This document shows positions 1 to 32,000 of a DNA stretch of 32,000 nucleotides, piece after piece. Each line of letters starts with the position of its first letter. Positions within the stretch are counted from its first letter, which is position 1. The notes beneath the pieces are model-generated. The model was given only the letters and a program-made list of their open reading frames with translations. It searched no databases and was not told the origin of the DNA. Origin of the DNA: Methanocaldococcus jannaschii DSM 2661 (lineage in GTDB: Archaea > AGJL01 > Methanococci > Methanococcales > Methanocaldococcaceae); assembly GCF_000091665.1 (NCBI RefSeq), contig NC_000909.1, forward strand, positions 880,712-912,711. The letters are read 5' to 3'. The translations under genes and the position numbers were made by a program.

Positions 1-519
1 TTTAAATTCTTTTAATCGACTAATTCTTGAAATTATCTTACTCAAATATTTATTTTGAAGGTTTGGGTCTTCTTTTGTTTCCTTAGGATAGTCATCTGGT
101 AGATTCTGAATTTTCTTTAAAATATTTTTATCATCAATATTGGCAAGTTTATATAACTCCATGCACGTCTTTTTTATACTTAAGCCATTTTCAACCACAA
201 TATTTAATAACTCCTCATATGGAATTTTCTCTTCTATTATTTTCCAATAATCTTCAAATATGTTACTTTCTATAATATATTCAACCACTTCTAATATTTT
301 TATGCTTAAATCTAATTTTAAAACTTCAGATGTTAGATGACTTTCTTCCTCTTCCAATTGAGCAATAGTATCTAAATCATCTGGATTGCTCGTCCTTAAT
401 TCGTTTAATTTTACTCTTATGTTATTTAAATCTCTAAGTTTTGCCTCCCCCTTCTCAATCATTTCTCCTTTTTTGTCTTTTATTTCCACTAATGTTGGAT
501 ATTCTGTGCTATTTTTCAT
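1..519 (-). CDS. hypothetical acidic/coiled-coil protein, N-terminal 173 codons only (gene runs off window start)
   Basis: Absent from the ORF track because there is no stop in the window. My translation of the minus strand from ATG 519-517 (MKNSTEYPTLVEIKDKKGEMIEKGEAKLRDLNNIRVKLNELRTSNPDDLDTIAQLEEEESHL...SRLKEFK) stays open to base 1. AGGTGA at 530-525 lies five nt upstream of the ATG. No family recognised. Confidence 0.55.
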   Translation of the reverse strand, partial: MKNSTEYPTLVEIKDKKGEMIEKGEAKLRDLNNIRVKLNELRTSNPDDLDTIAQLEEEESHLTSEVLKLDLSIKILEVVEYIIESNIFEDYWKIIEEKIPYEELLNIVVENGLSIKKTCMELYKLANIDDKNILKKIQNLPDDYPKETKEDPNLQNKYLSKIISRISRLKEFK

Positions 520-553
520 AAAAATCACCTAATACTAATGAAAATTAACCAAT

Positions 554-925
554 TTACTTCTTTTTCTTCTTATCTTTTTTCTTAGATTTGTAATAGCCCT
601 TTAACACTGGAAGTTTTGGGAAGTCGTCCAATAACTTATAATATATGTCACCATATCTCTCACTAATCACAACAATATGAGCAGGTGGATGAATTTTTCT
701 AATTCTATCTATTGCTTTTGGTGCTTTTTCAGCAATCTTTGCTAAGCATGCAGTTTTACATGGTTTTTTAACTTCCCCCAATATATGACTTAATATTTCA
801 TCTGCAGCTTCTGGAACAATAATTTTTGGCTTTCCAATAATTGTTAGCTCTGCATGCCTATCAACATCAGCTAAGGCATTCTTTAATTTTTCATAACTAT
901 CTCCTCTGATTAGCAATATCGTCAT
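554..925 (-). CDS. small hypothetical protein with poly-lysine C-terminal tail
   Basis: 123-aa ORF with ATG start and C-terminus KSKKKDKKKKK. Same strand as, and 43 nt downstream of, the HARP-like gene. No family recognised. Confidence 0.6.
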   Translation of the reverse strand: MTILLIRGDSYEKLKNALADVDRHAELTIIGKPKIIVPEAADEILSHILGEVKKPCKTACLAKIAEKAPKAIDRIRKIHPPAHIVVISERYGDIYYKLLDDFPKLPVLKGYYKSKKKDKKKKK

Positions 926-968
926 AACTATCCCTAAACGTGTTTTTTAATATTAATTTTAAATTTTC

Positions 969-1670
969 TTAGTATTTTATCCTCAAATGTCTATCATTAT
1001 GTTTCAAATATTCCTCAAGCATAAATGGAAAATCAGAAGCATCAACAAATCTCAAGCCCAGCCTCTGAGCCCATTTTTCAATGCCTCCATCACTTGCCAC
1101 TACCGCAGCATCTAACTCCTTGGCTAACAATAACACATCTAAATCAGGGGCACTATCTAAAGTTCCCACTCTCAAAGCACTTCTATATTTATTTCTAAAG
1201 GTATTTATTGTTTTTGATAACACTTTATTTATGATTTCATTTTTACCCATTTCTGGATGTTTTTTTGATAACTCATAAACCATGTCTGTGGCTTTTATTA
1301 TATGCTCCTCTCCAATCCTCATCCCTTTGTTAATTCTTTCTCTCAAATCTTTAACATATTCATAAAAAATCTCTGAAGGGATTTTTATCTCATATCTGTT
1401 TGGGGTTTTTTTAACAAGCCATGTATCAACTTTAACTATAACATCTCTCGGACAATTCTCATTCTCCAAAAATCCCATCAATTCATTATATACAGTTGGA
1501 TATGGAATGTGACAAGATATATTTAACTTTATCCTTGCCTCAGCTATCAAATCCATAACCTTATCTGTTAGTTCAGTAACTGTTTTAACCCCTAACGCTT
1601 TCCTAACTGACGGTTCAGTAAAAGCACTTGTGTCTAAGCAGAATCTCTGTTTTTGCATACCTCTCCCCAA
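969..1670 (-). CDS. HARP-family PIN-like protein (homolog of Aquifex RNA-free RNase P; former UPF0278)
   Basis: N-terminal LDTSAFTEP (PIN acidic motif), central INKGMRIGEEH, and C-terminal FRNKYRSALRVGTLDSAPDLDVLLLAKELDAAVVASDGGIEKWAQRLGL parallel the Aq_880-type sequence as I remember it. The likely true start is ATG 1658, preceded by GGGGAGAGGT; the track start at 1670 is TTG. Confidence 0.75.
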   Translation of the reverse strand: MGRGMQKQRFCLDTSAFTEPSVRKALGVKTVTELTDKVMDLIAEARIKLNISCHIPYPTVYNELMGFLENENCPRDVIVKVDTWLVKKTPNRYEIKIPSEIFYEYVKDLRERINKGMRIGEEHIIKATDMVYELSKKHPEMGKNEIINKVLSKTINTFRNKYRSALRVGTLDSAPDLDVLLLAKELDAAVVASDGGIEKWAQRLGLRFVDASDFPFMLEEYLKHNDRHLRIKY

Positions 1671-1854
1671 AATTTAGTTTCTATTGAAATTTATATCTAA
1701 AAAGTTTCGCTTTCTATTAAATGAAAATTATAGGATTTCATATTCAAAGCATTAAGATTTATAAGCAACTATATATCGTTATTTACCTATTTATATACTA
1801 AGAGACATTAAGGGACTGAAAGTCCATTTAATGCATCGTTTTGATGAAACTTTC

Positions 1855-2922
1855 TTAAAGTTTCACTGCAAGTATTTTTATCTTTGCAGGATAGTTATTT
1901 ATATATTTTGATAAAGTTTCATTTGGAATCCTTGCCTCTAATTTAGATAAAATCCTCTCCCTAAAATGCCTTGAAAATCCATAAGGTAGAGAGTTTTTTA
2001 TCTCCTCTATATTGTTAAATGGTCTTTTCTTCTCTAAAATTTCAGCAACATTACTTGGCAAATATTCATATAAATCATACTCATTCGCTGTTTCTAAAAT
2101 TCTATCTTCAAATCTTTTCAATATCAATTCATTGAGCTTTCCATTATCATAGAGTTCTTTTAAAATACTTAATGTTGTTTTTGGAAGCATATTTTTAATA
2201 TCTTCAAACTTTCCACTGAATATTGCTTCTCTAATCTTAGTTCCACTAATTCCCTCTAACCTCTTTACAAAAACAAATTTCGGGTTAAATTTTAAGCCCT
2301 CTCTATTCAGTTTATAAATCATCTGAGACATTGAAGCAATGACATAGTTGTCTATATTTAACTTCTCTCCTAAAATCTCCCCTGTCTCTATACAGATAAT
2401 TTTATAGGGCTTAACTTGAATATGATAGCCCTTATTTATGCAATCTATAACCTTTTCCATGGTTTTTTCTGGAATATAGCCCCTTGGGATTATCTCAGCT
2501 CCTAAGCTATAAAACATCTTTATTAGGCATCTCATATACTGCCCAGAGCCCATAATTCCCATAGGTGGGCCTTCAACGACAATATCAGCCCCAGCTCTTA
2601 TTGCCATCTCTGCCCTTATGTATCTGTTTAAAAAATAAGGAATTCCCCTTCCACTCCTTTCTAAAGGGCCGGGCAATACACTGATAAAAATTCCATGCTC
2701 TTTTCCTTTTTCTAATGCATATTTATGCCCTTTATGCAATGGGTTGTATTCAGTAAAATCGCAGACGATTTTATCTTTATTTTCTCTTTCTTTTATTTCT
2801 TCAACTATTTTCTTAAAATCTTTGAAGGATTTTTCATCTTTCCTTTTAGCATCTCTAATTATTTCCTCTCTATCTTCCAAAAAATTTTTTAAATTTAAAT
2901 CCATAATTTCACCAATGAGCAT
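1855..2922 (-). CDS. HIGH-motif nucleotidyltransferase, UPF0348/TmcAL-like (tRNA cytidine acetate ligase family)
   Basis: EYNPLHKGH (HxGH signature) followed by [12 protein letters not shown]...[13 protein letters not shown], as in YlbM/TmcAL-type proteins. Probable start is ATG 2904 after a GGTGA motif. Confidence 0.7.
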
Positions 2923-2926
2923 AAAC

Positions 2927-2934
2927 TTTATATA
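2927..2934 (+). promoter_or_regulatory. TATA-box-like TTTATATA upstream of tRNA-Val
   Basis: Consensus-like archaeal TATA element centred about 40 nt upstream of the mature tRNA 5' end. This is compatible with a short leader removed by RNase P. Confidence 0.4.
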
Positions 2935-2969
2935 TGATGAGTTAAATTTTTATTGATGCTAAAGGTTGA

Positions 2970-3043
2970 GGGCCCATGGTCTAGCTGGCTATGACGTCGC
3001 CCTTACAAGGCGAAGGTCGCCGGTTCGAATCCGGCTGGGCCCA
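2970..3043 (+). tRNA. tRNA-Val (anticodon UAC), no encoded CCA
   Basis: Hand-folded cloverleaf: acceptor GGGCCCA/TGGGCCC, D stem GTCT/GACG, anticodon stem TCGCC/GGCGA with loop CTTACAA (anticodon TAC), T arm GCCGG-TTCGAAT-CCGGC, discriminator A. GC-rich island in AT-rich DNA. Confidence 0.93.
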
Positions 3044-3046
3044 CTA

Positions 3047-3056
3047 TTTTTATTTT
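3047..3056 (+). terminator. oligo-T tract after tRNA-Val
   Basis: TTTTTATTTT begins 4 nt after the tRNA 3' end. Archaeal RNA polymerase terminates at oligo-T runs. Confidence 0.4.
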
Positions 3057-3166
3057 AGACATAAACATTTGTTAGTTTAAATATAGGAATTACTGTTTTA
3101 GTTTAATCAAGCATTCTGAGTACAAAAAATAAGATAAAAAAGGATAAAAATTTTAATTTTACATTT

Positions 3167-3595
3167 TTATTGTTTCTTATCTTGAGCTTGTTGAGCTTTT
3201 TGTATCTCTGTTTGTAATTCTTTTCTTAATGCAGTTATTGCTTTAGCTAATTCCTCAGCTTTCTTCATGCCTTCTTTTTCAGCTTTATCTAAATCTTCAA
3301 CTGACTTTTTTAAATCCTCAATAACTTCATTAAATGATTTTTCAACATAAATATCTGACTTTACTCCAATTAATGCCTTATCATCAACAATTTTTGCCTT
3401 TAAAAACACTCCAGGACCTACTGGGATTAATGTCTCTTCATCTGCCTTTATATTTTCAATTGTTTTAATTGAATTCATTATTTCAGATTTTAACGCTCTT
3501 ATTGAAGTAATTTCACTTTGAATCATTTGTAATTGTTGGTTGTATATTTCTAAGGCCATTGCTTTCTGTCTTAAATCTTCAGCCATATTTTCCAC
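3167..3595 (-). CDS. pfdA: prefoldin alpha subunit
   Basis: 142 aa with N- and C-terminal coiled coils flanking the central LIPVGPGVFLKAKIVDDKALIGVKSDIYVEK beta-hairpin region typical of the alpha class. GGGGTGGA motif upstream of the ATG. Confidence 0.85.
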   Translation of the reverse strand: MENMAEDLRQKAMALEIYNQQLQMIQSEITSIRALKSEIMNSIKTIENIKADEETLIPVGPGVFLKAKIVDDKALIGVKSDIYVEKSFNEVIEDLKKSVEDLDKAEKEGMKKAEELAKAITALRKELQTEIQKAQQAQDKKQ

Positions 3596-3613
3596 CCCAT
3601 AAGCATTATGTAG

Positions 3614-3704
3614 ATAGGACTTTCGCAGCTTATCTTCTTACTGGAATTTAGACACTCAAAAGTGTCAATATGCAATAAAACATTTATTCCTGCGAAAGTC
3701 CTAT
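3614..3704. repeat. 91-bp element closed by a perfect 15-bp inverted repeat, with an internal 6-bp hairpin
   Basis: ATAGGACTTTCGCAG (3614-3628) is the exact reverse complement of CTGCGAAAGTCCTAT (3690-3704). Inner hairpin GACACT-CAAA-AGTGTC at 3651-3666. Lies between divergent pfdA and the 3776 ORF. Confidence 0.8.
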
Positions 3705-3775
3705 AGTAAGAGATATATATTTTAATGCCTTAATAAAACTTATTGTAAGCATGGTTTTTATAAGGGGGGAGGTTT

Positions 3776-4078
3776 ATGAGATTATTAGGAGTTATTGGTT
3801 ATTTGGCTGTTTTAATTAAAGCAATATGCGAATCTTGGGTTGATGTAGTTAAAAGAAGCATAAATGGGGAAATACACCCTCAAGTTATAGAGATAGAATC
3901 AATTATTAATAATCCTACTGGCTTAGTTTTGCTGTCATGGTCTATAACCGCCACGCCAGGAACTTTAGTTATTGATTTAATTCCAGAAGAGAGGAAATTA
4001 AAAGTAGCAGTTATAAGTCCAAGAAGTAGGGAAGATATTGTTCCATTTGAGCCATATATTAAGAAAATTTTTGATTAA
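3776..4078 (+). CDS. small MnhE/MrpE-like protein (cation:proton antiporter subunit E family), solitary
   Basis: [13 protein letters not shown]...KLKVAVI resembles the ITLTPGTLSVDV...LYVH core of MnhE. One N-terminal hydrophobic segment. Strong GGGGGGAGGT motif before the ATG. No other mrp subunits in the window. Confidence 0.6.
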
Positions 4079-4086
4079 ATTGATTT

Positions 4087-5409
4087 TTATTTAATAATTT
4101 TTATCTCTCCTTTGTCCCACTCTACCATCAATGTATCTTCATCATTATATTTTGTTAAAAATACTAATATCGCCGCTTTTGTTCCCCATCTATCAGAACC
4201 GGCTAATATATAGATGTTGTTATCATTATATGGGTTTTTTATTTTTAGTATGATTCCTCTATTGTTTCCCGGATAATTGGTAGAGATATTTACTTTCAAT
4301 AAACCTTTATCTTCAAGTTCTTTAACGATTTTATTAACTTTTGGACCTCCAATTAGAATTATGTCCTTATTAACATTTAAAGGATTAGAACTATATACAT
4401 CTACCGAACCAAGATAAATCTTTTCATGATTTTTGAGTTCTTTTCCTTTATAGAATACATGAACGGTATTATTTACCTTTACAGCATAAATTCCATCCCC
4501 TATATATGCAACATCTTTAACATCTACGGTTTTTTCTTTCCTTTTTATAACTTTAAAGAGAACATAATCTTTGTAACACTTTTCAGGTATTATGGTGTAA
4601 TTAAACAAGTATATTTCATTTCCTAAACTATCTATATTTTTATACTCAAGTTTTATTTTATCAGTGCTTATTTCTTTAACTTTAAACTCTTTATCTAATG
4701 GGTAATCTTCCCCTTCTTCAATTTTTATTGTAGAATATACTCTAAAAGTAAATCTATAACCTTTGCCAATCCTTGTGCAATTTTCATACATTAACCCTAA
4801 GGTTCCTCCTTTCATATAATAAATCTTTCCCTTAGTTAATTTAGGAGAATCCAAAACTTTCTCATTTTTGTATATATCAACAATTATAGTATTTAAATCA
4901 GAGGAAACCAACTTTACAACAACTTTATATCCATCGTATTCAAATGATTCATTTGTCAATACTTCCTTTCCATCTTTTTCTTTTAATATTACATAATTTG
5001 AAGTAATATCTTCAACTATGTAGCTTTTATTGAATAAGCTTATTTCTTCTCCCTTTTTAAGGTTTAAATATTCAATACACTCAATATCTTTATATTTCAC
5101 TTTGTTTCCGTCTCTATCAAATTTTATAATAAGATTTTTATCTCCATTTTTAATTTCAAGTTCATCTATAGATGGAATATACATAATATCGTTAATAACA
5201 ATTGTTACATTATCTCCATTGATATTTATCTCTCTTGATGAGTAAAAATTGTCCATCAAAATTTTTGCATTTTGATAATCTACCGTGGATTTATTTACAT
5301 AGATTATTGGCTCTATAGGTAGAGCATAGCTAACACTTATAACCAATAAGAGTATAAGTAAAAGTGTCCTCTTCACAATTAACCCCTCCATCATTTGTAA
5401 TCTTAACAA
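4087..5409 (-). CDS. secreted S-layer-domain-like protein
   Basis: Signal peptide (V)KRTLLLILLLVISVSYA. C-terminal IILIGGPKVNKIVKELEDKG...ILAGSDRWGTKAA resembles the conserved C-terminal module of Methanococcales S-layer proteins. Beta-rich with several N-x-S/T sequons. Probable start is GTG 5376 after GGAGGGG (alternative ATG 5394). Confidence 0.6.
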   Translation of the reverse strand: MLRLQMMEGLIVKRTLLLILLLVISVSYALPIEPIIYVNKSTVDYQNAKILMDNFYSSREININGDNVTIVINDIMYIPSIDELEIKNGDKNLIIKFDRDGNKVKYKDIECIEYLNLKKGEEISLFNKSYIVEDITSNYVILKEKDGKEVLTNESFEYDGYKVVVKLVSSDLNTIIVDIYKNEKVLDSPKLTKGKIYYMKGGTLGLMYENCTRIGKGYRFTFRVYSTIKIEEGEDYPLDKEFKVKEISTDKIKLEYKNIDSLGNEIYLFNYTIIPEKCYKDYVLFKVIKRKEKTVDVKDVAYIGDGIYAVKVNNTVHVFYKGKELKNHEKIYLGSVDVYSSNPLNVNKDIILIGGPKVNKIVKELEDKGLLKVNISTNYPGNNRGIILKIKNPYNDNNIYILAGSDRWGTKAAILVFLTKYNDEDTLMVEWDKGEIKIIK

Positions 5410-5457
5410 TAATAAAAAATCCAGAAATCTTATTTAAAATATTTTTGGTTAAAAATT

Positions 5458-6579
5458 TTGGGTGATTGGATGATAGAAAATAAAGTAAGAGACGTTGTTA
5501 AAAAATTAAAGCCCTATGTTCCAGGAAAATCAAAAGAAGAGATAGCAAGGGCTTACGGAATAAAACCAGAGGACATTATAAAACTTGGTTCTAATGAAAA
5601 TCCTTGGGGACCATCTCCAAAAATAAAAGAAAAAATTTTAGATGAAATTGACAAAATTCACCAATATCCAGAGCCAGTAAATCCAATTTTAATGAAAGAG
5701 TTAAGCAAATTTTTGAATGTTGATGAGGAAAACATAATTGTTGGAGGAGATGGAGCTGATGAGATTATAGACACAATATTTAGAACGTTTGTTGATGATG
5801 GAGATGAGGTTATAATTCCAATTCCAACATTTACCCAATATAGAGTTTCAGCAACAATCCACAATGCTAAAATAAAATATGCTAAATATGATAAGGAGAA
5901 AGACTTTAAATTGAATGTTGAAAGTGTCTTAAATAATATAACAGATAAAACGAAGGTTATTTTCCTCTGCACTCCAAATAATCCAACAGGAAATATAATA
6001 GAAAATAGAGATGTAGAGAGGGTTATCAATGAAACAGACGCTTTAGTTGTTATTGACCATGCATACATTGAGTATGCTAAAAAAGAATATGATTGGACTC
6101 AAAAAGCCCCTGAATATGATAATGTTATTGTTTTAAGAACCTTTTCAAAGGTCTTTGGTTTAGCAGGAATGAGGGTTGGTTATGGTGTTGCAAATAAAAA
6201 AATCATAGATTATATGATGAGAGTTAAGCCAATATTTAGCTTAACAAGGTTAAGTCAAGTTTGTGCCATAACTGCATTAAGAGATAGAGAATTCTTTGAA
6301 AGATGTGTTAGAGATGGAATTAAAAGTAGAGAGATGCTCTACAATGGATTGAAGAAGTTTAAGGATATTAAAGTTTATCCTTCAGAAGCTAATTATCTAT
6401 TGGTTGAATTAAAAACAATGAAAGCAAAAGAATTTTGTGAGGAACTATTAAAAAGAGGTGTTATTGTTAGAGATTGCACATCCTTTGATGGTTTAGGGGA
6501 TAATTATGTTAGAGTATCAATAGGGACGTTTGAAGAGGTTGAAAGGTTTTTAAAGATTTTGGAGGAGATTATAAGCTAA
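5458..6579 (+). CDS. hisC: histidinol-phosphate aminotransferase
   Basis: [20 protein letters not shown] and the PLP-lysine motif [16 protein letters not shown] are class II aminotransferase/HisC signatures. The ATG at 5470 after GGTGAT is the likelier start. Confidence 0.9.
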
Positions 6580-6724
6580 ATCTTTTTAATTTTTGTTTTA
6601 TTATTTTATTTTTATTAATTTATCCATTTAAATTAAAGAATAATAAAAACTTTTATATGTAAGTCTTTTGATAATTAAAATTTACTTAAAAAATAATATA
6701 GATTTTTTTATATAGTGGGTTTTT

Positions 6725-7507
6725 ATGCATGAGGATGTTTGGAGTTTAATTAAAGAAACAAATCATAAAACTATTCTATACTCTCATGGAATGAAAAACA
6801 GGGTTTTGTTAGGATATTTATTAAAGCTTAGGGGGAAATATAACTTTGACTTTGAGGCAGTAACGTTTATTTCAGATAGAAGTCCAAAATGGGTAAGAGA
6901 AGAGATAAAGTGGATTATGAAAGCAAATGATGTTAAACATAGATTTATTGAGTGTGGAAAATGCAAGATAAGCTTAGAAAATAATGGACATGATTATCAC
7001 GGAAGTTGTGTAGTTTGGGAGGGTATTAAAAATTTTGAGGGAGGAGTTGTAGCATCATCAATAGGAGAGCATATTAAAGATAAAGAACGATTTTTAACGT
7101 GGTGTAACGATTATAACTTATTTCCTCCTTTTATTCACTTAAATGTCTCAAGAGAAAGGCTTGTTAAAGAATTTGAAAGCTTAGATAAAAATCTAATTTC
7201 AAGTTGCTATCATGCATGTGTATTCTGCCCTATATTGTATAAACTTGGAAAAAGTTTGATAAAATCAGAGATTTTCTATAAGAAAAAGATTTTAACCGAT
7301 AATGAAAGGAAAGAACATGCTTTAAATGAATTTTATGATGCTATGAAGGAGCAAGATATTGGTAGGATGATTAATTCGGTTAAAATTTACTATAATAAGT
7401 ATATAAGAGAGTTAGATGAGCCGTATGCCGATTATATAAAGAGTAGAGATGTTGAGATGTTTGATAAATTGGTTAATAAGTGTAAAGAGTATTTAGGGGT
7501 GAAATAA
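6725..7507 (+). CDS. uncharacterised Cys-rich protein, degenerate PP-loop (PAPS-reductase-like) paralogue
   Basis: TILYSHGMKNRVLLGYLL...EAVTFISDRSPKWVREEIKWIMKAND aligns by eye with INTSFSGGKDSSVSTLL...EVIFIDTGLEFKDTIDFVKKFAKKYD of the 25781-27016 protein, but SGGKDS is replaced by SHGMKN. The C-terminal CYHACVFCP resembles GCYMCP. Its stop overlaps the next start (TAATG). Confidence 0.55.
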   Translation: MHEDVWSLIKETNHKTILYSHGMKNRVLLGYLLKLRGKYNFDFEAVTFISDRSPKWVREEIKWIMKANDVKHRFIECGKCKISLENNGHDYHGSCVVWEGIKNFEGGVVASSIGEHIKDKERFLTWCNDYNLFPPFIHLNVSRERLVKEFESLDKNLISSCYHACVFCPILYKLGKSLIKSEIFYKKKILTDNERKEHALNEFYDAMKEQDIGRMINSVKIYYNKYIRELDEPYADYIKSRDVEMFDKLVNKCKEYLGVK

Positions 7508-8559
7508 TGGGGGACGATATTTATATACCTCCAAAACCCAAACCCAAGCCAAAACCAAAACCTGAGTATAAATACGCTTTATGGTATTTTAAATACACCA
7601 ATACTTATGAGAAAAGATTTAATGGAACAGTAGGTGATTTATTAAATAGAGGGTTTAACTACGCAATTGCTTTGGAAAAGGATGAAGGTAGTGGAACTCC
7701 GGAAAGTGGAAATTTAAGAGAAGATGGTGAAAAAGATGGAAAAGAATTTGGAGAGTTTATAAATTCAGAACTCTCTGGAATTAAGTATATTGCTCAAATT
7801 CCTTATTATAAACGTGGAATGTTAGAAAAATTAAAAAATGCTTCCAAAGACAAAAAACAGATGGAATATTATATAAACCATATTTATCTGGTAAAAAGAA
7901 CATTAGAATACTGGAAGGGTTGGATTGATGGAGTTATTGAAAGTTGTGATAGCAATTTAGTAGGATTTTATTGGAATTTTGAATCTCCTGGGCAAGTAAG
8001 TTGGGGATTTATTACTGATTGGGAAATAGCACAATTATCAACATATATCAAACAAAAATCTAATGAATTGAACAGAAAATTAGAGTTTATATGGATTCCC
8101 TATATTAACGATATAGAGAATCCAGATAATAATGATATAAAACGATTATCAAAGTATTTTGACTATGTATTTGTTCAACCACACTATTATATTGCATGGA
8201 AATACTGGTGTCTCTGGAACTATGAAAAAAATGTGAGTGAAGATATAAGAGAATATTGGAAATACCAAATTAACAGATATAATGGATATTTAACTCAGGG
8301 AATAACAAAACTTATAGAGGTTCTTAATTGGATAAAAGAAATTCCTAATGGATATATAGAAATGGAAGTAGATAATAAAATTGATGAATATAAATATCAT
8401 GATTTGATAAACAAAGCATGTGATTATATTAAAGCCCGAGAGTTCTTAACTGGTAGAGATATTTGGCAAATAAGAGCATACTACTTTGACACAAATATTG
8501 AGAATGTAGATAAGGTGAGAAATGGAGCTTACGGTATAAAAGGATGTAAAAACTGGTGA
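7507..8559 (+). CDS. uncharacterised Trp/Tyr-rich protein with N-terminal (PK)5 linker; possibly carbohydrate-active TIM-barrel-like
   Basis: 350 aa with PPKPKPKPKPKP at residues 8-19 and 14 Trp by my count (e.g. GFYWNFESPG, IAWKYWCLWNY). Only a weak recollection of DUF4855-like GFYW..E patterns. Translationally coupled on both sides. Confidence 0.5.
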   Translation: MGDDIYIPPKPKPKPKPKPEYKYALWYFKYTNTYEKRFNGTVGDLLNRGFNYAIALEKDEGSGTPESGNLREDGEKDGKEFGEFINSELSGIKYIAQIPYYKRGMLEKLKNASKDKKQMEYYINHIYLVKRTLEYWKGWIDGVIESCDSNLVGFYWNFESPGQVSWGFITDWEIAQLSTYIKQKSNELNRKLEFIWIPYINDIENPDNNDIKRLSKYFDYVFVQPHYYIAWKYWCLWNYEKNVSEDIREYWKYQINRYNGYLTQGITKLIEVLNWIKEIPNGYIEMEVDNKIDEYKYHDLINKACDYIKAREFLTGRDIWQIRAYYFDTNIENVDKVRNGAYGIKGCKNW

Positions 8560-8563
8560 GATT

Positions 8564-9844
8564 ATGAAAAAATTCATTTTATTTTTAATAATTTTATTAT
8601 TTTCTATTTATTTTTTAAATGTCTCTTCAGCAGAAGTTTGTCCATTTAAGGATGGATTTATAATAATTTACCATGATATTGGTTATGATAAGCTTTTTGG
8701 ATATACTTACAACGATTCGGAGATTTTGTATTTTAATAATAAAAATTTAATGGACATAACTCCTATTTCTGACTATTATTTCCCTGAGTTGTATCATAAT
8801 ATAACATATTTTGAGTGTGGCTCAACTAATAATTTAACTATATTATCTTTTGGATATTTTTATTTCCCAAAAAATGGTGACGGAATAGTTTTTTTAGGTG
8901 TTTTAGTATACACAACAAAAAACAATAAAATAAACTACACTGAGAAAATACTGTGGGCTGATGTTTTTTATTCAGTTGATGATTTTGATATATCTCCTCC
9001 AGCATGTTCCCCTAATGAGGCATTACTTGTTTATTGTTATAAAATGAAAGCAGATTATCCAGAAAATATTCTTGTGTTAATAAATAACACCAACATAACC
9101 GAATTAAAGAAGTTTGAGGATGACGACTATTATACTACGTTCCAACATTACATATATCAACCTATATTCATCTTTACAACCTATGATTCGAAGGCAAAGA
9201 AGTTTTATATCTTAGATGGGCGTTTATCAAATACTTCATTTCCTTTGTATTCTTATTACGGTGGAAAAATCCATTTCGAAGATAACATAACTCTTCCAAA
9301 ATATGAAAATATTTCTTGGGAGTGTATGGATTTTTACAGCATAAATGGGACTTTATATATTGTTATGAAGAAACTTAATTGCTCCAATATCAATTATGCA
9401 GGTTGGTATGAAGATTATTTAAATCAGAAGCCATATCTTCTTATATGGAAAAATAAAACCATAAAAATCATAAGTAATTGCTCAAATCCATATTATTTTG
9501 TTAAAATCAAAGGAGGAGAAATTCCAATAGAAAAAAGCTATCTAAAAAAGATTTTTGGAAATAAATATGAAAGTATAAGAATTACGGATTTAGCATACAA
9601 TAACGGAATATTATTGATTGAAACCAACGAAAATCACAAACTACACTATTATATTGTAAAAAACAACTCAATAGAAGAGATAAAACTAAAAAACATTATA
9701 AAATTGTATAAAAAGAAACATAGCTTATGGGATGATATTAAAAAAGAATTAGAACCAAAAATTTATTGGGTAATACATAACTGGTATATAATAGTTTTAA
9801 TTATAGCTGGTTTGTTGTGGATGGCTATATTATGGAAAAAATAA
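8564..9844 (+). CDS. secreted, C-terminally membrane-anchored protein with many N-glycosylation sequons
   Basis: Signal peptide MKKFILFLIILLFSIYFLNVSSA, C-terminal TM helix WYIIVLIIAGLLWMAILWKK, and 15 N-x-S/T sequons by my count. GGTGAG motif overlaps the upstream stop. Confidence 0.6.
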   Translation: MKKFILFLIILLFSIYFLNVSSAEVCPFKDGFIIIYHDIGYDKLFGYTYNDSEILYFNNKNLMDITPISDYYFPELYHNITYFECGSTNNLTILSFGYFYFPKNGDGIVFLGVLVYTTKNNKINYTEKILWADVFYSVDDFDISPPACSPNEALLVYCYKMKADYPENILVLINNTNITELKKFEDDDYYTTFQHYIYQPIFIFTTYDSKAKKFYILDGRLSNTSFPLYSYYGGKIHFEDNITLPKYENISWECMDFYSINGTLYIVMKKLNCSNINYAGWYEDYLNQKPYLLIWKNKTIKIISNCSNPYYFVKIKGGEIPIEKSYLKKIFGNKYESIRITDLAYNNGILLIETNENHKLHYYIVKNNSIEEIKLKNIIKLYKKKHSLWDDIKKELEPKIYWVIHNWYIIVLIIAGLLWMAILWKK

Positions 9845-9867
9845 TTAAATTTAAATATAAATAAAAT

Positions 9868-11025
9868 CTATTCTTTCAATAGAACTTCTTTTGCTACCTC
9901 TACTCCACTCTCTTTAACTTCAAATCCAAGCTCTTTTAAAGCCAATTCTACACAAGCAAGTGTTGCTAAAACTTCTTTCTCTCCACAGATTCCCATGTGT
10001 CCAATTCTGAATATCTTTCCAGCTAAGTGCTTCTGCCCACCAGCAACAACTATGTTGTATTTGTTGCTTAATATACCTCTAAATTTGCTATCTTCAATGC
10101 CTTCTGGATATTTTGCTGATGTAACTGTTACTGACCTTGCCCTCTCCTTGGCAAACAACTCTATTCCCATTGCCTCCAAACCAGCCCTTGTTGCTTTTGC
10201 TAATCTCTCATGTCTTTTAACCCTATTCTCGATTCCTTCCTCTAAAACTAAATCTAATGCAACATTTAAGGCATAGGTTAAATTAACTGATGGTGTGTAT
10301 GGGGTTTGTTTTTTCTCTTCATAGTATTTTTTATAAGCCAATAAATCTAAGTAGAAACCAACTTTGTCATCATTCTTCTTAATAACTTCCCATGCCTTTT
10401 CACTGACTGTTATTGCAGCCAATCCTGGTGGAGCTGCCAAACATTTTTGAGAACCAGTAACACAGATATCTATGTGGAATTTATCAACATTTACATAATC
10501 TCCTCCTAATGATGAGACAGTATCAACAATGTATAAAGCATCATAGTCCTTAACAACCTCTCCAATCTCTTTTATTGGGTTTCTTGCCCCTGTTGATGTT
10601 TCATTATGCACTACTGTAACTGCTTTGATGTCATCATATTTGTCCAATATCTCTTTAACTGCCTCTGGCTCTGCCATATCTCCCCATTCTACATCTAATC
10701 TAATTGCCTCTCCTTTGTATGCTTTAACTATATTTGCAAATCTCTCTCCAAAGTTTCCTGTAACAATGTTTAAAACCTTATCTCCTCTTTTTATTATGTT
10801 TGATATTGCCATATCCATTGCTGCTGTTCCTGAACCAGTAATTAAGAATGTATCGTTTTCAGTTATGAATACTTTTTTTAATTTTTCTATTGTGTCTTCC
10901 AATAAGTTGCTGTAATCCTTTGTCCTATGTCCAATAACTGGCAATGCCATTGCATTTAAAACCTCTGGTGGAACCATTGTAGGCCCTGGAATCATCAATA
11001 GCTTTTTAACTGCATCTATTTTCAT
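9868..11025 (-). CDS. class V PLP aminotransferase (serine-pyruvate / phosphoserine / aspartate aminotransferase type)
   Basis: MIPGPT N-terminus, HNETSTG, and TGSQKCL (PLP lysine) are class V signatures. GGAGGGAG upstream of the ATG. Confidence 0.85.
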   Translation of the reverse strand: MKIDAVKKLLMIPGPTMVPPEVLNAMALPVIGHRTKDYSNLLEDTIEKLKKVFITENDTFLITGSGTAAMDMAISNIIKRGDKVLNIVTGNFGERFANIVKAYKGEAIRLDVEWGDMAEPEAVKEILDKYDDIKAVTVVHNETSTGARNPIKEIGEVVKDYDALYIVDTVSSLGGDYVNVDKFHIDICVTGSQKCLAAPPGLAAITVSEKAWEVIKKNDDKVGFYLDLLAYKKYYEEKKQTPYTPSVNLTYALNVALDLVLEEGIENRVKRHERLAKATRAGLEAMGIELFAKERARSVTVTSAKYPEGIEDSKFRGILSNKYNIVVAGGQKHLAGKIFRIGHMGICGEKEVLATLACVELALKELGFEVKESGVEVAKEVLLKE

Positions 11026-11069
11026 AATCTCCCTCCATAAAAATTATTTTTATGAATTGGGATTATTCT

Positions 11070-11723
11070 TTATTTTCTACTCTTTAAGTATTCATCCCAA
11101 TCTTTTAAGAATCTCTCCAAACCAATGTCTGTTAATGGGTGATTGAATAGCTTGTCCATAACTGCTGGTGGCATTGTTGCAATATCTGCTCCTATTTTTG
11201 CCGCCTCTAAAACATGCCATGGGTGTCTAACTGAAGCAACTATAACTTCAGTCTTAATATCGTAGTTTTTGTATATCTTTACAACATCCTCAATTAACTT
11301 CATCCCAACGTGTCCAATGTCATCTAACCTTCCAACGAATGGTGATACATAGGTAGCCCCTGCCTTAGCAGCAACTAAAGCCTGTAATGGAGAGAAAACT
11401 AATGTTACATTTGTTTTTATTCCTTCAGCTGATAATATTTTAACTGCCTTCATTCCATCTTTTGTCATTGGGATTTTTATAACTATGTTATCTGCTAATT
11501 TTGCCAATTCTCTTGCCTCTTTAACCATTCCCTCAGCATCTGTTGAGATAACCTCAGCACTTACTGGACCTTCAACAATTTCACAGATTTCTTTAACAAC
11601 TTCATAGAAATCTCTTCCTTCCTTAGCTACCAATGTTGGGTTTGTTGTAACCCCATCTACTAATCCAAGCTCAGCATATTTTTTAATCTCTTCAACATTT
11701 GCAGTGTCTAAGAAGAATTTCAT
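11070..11723 (-). CDS. tal: transaldolase / fructose-6-phosphate aldolase family protein (short type)
   Basis: [14 protein letters not shown]..., VTTNPTL and IKIPMT (Schiff-base lysine region); 217 aa, typical of the TalC/FSA subfamily. Confidence 0.9.
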
Positions 11724-11939
11724 CCCTATCCCTCTTATAAAATTTTATGATAGGCTTTTAGGAAATTATATATCGTAGGGGGTTAAAAAGTTATCTCTTA
11801 TTATTAATTTGAATATACAAAGGTTTTTATAGTAGTAAATTATATACCACTATTTTGTTTATTATGTTTTAACTACACTTCAACTCTCAAATGGAAAATC
11901 TATTTTTAAATTTATAATAAAGACAATTTACGTGATACT

Positions 11940-14228
11940 ATGGTAAATTTTGATGAAGAAGTTTTTAGAGCATATTATGAACATAAAATAAAGAGTTTTA
12001 TAAAAGAAGAGCTGTCTAATAATTTAATTAAGGGGAATATCTTTGAATTTGACATTGAGAAGTTTTTAATGCACTTTCCAGATGCATGTGAAGTTAATGA
12101 CTTAATCATTGAGAGACCGAAAGAAATTGAGGAAATAATATTGGATATATTTAAAGAAGCTTATGTTGAACTATTTGGTGAAGATAAAGAGTTAGAAAAG
12201 ATACAAATTGCATTTAAAAATCCAAAAGGTTGTGAAAAATTAATTGAGGAGATTTCTGCTGAAGATATAAACAAATTGGTTAAATTTGAAGGAAATATAC
12301 TGCAAGCAGGAAAAGTTAATGCACTTTTAAAAAAGGCAGTATATTACTGTAACAAAAGAATAAAAGATGAAAATGGAGGTTTTTTGTGTAAATACACATA
12401 TACTCCATGTGATGGACGTGTTGAAATTGAGATTGATGACTACTTTAGTGAAGGAGAATTTATTAAGGACATGTTATCTCCAAGAGAGGTCAAAAAAATT
12501 TTAGAAAACAAAAAAGTTTGGGATAAATTAGTGGAAAAAGGGAAAATCCCAAGATGTGTGGATTTGAAGGAAAATGATGAAGTTTTTAAAGAAAATTTAA
12601 AGGAAATAAAGTTCATTTTGGATGAATATGATTCAATATATGTGAATATTCAGGAGATGGAGATTCAGCAGCCAATTGATTTAATGAAAAATCCTGAAGA
12701 GCCAGCGAGGAGCATTAGAGTCTTTTTAGAAAACACTCCGGGAATATATGCAGGAAGGGTAAATGTTATAGGAAGGGTTATGAAAAGAGAGTATAGACAT
12801 AACATCCCAATTTATAAAATTTACATTAAAAGTAACTATATTAAAATTTCTGAAAGTTATAATAAAATTGAAGTTAAAGATATATTAAGAAATGAAGAGC
12901 TTATAGAGACTTTAAATGAATTAGGGAGAAAGAAAAATATTATTGACATTTTATCAAACTATCTAATCTCTCAAATAAAAGGTTATGAATTAGTTAAAAA
13001 AGCCATATTTTTGCAACAAATAAAAGGAGCTTTTAAATTTTTACCTGATGGGACTCCTTTAAGAAGGGATAGCCATATTTTATTAATTACAGACCCAGGT
13101 ATTGGAAAATCAACAATGCTCAGAAGAATAGCAAGATTATTCCCTCAAAATGCTTATGCATCAGTAACAACTGCTACTGGAGGAGGTTTAACTGCTATAG
13201 TAACAAGAGAGGCTACTGAAATCGGAGATGGATGGGTTGTTAAGCCGGGGGTTTTTGTTAGAGCTAATGAAGGAACTGCATGTATTGATGAGCTAACTGT
13301 AGATAAGAATGTAATGAAATATATATTGGAGGCTATGGAGAGCCAGACAATCCACGTCAATAAAGGAGGGATTAATGTTAAACTGCCCGCAAGATGTGCA
13401 GTTTTAGCAGCATGCAACCCAAAGAGGGGAAGATTTGATAGGAATTTAACTGTTATTGAGCAGATAGATATTCCAGCCCCATTGCTTAGTAGATTTGATT
13501 TAATATTTCCATTGATGGATAAACCAAATAGAAAGAGTGATGAAGAGATAGCTGAACATATATTAAACACCCATATTGAGACAGCAACAAAAGACTACAA
13601 AATCTTAGGAGCTATTGATATTGATGGAATAACAGTGGATGAGAAGCTTTTAAAATACTATATTATTTATGCAAGGAGCTGTGCATACATAGAAGAGAAT
13701 CAAGATTTATACTTAGGAGAGTTTGATGAAACAAAGTTAATTATGCCTTATTTAACTGATAAAGCAAAAAAGATGATTAAAAAGTATTACTTAGAGATGA
13801 GAAAGTTGGGAGAGGGGGATAACCCAATACCAATAACTGCAAGGCAGTTAGAGGCAATTATTAGGATTGCTGAAATGCATGCAAAGGCAAGACTATCAGA
13901 TAAAGTTGAAGATGTCGATGCTGAAGTGGCAATAAGTATTATTGATGATTGCTTAAAACAGGTAGCTTATGACCCAGAAACTGGAACTTTGGACTTGGAT
14001 AAGATAGCTGGAACTCCAAAGTCAAGAAGAGATAAGATGGACGCTGTCCTTAACATTATTAGGGAGATTGTTAGCTTGAGAGATGATGGTTTAGCACCAG
14101 AAGAGGAGATATATGAAAAAGCGATGGCTATTGGTTTATCTGAAAAGGATGTTAATGATGCCTTAGAATATTTAAAGAAAGCTGGAGATATATACAATCC
14201 AAGATATGGATTCTGGGGTTTATTATGA
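11940..14228 (+). CDS. mcm: divergent MCM-family replicative helicase paralogue
   Basis: AAA+ MCM core: Walker A DPGIGKST (about 13092-13115), Walker B CIDELT, sensor-1 AACNP, arginine finger SRFDL (13488-13502), sensor-2 PITARQLEAIIRIAE. The N-terminal half is divergent, with no CxxC zinc-finger pairs. Confidence 0.88.
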   Translation: MVNFDEEVFRAYYEHKIKSFIKEELSNNLIKGNIFEFDIEKFLMHFPDACEVNDLIIERPKEIEEIILDIFKEAYVELFGEDKELEKIQIAFKNPKGCEKLIEEISAEDINKLVKFEGNILQAGKVNALLKKAVYYCNKRIKDENGGFLCKYTYTPCDGRVEIEIDDYFSEGEFIKDMLSPREVKKILENKKVWDKLVEKGKIPRCVDLKENDEVFKENLKEIKFILDEYDSIYVNIQEMEIQQPIDLMKNPEEPARSIRVFLENTPGIYAGRVNVIGRVMKREYRHNIPIYKIYIKSNYIKISESYNKIEVKDILRNEELIETLNELGRKKNIIDILSNYLISQIKGYELVKKAIFLQQIKGAFKFLPDGTPLRRDSHILLITDPGIGKSTMLRRIARLFPQNAYASVTTATGGGLTAIVTREATEIGDGWVVKPGVFVRANEGTACIDELTVDKNVMKYILEAMESQTIHVNKGGINVKLPARCAVLAACNPKRGRFDRNLTVIEQIDIPAPLLSRFDLIFPLMDKPNRKSDEEIAEHILNTHIETATKDYKILGAIDIDGITVDEKLLKYYIIYARSCAYIEENQDLYLGEFDETKLIMPYLTDKAKKMIKKYYLEMRKLGEGDNPIPITARQLEAIIRIAEMHAKARLSDKVEDVDAEVAISIIDDCLKQVAYDPETGTLDLDKIAGTPKSRRDKMDAVLNIIREIVSLRDDGLAPEEEIYEKAMAIGLSEKDVNDALEYLKKAGDIYNPRYGFWGLL

Positions 14229-14611
14229 AAAAGTTCTTAGAAAAAAAGCTAAAGAAGATAGCTTATGAAAGAATTGATATATTGATGAGCTTAGCTGAAG
14301 AAGAGGCAAAGAAAGGTAATTGGGATAGAGCTAAGAGATATGTATATTTAGCAAGAAGAATAGCCATGAAAATGAGAATAAGATTCCCTAAAAAATGGAA
14401 GAGAAGGATATGCAAAAAATGTGGAACCTTTTTGTTGTATGGAAGGAATGCAAGGGTTAGAATTAAGAGCAAGAGATATCCCCACGTTGTTATAACATGC
14501 TTAGAATGCGGAGCAATATATAGAATCCCAATGATTAGAGAGAAGAAAGAAAAGAGAAGGAAAAAATTAGAGGAAAGATTAAAAGCAAAATCAAACTCAC
14601 AAACCTCTTAA
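14225..14611 (+). CDS. rnp4: RNase P protein component 4 (Rpp21 homolog)
   Basis: Basic N-terminal helices plus a zinc ribbon, CKKCGTFL...CLECGAIY. The start overlaps the mcm stop (ATGA). Confidence 0.85.
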   Translation: MKKFLEKKLKKIAYERIDILMSLAEEEAKKGNWDRAKRYVYLARRIAMKMRIRFPKKWKRRICKKCGTFLLYGRNARVRIKSKRYPHVVITCLECGAIYRIPMIREKKEKRRKKLEERLKAKSNSQTS

Positions 14612-16288
14612 CTTTTTTGTTTCTTCCATATCAACAACGAAATCATCATCTTTTTTGATAATTTTTACTTTATAATCCCTATATGCCGATTTTATGGAAA
14701 TTTTTTCATCTTTAACATCCTCTAATATTAGATTTATATCTCTTTCATAAGGAGAGCCGTAGCCCCCACCACCAGGAGTGTTTATTTCAACTATATCACC
14801 ACAACTTAAATATAAAGTATCTTTTCCAGATAATGGGATTTTTTTACCATCTTTTATAACATAATGCTCTCCACACGCTCCACTATAGCCATTATTAACT
14901 CCCCATGGGGAAATTTTAATTCTATCAGCAATTATGGAGAGCATGCAGTCAGATAGCATTTTATAAACTCTCCTTATTCCCAAACCTCCCCTATACTTCC
15001 CAGCTCCTCCAGAATCTTCTCTTAGAGAGTATTCAAGAATCATTATTGGATATTCGTTCTCTATAACTTCAATTGGAGTATTGAGAGTGTTTGTCATATT
15101 TGCATGAACTCCATCAACTCCATCTTTTCCATTTCTTCCTCCAAATCCTCCTCCAATTGTTTCATAGAATGCCCAACCTCTTCCCCCAATAATAACGTTG
15201 TTCATACTCCCGTTTGATGCGGCTGGCACTCTATCTGGGAATTCATGGTAGAGGGCTTTAAATATCACATCAACTATTCTTTGAGAGGTTTCTACATTAC
15301 CAACAGAAACTGGAGCTGGTTTCTTTGGATTAACAATTGTTTCCTCTGGAGCAATGATATTTAAAACTCTAAAGATACCATGATTCATTGGTAAATCAGG
15401 GTCTATAACTGCCTTTAATGCAAAGGATGTTGATGCAACGGTAACACCATAAACAGCATTTAATGGAGCATCTAACTGTCTATGCGTTCCAGTAAAATCA
15501 ACTTTTATTTTGCCATTTTTTATCTCAATCTTCATATTTATATTTATTAATTTGTCCTTATATTCAAGGTAATCTACTGCCTCACATATACAGTTAATAT
15601 CTCTAATTTTTGATTTTAAATATTCCTCAGAATAATCTAAACTCTTATTCCATGCCTCAGTAACTTCTCTATCCCCATACTTTTCAATTAGTTTTAAAAT
15701 TCTCTCAACACCAATGTTCAATGATGCTATTTGAGCTTTTAAATCTCCAATTGTTGATTTTGGCACTCTAACATTTGATGTTATTAGATTTAAGAGCTCT
15801 TTGTTTAACTTTCCATTTATAACGAGCTTAGAGGGAGGAATAATTAAACCTTCGTGGTAGAGTTCTTTTACGTTACTGCTTATACTTCCTGGTGCATAGC
15901 CACCAACATCTACATGATGAGCCTTATTTGCCACATAGCCAATTATTTCATCGTTATAAAATATTGGTTTTAAGAGGGTGATGTCATTTAGATGAGTTCC
16001 AGCTATGTATGGGTCGTTAACGATAATTACATCGTCCTTCTCAATCTCAATGCTCTCTTTTTTTAGATAATCAACGGTATTCTTAACTCCAATAGCCATA
16101 CTCCCTAAATGCACTGGGATGTGTTCAGCTTGGGCTATTAACTCTCCATTTGATGATAAGATAGCACAGCTAAAATCTAATCTGTCCTTAATATTTGGAG
16201 AATAGGCTGTATTTCTCAAAATAATTCCCATCTCTTCTGCAATATATGAGGTAGAGCTTTTAATAACCTCAACTGTAATTTTATCCAT
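14597..16288 (-). CDS. hyuB: hydantoinase B / oxoprolinase family protein
   Basis: 563 aa with HyuB-type motifs (DPYIAGTHLNDI, PGGGGYG). 12 nt downstream of hyuA on the same strand. Confidence 0.85.
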   Translation of the reverse strand: MDKITVEVIKSSTSYIAEEMGIILRNTAYSPNIKDRLDFSCAILSSNGELIAQAEHIPVHLGSMAIGVKNTVDYLKKESIEIEKDDVIIVNDPYIAGTHLNDITLLKPIFYNDEIIGYVANKAHHVDVGGYAPGSISSNVKELYHEGLIIPPSKLVINGKLNKELLNLITSNVRVPKSTIGDLKAQIASLNIGVERILKLIEKYGDREVTEAWNKSLDYSEEYLKSKIRDINCICEAVDYLEYKDKLININMKIEIKNGKIKVDFTGTHRQLDAPLNAVYGVTVASTSFALKAVIDPDLPMNHGIFRVLNIIAPEETIVNPKKPAPVSVGNVETSQRIVDVIFKALYHEFPDRVPAASNGSMNNVIIGGRGWAFYETIGGGFGGRNGKDGVDGVHANMTNTLNTPIEVIENEYPIMILEYSLREDSGGAGKYRGGLGIRRVYKMLSDCMLSIIADRIKISPWGVNNGYSGACGEHYVIKDGKKIPLSGKDTLYLSCGDIVEINTPGGGGYGSPYERDINLILEDVKDEKISIKSAYRDYKVKIIKKDDDFVVDMEETKKLRGL

Positions 16289-16300
16289 AACAATCCCCTT

Positions 16301-18343
16301 TTATCTCTCAATTCTTAAACATCCGTATTTATCAACAAAAGCTGTATAATCTGGAGGAATTACGATAGTTGAATCATACTCTTCAACTACTGCCGGTCCT
16401 TCAAATATAGCTCCTGGTTTAAGCTTATCCCTATTATAAATTGCAGTCTCTTCCCATCCACTGCTGAAATAAACCTTTCTATAACTCTCTGGCTTTGGTT
16501 TGTATTCTTTAACTTCATAACATTTTATCTCTGGCTTTGTTAATAAACCAATAATTGTAACCCTTGCATTAACCAACTCAATATCTTCCTCTAAAGAACT
16601 GAATTTATAAACAGTCTCATGCTTTTTGTGGAAGTTATCTGCCAATTCTTTTAAATCTCCAGTCCAAGGGATTGTTAGTTCATAAGATTGCCCTTTATAT
16701 CTAACATCAATCTGTTTAACTATCTTTATCTCCTCAAAGCCCTCAACCTCTTTAAGTCCCTCCTCTATTAGCTCAATAAATATATTCTCAATCTCTTCCT
16801 CATCAACTTCATCTATATCTTTCAATATACTCTTAGCTTTATCTACCCTACAATCAGCCAATAAAAGCCCTAAAGCAGAGAAAACACCACACGAAGGAGG
16901 AATTAATATAGAGCTAATCTCCATCTCCTCTGCCAACTCAACTCCATGTAAAGGTCCAGCTCCACCAAAAACATACATGACAAAATCCCTTGGGTCATAG
17001 CCTCTCTCAACTGTAACTATTCTTAAAGCCTTTGCCATGGTGGTGTTTGCCAATCTTATTATTCCATAGGCGATTTCTTCAACACTCTCCCCTATTTTTT
17101 CAGCTAATTTTGATATTGCCTTTTCAGCTAAATCTTTTCTTAATTTTAATAGACCACCACTAAGCTTCTCTCCCAATCTACCAAGGATTAAGTTGGCATC
17201 AGTTATTGTTGGTTTATCATTTCCCTTTCCATAGCAAACAGGCCCCGGGTCAGCTCCAGCACTTATCGGCCCAACTCTTAAGGCATTTCCTTCATCAACC
17301 CATGCTATTGTCCCTCCTCCAGCACTAACCTCAGCCAAATCAATAAATGGAAATCTAACAGGATAACCAGAGCCTTTAATTAATCTTCCAGCATGAACCT
17401 CTCCTCCAACCTCATACTCATTTGTTACCAATGGAGAGTTGTTAATTATAGTTGATGCCTTAGCAGTTGTTCCACCCATATCAAAGCCTATAACTTTGTT
17501 ATCATTTAAAATTTTTGAAAAATAGGCGACTGCAATAGCTCCAGCGGCTGGACCGGATTCTATAAATGCTGCAGGTCTTTCAGTGGCATATTTTATATTT
17601 GAGATGCCTCCACTACTCTGCATAACATAAAACTTTCCATTAAAGCCTTTGTTTTTTAAAGAATCTATGAAGTTTTTTAGATAATTGGACACTAATGGCT
17701 TTAGATAGGCGTTAATAACGGTTGTGCTTGTTCTCTCATACTCCTTATACTCTGGATTTATTTCGTAGGAGGTTATAACATCCACATTAGAGCAGAGATT
17801 TTTTATTATTTCCCTTGCCTTCTTTTCATGGATTGGATTCTTATAGCTGTGTAAAAAAGAGATAACAACAACTTCATAATCCTTTTTCTTAATAATTTCA
17901 GCTATTTTTTGCAATTCCTCCTCATTTAGTGGAGTGATTATATTTCCATTTGCATCTATCCTCTCTTCAACCTCATATCTGTCTCTCCTCTTTATTAATG
18001 GCTTTGGCTTTTCAAAGAATAAATCATAAAGTTTAGGCCTCCTCTGCCTACCAATTTCAATAACATCCTTAAATCCCTTTGTTGTAATTAGTGCAATTTT
18101 TGGTGGGTTTAAGTGCTCTTGCCCTAAAAACATGTTTGTTCCTAAGGTGGTTGCGTGGATTAAAATATTTATCTTATCAAATTCTATTTTAGCAGTTTCT
18201 ATTGCATTTATTGCCCCAACATCAGGACTCTTTGGAGTTGTTGGAACTTTAACTACATGAAATTCTTTGCTATATTCATCAAAATAAACGAGGTCTGTAA
18301 ATGTCCCACCTATATCAATTCCTACTCTGTATCCCATAACCAT
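16301..18343 (-). CDS. hyuA: hydantoinase A / oxoprolinase family protein
   Basis: N-terminal GIDIGGTFTD (ASKHA ATPase phosphate-1 motif) and a second GFDMGGTTA motif; 680 aa. Confidence 0.85.
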   Translation of the reverse strand: MVMGYRVGIDIGGTFTDLVYFDEYSKEFHVVKVPTTPKSPDVGAINAIETAKIEFDKINILIHATTLGTNMFLGQEHLNPPKIALITTKGFKDVIEIGRQRRPKLYDLFFEKPKPLIKRRDRYEVEERIDANGNIITPLNEEELQKIAEIIKKKDYEVVVISFLHSYKNPIHEKKAREIIKNLCSNVDVITSYEINPEYKEYERTSTTVINAYLKPLVSNYLKNFIDSLKNKGFNGKFYVMQSSGGISNIKYATERPAAFIESGPAAGAIAVAYFSKILNDNKVIGFDMGGTTAKASTIINNSPLVTNEYEVGGEVHAGRLIKGSGYPVRFPFIDLAEVSAGGGTIAWVDEGNALRVGPISAGADPGPVCYGKGNDKPTITDANLILGRLGEKLSGGLLKLRKDLAEKAISKLAEKIGESVEEIAYGIIRLANTTMAKALRIVTVERGYDPRDFVMYVFGGAGPLHGVELAEEMEISSILIPPSCGVFSALGLLLADCRVDKAKSILKDIDEVDEEEIENIFIELIEEGLKEVEGFEEIKIVKQIDVRYKGQSYELTIPWTGDLKELADNFHKKHETVYKFSSLEEDIELVNARVTIIGLLTKPEIKCYEVKEYKPKPESYRKVYFSSGWEETAIYNRDKLKPGAIFEGPAVVEEYDSTIVIPPDYTAFVDKYGCLRIER

Positions 18344-18381
18344 CCCATAAAAATTAGTATTAGAAGCTATAACTTATTTTA

Positions 18382-19143
18382 ATGCCAAAAAATATAAACA
18401 TTTCTGGTGAAATAATGACAGGCAAAGTTATCTTAGTAGGAGCAGGACCGGGAGACCCAGAGTTGATAACAATAAAAGGTTTAAAAGCTATTAAAGAGGC
18501 AGATGTTGTTGTTTATGATGATTTAATATCAAAAGAGCTATTAAATTATGCTAAAAAAGATGCCGAGCTAATTTATGTTGGTAAAAGAAAGGGAAAACAT
18601 TCATTTAAACAAGAAGAGATTAATAAAATATTGGTTGAGAAGGCAAAGGAAGGAAAGTTAGTTGTTAGATTAAAAGGTGGAGACCCATTTGTTTTTGGTA
18701 GAGGTGGAGAAGAGATTTTAGAGTTAAAGAAGCATAACATACCTTATGAGGTAATTCCGGGAATAACGTCAGCTATAGCAGTCCCAGAGGTTGCTGGGAT
18801 TCCAGTTACTCATAGAAAGGTAGCTACCTCCTTTACAGTAGTTACAGGGCATGAGGCAGAGGATAAGAAAGAGAAACAGGTAGATTTAAGCAAGTTAAAT
18901 GCTGATACTATTGTAATTTTAATGGGAATAACTAATTTGGAAAATTTGGTTAAAGAGTTGTTGCAAAACCCAAAAAGAAGTAAAGAAACACCAGTAGCAA
19001 TCATTATGGAGGGAACTACAAAGAATCAGAGAGTTATAAAAGGGACTTTGGGAGATATTGTTGAAAAGGCTAAAAAAGAAAATGCAAGACCTCCAGGAGT
19101 TATAGTTGTTGGTGAGGTTGTTAATGTGTTAGATAGTCAATAA
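18382..19143 (+). CDS. cobA: uroporphyrinogen-III C-methyltransferase (SUMT)
   Basis: VILVGAGPGDPELITIKG, RLKGGDPFVFGRGGEE and IPGITSA are class III tetrapyrrole methylase signatures. The likely start is ATG 18415 after GGTGA. Confidence 0.9.
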   Translation: MPKNINISGEIMTGKVILVGAGPGDPELITIKGLKAIKEADVVVYDDLISKELLNYAKKDAELIYVGKRKGKHSFKQEEINKILVEKAKEGKLVVRLKGGDPFVFGRGGEEILELKKHNIPYEVIPGITSAIAVPEVAGIPVTHRKVATSFTVVTGHEAEDKKEKQVDLSKLNADTIVILMGITNLENLVKELLQNPKRSKETPVAIIMEGTTKNQRVIKGTLGDIVEKAKKENARPPGVIVVGEVVNVLDSQ

Positions 19144-19153
19144 ATTAATTTTT

Positions 19154-20488
19154 GTGATTAAAATGATAAAGAATGTTGCTATAATCTACCCAAACAAATT
19201 TAAAGCTGGGATTTCTTGCTTAGCTGTGCATGTTCTAGCTAATCATTTAAGCAAATATAGAGATTTAAATGTAGGAGTGTATTTCTTAGAGAATTATGAT
19301 AGAATAAAAAATTTTGATGCAATTTTTATTACTCTACAGTATGAAAACGATTACTTTAATGCAATAAAGATAATTAAAGATTTGAGAAAAAATAACCCAA
19401 ATGCTATTTTTGTTGCTGGAGGGCCTTGTGTAATGGAAAATTTTTTCCCAATAGCTGAGTTTTTTGATGTATTTATCGTTGGAGAGATTGAGGGCAGTGA
19501 TGTAATGCTAAAAGTTATAAATAGAGAGTTTGATGTTGAGGGTGTTTATTCAAAATATTTAGAGAAGGATAAAGTTAAAAGAATCTATCCAAAAAAATTA
19601 ACTATAGATGATTATCCAATATATCAGCCAACCTCTGAAGAGGGAGCTTATGGAAAATCCTTCTTATTAGAGATTGGTAGAGGATGTCCAAGAAGATGTA
19701 GATTTTGCTTAGCGAGAGCTATCTATTATCCACCAAGGTTTAGAAAGCTTGATGATTTAATGTATTTAGCAGAAGAAGGAGTTAAGGTTAATAAAGTCAA
19801 TAAAGTTGCTTTAATAGCCCCATCAGTTGGAGATTACAAGTATATAGTTGAGTTATGCAACTTTTTGGATGATATGGGAGTTCATATATCTCCTTCATCT
19901 TTAAGGGCAGATACATTAAACGATGATTTGATGAGAATTTTAAAGCCTAAAACTTTAACCATAGCTCCAGAAGCTGGAAGTGAAAGGTTAAGAGAGTTTA
20001 TAAAAAAGGACATTAGAGAGAGGGACATAGCTAATGCCATTGATTTAGCTAAAAAATTTGGAGTTGAAAAGGTTAAGCTCTATTTTATGGTTGGCATTCC
20101 GACAGAGACTGATGAAGATATTGAAGAACTTATAAATTTAACGAAGAAAGTAAAGAAAGAAATTAGAAAAGTAGAAATCTCAGTCAATCCAATGATTCCA
20201 AAGCCACATACAGATTTTGAGGTAGAAGAGTTTGATTTATCATCTAAGAAAAAAATTAAGTATATTGAGAAGGCATTAAAAAAAGAAGGTATTAGGGTAG
20301 AATATGAGAACTTCAACTCCATGATTTGCCAGTGTATATTGGCAAGGGGGGATGAAAATCTTAGCAAATATTTAGATTACTCAAAAAATCCAACAAGCTT
20401 AATTAGTGCTTTAAAGAAAGATAGATTGTTGGATAAATACTTAGGAAGGTTTGAAGATAAAGGTGTTTGGAAAAATATTATTCTCTAA
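19154..20488 (+). CDS. radical SAM protein with N-terminal B12-binding-like domain
   Basis: CPRRCRFC (Cx3Cx2C) at EIGRGCPRRCRFCLA. The N-terminal Rossmann-like region is typical of class B radical SAM. The likely start is ATG 19163. Confidence 0.8.
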   Translation: MIKMIKNVAIIYPNKFKAGISCLAVHVLANHLSKYRDLNVGVYFLENYDRIKNFDAIFITLQYENDYFNAIKIIKDLRKNNPNAIFVAGGPCVMENFFPIAEFFDVFIVGEIEGSDVMLKVINREFDVEGVYSKYLEKDKVKRIYPKKLTIDDYPIYQPTSEEGAYGKSFLLEIGRGCPRRCRFCLARAIYYPPRFRKLDDLMYLAEEGVKVNKVNKVALIAPSVGDYKYIVELCNFLDDMGVHISPSSLRADTLNDDLMRILKPKTLTIAPEAGSERLREFIKKDIRERDIANAIDLAKKFGVEKVKLYFMVGIPTETDEDIEELINLTKKVKKEIRKVEISVNPMIPKPHTDFEVEEFDLSSKKKIKYIEKALKKEGIRVEYENFNSMICQCILARGDENLSKYLDYSKNPTSLISALKKDRLLDKYLGRFEDKGVWKNIIL

Positions 20489-20610
20489 AAATTTCAAATT
20501 TGTATATTTCCATAAGATTATGAGATTAGAAACTATCACTTTTTTAAGTTAAAACTTTAAAAAATAAGAATCATCTAAATTTTAGAAAAAACAATAAAAA
20601 TAGTTGCAAA

Positions 20611-21228
20611 TTATTCATTATTTTTTTCTATTGCTTTTAAAACTTCCAATCCAAATAATCTTGCATAGTCAGGAGATTTTGCAGTAATTACATTACCATC
20701 AACTACAACTCCTCTATCTTCATAAATAGCTCCTGCCTTTTTTAACTCTTCTATAGCCTCTGGAGCTGGATATACAGTTGCTTTCTTGCCTTTTAAGATT
20801 CCTGCTCTTGCTAAAACTACTGGAGATAAGCAGATTGCTGAGACAACCTTATTTTTATTGTAAAATTCTTTAACTAATTCTATCAATTTTGTGTTATTCC
20901 ATAAATACTCTTTTGAACCAATTCCCCCCACTATAACTATAGCCACATAATCATCAGGATTTACATCATATATGGTTTTTTCAACAGTTATTTTATTACC
21001 TAACATCCCCACACATTCTCCTTTTGTAGTTGATACAACATCAACCTTTAAACCATTTGACTCAAATACTGCCATTGGCTCAAAAAGTTCTTCATCTCTA
21101 AAGTCCTTTGGAGCTATAACCATTAAAACTTTTGCATTTTTCATATTTTCCCTCTTTTCATTAGAATTAGTTATGCACATTGAAGAAACTAAAGCTAAGG
21201 TTATTAATATCACTGCCAACCTCTTCAT
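20611..21228 (-). CDS. DJ-1/PfpI (peptidase C56) family protein with N-terminal signal/anchor sequence
   Basis: Nucleophile-elbow AICLSP, IVGGIG and DGNVITAK motifs. The N-terminus MKRLAVILITLALVSSMC is hydrophobic and signal-like. Confidence 0.8.
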   Translation of the reverse strand: MKRLAVILITLALVSSMCITNSNEKRENMKNAKVLMVIAPKDFRDEELFEPMAVFESNGLKVDVVSTTKGECVGMLGNKITVEKTIYDVNPDDYVAIVIVGGIGSKEYLWNNTKLIELVKEFYNKNKVVSAICLSPVVLARAGILKGKKATVYPAPEAIEELKKAGAIYEDRGVVVDGNVITAKSPDYARLFGLEVLKAIEKNNE

Positions 21229-21283
21229 GCTCCCACAATAATTCTTTATATCTGAACGTATATATTTAATTAATGGGGTAATT

Positions 21284-22105
21284 ATGAAAGTGGCTATAGT
21301 GTTTGACAGTGCTGGGACTCTTGTAAAGATAATGAGAGTTATTAAAGATTTAAAGAAAAATAAGTTTATTTGTAATAGCCAGACGGTTGATATAGTGGAT
21401 AAAAAAAAGGGTAGAGCATTAGTTATAATTAAAGAAGACCCTTTAAAGGTAGTGGATAAAGAAAATCCAGAAAAATTAATATCTGACTTATTAAAAGAGG
21501 TTGAAATTGGTATATCTTATTGTAACCCACCGATAAATAGAGAAGGAATTTTCAAAGATAGAAAAACCAAGGTTAAAGAATTACAAGAGCCATTAAACAT
21601 TTTAAAGAGATATGAAGTAGAAACTGGGTATGGAAGTGCTTTAATAATAGACACTTATGCTGGAGAGGTTGAATACACAATAGCAACAGCTGGATGTTTA
21701 TTTAAAGAGGTTAAAGAAACAATTAAACAACTAAAAGATTTAGGAGTTAAGGTTTTCATTGCTTCTGGAGATAGAAAAGGGTTTATAAAGAGATTAGCTG
21801 AAATTACTGGGGTTGATGAACGATATATAATGGCAGAGGCTCATCAGGAGTTAAAGAGAGATTTAATAAGAAATCTAAAAAAAGAGGGGTACTTTACAAT
21901 AATGGTAGGGGATGGAGCTAACGATGTCCCAGCAATGATTGAAAGTGATTTAGCAGTGGTAACATTGCAAAATGGGAATGTTTCGAGGAGAGCTCTCGAA
22001 ACAGCTGATATAAAGATTTACAACATAAAGGAAATAGTTGATATATGTAAAAAAGTTATTAATGGAGAAATTAAAGGTAGAATGCAAATTAAGGAGTGTT
22101 CTTAA
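21284..22105 (+). CDS. HAD-superfamily, soluble P-type-ATPase-like phosphatase
   Basis: FDSAGTL (DxxGT phosphorylation-type motif), ASGDRK and VGDGANDVPAM (P-type ATPase hinge motif), with no transmembrane segments. Confidence 0.8.
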   Translation: MKVAIVFDSAGTLVKIMRVIKDLKKNKFICNSQTVDIVDKKKGRALVIIKEDPLKVVDKENPEKLISDLLKEVEIGISYCNPPINREGIFKDRKTKVKELQEPLNILKRYEVETGYGSALIIDTYAGEVEYTIATAGCLFKEVKETIKQLKDLGVKVFIASGDRKGFIKRLAEITGVDERYIMAEAHQELKRDLIRNLKKEGYFTIMVGDGANDVPAMIESDLAVVTLQNGNVSRRALETADIKIYNIKEIVDICKKVINGEIKGRMQIKECS

Positions 22106-22124
22106 TATAAGACATTATTTATAG

Positions 22125-22355
22125 ATTAAAATTAGCCATTTCGGAATGGAAATCTGTCTAAAATGTAGTGTTTCCATTTAAATGTCTCAGTTAATTAAAT
22201 CAGACCGATTCGGAATGGAAATAAGGACTGGGATGGATTTGCATTTAATAAAGATATGTAATTAAAATCAGACTAATTCGGGATGAAAACTAAGTTTCTT
22301 TCTGTCTCCTTAGCTTCCAATATTGATTAAAATCAGCTTTTAAGAGGTTAAACGT
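22125..22355 (+). CRISPR. degenerate four-repeat CRISPR remnant (ATTAAAATCAGACCG.TTCGGAATGGAAAT family)
   Basis: Repeats at 22125-22153, 22194-22222, 22261-22290 and a half-decayed copy at 22326-22355. Periods are 69/67/65 nt; unique spacers are 40/38/35 nt. The repeat resembles the Methanocaldococcus short-repeat family as I recall it. Confidence 0.8.
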
Positions 22356-22410
22356 GGACGTGATTCACAGTTAGGTAGAAATTCATAAAAATAGTAATAT
22401 TATAAAGTGT

Positions 22411-23223
22411 TCAGTAATAAATATTACAAACTATTGGATTTTTTAAAATAGATAATGCATCTTCTAATGTTTCTTTTTTTGAAATGCAGAATAAAGTATT
22501 TCCTAACATGGATTGTGAAGCTCCAACTGTAAATTTTAAGTCTTCACAGATGGATAAGATTTTCTCATTTATTAGTCCAGTATTTACTGCAAATTCATAA
22601 GAAAGATTGACAAAATTTTCCAAAGTAGGATTTTTTAAAAGCTCATTTAAGCATCTCTCTCCATATTCATTTATTTTTTTAATCCAAATATCATTAGTTA
22701 TTATCTCTTTTGTCTCTTTTTTACCAAAAATTTCAATTATAATGTAGTAATCATCATCAACAACGATTTTTTCAACATTTATAGGAAATCCAGGAGTTTT
22801 TCTTATGACAAAACCTTTAACATATTGAGCAATAACATCTCCCAATCCAGTTCCACATTCTACTTCGCTTATATGGGCTATCTCTGCATAATTTTCATTT
22901 AAATTCAACATTTCATTTAGTTTTTTAGCTAATATTAAAGCACATCCTCCAGACATTCCTAATCCACTACCTAAGGGAAAGTCAGATGAAAATATTATGT
23001 CATAATCATCATTATATCCAAATTTTTTATAATGTTCAATAACTTTTTCAACGGCACAGATATTTACTTTCTTATTATTATAAAAAATACTACCATTTCC
23101 TTCTTTTAATTCTACATTAACTCCTCTATCTATAGTAATTCCTGCCCCTATAGAACCAGTTTTTAACTTATTGGAAGATTTACAAATTACAAAAAATCCT
23201 GTTATGTGCCCTGGAGCAAACAT
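22411..23223 (-). CDS. pok: pantoate kinase (archaeal CoA pathway, GHMP kinase family)
   Basis: GHMP motif PLGSGLGMSGGCA; 270 aa, the size and architecture of archaeal pantoate kinases. Strong AAGGAGGT motif before the ATG. Confidence 0.75.
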   Translation of the reverse strand: MFAPGHITGFFVICKSSNKLKTGSIGAGITIDRGVNVELKEGNGSIFYNNKKVNICAVEKVIEHYKKFGYNDDYDIIFSSDFPLGSGLGMSGGCALILAKKLNEMLNLNENYAEIAHISEVECGTGLGDVIAQYVKGFVIRKTPGFPINVEKIVVDDDYYIIIEIFGKKETKEIITNDIWIKKINEYGERCLNELLKNPTLENFVNLSYEFAVNTGLINEKILSICEDLKFTVGASQSMLGNTLFCISKKETLEDALSILKNPIVCNIYY

Positions 23224-23363
23224 ACCTCAACCTCCTTAATTACTTAAAACTACTAAAATAGCAATATTATAAACTTTTTATGTAAATTGTTAAGAAATAA
23301 AAAAGAAAGGATATTTATTTAAAATTTATCTTTATTGGAGGAGTTAGTAGATTCTTTATTAAG

Positions 23364-23513
23364 TACTTATCTTCCAAATGCTCTATCGATAATTATCTCT
23401 ACCCATAGGAGGATACCTCCTATTGGGATACCACTTAACACCTCCTCGCTTACGCTCGGAGGTGTAAATTGACATGTTTCTACTTATCTTCCAAATGCTC
23501 TATCGATAATTAT
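23364..23513. repeat. perfect 33-bp direct repeat (23364-23396 and 23481-23513) flanking an 84-bp GC-rich twin-hairpin insert
   Basis: TACTTATCTTCCAAATGCTCTATCGATAATTAT occurs twice, verified base by base. The right copy is the last 9 codons plus stop of the chelatase gene. Hairpins lie at 23405-23423 and 23438-23465. Confidence 0.9.
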
Positions 23514-23915
23514 ATCAACAATTCTATCATCTGCTCCAATAGGTTCTCTATATATAATTTCAACGTCTTCTGGAATCTCTAATTTTTCATGTTCATGATG
23601 ATGGTGGTGATGATGGTGATGGCTGTGTTCATGATGATGTTCATGGTTATCTTCAATCAACCCCAATAACCTTGGAATATCTCTTGTTGTATGAATTCCA
23701 TGAGCTAAGAAAACAGGAACAACAATGATTCTTTTAGCCCCTTGTTCTATAGCTTTTTTAACTGCTTGAGGTATTGTTGGCTCACTAAACTCCATCAAAC
23801 CAATTTCAACTATTGGGAATAAATTTCTCTCTTTAACTTTCTCAGCTAACTTTACCAGAAGCTCTTTGCTGTAGGGTAATCTACTCCCATGTCCTACTAA
23901 AACCAACGCTTCCAT
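23484..23915 (-). CDS. cbiX: small CbiX-type sirohydrochlorin chelatase (CbiX-S / CfbA-type, Co or Ni) with His-rich insert
   Basis: LVLVGHGSR and VVPVFLAHGIH class II chelatase motifs. The tract HEHHHEHSHHHHHHHHHEHE has 15 His in 20 residues (nt 23586-23645). Confidence 0.88.
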   Translation of the reverse strand: MEALVLVGHGSRLPYSKELLVKLAEKVKERNLFPIVEIGLMEFSEPTIPQAVKKAIEQGAKRIIVVPVFLAHGIHTTRDIPRLLGLIEDNHEHHHEHSHHHHHHHHHEHEKLEIPEDVEIIYREPIGADDRIVDIIIDRAFGR

Positions 23916-24037
23916 GAACTCACCATTATTATTTTATGTTGTAAGATTCATACCAACTATTATATATACTCTTCGTTTTTATTAGATTTAAAGTTATAGG
24001 TAATTGAAAATAAAAAATATTAAAAATATTTGGAGGA

Positions 24038-25135
24038 TTGAACATGGATACATCTAAAGTTATATTAATTGTAGCTATAATTATCTGGATAATTTTATAT
24101 AGTATCAGAGATTCAATAAATTTAAAGACTTATGGAGGAATTTTTGGAATTTTAAGGACTAAATTGGGATTAAAAACAATTGAAAAATTAGGAAAATATA
24201 AAATTTGGCAAAAAATAGGAATTATATCAATACCAATATGTGTAATACTTGGATTTTTTATGCTTCTTAATATCATAGATATGAGTATAAGGCTGTTGTC
24301 TGGAACTCTGCCAAAAGAAGCAGCAAAGCCAGTAGTATTTTTATTTGGAGATGTTATTCCATGGATTCCAGGGATTATAGCTCTATTAATAGCAATTTCT
24401 GTGCATGAATTAGCACATGGTATATTTGCCAAATCTTTTGGAATTAAAGTTAAGAGTTCAGGAATTTTATTATTATTAGGATTACCATTGGGGGCTTTTG
24501 TTGAATTAGGAGATGAATTTAAAACAGCTGATAAAAAGATTAGAGGAGCTATAGCCTCAGCAGGTCCATTAGCAAATTTAATAATATTTTTAACATCAAT
24601 TCCATTACTTTCATTTAGCTATACACTACCAACAGAATTAAAAATTATTGATGTTAAAGAACCAGCATCAGAGTTTTTACAAAAAGGAGATATTATTTAC
24701 GAAATTAACGGCAAAAAAATAAATTCATTAGAGGACTTTAAAGAATTTGCCAAAACTATAGAACCAAAAAAAGAGTATGAGATAAAAATTTTGAGGGATA
24801 ATAAAATACTGACGTATAAAATTGTTAGTTCTAATGAAGGAAAACTTGGAATTATGGTTTCTCCAACAAAAAACACGGCATTATTTATAAACACTATCTA
24901 TTGGACTTACTGGTTTAACTTTTTATTAGCTTTATTTAACCTACTCCCAGCTATGCCTTTGGATGGTTTTCACGTATGGAATGCTTTCCCAGAATTATTA
25001 AAAGAGAGAAAAAATAGATTCATTTCTAAAGTAGGTCAAATACTGGAATTATTTATAAATGAAAAAACTTTAGGATCAATAACACTATTAGTTTGGTGGG
25101 TTATTCTGGGGAGCATTTTATATTCAATGTGGTGA
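24038..25135 (+). CDS. M50 site-2 protease family membrane metalloprotease with PDZ domain
   Basis: HELAHG (HExxH) in a TM helix, a PDZ-like LQKGDIIYEINGKKINSLEDF, a distal NLLPAMPLDG motif, and multiple TM segments. The likely start is ATG 24044 after GGAGGA. Confidence 0.85.
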   Translation: MNMDTSKVILIVAIIIWIILYSIRDSINLKTYGGIFGILRTKLGLKTIEKLGKYKIWQKIGIISIPICVILGFFMLLNIIDMSIRLLSGTLPKEAAKPVVFLFGDVIPWIPGIIALLIAISVHELAHGIFAKSFGIKVKSSGILLLLGLPLGAFVELGDEFKTADKKIRGAIASAGPLANLIIFLTSIPLLSFSYTLPTELKIIDVKEPASEFLQKGDIIYEINGKKINSLEDFKEFAKTIEPKKEYEIKILRDNKILTYKIVSSNEGKLGIMVSPTKNTALFINTIYWTYWFNFLLALFNLLPAMPLDGFHVWNAFPELLKERKNRFISKVGQILELFINEKTLGSITLLVWWVILGSILYSMW

Positions 25136-25140
25136 AATAT

Positions 25141-25779
25141 ATGGATATTCTTAACTTCTACATCTATGGATTTGTTTCTCTTTTTATTACAATAGACCCA
25201 ATTGGCTTAATTCCAATAGTGCATTCTCTAACCTATCCCTATCCAAAAGAACAGAGAATTAGAATTATCAAAAAGGCTATAATCTCATCAACGGTAGTTT
25301 TATTGTTATTTGCTTTATTTGGGAATTATATTTTTGGCTATTTTGGGATTACAATAGATGCGTTTAGAGTAGCTGGGGGAATTTTGCTCTTTAAAATAGC
25401 TTGGGACATGCTTCACGCAGAAATTCCAAAAACAAAGCACAAACCAGATGAAAGATTAGACCTTGAAGATATTGATAGTATAGTTTATGTCCCATTGGCT
25501 ATTCCTTTAATCTCTGGCCCTGGAGCTATAACAACAACCATGATTTTGATTAGCAAAACCCAGAGTATCTTAGAGAAAGGGGTTGTTGTTCTCTCTATAT
25601 TATCAGCTATGTTAGTTTCTGGAATCATTTTATCATTAACTGACTTTATAATTAGAAGAGTTAATATTTATGGCATTAACGCCTTTGTAAGAATTATGGG
25701 ATTGCTATTAGTAGCTATCTCAGTGCAAATAATATTTACTGGAATAGTTGGGCTATATAATAGCATTAGCGTTCAATAA
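25141..25779 (+). CDS. MarC-family (UPF0056) integral membrane protein
   Basis: About 6 TM segments, with FITIDPIG and ISGPGAITT motifs typical of MarC. I prefer ATG 25141 (GGTGA at 25131-25135 overlaps the upstream stop) over the track start at 25093. Confidence 0.8.
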   Translation: MDILNFYIYGFVSLFITIDPIGLIPIVHSLTYPYPKEQRIRIIKKAIISSTVVLLLFALFGNYIFGYFGITIDAFRVAGGILLFKIAWDMLHAEIPKTKHKPDERLDLEDIDSIVYVPLAIPLISGPGAITTTMILISKTQSILEKGVVVLSILSAMLVSGIILSLTDFIIRRVNIYGINAFVRIMGLLLVAISVQIIFTGIVGLYNSISVQ

Positions 25780-25780
25780 A

Positions 25781-27016
25781 TTACTTTTTTTCTTTATTTT
25801 CTAATATTTTCTTTAATTCTTTCATTTTTGGTGGTAATTCTTTCCATCTCCAAAATCCTCTTAAAATCTCATCCTCATCATAACCAAATCTTTTTAAAAC
25901 ATCAACCCATTTATTAAACAACTCTGGATAAAGTTCTTTAACTCTCAAAAATTCAGCATTTAAAGCAGCTGGACACATATAACAACCAATTCTTTCAAAT
26001 CCTTTATCATAGAGTTCATTATAGATAACATCATTTAGATATATCCAGCTCCAGACATCAGTTCCTCTCCAATCCAATATTGGGAAGATGTTTATCTGAT
26101 TTTCAATAAAGCCACTTTTTCTTTCATAAGTTAATTTTTCTCTTGTAAAGCTTTCATATCTCCTTGAGCCATCAATTGTATAAACTCTTTTATATTTCTT
26201 TAAATACTCTTTTAACGGCTCTAATTTGCAAACACTATTACACCATCTATAATCTTTTGTAGGAATACCTTCTTTTTCCAGATATTCCCAAAAGTTTTTG
26301 CCTTTTAAAACAACTAAGTTTAAATCATACTTTTTAGCAAATTTTTTTACAAAGTCTATAGTATCTTTAAATTCTAAGCCGGTATCTATAAAGATGACTT
26401 CTAAATCATCTATAACTTTGTTAGCTAATAAAGTAGAGACAGAAGAATCCTTCCCACCACTAAAAGAGGTATTTATAGCATAATTCTTATTTTTACACAT
26501 TTCATAGTATTTTTTTATGATTGATAGGGATTTTTTCTCTAATTTTTCAATCCTATCTTTGTTTTTTCTTAGATAATCTTCAATCTTTTCAAATCTAAGC
26601 TCTTTCTTTAAAGTTAAGTCCTTAATTTTTATTGTATCTCCTTTTTTAACTGCTACGCCAACATAATTTCCTACTTCAACACCAACATAATCATTCTCAT
26701 TGATATCTTTTAGCTCTTCAGCATTTTCAATTAAATCAACTGGCACTTTTTTGCCTTTTAGCTTTCTCTTTGTTGGTTTTATTTTAATTTTTGGTTCTTC
26801 TATTAAATAATAAGAGGCATAAGGATGAAACTTCCAATCCAAATCAATTAAATCAAATTCTAAGATGCCTATACACTCTCCATTAATAAAAACTTTTTTT
26901 CTGTAATCTAAGCCACCAATCTTCTTTAAAATAATTGCTAAATCATAGGAGAAGTTTTTATTGAGCAGTTTGTTTAAAACATCTATCTCAAACTTAGAGG
27001 CAAATTTATCGTCCAT
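25781..27016 (-). CDS. PAPS/APS reductase-family PP-loop protein with extra N-terminal domain
   Basis: SFSGGKDSSV PP-loop, IFIDTG, a C-terminal GCYMCP cysteine motif, and an N-terminal extension of about 170 aa. Confidence 0.8.
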   Translation of the reverse strand: MDDKFASKFEIDVLNKLLNKNFSYDLAIILKKIGGLDYRKKVFINGECIGILEFDLIDLDWKFHPYASYYLIEEPKIKIKPTKRKLKGKKVPVDLIENAEELKDINENDYVGVEVGNYVGVAVKKGDTIKIKDLTLKKELRFEKIEDYLRKNKDRIEKLEKKSLSIIKKYYEMCKNKNYAINTSFSGGKDSSVSTLLANKVIDDLEVIFIDTGLEFKDTIDFVKKFAKKYDLNLVVLKGKNFWEYLEKEGIPTKDYRWCNSVCKLEPLKEYLKKYKRVYTIDGSRRYESFTREKLTYERKSGFIENQINIFPILDWRGTDVWSWIYLNDVIYNELYDKGFERIGCYMCPAALNAEFLRVKELYPELFNKWVDVLKRFGYDEDEILRGFWRWKELPPKMKELKKILENKEKK

Positions 27017-27025
27017 TTTATCACT

Positions 27026-27475
27026 TTAAATTTCAATAATTTCTAAGAAATCTACTCTTTTAAAATCATCGTCAAAGCTACATATTTTATTGATTTTATA
27101 AAACTTACATGTTGAGCAGATTAATGCGTCATTTGGTAATAAACAATATTTTTTAATAATTTCTCTTGAAATTTTAACAATCTCACTATTTAAATCTAAT
27201 ATTTGGAAAATTGAAAAAAGCTCAAAAACTATATCTAAATCTAACGATTTTAAAATCTCTGGATGTTTTTTAATGTCATAATGCCTTTTATTTGTTGTAG
27301 CCCTTATATAAAAGAACAAAACTTCTGATATTACTATAGGATTTATAAATCCACAGATTTCTTTATTCTCTACTTTTTCAATTAGTTTTTTAGCTTCAAC
27401 TTTACCACATAAGTGATATATTAATATATTAGAATCAAAAAATATTTTATTCTCCTCCATTTTCAATCTCCTCAA
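27026..27475 (-). CDS. vapC: PIN-domain toxin (VapC type)
   Basis: IFFDSNILI N-terminal acidic motif, a C-terminal SFDDDF, and about 145 aa. The probable start at ATG 27460 overlaps the vapB stop by 14 nt. Confidence 0.75.
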   Translation of the reverse strand: MRRLKMEENKIFFDSNILIYHLCGKVEAKKLIEKVENKEICGFINPIVISEVLFFYIRATTNKRHYDIKKHPEILKSLDLDIVFELFSIFQILDLNSEIVKISREIIKKYCLLPNDALICSTCKFYKINKICSFDDDFKRVDFLEIIEI

Positions 27476-27653
27476 GAATTTCTTTAATTTCTTTATCTGA
27501 AAGTTTTAAGATTCCAAAGGTTTTTTCTGAAATCTTTTTTGGGATTATCTTTATCTCAACTTCACAACCCTCTGGAAGATTTATAGATTTTTTAAGTTTT
27601 AAAACTCCTTTCTCATAGATAGCATCAACGACAATTTCCATAACAATCACCAT
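27447..27653 (-). CDS. vapB: small antitoxin (DUF104/AF2212-like, VapB partner)
   Basis: AIYEKGVLKLKKSINLPEGCEVEIKI matches the DUF104-type antitoxin pattern. The likely start is ATG 27641 after GGTGAT. Overlaps vapC. Confidence 0.7.
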   Translation of the reverse strand: MVIVMEIVVDAIYEKGVLKLKKSINLPEGCEVEIKIIPKKISEKTFGILKLSDKEIKEILEEIENGGE

Positions 27654-27750
27654 TTAAAATTTCATGCTATTAAAATTATTTATAAGTTTGGAATTTTATT
27701 ATTTGATTATTTAGTTAGGTTATGAACTTGAAAATATAGGTGGGGGATTT

Positions 27751-28851
27751 ATGAGTGAAGATTCAAATCCAAAAAATGACTTAAAACTAAAAATGTATGA
27801 GACATTCAGAAGCCATATTGAAAGGGCAGAGAACTCTTTTTGGACATATATGTTGTTTTATTTACAGTTTTTAGTAGGGATAAACGGTGCTGTTGGAATA
27901 TTGTGTAGATATTTGAGTAATAACCTTCAGAACTTTCCTACTGAAATTATTATTGCTTTTCTGGCTTTGGTAAATATTTTACTTTCACTTATTGGAATAA
28001 TTGTTATAATTGAAAGAGGAAAATGGTTCTTTAGGAATATGATATTAACTGTTAATTTAGAAAGGTATATTTTAAAAGAAGAGCATATAAAAATAATTCC
28101 CAAAAGATATTCTAAATTTGATAATTTTAATAAAGTTATTGACACTACTGGAAGAATATTTATTTCAATATTTATTGGAATTTACATGATTTCAGTGATT
28201 GCTCTTGGATATCTTGCTAATAGTTGTAAAACAATTATTTTATTTGGGACAGGATTTTTTATAATAGTTGTGATTATCTATTTTTTAGATTTATTAGATT
28301 GGATATATAGAAGAATAGACTCAAACGAATATCGCAAAGTGATTGGTGTTGTATTATTTATATCATTTATACCACCATTGATGAATTATTTCATTTATGA
28401 TATAATAAACCTAATATGTTCTTATATCCCAGAAAGTTTTATTGTAGCAATGATTGTTATACTTATATTTGTAATAATAGATGTCTATTATAATGCAAAA
28501 AAACATATTGAAAATACAATAATAATGTTGAGTTTAGAGAGAACTGTTAATGATATCGATGATATCATAAAAATATTGAAAAACATTAGATTAGATGATA
28601 CAAAAAAAGAAGAATTAAAGAAAAAACTTAGAAAAATAAAAAAACTCATTGAAAATGTTATAAAATTACTCGGAGGGACTTCAGAAAATGGAACTCAAAA
28701 TAACAATTTAGAAGAAGCAAAAAGTAAAATTACTGAAGCATGTAGGAAGATTTCCGGAAATAACATTTTTGAAGCAATAAATGAACTAAATGAAGCAAAG
28801 TATATTATAAACAATAAAATTAATGAATTAACTCAATCAGATAGTTCTTAA
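27751..28851 (+). CDS. uncharacterised membrane protein (about 6 TM) with C-terminal coiled-coil domain of about 115 aa
   Basis: Hydrophobic segments at roughly aa 31-53, 66-88, 134-156, 161-183, 197-220 and 228-248, followed by a Lys/Glu-rich helical tail. GGTGGGGGA precedes the ATG. No family recognised. Confidence 0.6.
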   Translation: MSEDSNPKNDLKLKMYETFRSHIERAENSFWTYMLFYLQFLVGINGAVGILCRYLSNNLQNFPTEIIIAFLALVNILLSLIGIIVIIERGKWFFRNMILTVNLERYILKEEHIKIIPKRYSKFDNFNKVIDTTGRIFISIFIGIYMISVIALGYLANSCKTIILFGTGFFIIVVIIYFLDLLDWIYRRIDSNEYRKVIGVVLFISFIPPLMNYFIYDIINLICSYIPESFIVAMIVILIFVIIDVYYNAKKHIENTIIMLSLERTVNDIDDIIKILKNIRLDDTKKEELKKKLRKIKKLIENVIKLLGGTSENGTQNNNLEEAKSKITEACRKISGNNIFEAINELNEAKYIINNKINELTQSDSS

Positions 28852-28881
28852 ATAATTTAAAGAAATAAACACAGTGAAACT

Positions 28882-30291
28882 ATGGAAAATTGGGTAGAAT
28901 TGAAAAAAGGAGCTAAGGTATTGCAAAACAACAAAAACAACAAAATTTTGATAGTTACCCATATAGATACTGATGGGCTAACATCAAGAGCTATTTTACA
29001 AAAATTGGCTGAGAGATTAAACTTGGATGCTGATTTCATGTTTTTGAAGCAAATTACTATAGAGACAATAAATGACATTCCATTTAAAGACTATGATTTA
29101 ATAATCTTTGCTGACTTAGGTAGTGGGCAGTTAAAGATGATTAAAGAGAAGTTAGATGAACTCAACTTATCTGATAAGAGAGACAAAATTATTATCTTAG
29201 ACCACCACCAACCAGAGGAGATAAAGATTCCAAAAACCATCATCCATATAAACCCCCTAACCATTGCAAAAAGCGGAGCTGAAATTTGCGGAGCTGGAGT
29301 TTCATATTTATTTGCAAAAGCTATAAACAATGATTGGATTGATTTGGCTAAATATGCTGTTTTGGGTGCTGTTGGTGATATTCAAAACATTGAGGGAAAA
29401 TTAATTGGTTTGAATAGAAAAATACTATGCGATGCAATTATGAATGGAGATGTTAAAGTAAAAACAGATTTACAGATGTATGGTAGGCAAACAAGACCTT
29501 TATTTGTGTCTATGAGATATTGGGCAGATGTGAGAACTGATTTATTAAATAACGATTCAAAGATAATCAAATACATCCAAAGCATAAATAAAAAGTATGA
29601 TATTGAAATAAACCCAACTATGAGATTAGCTGAAATTCCTTTTGAACATAAAAGGATTATTGGAAATGAGCTTTTAATAAAATGTCTAAACTATGTCCCA
29701 AACCACTGGACACCTTACATTCCAAAGGTTATATTTGGAGAGGTTTATGAATTTAGAGGAGAAGAGTTTGGATCTCCATTGAGAGATTTAGAGGAGTTCT
29801 CAACGTGCATAAACGCATGTTCAAGATATGGAGATTATGAAACAGCTTTAAATGTGTTAATGGGAGATAGGGATAAATACTATAGAAAAATGCTCTCAAA
29901 CTTAAGAAAGCATAGAAATAACTTAAGGGAGGCATTAGAGCATGTGAAAAATGACGTTGAGATAATTCAAAAAGATAGATTCCAATACTTTGAGACAGAT
30001 AAAATTATGTCAAATATTGTTGGGATTGTTGCTGGAATGAGTTATTCTATTGAAGAAGTGGATTGGATGAAGCCGATATTTGCAATAACAGAGGATGAAA
30101 ACGGCTATAAGGTATCCGCACGATGTCCTAAGCTATTGTGCTTTGCTGAGGATGTGAATTTAGCCAAGGCAATAAAATATGCATCAGAAAAGGTTAATGG
30201 TAGTGGGGGAGGGCATAAATTTGCCTGTGGGGCATATATTCCAGATAATAAAAGAGAATTTATAAAATACCTTGAGATTGCTTTGAGATAA
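28882..30291 (+). CDS. recJ: archaeal RecJ/Cdc45-like DHH phosphoesterase (GAN-type nuclease)
   Basis: DHH motifs [16 protein letters not shown] and ILDHHQP, plus the DHHA1 motif [10 protein letters not shown]; 469 aa. Confidence 0.85.
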
Positions 30292-30311
30292 AAATATTTT
30301 ATGGGGATATT

Positions 30312-30979
30312 ATGCAAATTCCAATTTTAATATGCCGTTTAAAGACAGATAAACCACTTAAAAAATCGCAAACACCATTTTTGAGGGGCTATATTTTAAA
30401 CAAATTTGGAAAAGAGGATTATGTAGAATTACACAACCACAGCGGAATGGTTTTCTCTATACATATCCAAAAATACAGTATAAGATTATTGGTGGAGATG
30501 CTGTTTTAATTGGCATAAAAGAGGGGATAAACATTTTGGGAGAGATTATTTTAAATATTAGAGAGTTAAATTTAAAAGGAGAAGTTTATAGGGTTGTTAA
30601 TGGCTATGCAAAGGTGAAGTTTGAAGAATTTGGAGTTGCTGAGAATATGATTAAGTATAAGTTTATATCTCCATGGATTGCTTTGAATGAGAAAAATTAT
30701 TTGGAGTATAAGGAGTTAGATGAAGATGGAAAGAAAGAGTTGTTAGAGAAAATTTTAGTTGGAAATATTTTATCTATGAGCAAGTATTTAGATTATACAG
30801 TTGAAGAAAAGTTAAAAGCAGGGCTTTTAGAATATGAAGACTTTGTTGTTAAATATAAAGGAAATAAGTTTATTGGCTTCTGGGGAGAGTTTTTGGTTAA
30901 TTTTAACATTCCTAATTATTTAGGAATTGGAAGAAAGGTTTCCAAGGGTTTTGGGAGTGTTATAAGAGTTGAAGAGTAA
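30312..30979 (+). pseudogene. cas6: Cas6-like RAMP endoribonuclease gene interrupted by a frameshift
   Basis: Frame of 30312 gives MQIPILICRLKTDKPLKKSQTPFLRGYILNKFGKEDYVELHNH. The frame 2 nt downstream (start positions 30446 and 30536), open from 30362, continues NGFLYTYPKIQYKIIGGDAVLIGIKEGINILGEIIL... and ends with the glycine-rich RAMP loop GIGRKVSKGFGSV. The junction must lie around 30441-30458. The combined length of about 225 aa is Cas6-sized. Confidence 0.7.
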
Positions 30980-31003
30980 GTAAAAATAGAGGAAATTTAA
31001 AAA

Positions 31004-31597
31004 TTAAACCTTCCTAATGAAAGGATATGCAATTAACGCCAAGCCAATTATCATTGTTAGATACCAACCTGTCCCCACCTGAATCTTTATAATATCCTTA
31101 GAGAGATAACTGGATTTTTCATTGACCACTCCCGTTATTAAATCTATTGGAGTGACTTCTTTACCTCCTGTAAGAGCTAATCCAGAATCTGATGAGTTCA
31201 GCCCTACTGTGAATAACACAACAAATATTGAAGCACAGGTAATTCCTGCTATTCCAGCTCCAACTACAACCGCTTTTTTATCAACGAATATTGAGGCAAT
31301 GTAGAGGATTATTGGAATTATACCAAATATCATCATAAATGTTGACATTTTTTCTTTAACAGCCATGTCAAAGTATTGTTTGACATATGGCATCATCATT
31401 TCTACAAATATGTTGTTTGTATCAGATTTAATATCTGATGAAACTCTAAATGGTGCGAGATTTACAGATAAATGAATTCCTTCGTCTGTCTTTATGTTTA
31501 TCGTAGAGGCAGAGATTGTGAGCCATGGGAGAAACAAAGCAATAATCCCTACAACAATGAGGGCTATTTTTATATAGTCAATTTTCTTTGGTAACAT
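31004..31597 (-). CDS. uncharacterised membrane protein (about 4 TM)
   Basis: 197-aa ORF with GAGGTGA before the ATG. Hydrophobic segments IALIVVGIIALFLPW, FMMIFGIIPIILYIASIF, VVGAGIAGITCASIFVVLF and WYLTMIIGLALIAYPF. Confidence 0.6.
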   Translation of the reverse strand: MLPKKIDYIKIALIVVGIIALFLPWLTISASTINIKTDEGIHLSVNLAPFRVSSDIKSDTNNIFVEMMMPYVKQYFDMAVKEKMSTFMMIFGIIPIILYIASIFVDKKAVVVGAGIAGITCASIFVVLFTVGLNSSDSGLALTGGKEVTPIDLITGVVNEKSSYLSKDIIKIQVGTGWYLTMIIGLALIAYPFIRKV

Positions 31598-31855
31598 TTT
31601 TTCACCTCGCTTTAATTTTTTAAATTTAGATTATATGGTAAATGATACTCTTTTTATGTATTAATTTATGCTTTATCTAAGTAATGTAAAGTAGAACTTC
31701 TCTAATACTACAAAACTCATATATATATACTTTACGGTTTTAGTTTAGTTAAAAATATTGGAATATTTGAATTAATAAATTAATGTTTAAAAAAAGATTT
31801 ATTCTTCTTTGAGAATTATAAGTTAAAATTTTTGGTAGTATATGGAAAAAAATAG

Positions 31856-32000
31856 GTTTTATCCTTGTTTTAATGGACTAAGAGTTCAAACAAAAGAACA
31901 TAACTGTGATGAAGTTGTTGCAGTCCTCCCAATGTTTCCATCCTTATTTTAATGGACTAACGATAAACACTTACTCTTTTTTCTTATTATACTCAAACTC
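31856..32000 (-). CRISPR. edge of a second CRISPR-type array (repeat GTTAGTCCATTAAAATAAGGATGGAAAC on the minus strand), continuing beyond the window
   Basis: GTTTCCATCCTTATTTTAATGGACTAAC at 31934-31961 and a degenerate copy GTTTTATCCTTGTTTTAATGGACTAAG at 31856-31882. Only two copies are visible, 79 nt apart. Strand is inferred from the ...ATGGAAAC 3' end on the minus strand. Confidence 0.5.

Follow-up and report, generated by a model that had tools for sequence, protein, structure and literature searches.

Some bacterial adhesins are made together with a dedicated cytoplasmic modifier, as in the pairs HMW1A and the N-glycosyltransferase HMW1C, and AIDA-I and Aah. In both cases the gene of a cytoplasmic carbohydrate-active enzyme lies beside that of an exported, sequon-rich surface protein. 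A three-gene operon of Methanocaldococcus jannaschii, found in a 32,000-nt stretch of DNA (the window), shows a similar arrangement. HMW1C and Aah are bacterial GT-B or GT41 glycosyltransferases, whereas the product of the second archaeal gene is a TIM barrel whose action before export is conjectural. The family to which this barrel is assigned below, DUF4855 (PF16147), is uncharacterised and mostly bacterial (Bacteroides, Clostridium, Paenibacillus), and some of its members are annotated as lipoproteins. In Bacteroides it is located in a glycan-utilisation locus; the archaeal proteins, in contrast, are shorter, have neither signal peptide nor lipobox, and are coupled to a surface-protein gene and not to SusC/D-type uptake genes. 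There is, in our estimate, an even chance that the core of this operon is an undescribed module of a glycan enzyme and a variable surface glycoprotein.

Operon layout and gene 1

The three open reading frames lie on one strand (Table 1) and form one tightly coupled operon, as an earlier note on this DNA had proposed. The TAA of gene 1 overlaps the ATG of gene 2, and the TGA of gene 2 (8557-8559) is separated by 4 nt from the gene 3 start codon, ATG at 8564; these spaces are too short for promoters. The Shine-Dalgarno-like element that had been read as GGTGAG over the gene 2 stop does exist, but slightly to the left of the position given for it (8557-8563), as GGTGA at 8555-8559. A candidate TATA box lies inside the 145-nt AT-rich spacer 5′ of gene 1 and would put the transcript start about 35-40 nt ahead of the gene 1 ATG. 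A second TTTATATA, at 6707-6714, is too near that ATG. Upstream of the operon stands a class I/II, hisC-like aminotransferase gene (Pfam Aminotran_1_2, E 2.6e-67) and downstream a convergent class V aminotransferase gene (E 1.2e-29), matches that agree with the flanks as originally described.

Table 1. Features of the operon, in window coordinates
Feature	Position	Strand	Basis or remark
Candidate archaeal TATA box, TTTATATG	6652..6659	+	Tentative; read directly from sequence
Gene 1, 260 aa, without signal peptide or TM segment	6725..7507	+	ORF; alignment; AF2
SHGMKN loop, gene 1 residues 20-25	6782..6799	+	Joins predicted strand 1 to helix 1
CYHACVFC of gene 1, invariant C161-x3-C165-x2-C168	7205..7228	+	Alignment
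Shine-Dalgarno-like AGGGGTGA	7495-7502	+	Inside gene 1 end, ahead of gene 2; read from sequence
TAATG stop/start overlap	7505-7509	+	Read from sequence
Gene 2, 350 aa, DUF4855-type (β/α)8 barrel, without signal peptide or TM segment	7507..8559	+	Homologues; AF2
Imperfect hexanucleotide repeat (CCAAAA)5.3 encoding (PK)5 linker	7531..7562	+	Repeat analysis
Glu159 codon, GFYWNFE motif	7981..7983	+	Invariant in 15 family members; just past predicted strand 4
Codons of Glu285, Glu287 and Asp289 (IEMEVD)	8359..8373	+	All invariant; predicted strand 7
GGTGA Shine-Dalgarno-like element over gene 2 stop, gap and gene 3 ATG	8555-8566	+	Read from sequence
Gene 3, 426 aa, type I membrane surface protein	8564..9844	+	ORF; sequon count; homologues
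Gene 3 signal peptide, residues 1-23	8564-8632	+	Sequence
Gene 3 C-terminal TM helix, residues 407-424	9782-9835	+	KK tail follows

For the gene 1 product, the alignment shows seven invariant Cys, and an AF2 model (pLDDT 51.5) suggests a β-α-β-α-β unit at the N-terminus and a bundle of helices at the C-terminus. Searches of Pfam, NCBIfam, PADLOC and PDB sequences gave no match, and homologues number only four among 5.8 billion proteins. By these searches, gene 1 is a narrow, lineage-restricted orphan. The two motifs singled out by the earlier note, SHGMKN and CYHACVFCP (residues 161-169), are both present in the translation. The first Ser of SHGMKN is replaced by His (HHGMKN) in a metagenomic homologue (L003). 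C161, C165 and C168 are probably metal or Fe-S ligands, and the other invariant Cys are residues 80, 95, 127 and 253. A radical SAM assignment was rejected, with neither a Radical_SAM Pfam match nor a radical-SAM fold match; the CX3CX2C spacing occurs at residue 161 of 260, followed by about 90 mostly helical residues, while in radical SAM enzymes it lies near the N-terminus of a partial TIM barrel.

The closest likeness is to the PP-loop ATP pyrophosphatases (PAPS reductase PF01507, LarE, TtuA), whose Fe-S-dependent members have a Cys cluster, as does gene 1. The earlier note went further and, from an alignment by eye, read gene 1 as a degenerate paralogue of the PAPS/APS-reductase-like ORF at 25781-27016, a pseudo-enzyme in which fold and C-terminal Cys motif had survived. 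The predicted secondary structure indeed opens β-loop-α-β-α-β with SHGMKN at the PP-loop site, although the loop departs from the SGGxDS consensus, and a CxxCP motif is common to both proteins. With the gene 1 model, Foldseek places the PP-loop enzyme LarE on top (sub-threshold at E 4.5e-3, TM 0.31), followed by the HUP-class proteins pantothenate synthetase, USP, TilS and NAD synthetase; these fold matches are unreliable because of the poor confidence of the model. Sequence comparison gives the paralogy no footing: BLASTP finds no similarity between the two proteins, and PAPS_reduct does not match gene 1 while scoring E 2.2e-59 on the ORF itself. The hhalign probability is 0.19 % against the single sequence and 0.16 % against an 11-sequence PAPS-reductase alignment, and pairwise alignment scores do not exceed those of shuffles (z = 0.5-0.6), compared with 13-15 for the remote but genuine PAPS reductases of phages. 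Motif order differs as well (WC follows VASS in gene 1 and precedes GSR in the PAPS domain), and among 1.84 billion representatives a profile search recovered no protein outside gene 1's own family. A shared origin with the PAPS-reductase-like ORF is thus distinctly unlikely, and the alignment by eye is the sole observation of the earlier note that failed. What is left is a weak hint, from the predicted structure, of a PP-loop/HUP-like Rossmann fold in the N-terminal domain.

The gene 2 barrel and its candidate active site

Gene 2 encodes a Trp- and Tyr-rich protein. Its 14 Trp (4.0 %, the top value among window ORFs of at least 150 aa) and its (PK)5 stretch were counted in the translation and are as first reported. 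The linker stands behind a conserved N-terminal peptide, MGGDIYIP, and homologues differ in the number of PK copies, from 1 to 5. None of the family members has a hydrophobic N-terminus. The three proteins had been described as belonging to no named family; this holds for genes 1 and 3, which have no Pfam or NCBIfam family, but gene 2 can be named. PF16147 does not match the protein itself even at E <= 1. It does match 10 of 15 family members at E <= 0.01, and no other family is matched. One homologue (P0009), 44 % identical to gene 2 over 100 % (E 7e-70), scores 46.5 bits, compared with the gathering threshold of 27 bits, and the Thermococcus peptonophilus plasmid homologue is annotated by PGAP/NCBI as a DUF4855 protein. 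Gene 2 is, transitively through these homologues, a divergent member of DUF4855, with the match in archaeal proteins covering only profile positions 162-294 of 313.

The AF2 model (pLDDT 76.7, pTM 0.78) has eight alternating strand/helix units, and this (β/α)8 pattern, along with the DUF4855 homologues, bears out the proposal of a glycoside-hydrolase-like TIM barrel. The Foldseek top 50 are TIM barrels almost throughout, and solved structures give no significant sequence match. The best structural matches, GH18 enzymes, are too weak (TM ~0.3, E ~1e-3) to place gene 2 in a glycosidase clan. Membership of GH18 itself was considered and rejected: the DxxDxDxE motif of that family, compared here along with GH85 among chitinases and endo-β-N-acetylglucosaminidases, is missing, strand 4 reads VGFYWNFE with only the final Glu in common, and there is no Glyco_hydro_18 Pfam match.

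Nine residues are invariant in the 15 family sequences, down to 28 % identity: E159, E285, E287 and D289, and likewise W196, P198, Q224, Y227 and Y228. They lie at or just past the C-terminal ends of predicted strands, with E159 after the strand at 151-156 and E285 and E287 on the strand at 282-287 of the AF2 model. An invariant Glu after strand 4 combined with a Glu on strand 7 is also found in retaining enzymes of clan GH-A (e.g. GH5), and a GH5 mannanase is a weak profile match of gene 2 (E 0.054). The Asn-Glu pair of that clan is absent, however, and in two homologues Tyr replaces the Asn of the N-x-E motif, N157. Further resemblance to TIM-barrel glycoside hydrolases comes from an aromatic-rich face and from a Q-P-H-Y-Y motif that follows strand 6. 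By its position in the model, Glu159 is a candidate general acid/base, and one of Glu285, Glu287 and Asp289 is a candidate nucleophile.

Surface-protein partners and cassette exchange

The N-terminus of gene 3, MKKFILFLIILLFSIYFLNVSSA followed by EV, is that of a Sec-type signal peptide. The protein contains 15 N-x-S/T sequons, compared with 3.6 ± 1.8 in shuffled sequences, where 15 was reached in 0 of 2000; the signal peptide, C-terminal anchor and sequon count reported previously therefore all stand. The ectodomain has fourteen of the sequons and the signal peptide the remaining one; all aligned homologues share 10 of them. The five homologues all come from Methanocaldococcus or Methanotorris. 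By these features gene 3 is a TM-anchored, sequon-rich surface protein, and probably glycosylated. The S-layer models TIGR01564 and PF05124 do not match gene 3. A neighbouring ORF at 4087-5409 does match S-layer models (S_layer_C E 6.7e-13, TIGR01564 E 4.7e-7).

A DUF4855-like gene directly followed by the gene of a sequon-rich anchored surface protein recurs at about 20 distinct loci in Methanococcales and Thermococcaceae, one of them on a plasmid. These comprise the window, FS406-22, several Methanocaldococcus-like contigs, CP104873, Thermococcaceae genomes and MAGs, and the T. peptonophilus plasmid. The ORF after the barrel gene begins at a spacing of -16 to +55 nt, has a signal-peptide-like N-terminus and carries 1.9-3.7 sequons per 100 aa, with a C-terminal TM helix in nearly all complete cases. 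Across the two orders, stop/start overlaps persist, of 16, 11 or 1 nt. Among the partners there are at least four families, between which neither BLAST nor hhalign can draw a link. The surface partner is thus interchangeable, and the pair of barrel and surface protein is the conserved part. Co-occurrence of the three genes in other genomes, raised in the earlier note, is accordingly found for this pair and not for gene 3 itself, whose homologues also occur without genes 1 and 2 (Methanocaldococcus vulcanius, Methanotorris formicicus). The pairing in two archaeal orders backs the suggestion of an undescribed envelope- or glycan-related module. A literature search with the likely locus tags found no paper and no expression, glycoproteomic or biochemical data.

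Other arrangements occur as well. In CP104873, gene 1 comes last, behind the barrel gene and then the surface-protein gene; on two related contigs (L048, L049) the DUF4855-like gene has no neighbour that encodes a surface protein; and genes 1 and 2 look fragmented in the L031 and L047 lineage. The MGGDIYIP-(PK)n tail of gene 2 is found only in lineages having gene 1.

In close relatives that retain gene 1, the downstream cassette has been replaced. Over gene 1 the window matches L002 and L038 at a DNA identity of 0.90-0.94 (about 92 %); beyond about nt 7650 the value drops to about 0.4-0.6. On a MAG contig (L031), gene 2 joins a Methanocaldococcus N-terminus to a Thermococcaceae-type barrel, the surface protein after it is 64 % identical to one from Thermococcaceae, and the GC content of the mosaic region is 0.35, compared with 0.27 in its flanks. 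These sequence comparisons indicate that recombination in or around gene 2 swaps whole downstream cassettes, and that some of the exchanges took place between Methanococcales and Thermococcales.

Proposed function and alternatives

Such exchange raises the possibility that a mobile element or virus carries the cassette as cargo, with the surface proteins as envelope or exclusion proteins of the element, the barrel as a depolymerase, and no function in the host envelope. Besides the inter-order mosaic, a copy of the module resides on a 49-kb T. peptonophilus plasmid, and its chromosomal site varies in close relatives: between hisC and the aminotransferase (window, L031), at MatE/Tsr3 (FS406-22, L002) or within an ABC-transporter operon (CP104873). 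Thermococcales and Methanococcales have plasmid families and habitats in common (PMC6972569), which also counts in favour. However, no integrase, capsid, replication or transfer gene adjoins any chromosomal copy, no flanking repeats were found, and the cassette has no significant match in PHROG, PADLOC and phage databases or in a BFVD structural search. The window cassette has a GC content of 0.26-0.30, near the window mean of 0.31, and the FS406-22 copy lies outside the pT26-2 element of that genome. Cargo of this kind appears improbable. A non-enzymatic role of gene 2, as a carbohydrate- or peptide-binding TIM-barrel chaperone holding the co-translated surface protein before export, is unlikely too, if by a hair less so. 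The conserved overlaps suggest matched co-production, the non-catalytic chitinase-like lectins CHI3L1 and SPS-40 are among the Foldseek matches, and the missing GH18 motif would suit such a role. Against this, the canonical catalytic face keeps E159, E285, E287, D289 and an aromatic platform without exception, and the partners are not recognisably homologous, which makes it difficult to envisage one peptide-binding site for all of them.

Far less probable than either is a sugar-scavenging unit, with gene 3 binding a glycan from outside and gene 2 breaking down oligosaccharides after their import. The obligate autotrophy of Methanocaldococcus on H2/CO2 counts against scavenging; moreover, no locus has a transporter in the cassette, and the hypervariable partner families are unlike substrate-binding proteins. 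In its favour, DUF4855 genes of Bacteroides occur in polysaccharide-utilisation loci, where BT0442 adjoins a GH89 gene and SusC/D (PMC10434189).

In the preferred reading, that of a glycan enzyme paired with a variable surface glycoprotein, the gene 2 barrel, which lacks an export signal, would most likely be a retaining glycosidase or transglycosylase using Glu159 and either Glu285 or Glu287. The gene 3 product, translationally coupled to this enzyme, would be an N-glycosylated type I membrane surface protein. Its probable place of action is the cytoplasmic side, and its target a glycan or lipid-linked glycan precursor tied to the partner protein; export of that protein and its anchoring in the envelope would follow. 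What the substrate is can only be guessed, because a protein glycosylated outside the membrane is not obviously within reach of an enzyme that lacks an export signal. Since the partner is interchangeable and cassettes are replaced, the locus would generate surface diversity. Gene 1 would be a Methanococcales-specific accessory, a Cys-rich, probably metal-binding protein whose N-terminal domain is Rossmann-like. A joint role with gene 2 is possible, because the MGGDIYIP-(PK)n tail exists only where gene 1 does.

A broader proposal, improbable at present, is that two orders of vent archaea share horizontally exchanged, surface-diversifying cassettes in which a variable, sequon-rich surface protein is obligatorily co-translated with a DUF4855 barrel. 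The barrel would edit or install a glycan, on the protein or on a lipid-linked glycan, before export. The conserved 5′ end of gene 2 would serve as a recombination anchor, and gene 1, as a Methanococcales-specific partner that depends on Fe-S or a nucleotide, would dock on the MGGDIYIP-(PK)n tail. If this is true, the logic of an adhesin with its dedicated modifier would be performed here by a glycosidase fold.

Anatomy of the cassette and its surroundings

The window is AT-rich (~31 % GC), and the closest relatives of its proteins are found in Methanocaldococcus genomes and vent metagenomes. Genes 1 to 3 are flanked by two aminotransferase genes, a hisC-like one of class I/II and a convergent one of class V, as an earlier note on this DNA had placed them. 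The gene order hisC, three unknowns, aminotransferase, transaldolase and MCM is presumably that of the MJ0955-MJ0961 region of M. jannaschii. The junctions also read as first described. Gene 1 and gene 2 share a stop-start overlap, and GGTGA covers the stop of gene 2 shortly before the ATG of gene 3. A candidate TATA box is located in the 145-nt spacer upstream of gene 1, and the genes leave no room between them for internal promoters. With these junctions, the three genes have the layout of a single, translationally coupled operon.

An S-layer-type protein of 440 aa, with a signal peptide and 1.8 sequons per 100 aa, is encoded just upstream of hisC and bears the S-layer C-terminal domain (PF05124, E 6.7e-13; TIGR01564, E 4.7e-7). 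The cassette therefore adjoins another envelope gene. Elsewhere in the window, a single CRISPR-DR13 direct-repeat match scores 40.8 bits against a gathering score of 37, and no array was reported around it.

Features of the window and related loci on other contigs
Feature	Sequence	Position	Strand	Length or basis
S-layer-type protein	window	4087-5409	-	440 aa
Candidate TATA box	window	6652-6659	+	putative
Gene 1	window	6725-7507	+	260 aa
AGGGGTGA preceding TAATG	window	7495-7502	+	read from sequence
Overlap TAATG, gene 1/gene 2	window	7505-7509	+	read from sequence
Gene 2	window	7507-8559	+	350 aa
Imperfect (CCAAAA)5.3 microsatellite	window	7531-7562
GGTGA, gene 2/gene 3 junction	window	8555-8559	+	read from sequence
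Gene 2 stop TGA	window	8557-8559	+	read from sequence
Gene 3 ATG	window	8564	+	read from sequence
Gene 3	window	8564-9844	+	426 aa
CRISPR-DR13 match	window	22194-22222	+
PAPS_reduct gene	window	25781-27016	-
PIN-domain gene	window	27026-27475	-
Tandem modules, Thermococcus sp. 21S7	L001	6001-12286
Surface-protein cluster, M. vulcanius M7	L005	5135-11993
Triad of CP104873.1	L012	3650-6789
Hybrid locus, Methanococci MAG contig	L031	1-3560
Plasmid module, T. peptonophilus	L052	7001-8702

The DUF4855-type barrel and its surface-protein partners

None of the three proteins had been assigned to a named family, and this still holds for genes 1 and 3; gene 2 has homologues that match DUF4855 (Pfam PF16147). 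No Pfam model matches gene 2 of the window itself. P0009, a homologue 44 % identical to it (E 7e-70), passes the DUF4855 cut-off of 27 with 46.5 bits. Ten of the 15 members of the family alignment, which reaches down to 28 % identity, match DUF4855, with no other family matched, and the homologue on a Thermococcus peptonophilus plasmid carries the NCBI annotation 'DUF4855 domain-containing protein'. The AF2 model (pLDDT 76.7, pTM 0.78) contains eight strand-helix units. In the PDB, Foldseek finds weak matches (E ~1e-3, TM ~0.3) to glycosidases with a TIM barrel, most of them GH18 chitinases, alongside an endo-β-N-acetylglucosaminidase. The glycoside-hydrolase-like TIM barrel that the composition of gene 2 had suggested is recovered by modeling. 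Sequence profiles produce no significant match among solved structures, the best being a GH5 mannanase (E 0.054), and a wider profile finds nothing relevant. The predicted TIM-barrel fold is secure, while assignment to a glycosidase clan is not.

The residues invariant in the gene 2 family cluster at or just past the C-terminal ends of the predicted strands: E159 of GFYWNFE after strand 4, W196 and P198 on strand 5, Q224, Y227 and Y228 after strand 6, E285, E287 and D289 on strand 7, and Y326 on strand 8. Retaining enzymes of clan GH-A likewise pair a Glu of strand 4 with one of strand 7. The DxxDxDxE motif of GH18 is absent. Tryptophan accounts for 4.0 % of gene 2, the top value in the window. 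Signal peptides and TM segments are missing from every family member. The (PK)5 linker corresponds to the imperfect (CCAAAA)5.3 repeat; across homologues it has between 1 and 5 PK copies, which suggests that copy number changes through in-frame slippage. Preceding it, the conserved peptide MGGDIYIP is confined to Methanococcales gene 2 proteins, the lineages that also possess gene 1; this correlation is confounded by phylogeny.

Related loci were gathered via exact-protein look-ups, a GTDB genome scan, a metagenome scan and a plasmid database. At ~20 distinct loci, a DUF4855-like gene is followed by a same-strand surface-type ORF that starts within -16 to +55 nt, with recurrent stop/start overlaps of 16, 11 or 1 nt in Thermococcaceae. 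These downstream ORFs begin with a hydrophobic signal-like N-terminus and carry 1.9-3.7 sequons per 100 aa; complete ones span 272-507 aa, and nearly all end in a TM helix and a basic tail. The only exceptions to the pairing are L048 and L049, two near-identical metagenome contigs. There, a more distant DUF4855-like gene of a low-GC organism precedes small acidic proteins that lack a signal peptide.

Gene 3 has the three features first read from its sequence: a typical Sec signal peptide, a C-terminal TM helix (residues 407-424, followed by a KK tail) and 15 sequons. The last number compares with 3.6 ± 1.8 expected and was reached in 0 of 2000 shuffles; one of the 15 falls within the signal peptide, and ten are kept in all aligned homologues. 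Gene 3 matched no family in the libraries searched, and its five homologues come from M. vulcanius, FS406-22, Methanotorris formicicus and two MAG entries. The downstream proteins as a whole fall into at least four families unconnected by BLAST all-against-all or hhalign: A and B/B2 in Thermococcaceae, and C, D (gene 3) and '548' in Methanococcales. A single common family was rejected, since these comparisons link only B with B2; C and D reach an hhalign probability of only 47 %. No internal repeats were found in these proteins, nor any Pfam family except one NosD-like β-helix (M. vulcanius). Strict co-diversification of gene 2 subtypes with partner families is not claimed because UPGMA clustering was not clean and some ORFs are frameshifted.

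The pair is arranged in several ways. Thermococcus sp. 21S7 has two tandem modules plus two further surface genes. The first combines an intact barrel with a 507-aa family A protein, and the second a 104-aa barrel fragment with a family B protein; three anchored sequon-rich proteins (436, 379 and 358 aa) follow the fragment. An IS605-family OrfB/resolvase pair lies 4-5 kb upstream of this array. Gene 1 accompanies the pair in Methanococcales only. There, the order is gene 1, gene 2, family D in the window; gene 1, gene 2, family C, family C in FS406-22; gene 1, gene 2, family C in contigs L002, L003 and L038; and distant barrel, '548'-family surface protein, gene 1 in CP104873. The CP104873.1 triad interrupts an ABC transporter operon of iron or cobalamin type, with the gene for the periplasmic binding protein on one side and those for permease and ATPase on the other. 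Gene 3 homologues also occur apart from genes 1 and 2, in Methanotorris formicicus and within a cluster of four surface-protein genes in M. vulcanius. In M. vulcanius M7, a 289-aa polytopic membrane protein overlaps the start of the gene 3 homologue; after the latter come the 434-aa NosD-like β-helix protein, which has 18 sequons, and another two surface proteins with anchors. This variety of partners, together with gene 3 homologues that stand apart, indicates that the conserved unit is the barrel plus "a" surface protein. Of the co-occurrence expected of all three genes, the pair alone persists: gene 1 is a third member confined to one lineage, and gene 3 is one of the interchangeable partners.

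Gene 1 and the PP-loop reading

Gene 1 matched nothing in Pfam, NCBIfam, PADLOC or PDB sequences, the latter searched with the single protein and with a profile; its best PHROG match has an E of 0.25. A search of 5.8 billion clustered proteins yielded four homologues only (67-91 % identity), from Methanocaldococcus sp. FS406-22, a 'Methanococcaceae' multi-species entry and two metagenomic sequences. Its profile recovered only fragments of its own family among 1.84 billion representatives. Seven cysteines are invariant (80, 95, 127, 161, 165, 168 and 253) and include a CX3CX2C spacing; a radical-SAM reading of that spacing was rejected on its position and on the absence of any match. The protein is predicted to start β-loop-α-β-α-β, with SHGMKN in the loop, and its C-terminal third is helical. 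Foldseek matches its AF2 model best to LarE, a PP-loop enzyme (E 4.5e-3, TM 0.31), and to further folds of the HUP class. Because the model is poor (pLDDT 51.5), the LarE match is a hint at most, a weak one that gene 1 may hold a nucleotide-binding Rossmann-like domain.

The by-eye alignment reported earlier between gene 1 and the ORF at 25781-27016, on which the reading of gene 1 as a PP-loop paralogue was built, fails in every comparison made. The ORF is a genuine PAPS_reduct protein (Pfam E 2.2e-59). BLASTP finds nothing between the two, and hhalign gives 0.19 % against the single sequence and 0.16 % against an 11-sequence alignment built with 10 phage and archaeal-virus PAPS reductases. 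Local and global alignments score z = 0.5-0.6 relative to shuffles, compared with 13-15 for control phage PAPS reductases at ~25 % identity, and the common motifs are not collinear. The paralogy, less well supported than an accessory role in an envelope module, was dropped on these grounds. The PAPS_reduct protein itself has an extra N-terminal ~170 aa with no Pfam match, and a PIN-domain gene (E 2.8e-24) lies directly upstream on the same strand. Its phage homologues often adjoin DNA methyltransferase, ParB-like nuclease or terminase genes; a scan of viral contigs found no PAPS homologues.

Exchange at the locus and the envelope-module reading

Over gene 1, the window matches L002 and L038 at a DNA identity of 0.90-0.94; the value falls across the 5′ part of gene 2 and is ~0.4-0.6 in the remainder of that gene and in the third one. 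Gene 2 compared with that of FS406-22 is itself mosaic (0.75, then 0.39, then 0.83). On the Methanococci MAG contig L031, which has the downstream aminotransferase in common with the window, the last part of gene 1 is followed by a hybrid gene 2, truncated at 213 aa, in which an N-terminus of Methanocaldococcus type runs into a barrel of Thermococcaceae type (64 % to the gene 2 homologue P0010). Next come a 65-aa fragment of the second barrel subtype of Thermococcaceae, a family B2 protein that shares 64 % identity with one from a Thermococcaceae MAG, and finally a gene 3 homologue. The hybrid stretch is inserted between gene 1 and gene 3 and has a GC of 0.35, against 0.27 in the flanks. The hybrid recurs in a second assembly (L047), where additional breaks in genes 1 and 2 could be decay or assembly error; both genes are fragmented in the two assemblies. 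Thermococcales and Methanococcales have common habitats and plasmid families (PMC6972569), one copy of the module is carried on a plasmid, and its place in the chromosome varies between relatives.

The best-supported reading of the three-part set is a cell-envelope module. Its core would be a catalytically intact-looking DUF4855 glycosidase-type enzyme lacking an export signal, its second part a co-translated, N-glycosylated and rapidly diversifying surface protein, and its third part, in Methanococcales only, a Cys-rich accessory protein (gene 1). The enzyme is apparently cytoplasmic, so its putative substrate would be a lipid-linked glycan precursor, a glycan pool in the cytoplasm or the protein before export.

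Other readings are less well supported than the envelope module. That the cassette is cargo of a mobile element would suit the varying chromosomal position of the module among relatives and its presence on the 49-kb T. peptonophilus plasmid NZ_CP014751.1. There, genes for heavy-metal resistance adjoin a DUF4855 gene and the ORF that overlaps it, which encodes a signal peptide, 6 sequons and a TM anchor; as annotated, this downstream gene starts at 8106, a position that leaves out the signal peptide. The window itself contains no integrase or att-like repeats, the repeats flanking the cassette are chance-level AT-rich matches at most, and the sole tRNA lies ~3.7 kb upstream of the cassette. Nor did the compositional check proposed for island origin reveal any GC anomaly. 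A defence-system or phage origin was rejected, with PADLOC, PHROGs, a phage database and BFVD all negative. The cassette is also less well explained as a sugar-scavenging unit. The sole mention of DUF4855 found in the literature is incidental, a gene name within a Bacteroides polysaccharide-utilisation locus. A non-catalytic chaperone, the other role considered for gene 2, is likewise less well supported than the enzyme of the envelope module.

No mention of the likely locus tags was found in the literature. TIM-barrel glycosidase-like enzymes and sequon-rich anchored surface proteins are already known kinds; no earlier description seems to exist of the pairing with surface proteins, the archaeal family branch, the candidate residues for catalysis or the exchange of cassettes. 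At the modest end, three 'hypothetical proteins' gain testable annotations and the PP-loop paralogy is removed as a wrong lead. For DUF4855, a family without known function, the results supply an archaeal branch, a conserved partner in the genome and residues that are candidates for catalysis. Surface-protein variation and inter-order exchange in hyperthermophiles have at this locus a hot spot that had gone unnoticed, with a bearing on interactions between viruses and hosts, and between cells, at hydrothermal vents. If the enzyme does serve the adjoining glycoprotein from the cytoplasmic side, this would constitute a new step in archaeal glycoprotein biogenesis.

Follow-up and report, generated by a model that had tools for sequence, protein, structure and literature searches.

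A GC-rich hairpin insert at the cfbA 3′ end as a probable member of a mosaic palindromic family with long, variable target duplications in Methanocaldococcus

Palindromic repetitive elements, the MJRE, have been described in M. jannaschii (Suyama, Lathe and Bork 2005, FEBS Lett 579:5281, as cited in PMC2229807 and PMC2996958), and the repetitive elements of this genome were surveyed in a thesis (E. Li 2007, as cited in PMC2699501). The terms LR and SR for repeats flanking CRISPR arrays go back to Bult et al. 1996 (as cited in PMC1282333). Like the element described here, MJRE are short, GC-richer palindromes of the same genus located in extragenic DNA and at gene edges, and some of their copies change or extend coding ends, as is the case for six of our loci in which the stop codon lies in the inserted tail. 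They are said to comprise 141 copies in three groups, some of them in frame within genes. The family of our element is probably MJRE, as judged from papers citing them. Taken alone, the locus is one more copy of a palindromic family, and such repeats were reported for this genome twenty years ago. We know of no report, however, of the long variable duplication, the gene-end polarity, the junction microhomology or the sharing of modules with LR presented below; our literature search returned nothing specific on target-site duplication in Methanocaldococcus or on links between MITEs and CRISPR.

The element lies between two minus-strand genes in the stretch of DNA analysed here (32 kb, hereafter the window). 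The upstream gene, cfbA or cbiX (23484-23915), encodes a sirohydrochlorin nickelochelatase of 143 aa (PF01903 CbiX) which is 100% identical to the protein of that name from M. jannaschii, and its ORF is intact despite the insertion. The downstream gene (22411-23223), identified by its ORF and a domain match, belongs to the GHMP-kinase family and had earlier been called a pantoate kinase. A tRNA/tmRNA scan of the window returned tRNA-Val (2970-3044) only. In a preliminary description of this DNA, a perfect 33-bp duplication of the cfbA 3′ end had been noticed. We confirmed it: the window contains two occurrences of TACTTATCTTCCAAATGCTCTATCGATAATTAT (23364-23396 and 23481-23513) and no more, with none expected from 100 shuffles. 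The direct repeat runs on to 39 nt with 2 mismatches (23364-23402 compared to 23481-23519). The right copy, X (23481-23519, minus strand), carries the last 11 cfbA codons, the stop codon and 3 nt. Its perfect part (23481-23513) consists of the last 9 codons, the stop codon (23484-23486) and 3 nt and is contiguous with the 143-aa ORF, in agreement with its assignment as the genuine gene end. The left copy, X′ (23364-23402, minus strand), is a free copy of the duplicated target, perfect over 23364-23396 and followed by a diverged extension (23397-23402), which reads GTAGAG on the minus strand and corresponds to GTTGAT in the genuine copy.

The 84 bp enclosed by the perfect copies form the GC island that had been pointed out, with 40 G+C out of 84 (48%) compared to 21% for the neighbouring intergenic DNA and 31% for the whole window. 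Read along the minus strand from cfbA, the insert starts with an AT-rich filler, or ‘tail’ (GAAACATGTC, 23471-23480), which links the conserved element to X on the side of the stop codon. Next comes module B with its conserved 5′ flank (AATTT-ACACCTCC-GA-GC-GUAA-GC-GA-GGAGGTGT, 23438-23470), of which this is the sole window copy, followed by a spacer (TAAGTGGTATC, 23427-23437) that is part of a conserved TAG-GGGTATNCC linker, as shown by alignment of 13 B-A copies. The module A hairpin (CCAATAGGAGG-TAT-CCTCCTATGG, 23403-23426) constitutes the sharply defined end of the element. On the plus strand, hairpin A reads CCATAGGAGG-ATA-CCTCCTATTGG (23403-23426) and hairpin B reads ACACCTCC-TCGCTTACGCTC-GGAGGTGT (23438-23465). 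Both have the 8-bp stems originally proposed, and they are the only GC-rich hairpins with stems of at least 8 bp in the 32-kb window. The predicted fold of the insert is about 6 SD better than shuffles on both strands (minus strand, -36.4 kcal/mol, z -6.1; plus strand, -32.3 kcal/mol, z -6.3). The centre of hairpin B on the minus strand is indeed GA / GC-GUAA-GC / GA, as first read; we refer to this strand as the GA-form strand. No second copy of the element was found elsewhere in the window, and the insert, with ends GAAACATG.. and ..CTATGGGTAGAG, has no terminal inverted repeats (TIRs); these ends vary from copy to copy of the family.

Further copies, whose possible existence had been raised from the start, were found outside the window. 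A scan with ACACCTCCNNGCNNNNGCNNGGAGGTGT, using one genome per species, gave 14 occurrences of hairpin B, distributed over four Methanocaldococcus genomes; about 33 Methanocaldococcus-like vent contigs came in addition from a scan of metagenomes. When oriented by their flanks, (TT)AATTT-B-TA, hairpin B copies represent 33 distinct contexts; about 30 distinct Methanocaldococcus sites other than that of the window carry it, and the 84-bp element is thus not unique. No match to the 84-mer was obtained in a plasmid collection. Hairpin B is accompanied by module A (CCAATAG-stem-CTATGG, with GGTATNCC just before it), module C (TTGATGAAAC..GTTTCAT), a variant of B termed B′ and a further module with a 16-bp stem. 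These are assembled as B-A (the window), B-C, A alone, B-x-A, B′-A, B′-Arc-B-C-A and Arc-B-C-A, in non-coding inserts of 40-240 bp at about 30 distinct sites. Among 16 variants of module A, the base is conserved (CCAATAG/CTATGG) and the top of the stem is fully compensated; the GGAGG variant of the window recurs at locus L063. Arranged as A(rc)-B-C-A, these modules also constitute the conserved ‘long repeat’ (LR), about 250-300 bp in size, beside the CRISPR arrays of these genomes. On its outer side, the ..CTATGG of the terminal A hairpin is directly followed by an extra CRISPR repeat, and the side facing the array bears a degenerate one, a layout that matches that of the other copies. In the orientation given to the CRISPR repeat by Rfam, LR is 3′ of the array. 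It is very probable that the 84 bp belong to a repeated, mosaic palindromic family which duplicates its target.

To compare flanks, the left and right 300 nt of each copy were locally aligned, a score of at least 40 being counted as duplicated. This score was reached in 26 of 30 copies, compared to 21.4 on average (99th percentile, 37) for 429 random control positions in the same loci. The duplication X measured 23, 23, 26, 32, 33, 33 (39 for the extended repeat), 35, 40, 40, 44, 46, 50 and 50 bp at the shorter sites listed, and 54/64, 63, 63 and 86-91 bp at the longer end, with one further site at about 20 bp. A solo A hairpin of 43 bp is flanked by a duplication of 36-37 bp. The sequence of X differs from site to site and its length is not fixed, with an approximately four-fold spread (20-91 bp) and only about a third of the duplications within 26-35 bp. 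The long, variable duplication of a gene end is the hallmark of the family, and ordinary transposons give none such. The duplication nearly always covers a gene end, so that the gene is left intact. The initial suggestion of a miniature insertion whose long repeat is unlike the normal duplication of a MITE (miniature element with TIRs) was therefore correct (23-91 bp, different at each site).

Two classical explanations of such a repeat can be weighed here. As a MITE moved by cut-and-paste by an IS-encoded transposase, the element would have the expected small size, non-coding content, multiple copies and flanking direct repeats, and DDE transposase genes are present in these genomes. Nevertheless, TIRs are absent, one element end is undefined, the four-fold variation in duplication length is far beyond any DDE stagger, and a true TIR-bearing MITE present at the Methanocaldococcus sp. 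28A locus looks quite different; we consider this origin very unlikely. The repeat had also been described as att-like, that is, as the scar or att site of an integrative element which targets the cfbA 3′ end and brings its own copy of it. It does reconstitute the gene 3′ end, as observed with gene-end-targeting integrases. However, only 84 bp separate the repeats, no integrase gene was found near the element in the window, and these modules recur at about 30 other sites whose flanking repeats all differ. An integrase att site was excluded on this last ground, since the flanking repeat differs in every copy, and we find the scar reading barely credible.

The two ends of the element are dissimilar. 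Copies share the layout tail-(TT)AATTT-B-..-terminal hairpin. On the hairpin side the boundary is sharp, X′ beginning 0-7 nt past ..CTATGG, ..CTATGC or ..GTTTC. The opposite end consists of an AT-rich tail of 0-25 nt, different in every copy, for which a search for a donor in about 400 kb of family loci gave only chance AT-rich 11-mers. At all 13 independent 3′-end loci, the gene on the tail side reads toward the element and its stop codon falls -8 to +13 nt from the X/tail junction; in six of them the stop is inside the tail, and the C-terminus is altered by a few residues. At three loci, X spans the ribosome-binding site, the ATG and the first codons, and the gene reads away from the element. 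The mirror arrangement was found at no locus examined: the hairpin end always joins coding DNA and the AT-rich end is at the gene edge. Junctions at the hairpin end show a microhomology of 2-4 nt. TGG is present within the first 5 nt of X in five of seven ..CTATGG-ended elements (background frequency 0.042), and in all C-ended loci X starts with AT after ..GTTTC, continuing GTTTCAT. The right junction of the window itself has minimal microhomology (0-1 nt). In two lineages (L011 and L075), different B-A elements were found at one TGGTTATGG site.

These junctions, together with the LR, bear on a possible involvement of a Cas1-type integrase (off-target CRISPR Cas1-Cas2 or casposase-like), which would attack the target twice at a distance of about one CRISPR repeat and so duplicate it in the way that spacer uptake duplicates a CRISPR repeat. 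Such an activity would be consistent with the presence of the same modules in the LR beside CRISPR arrays, between a repeat copy and a degenerate repeat, and with little-diverged duplications close to the 30-bp repeat length (33, 35, 33, 32, 28 and 26 bp). Against it, duplications range over 20-91 bp, including 46, 50, 54, 63, 64 and 86 bp, with no molecular ruler; the inserts (43-240 bp) are not spacer-sized; and the junctions carry microhomology and variable filler. A Cas1 ruler was rejected as the general mechanism for its poor fit to lengths so spread, and we judge this origin quite unlikely for the family. A Cas1 link may nevertheless apply to a subset of copies, given the repeat copies on either side of LR and the several duplications of nearly 30 bp.

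We then considered the history of the cfbA site. A contig from another sequencing run (L005), 99.9-100% identical, shows no mismatch to the window over 2.8 + 0.7 kb, and is exactly 117 bp shorter with a single 33-mer; it derives from a k=31 short-read assembly, which could in principle skip the loop made by a 33-bp repeat. The cfbA/kinase intergenic spacer is 261 nt in the window vs 144 nt in the empty-site contig. Sp. 16A, sp. 10A and M. lauensis, each represented by a complete genome, have an empty site as well. In M. vulcanius no element follows cfbA and the downstream gene differs, and in sp. 28A the family is absent at cfbA, an unrelated TIR-bearing insert being located a few bases off. 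Empty sites, another prospect of the preliminary description, were thus found in L005 and in five Methanocaldococcus species. The assembly caveat of L005 does not touch the empty sites in complete genomes of other species. One locus (L009), tried as another cfbA locus in view of its equal ORF sizes (143 + 365 aa), was discarded, the proteins being unrelated.

Occupied cfbA sites differ in content. In M. bathoardescens the insert is tail-B′-A and the duplication measures about 20 bp. One uncultured lineage (L079-81) has a 240-bp mosaic, B′-A(rc)-B-C-A, and FS406-22 has a 270-bp GC-rich insert with a decayed X copy. The right junction CTATGG/GTAGA is common to the window, L079 and FS406-22, and is seen in L076 too. 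In the window, L079 and FS406-22, the free copies keep a GTA codon and the genuine copies have GTT; the genuine copy of M. bathoardescens is still GTA. As this junction and the GTA codon are common to the lineages, the cfbA site seems, from sequence comparison, to have been occupied since before the split of the window, L079 and FS406-22 lineages, its element content having turned over since. The view of L005 as an ancestral empty site, and hence of a recent insertion in the window, was dropped once the junction had been found in L079 and FS406-22. More likely, and most simply, the empty L005 allele arose secondarily, recombination between the two 33-mers having precisely removed the insert. 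Identity over 33 of 33 positions at a seemingly old site implies gene conversion between the two copies. Concerted evolution is seen at cfbA, where the window has G and L079 has A in both copies (GGAAGATAA/GGAAAATAA), and also at the L017/L026/L044 locus.

Could the hairpins be an RNA? The preliminary description favoured a discrete minus-strand structural RNA with a GNRA loop and tandem G-A pairs. In this reading, the cfbA/kinase spacer would hold an independent small RNA gene on the minus strand, with B as a protein-binding GA/GNRA hairpin, in accordance with a GC island in AT-rich DNA and a fold z of about -6. An Rfam search of the window and six related loci gave no match to the element at the gathering threshold. 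The best match was a partial one to GA-cis, whose terminal hairpin it partly resembles (15.5 bits vs a cut-off of 34.7, E = 1.4). Across copies the loop of hairpin B is GUAA, GUUA, AUAA or AUUA, so that GNRA is not conserved, and two copies have the 12-nt centre inverted with respect to the flanks. The sequence of the window shows no T-run after either hairpin. An L7Ae or K-turn-like motif is likewise not supported: the internal loop of hairpin B is symmetric 2x2 (GA/GA), the 3-nt K-turn bulge is absent, and in two copies (L014 and L065) one G of the G-A pairs is replaced by A, giving A-A.

The stems lead to a similar picture. For hairpin A, counting the pairs of its variable stems variant by variant gave 43 Watson-Crick pairs over 16 variants, and G-U pairs were absent. 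Pairs were counted in this way because B-A copies aligned by MAFFT left the hairpin A 3′ arm too uneven for formal counting. Compensation was read on hairpin A only, stem B being fixed by the search pattern. The compensated A stem tops are perfect palindromes equally expected from DNA-level processes, and Watson-Crick-only stems therefore fit palindromes maintained at the DNA level. As for the strand asymmetry first noted, one part stood: the GA-form strand folds about 2.6 kcal/mol better on average, and better in 19 of 21 copies. Nevertheless, the plus-strand fold is equally far above shuffles. Similarly, the proposed minus-strand polarity is reflected at about 14 of 18 sites, where the neighbouring upstream gene has the GA-form strand as its sense strand, but modules are shuffled and stand in other orientations within 5′-end insertions and LR. 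Moreover, the locus is dispensable, being empty in a near-identical genome and in five species. An independent RNA gene is thus improbable; the locus itself is an ordinary member of the repeat family and its reading as a structured RNA gene is mostly unsupported. If transcription reads through, the element is surely transcribed within the cfbA 3′ UTR. Since the GA-form strand is mostly sense and folds better, the hairpin could possibly act on cfbA mRNA as a 3′-UTR element, which would be a secondary role. Alternatively, selection for an RNA function could account for the sense-strand bias (about 14 of 18).

Taken together, the elements are repeated, modular, present or absent among close relatives, and associated with gene-end duplication across the family. 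We interpret the 84 bp, with a probability of roughly 0.6, as a non-coding B + A mosaic of a Methanocaldococcus-specific, REP/BIME-like hairpin family which spreads by transposase-independent copy-and-paste. Template switching is favoured among possible routes because of the variable duplication, the hairpin-defined end, the ragged filler end, the absence of TIRs and the reuse of modules. In the scheme that we propose, a growing strand would copy the gene end and leave the target within the AT-rich stretch surrounding the stop codon. It would then copy a donor element, entering upstream of TTAATTT-B at a variable point, which would generate the variable tail. Copying would stall at the base of the terminal hairpin (..CTATGG or ..GTTTCAT), and the strand would re-anneal 20-90 nt back in the gene through a microhomology of 2-4 nt and re-copy X. 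The polarity would arise because the GC-containing hairpin end meets microhomology in coding DNA and the TTAATTT end meets it in AT-rich stop-codon DNA, selection then purging gene-breaking insertions. Later, the direct repeat would permit precise loss and gene conversion, which would explain both the near-identical empty site and the identical 33-mers. This two-switch mechanism in particular is put forward tentatively, at less than even odds. No intermediate, donor copy or enzyme for insertion was identified in this analysis. Template switching alone does not account for why these elements serve as donors, and it leaves unexplained an AT-rich junction so near to stop codons, given the longer intergenic DNA.

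The template copied could be DNA or a hairpin-protected RNA, and an RNA version, SINE-like, predicts the same picture. A retroposed small RNA, in which a hairpin-protected 3′-UTR fragment would be copied at a nicked target (target-primed), would agree with a precise end at the hairpin base and a variable one opposite, with the variable duplication length, with microhomology at the precise end and with the sense orientation of most copies in 3′ UTRs, where such RNAs would arise. On the other hand, no reverse transcriptase was seen and we know of none in these genomes, an A/U-rich 3′ tail is absent, and loop inversions and Watson-Crick-only stems point to DNA-level processes. Retroposition and DNA template switching are indistinguishable from sequence alone; we regard the former as a long shot.

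The signature combines long variable duplications, a sharp hairpin end, a ragged AT end, polarity, concerted evolution and site turnover. If it holds in complete genomes, it would provide a tractable example, from a hyperthermophile, of DNA that moves independently of a transposase, and a possible origin for the modular LR beside Methanocaldococcus CRISPR arrays. It would also warn annotators that GC-rich hairpin islands in AT-rich archaea need not be RNA genes. A broader proposal, which we find on balance doubtful, is that hairpin mosaics form a distinct class of archaeal selfish DNA, transposase-free (using strand switching that is stalled by hairpins and primed by microhomology, or a Cas1-type or other enzyme), reversible and gene-sparing, which also built the LR of every Methanocaldococcus CRISPR array. 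Were the selfish-DNA reading true, a stretch of 20-90 bp at a gene end would be duplicated whenever an element inserts, so that the gene survives and the insertion is precisely reversible.

Compared to known systems, the closest architectural analogue is bacterial REP/BIME. In both cases, palindromic units form mosaics of variable order and orientation just downstream of genes, site content differs between strains, and hairpins may have effects in 3′ UTRs. In contrast to the present family, REPs are bacterial (E. coli and relatives), are tied to RAYT (IS200-like) transposases and lack long flanking target duplications. There is no sequence similarity between the two, and no RAYT (IS200-like Y1) transposase is encoded near the element in the window. 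MITEs (Sulfolobus SM, Neisseria Correia, RUP) resemble it as small, non-autonomous, multi-copy elements with target direct repeats, but they have TIRs and a fixed duplication of 2-10 bp set by the transposase, whereas here TIRs are absent, the duplication varies from 20 to 91 bp and one end is ragged. Spacer or ectopic ‘neo-CRISPR’ integration by Cas1-Cas2 likewise duplicates about 30 bp of target in a repeat-insert-repeat arrangement, and family modules do occur beside arrays between repeat copies. In our family, unlike these events, the duplication has no fixed length, the inserts do not have the size of spacers, and what is inserted is a family of repeated hairpins. Casposons differ by duplications of 14-15 bp and by carrying TIRs and genes. 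The family-wide insertion signature matches no described prokaryotic mobile element known to us. By this signature, the closest analogues are template-switch or target-primed insertions: FoSTeS/MMBIR, quasi-palindrome switching and SINE/LINE target-primed insertion share with it the variable duplication, microhomology, filler and the combination of one precise and one ragged end. Such events are usually sporadic and use unrelated templates, whereas here one dedicated hairpin family is reused with a consistent gene-end polarity.

At the locus represented in three lineages by L017, L026 and L044, the two copies of the neighbouring gene end that bracket the hairpin element share substitutions specific to their lineage, and the same is seen when the window is compared with L079, the cfbA site of an uncultured lineage. 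Substitutions common to both copies indicate gene conversion between repeats only 75–85 bp apart. In two lineages, one gene has different B-A elements at its end (L011, 4236–4387 and L075, 965–1091). They occupy an identical TGGTTATGGAAC site but differ in both their tails and their A stems, which suggests that the site is an insertion hot spot or that element content turns over.

At L021 (4853–4880) and L028 (4198–4225), the central 12 nt of hairpin B are in inverted orientation with respect to the conserved sequence on either side and read TCGCyTACGCTC in place of GAGCGTAAGCGA; the loop looks as though it had been turned over between the arms of the palindrome. Another long-palindrome family was identified at L009 (5680–5810) and L021 (320–450). 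It is built on a core hairpin (TGAAyyCCTTCCATwAGGAAGGrrTTCA) with a 12-bp stem that covaries; this core is enclosed by inverted repeats of roughly 17 bp, and there is no flanking duplication.

In the window, a decayed mini CRISPR array lies beyond the kinase gene (22124–22357, minus strand). It comprises three degenerate repeats (matches of 23/30, 25/30 and 21/30) spaced by 68–69 nt and a further repeat-like stretch left over from the long repeat, the module mosaic found beside Methanocaldococcus arrays. Intact CRISPR repeats are present at the equivalent position downstream of the kinase gene in relatives L076, L078 and L079. The conserved long repeat beside arrays is customarily called the leader. 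The Rfam CRISPR-DR13 match corresponds to the strand GTTAAAATCAGACC..GGAAAT (L020, 3296–4661, and other arrays), an orientation that places the long repeat 3′ of the array. The spacer adjoining the long repeat is common to L020 and L056, and the arrays diverge further along.

The histidine-rich tract of CfbA (HEHHHEHSHHHHHHHHHEHE; window 23590–23650) is an imperfect tandem repeat in DNA with a 9-bp period. Elsewhere, a C/D box sRNA (Rfam sR39, 63 bits; L010, 1385–1448) lies about 1 kb from one element copy.

Other inserts occur at or near the cfbA site in relatives. In Methanocaldococcus sp. FS406-22 (L076, 1945–2210), the site is occupied by about 270 nt of GC-rich inserted DNA that contains several hairpins and had no match in Rfam. 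At its end lie an A hairpin and a copy of the gene end, both decayed. In Methanocaldococcus sp. 28A, an insert of about 100 bp different from the hairpin family is located directly downstream of cfbA (L083, 1645–1745), and a DDE transposase gene is found at the end of the locus. With its terminal inverted repeats (AGGACTTTCGCG.. and ..GTGCGAGAGTTCT), this insert looks like a classical MITE.

What the first reader, a model, noticed from the sequence alone, without database searches (positions are those of the whole stretch)
30312..30979. Cas6-like RAMP gene split by a frameshift (pseudogene, sequencing error or recoding)
The two track ORFs (30312-30509 and 30536-30979) are halves of one Cas6-sized protein. 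The N-terminal half has ...TPFLRGYILNKFGKEDYVELHNH. The second frame reads NGFLYTYPKIQYKIIGGDAVLIGIKEG... when extended upstream of its TTG, being open from 30362, and ends in the RAMP glycine-rich loop GIGRKVSKGFGSV.

Both frames are open over 30362-30509. By motif continuity (HNH... then YxYPxIQYK) the switch lies at about 30441-30458, next to GG and TTTT runs. No other cas genes are in the window, yet two repeat clusters are. Whether this stand-alone Cas6-like gene is active therefore matters for crRNA processing of the neighbouring array.
Basis: partly seen in the sequence, partly recalled or inferred. Interest (0 to 1): 0.6.

Follow-up and report, generated by a model that had tools for sequence, protein, structure and literature searches.

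The report
Broken Cas6b gene, relic CRISPR locus
This is a CRISPR RNA-cutting gene (cas6b) of Methanocaldococcus jannaschii that a genuine one-base deletion has broken, the leftover of a type I-B CRISPR system the organism has otherwise lost; it is ordinary gene decay, not a sequencing error or recoding.

Summary
ORF 30312-30509 and the frame open over 30362-30979 are the two halves of one Cas6b endoribonuclease. Pfam Cas6b_N positions 1-43 lie in the first frame. Positions 44-101 and all of Cas6b_C lie in the second. One base is missing from the Gly45 codon at 30444-30446; eight orthologues read through it as single 218-222 aa genes.

The deletion is real. Eight Logan/ENA assemblies of other sequencing runs and four JGI contigs carry the identical site, and no intact allele is in the protein collection. 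All appear to derive from the one strain.

It separates the catalytic His pair (H41/H43, matching H38/H40 of M. maripaludis Cas6b) from the Tyr pair. Neither ORF can be a nuclease.

In two relatives cas6b sits beside cas8b-cas7-cas5-cas3-cas1-cas4 and arrays of a 37-nt repeat. This genome has none of those effector genes. It keeps a two-repeat, one-spacer remnant at 31855-31970 (minus strand), a type I-A cluster and two intact canonical cas6 genes elsewhere.

No other lesion is present, and substitutions look as constrained as in intact orthologues, so the break is recent. Recoding is unlikely.

The 3' ORF is MJ0978, namesake of the "MJ0978-like" RAMP family (2006). Low interest.

The parts
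30312..30446 (+). 5' part of the cas6b pseudogene in the original frame. It holds native residues 1-45, including the catalytic His pair H41 and H43 (HNH).
   Evidence: Cas6b_N profile positions 1-43. Sequence. Equivalence to MmCas6b H38/H40 from the alignment with 4z7k and from PMC3479195.
30444..30446 (+). Site of the one-base deletion in the Gly45 codon (GGN AAT has become GG-AAT). Downstream of it the native reading continues in the -1 frame.
   Evidence: DNA alignment A1 with five orthologues shows a single one-base gap. The identical sequence is found in 12 contigs from other runs and samples.
30446..30979 (+). 3' part of the cas6b pseudogene in the second frame. It covers the rest of Cas6b_N (NGFLYTYPKIQYK, the Tyr pair), Cas6b_C and the G-rich loop. 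The annotated 147-aa ORF MJ0978 is its part from TTG 30536.
   Evidence: Cas6b_N positions 44-101 and Cas6b_C at 139 bits. The intact G001 orthologue matches PDB 4z7k Cas6b at E 1.7e-47. The name MJ0978 comes from PMC1462988.
30447..30509 (+). Out-of-frame tail of the 65-aa ORF (MVFSIHIQKYSIRLLVEMLF, then stop). It is not native protein.
   Evidence: Translation compared with orthologues.
31934..31970 (-). 37-nt CRISPR repeat of the type I-B (second) family, well preserved and ending ATGGAAAC.
   Evidence: It matches the 37-nt consensus of the 22 array repeats that matched the core pattern beside cas6b in relative G010.
31892..31933 (-). The single 42-nt spacer of the remnant array.
   Evidence: It has no other match in the genome, and neither of its halves has an exact match in viral contigs.
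31855..31891 (-). Degenerate terminal repeat of the remnant array (3' end GGATAAAACC instead of GGATGGAAAC).

Best explanation
A cas6b gene (the crRNA-processing endoribonuclease of type I-B CRISPR-Cas) has been inactivated by a genuine one-base deletion in codon 45. It is a relic. The ancestor carried a full type I-B locus with 37-nt-repeat arrays next to this gene. This lineage lost the effector and adaptation genes and all but two repeats, after which cas6b had no job and broke.

Translation from ATG 30312 gives 45 native residues, including the catalytic His pair, followed by 20 junk residues and a stop. The only canonical start in the second frame (TTG 30536) gives a fragment that lacks about 75 N-terminal residues, both His and both Tyr. 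No active nuclease is therefore made.

Shown:
- one family split across two frames;
- the exact indel;
- its presence in other assemblies of the same strain;
- type I-B neighbours in two relatives;
- no I-B effector genes found in this genome.

Inferred:
- the order of events (effector loss first, then the frameshift);
- the absence of a product.
For: Continuous Cas6b_N plus Cas6b_C profile match across the frame change.

Single one-base gap against five orthologues. Eight orthologous CDS are uninterrupted at 218-222 aa (open frames).

Identical DNA over the gene in eight Logan/ENA assemblies from other runs and in four JGI contigs. The exact 147-aa and 65-aa ORFs are seen on 49 and 17 contigs. 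No intact allele is in the collection; the best intact hits reach 86% identity or less.

His pair and Tyr pair lie on opposite sides of the break. Their role in MmCas6b is described in PMC3479195.

In G013, cas6b abuts cas3-cas5b-cas7(Csh2)-cas8b(Csh1)-cas1-cas4 and a 37-nt repeat array. In G010 the same genes lie next to the same DHH gene that precedes cas6b here.

The own genome has no Csh2, Csh1, Cas5b or I-B-type Cas4. It has a type I-A cluster and two canonical cas6 genes.

All 10 relatives with Csh2 have an intact cas6b. Of 8 genomes with a cas6b trace but no Csh2, 5 are broken, at different positions.
Against: Apart from the deletion the gene looks healthy. Pairwise dN/dS against orthologues is 0.06-0.10, the same as between intact genes. 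Lineage-specific changes are 27 synonymous to 9 non-synonymous. This fits a very recent break, but it would also fit continued selection on some product.

An SD-like GAGGGGAT lies 8 nt before TTG 30536, so the C-terminal fragment could be made.

Three relatives without Csh2 keep an intact orphan cas6b (G001, G016, G028). Loss of the effector therefore does not always lead to decay.

All sequence evidence appears to come from one strain. Whether the deletion arose in nature or in culture is unknown.
Confidence: 0.88

Rival explanations
1. The frameshift is an error of the 1996 reference sequence and the real gene is intact.
For: Early Sanger genomes contain such errors, and the gene shows no other lesion.
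Against: Twelve contigs assembled from other runs and samples have exactly the same sequence over the gene. The site is only an AA dinucleotide, not an error-prone homopolymer. No intact allele exists among the proteins searched.
Confidence: 0.02
2. Programmed recoding (-1 ribosomal frameshift or transcriptional slippage) restores a full-length active Cas6b.
For: The required shift is -1. Both frames are open over 30362-30509. A canonical slippery heptamer, UUUAAAC, lies in frame at 30395-30401.
Against: The break itself (C GGA AUG) is not slippery, and there is no A or T run of 6 or more near it.

Slipping at UUUAAAC would replace residues 30-45, including both catalytic His. That heptamer is simply the Y-I-L-N coding sequence shared with in-frame orthologues.

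The 89 nt after the heptamer, which span the break, fold no better than shuffles (z -0.9).

The shift is not conserved. Orthologues are in frame, and other decayed copies are broken elsewhere.
Confidence: 0.03
3. The gene survives as a fragment. The 147-aa Cas6b_C product (MJ0978), or the pair of fragments, is made and keeps a non-catalytic role such as binding repeat RNA.
For: The C-terminal domain and G-rich loop are intact. An SD-like motif precedes TTG 30536. Substitution pattern shows no relaxation. The main repeat family shares the ATGGAAA 3' end with the Cas6b-type repeat.
Against: About 30 residues of the N-terminal domain (46-75, a conserved core segment) are encoded by neither ORF. 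The SD-like motif is the conserved K-E-G-I coding sequence of orthologues. The substitution test cannot tell a recent break from selection. No relative has such a split as two genes.
Confidence: 0.06

Closest known systems
Cas6b of Methanococcus maripaludis C5 (type I-B crRNA endoribonuclease; PDB 4z7k/4z7l; Richter et al. 2012, PMC3479195)
   Same: Same Pfam architecture, Cas6b_N plus Cas6b_C. The intact G001 orthologue matches the 4z7k chain at E 1.7e-47 over residues 23-220. The HNH His pair, the Y-x-Y-P motif and the G-rich loop are conserved. Its cognate repeat is also 37 nt long; from my own recollection, the M. maripaludis repeat likewise ends in an 8-nt ...GAAAC tag.
   Different: Here the reading frame is broken between the His pair and the Tyr pair. 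The type I-B effector genes are not found in the genome. The cognate array is reduced to two repeats.
"MJ0978-like" RAMP family of Makarova et al. 2006 (PMC1462988)
   Same: It is this very locus. The 147-aa 3' ORF is MJ0978, recognised then as a RAMP by its C-terminal G-rich loop.
   Different: The family was named after what is only the 3' fragment of a frameshifted gene. Full-length members are about 220 aa and are now called Cas6b.
Orphan or decaying cas6b copies in other Methanococcales (G009, G012, G023, G024 broken; G001, G016, G028 intact)
   Same: Same gene. In the two checked (G001, G016) it has remnant repeats of the same family; in G001 it follows the full DHH gene, and G016 retains only the 3' end of a DHH-like sequence upstream. 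These genomes lack the I-B Cas7/Csh2.
   Different: The lesions differ: a frameshift elsewhere in G009, many stops in G012, single stops in G023 and G024. They are independent events.

Membership tests
Cas6b (type I-B Cas6; Pfam PF17955 + PF17262) | N-terminal Cas6b_N domain | tested here: met
   Profile positions 1-43 in frame A (31 bits) and 44-101 in frame B (50 bits). Both are over the 25-bit cut-off, and they are contiguous in the profile.
Cas6b (type I-B Cas6; Pfam PF17955 + PF17262) | C-terminal Cas6b_C domain with the G-rich loop | tested here: met
   139-141 bits against a cut-off of 39.4. GIGRKVSKGFGSV is present.
Cas6b (type I-B Cas6; Pfam PF17955 + PF17262) | Catalytic His pair (MmCas6b H38/H40) and Tyr47 | tested here: met
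   H41 and H43 lie in frame A. The Tyr pair of NGFLYTY lies in frame B. They are encoded in different frames, so they cannot sit in one polypeptide.
Cas6b (type I-B Cas6; Pfam PF17955 + PF17262) | One uninterrupted reading frame of about 220 aa | tested here: not met
   One-base deletion at 30444-30446. Orthologous CDS are 218-222 aa. It is a member by descent only, a pseudogene.
Cas6b (type I-B Cas6; Pfam PF17955 + PF17262) | Association with a type I-B effector module and its repeat type | tested here: inconclusive
   A two-copy remnant of the 37-nt repeat lies about 0.9 kb downstream. Csh1, Csh2, Cas5b and the I-B-type Cas4 are not found in the genome. The association holds in relatives G010 and G013.
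Cas6b (type I-B Cas6; Pfam PF17955 + PF17262) | Cleavage of repeat RNA leaving an 8-nt 5' tag | not testable with these tools
   This needs an enzyme assay or small-RNA sequencing.
Programmed -1 ribosomal frameshift | Slippery X XXY YYZ heptamer at the place where the native frames join | tested here: not met
   The junction reads C GGA AUG. The only heptamer in the overlap zone (UUUAAAC, 30395-30401) lies 45 nt upstream and would skip the catalytic His pair.
Programmed -1 ribosomal frameshift | Stimulatory RNA structure downstream, and conservation of the shift in relatives | tested here: not met
   Tested for the UUUAAAC heptamer: the fold of 30402-30490 is -11 kcal/mol, z -0.9. The region downstream of the break itself was not folded separately. 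All intact orthologues are in frame.

The most novel reading that the evidence does not exclude
The 147-aa C-terminal fragment (MJ0978: Cas6b_C domain, own SD-like motif, TTG start) is expressed. It has been kept as a non-catalytic repeat-RNA binder, for instance on the ATGGAAA 3' end that the genome's main repeat family shares with Cas6b-type repeats. This would explain why the broken gene shows no relaxed substitution pattern.
Probability: 0.05. Interest if true: 0.45.

Novelty: already known. Interest (0 to 1): 0.12.

Why it matters
It matters mainly for annotation. MJ0978 and the unannotated 65-aa ORF should be read as one frameshifted cas6b pseudogene. The second repeat family at the window edge is the remnant of a lost type I-B system, not a working array.

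It is also a tidy example of stepwise CRISPR-Cas loss in Methanococcales. The effector module goes first, then the array shrinks, then the orphan cas6b breaks, and this has happened independently in several genomes.

A small historical point: a RAMP family was named after the 3' fragment of a pseudogene.

It does not change the view of crRNA processing in this organism, which has two intact canonical cas6 genes.

Tried and rejected
1. **Read-level check.** I used contigs assembled from other runs instead.

2. **Wild alleles.** The JGI metagenome copies match the window wherever compared, apart from one indel upstream and a stretch of N. They add no natural-population evidence.

3. **NCBIfam.** It has no model that hits Cas6b, neither for the halves nor for an intact orthologue. 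Pfam does.

4. **Recoding.** Slippery heptamers, homopolymers, alternative starts and downstream structure were checked and rejected.

5. **Deletion boundaries.** I tried to define them by synteny with G010, G001, G016, G009 and G013. Synteny holds upstream of cas6b and ends at it, so the boundaries could not be drawn.

6. **Protospacer search.** I searched for the single remnant spacer in the own genome, including both extrachromosomal elements, and for exact halves in viral contigs. There was no match.

7. **Horizontal origin.** I asked whether cas6b is unusually diverged from G001 compared with its neighbours. It is 88% identical in amino acids; neighbours are 84-97%. There is no sign of a separate history.

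8. **Structure prediction.** Not run. The match to the solved Cas6b structure made it unnecessary.

Full report
**Where the window lies.** The window is G000:C1:880712-912711. The genome has three contigs of 1,664,970, 58,407 and 16,550 bases. From my own knowledge, these sizes match Methanocaldococcus jannaschii DSM 2661. The tool's named control genome "Methanocaldococcus jannaschii" also gives a Cas6b_C hit.

**The observation.**
- ORFs 30312-30509 (65 aa) and 30536-30979 (147 aa) exist as described.
- The second frame is open from 30362.
- Pfam places Cas6b_N profile positions 1-43 on residues 1-45 of the first frame. It places positions 44-101 on the second frame, starting at the codon that begins at base 30446. 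Cas6b_C follows at 139 bits against a cut-off of 39.4.
- The two matches abut in the profile and overlap by one base in the DNA. That is the signature of a single missing base.
- A DNA alignment with five orthologues shows exactly one gap, GCGG-AATGG against GCGGGAATGG or GTGGAAATGG, in the Gly45 codon at 30444-30446.
- Orthologues read ...VELHNHSGNGFVYTYPKIQYK... in one frame. Eight orthologous CDS are 218-222 aa.

- The exact 147-aa ORF is on record on 49 contigs and the exact 65-aa ORF on 17.
- Eight Logan or ENA contigs from different runs carry the gene region base for base: SRR4245585, ERR9765773, SRR21973173, ERR1254308, ERR9765779, ERR1254285, ERR9765766 and ERR9765769.
- Four JGI metagenome contigs carry the identical site as well.
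- No intact allele exists in the 5.8-billion-cluster collection. The best intact hits reach 86% identity or less.
- A reference-sequence error is therefore excluded.
- All these copies match the window wherever compared, apart from an upstream indel and a run of N. They appear to be the same strain. Whether the deletion arose in nature or in culture cannot be told.

**What the gene is.**
- The intact orthologue from relative G001 matches the solved M. maripaludis Cas6b structure (4z7k/4z7l) at E 1.7e-47.
- Richter et al. 2012 (PMC3479195) showed that H38 and H40 are jointly required for cleavage and that Y47 contributes.
- By the alignment, these correspond here to H41 and H43 in the first frame and to the Tyr pair of NGFLYTY in the second frame.
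- The break therefore falls inside the active-site segment.
- The 65-aa product has the histidines but nothing else of the fold.
- The 147-aa product lacks about 75 N-terminal residues and all four catalytic residues.
- Residues 46-75 are encoded by neither ORF. The second frame has no ATG, GTG or TTG before 30536.

**Recoding.**
- The junction (C GGA AUG) is not slippery and has no long homopolymer.
- An in-frame UUUAAAC lies at 30395-30401. A slip there would replace residues 30-45, both histidines included.
- That heptamer is just the Y-I-L-N coding sequence shared with in-frame orthologues.
- The 89 nt after the heptamer, which span the break, fold no better than shuffled sequence (z -0.9).
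- The shift is not conserved in relatives.

**Context in relatives.**
- In G013, cas6b abuts cas3, cas5b, cas7/Csh2, cas8b/Csh1, cas1 and cas4, with an array of the second repeat family. From contig length and a source name, G013 is probably M. infernus.
- In G010 the same genes lie directly after the same DHH-family gene that precedes cas6b here. They are flanked by two arrays, of 10 and 14 repeats.
- The repeat is 37 nt, GTTTGAATCGTTAGTCCATTAAAACAAGGATGGAAAC.

**Context in this genome.**
- The second repeat family occurs only three times: two copies at window 31855-31970 on the minus strand, separated by one 42-nt spacer, and one stray copy elsewhere.
- The downstream copy of the pair is degenerate at its 3' end, as terminal repeats usually are.
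- The main repeat family has 136 copies in 19 clusters.
- tblastn with the I-B proteins finds only cas6b, plus distant Cas1 and Cas3 hits in another cluster.
- The Csh2 model finds nothing in this genome.
- That other cluster, at C1:340-351 kb, is type I-A. It holds Cas7/Csa2, Cas5a, Cas3', Cas3'' and Cas8a2/Csa4, together with cas6, cas4 and cas1.
- A second canonical cas6 lies at 1,178 kb.

**Pattern across 31 genomes.**

| Group | Genomes | State of cas6b |
|---|---|---|
| Have Csh2 | 10 | all intact |
| cas6b trace, no Csh2 | 8 | 5 broken, 3 intact |

- The broken copies are in this genome, G009 (a frameshift elsewhere), G012 (many stops), G023 and G024.
- The intact orphans are in G001, G016 and G028.
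- The genomes are related and few, so this is descriptive only. It fits decay of cas6b after loss of its effector module.

**Age of the break.**
- Pairwise dN/dS of the frame-corrected sequence against orthologues is 0.06-0.10, the same as between intact orthologues.
- A parsimony count gives 27 synonymous to 9 non-synonymous changes on this lineage, against 33 to 17 on its intact sister.
- There is no second lesion.
- The break is therefore young relative to the split from G001 (dS about 0.74). Alternatively some product is still selected; the test cannot separate the two.

**What is known already.** The 147-aa ORF is MJ0978. Makarova et al. 2006 named the "MJ0978-like" RAMP family after it (PMC1462988). 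The family is today's Cas6b.

**Verdict.** This is an ordinary, real pseudogene of a well-characterised family, and a relic of a lost type I-B locus. Interest is low.

Noticed in passing
window 29414-29418: In two runs (ERR9765773 and ERR9765766) the assembled upstream DHH/DHHA1 (RecJ-like) gene has A4 instead of A5. This splits it into 186 + 283 aa. The other runs match the window. It is either a culture variant or a homopolymer error. JGI contig L045 also calls this gene in two pieces.
   Followed up: partly
window 22121-22289: A three-repeat remnant of the genome's main CRISPR repeat family (plus strand, spacing 68-69 nt) with increasingly degenerate copies. There are no cas genes nearby.
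   Followed up: partly
window 30395-30401: A canonical slippery heptamer, UUUAAAC, lies in frame inside the zone where both frames are open. It is explained by conserved Y-I-L-N coding. A slip there would not restore the active site.
   Followed up: yes
window 31004-31597 (minus strand): A 197-aa predicted membrane protein with no Pfam hit on record lies between the cas6b pseudogene and the remnant array. No counterpart was found in the cas6b neighbourhoods of relatives searched (1.5 kb either side), where the array or other genes follow cas6b directly.
   Followed up: partly
L039:10049-12393 (relative G001): Next to the intact orphan cas6b of the closest relative, two lone repeats of the I-B family flank a pair of ORFs (142 and 408 aa). 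From the sequence alone they look like an IS200/IS605-type transposase pair. This suggests how the locus was eroded there.
   Followed up: no
L009 and L020 (relative G028, probably Methanotorris igneus): Two cas6b copies with identical match scores, each beside an array of the I-B-type repeat, in a genome where no Csh2-type Cas7 was found. These arrays may serve another effector type.
   Followed up: no
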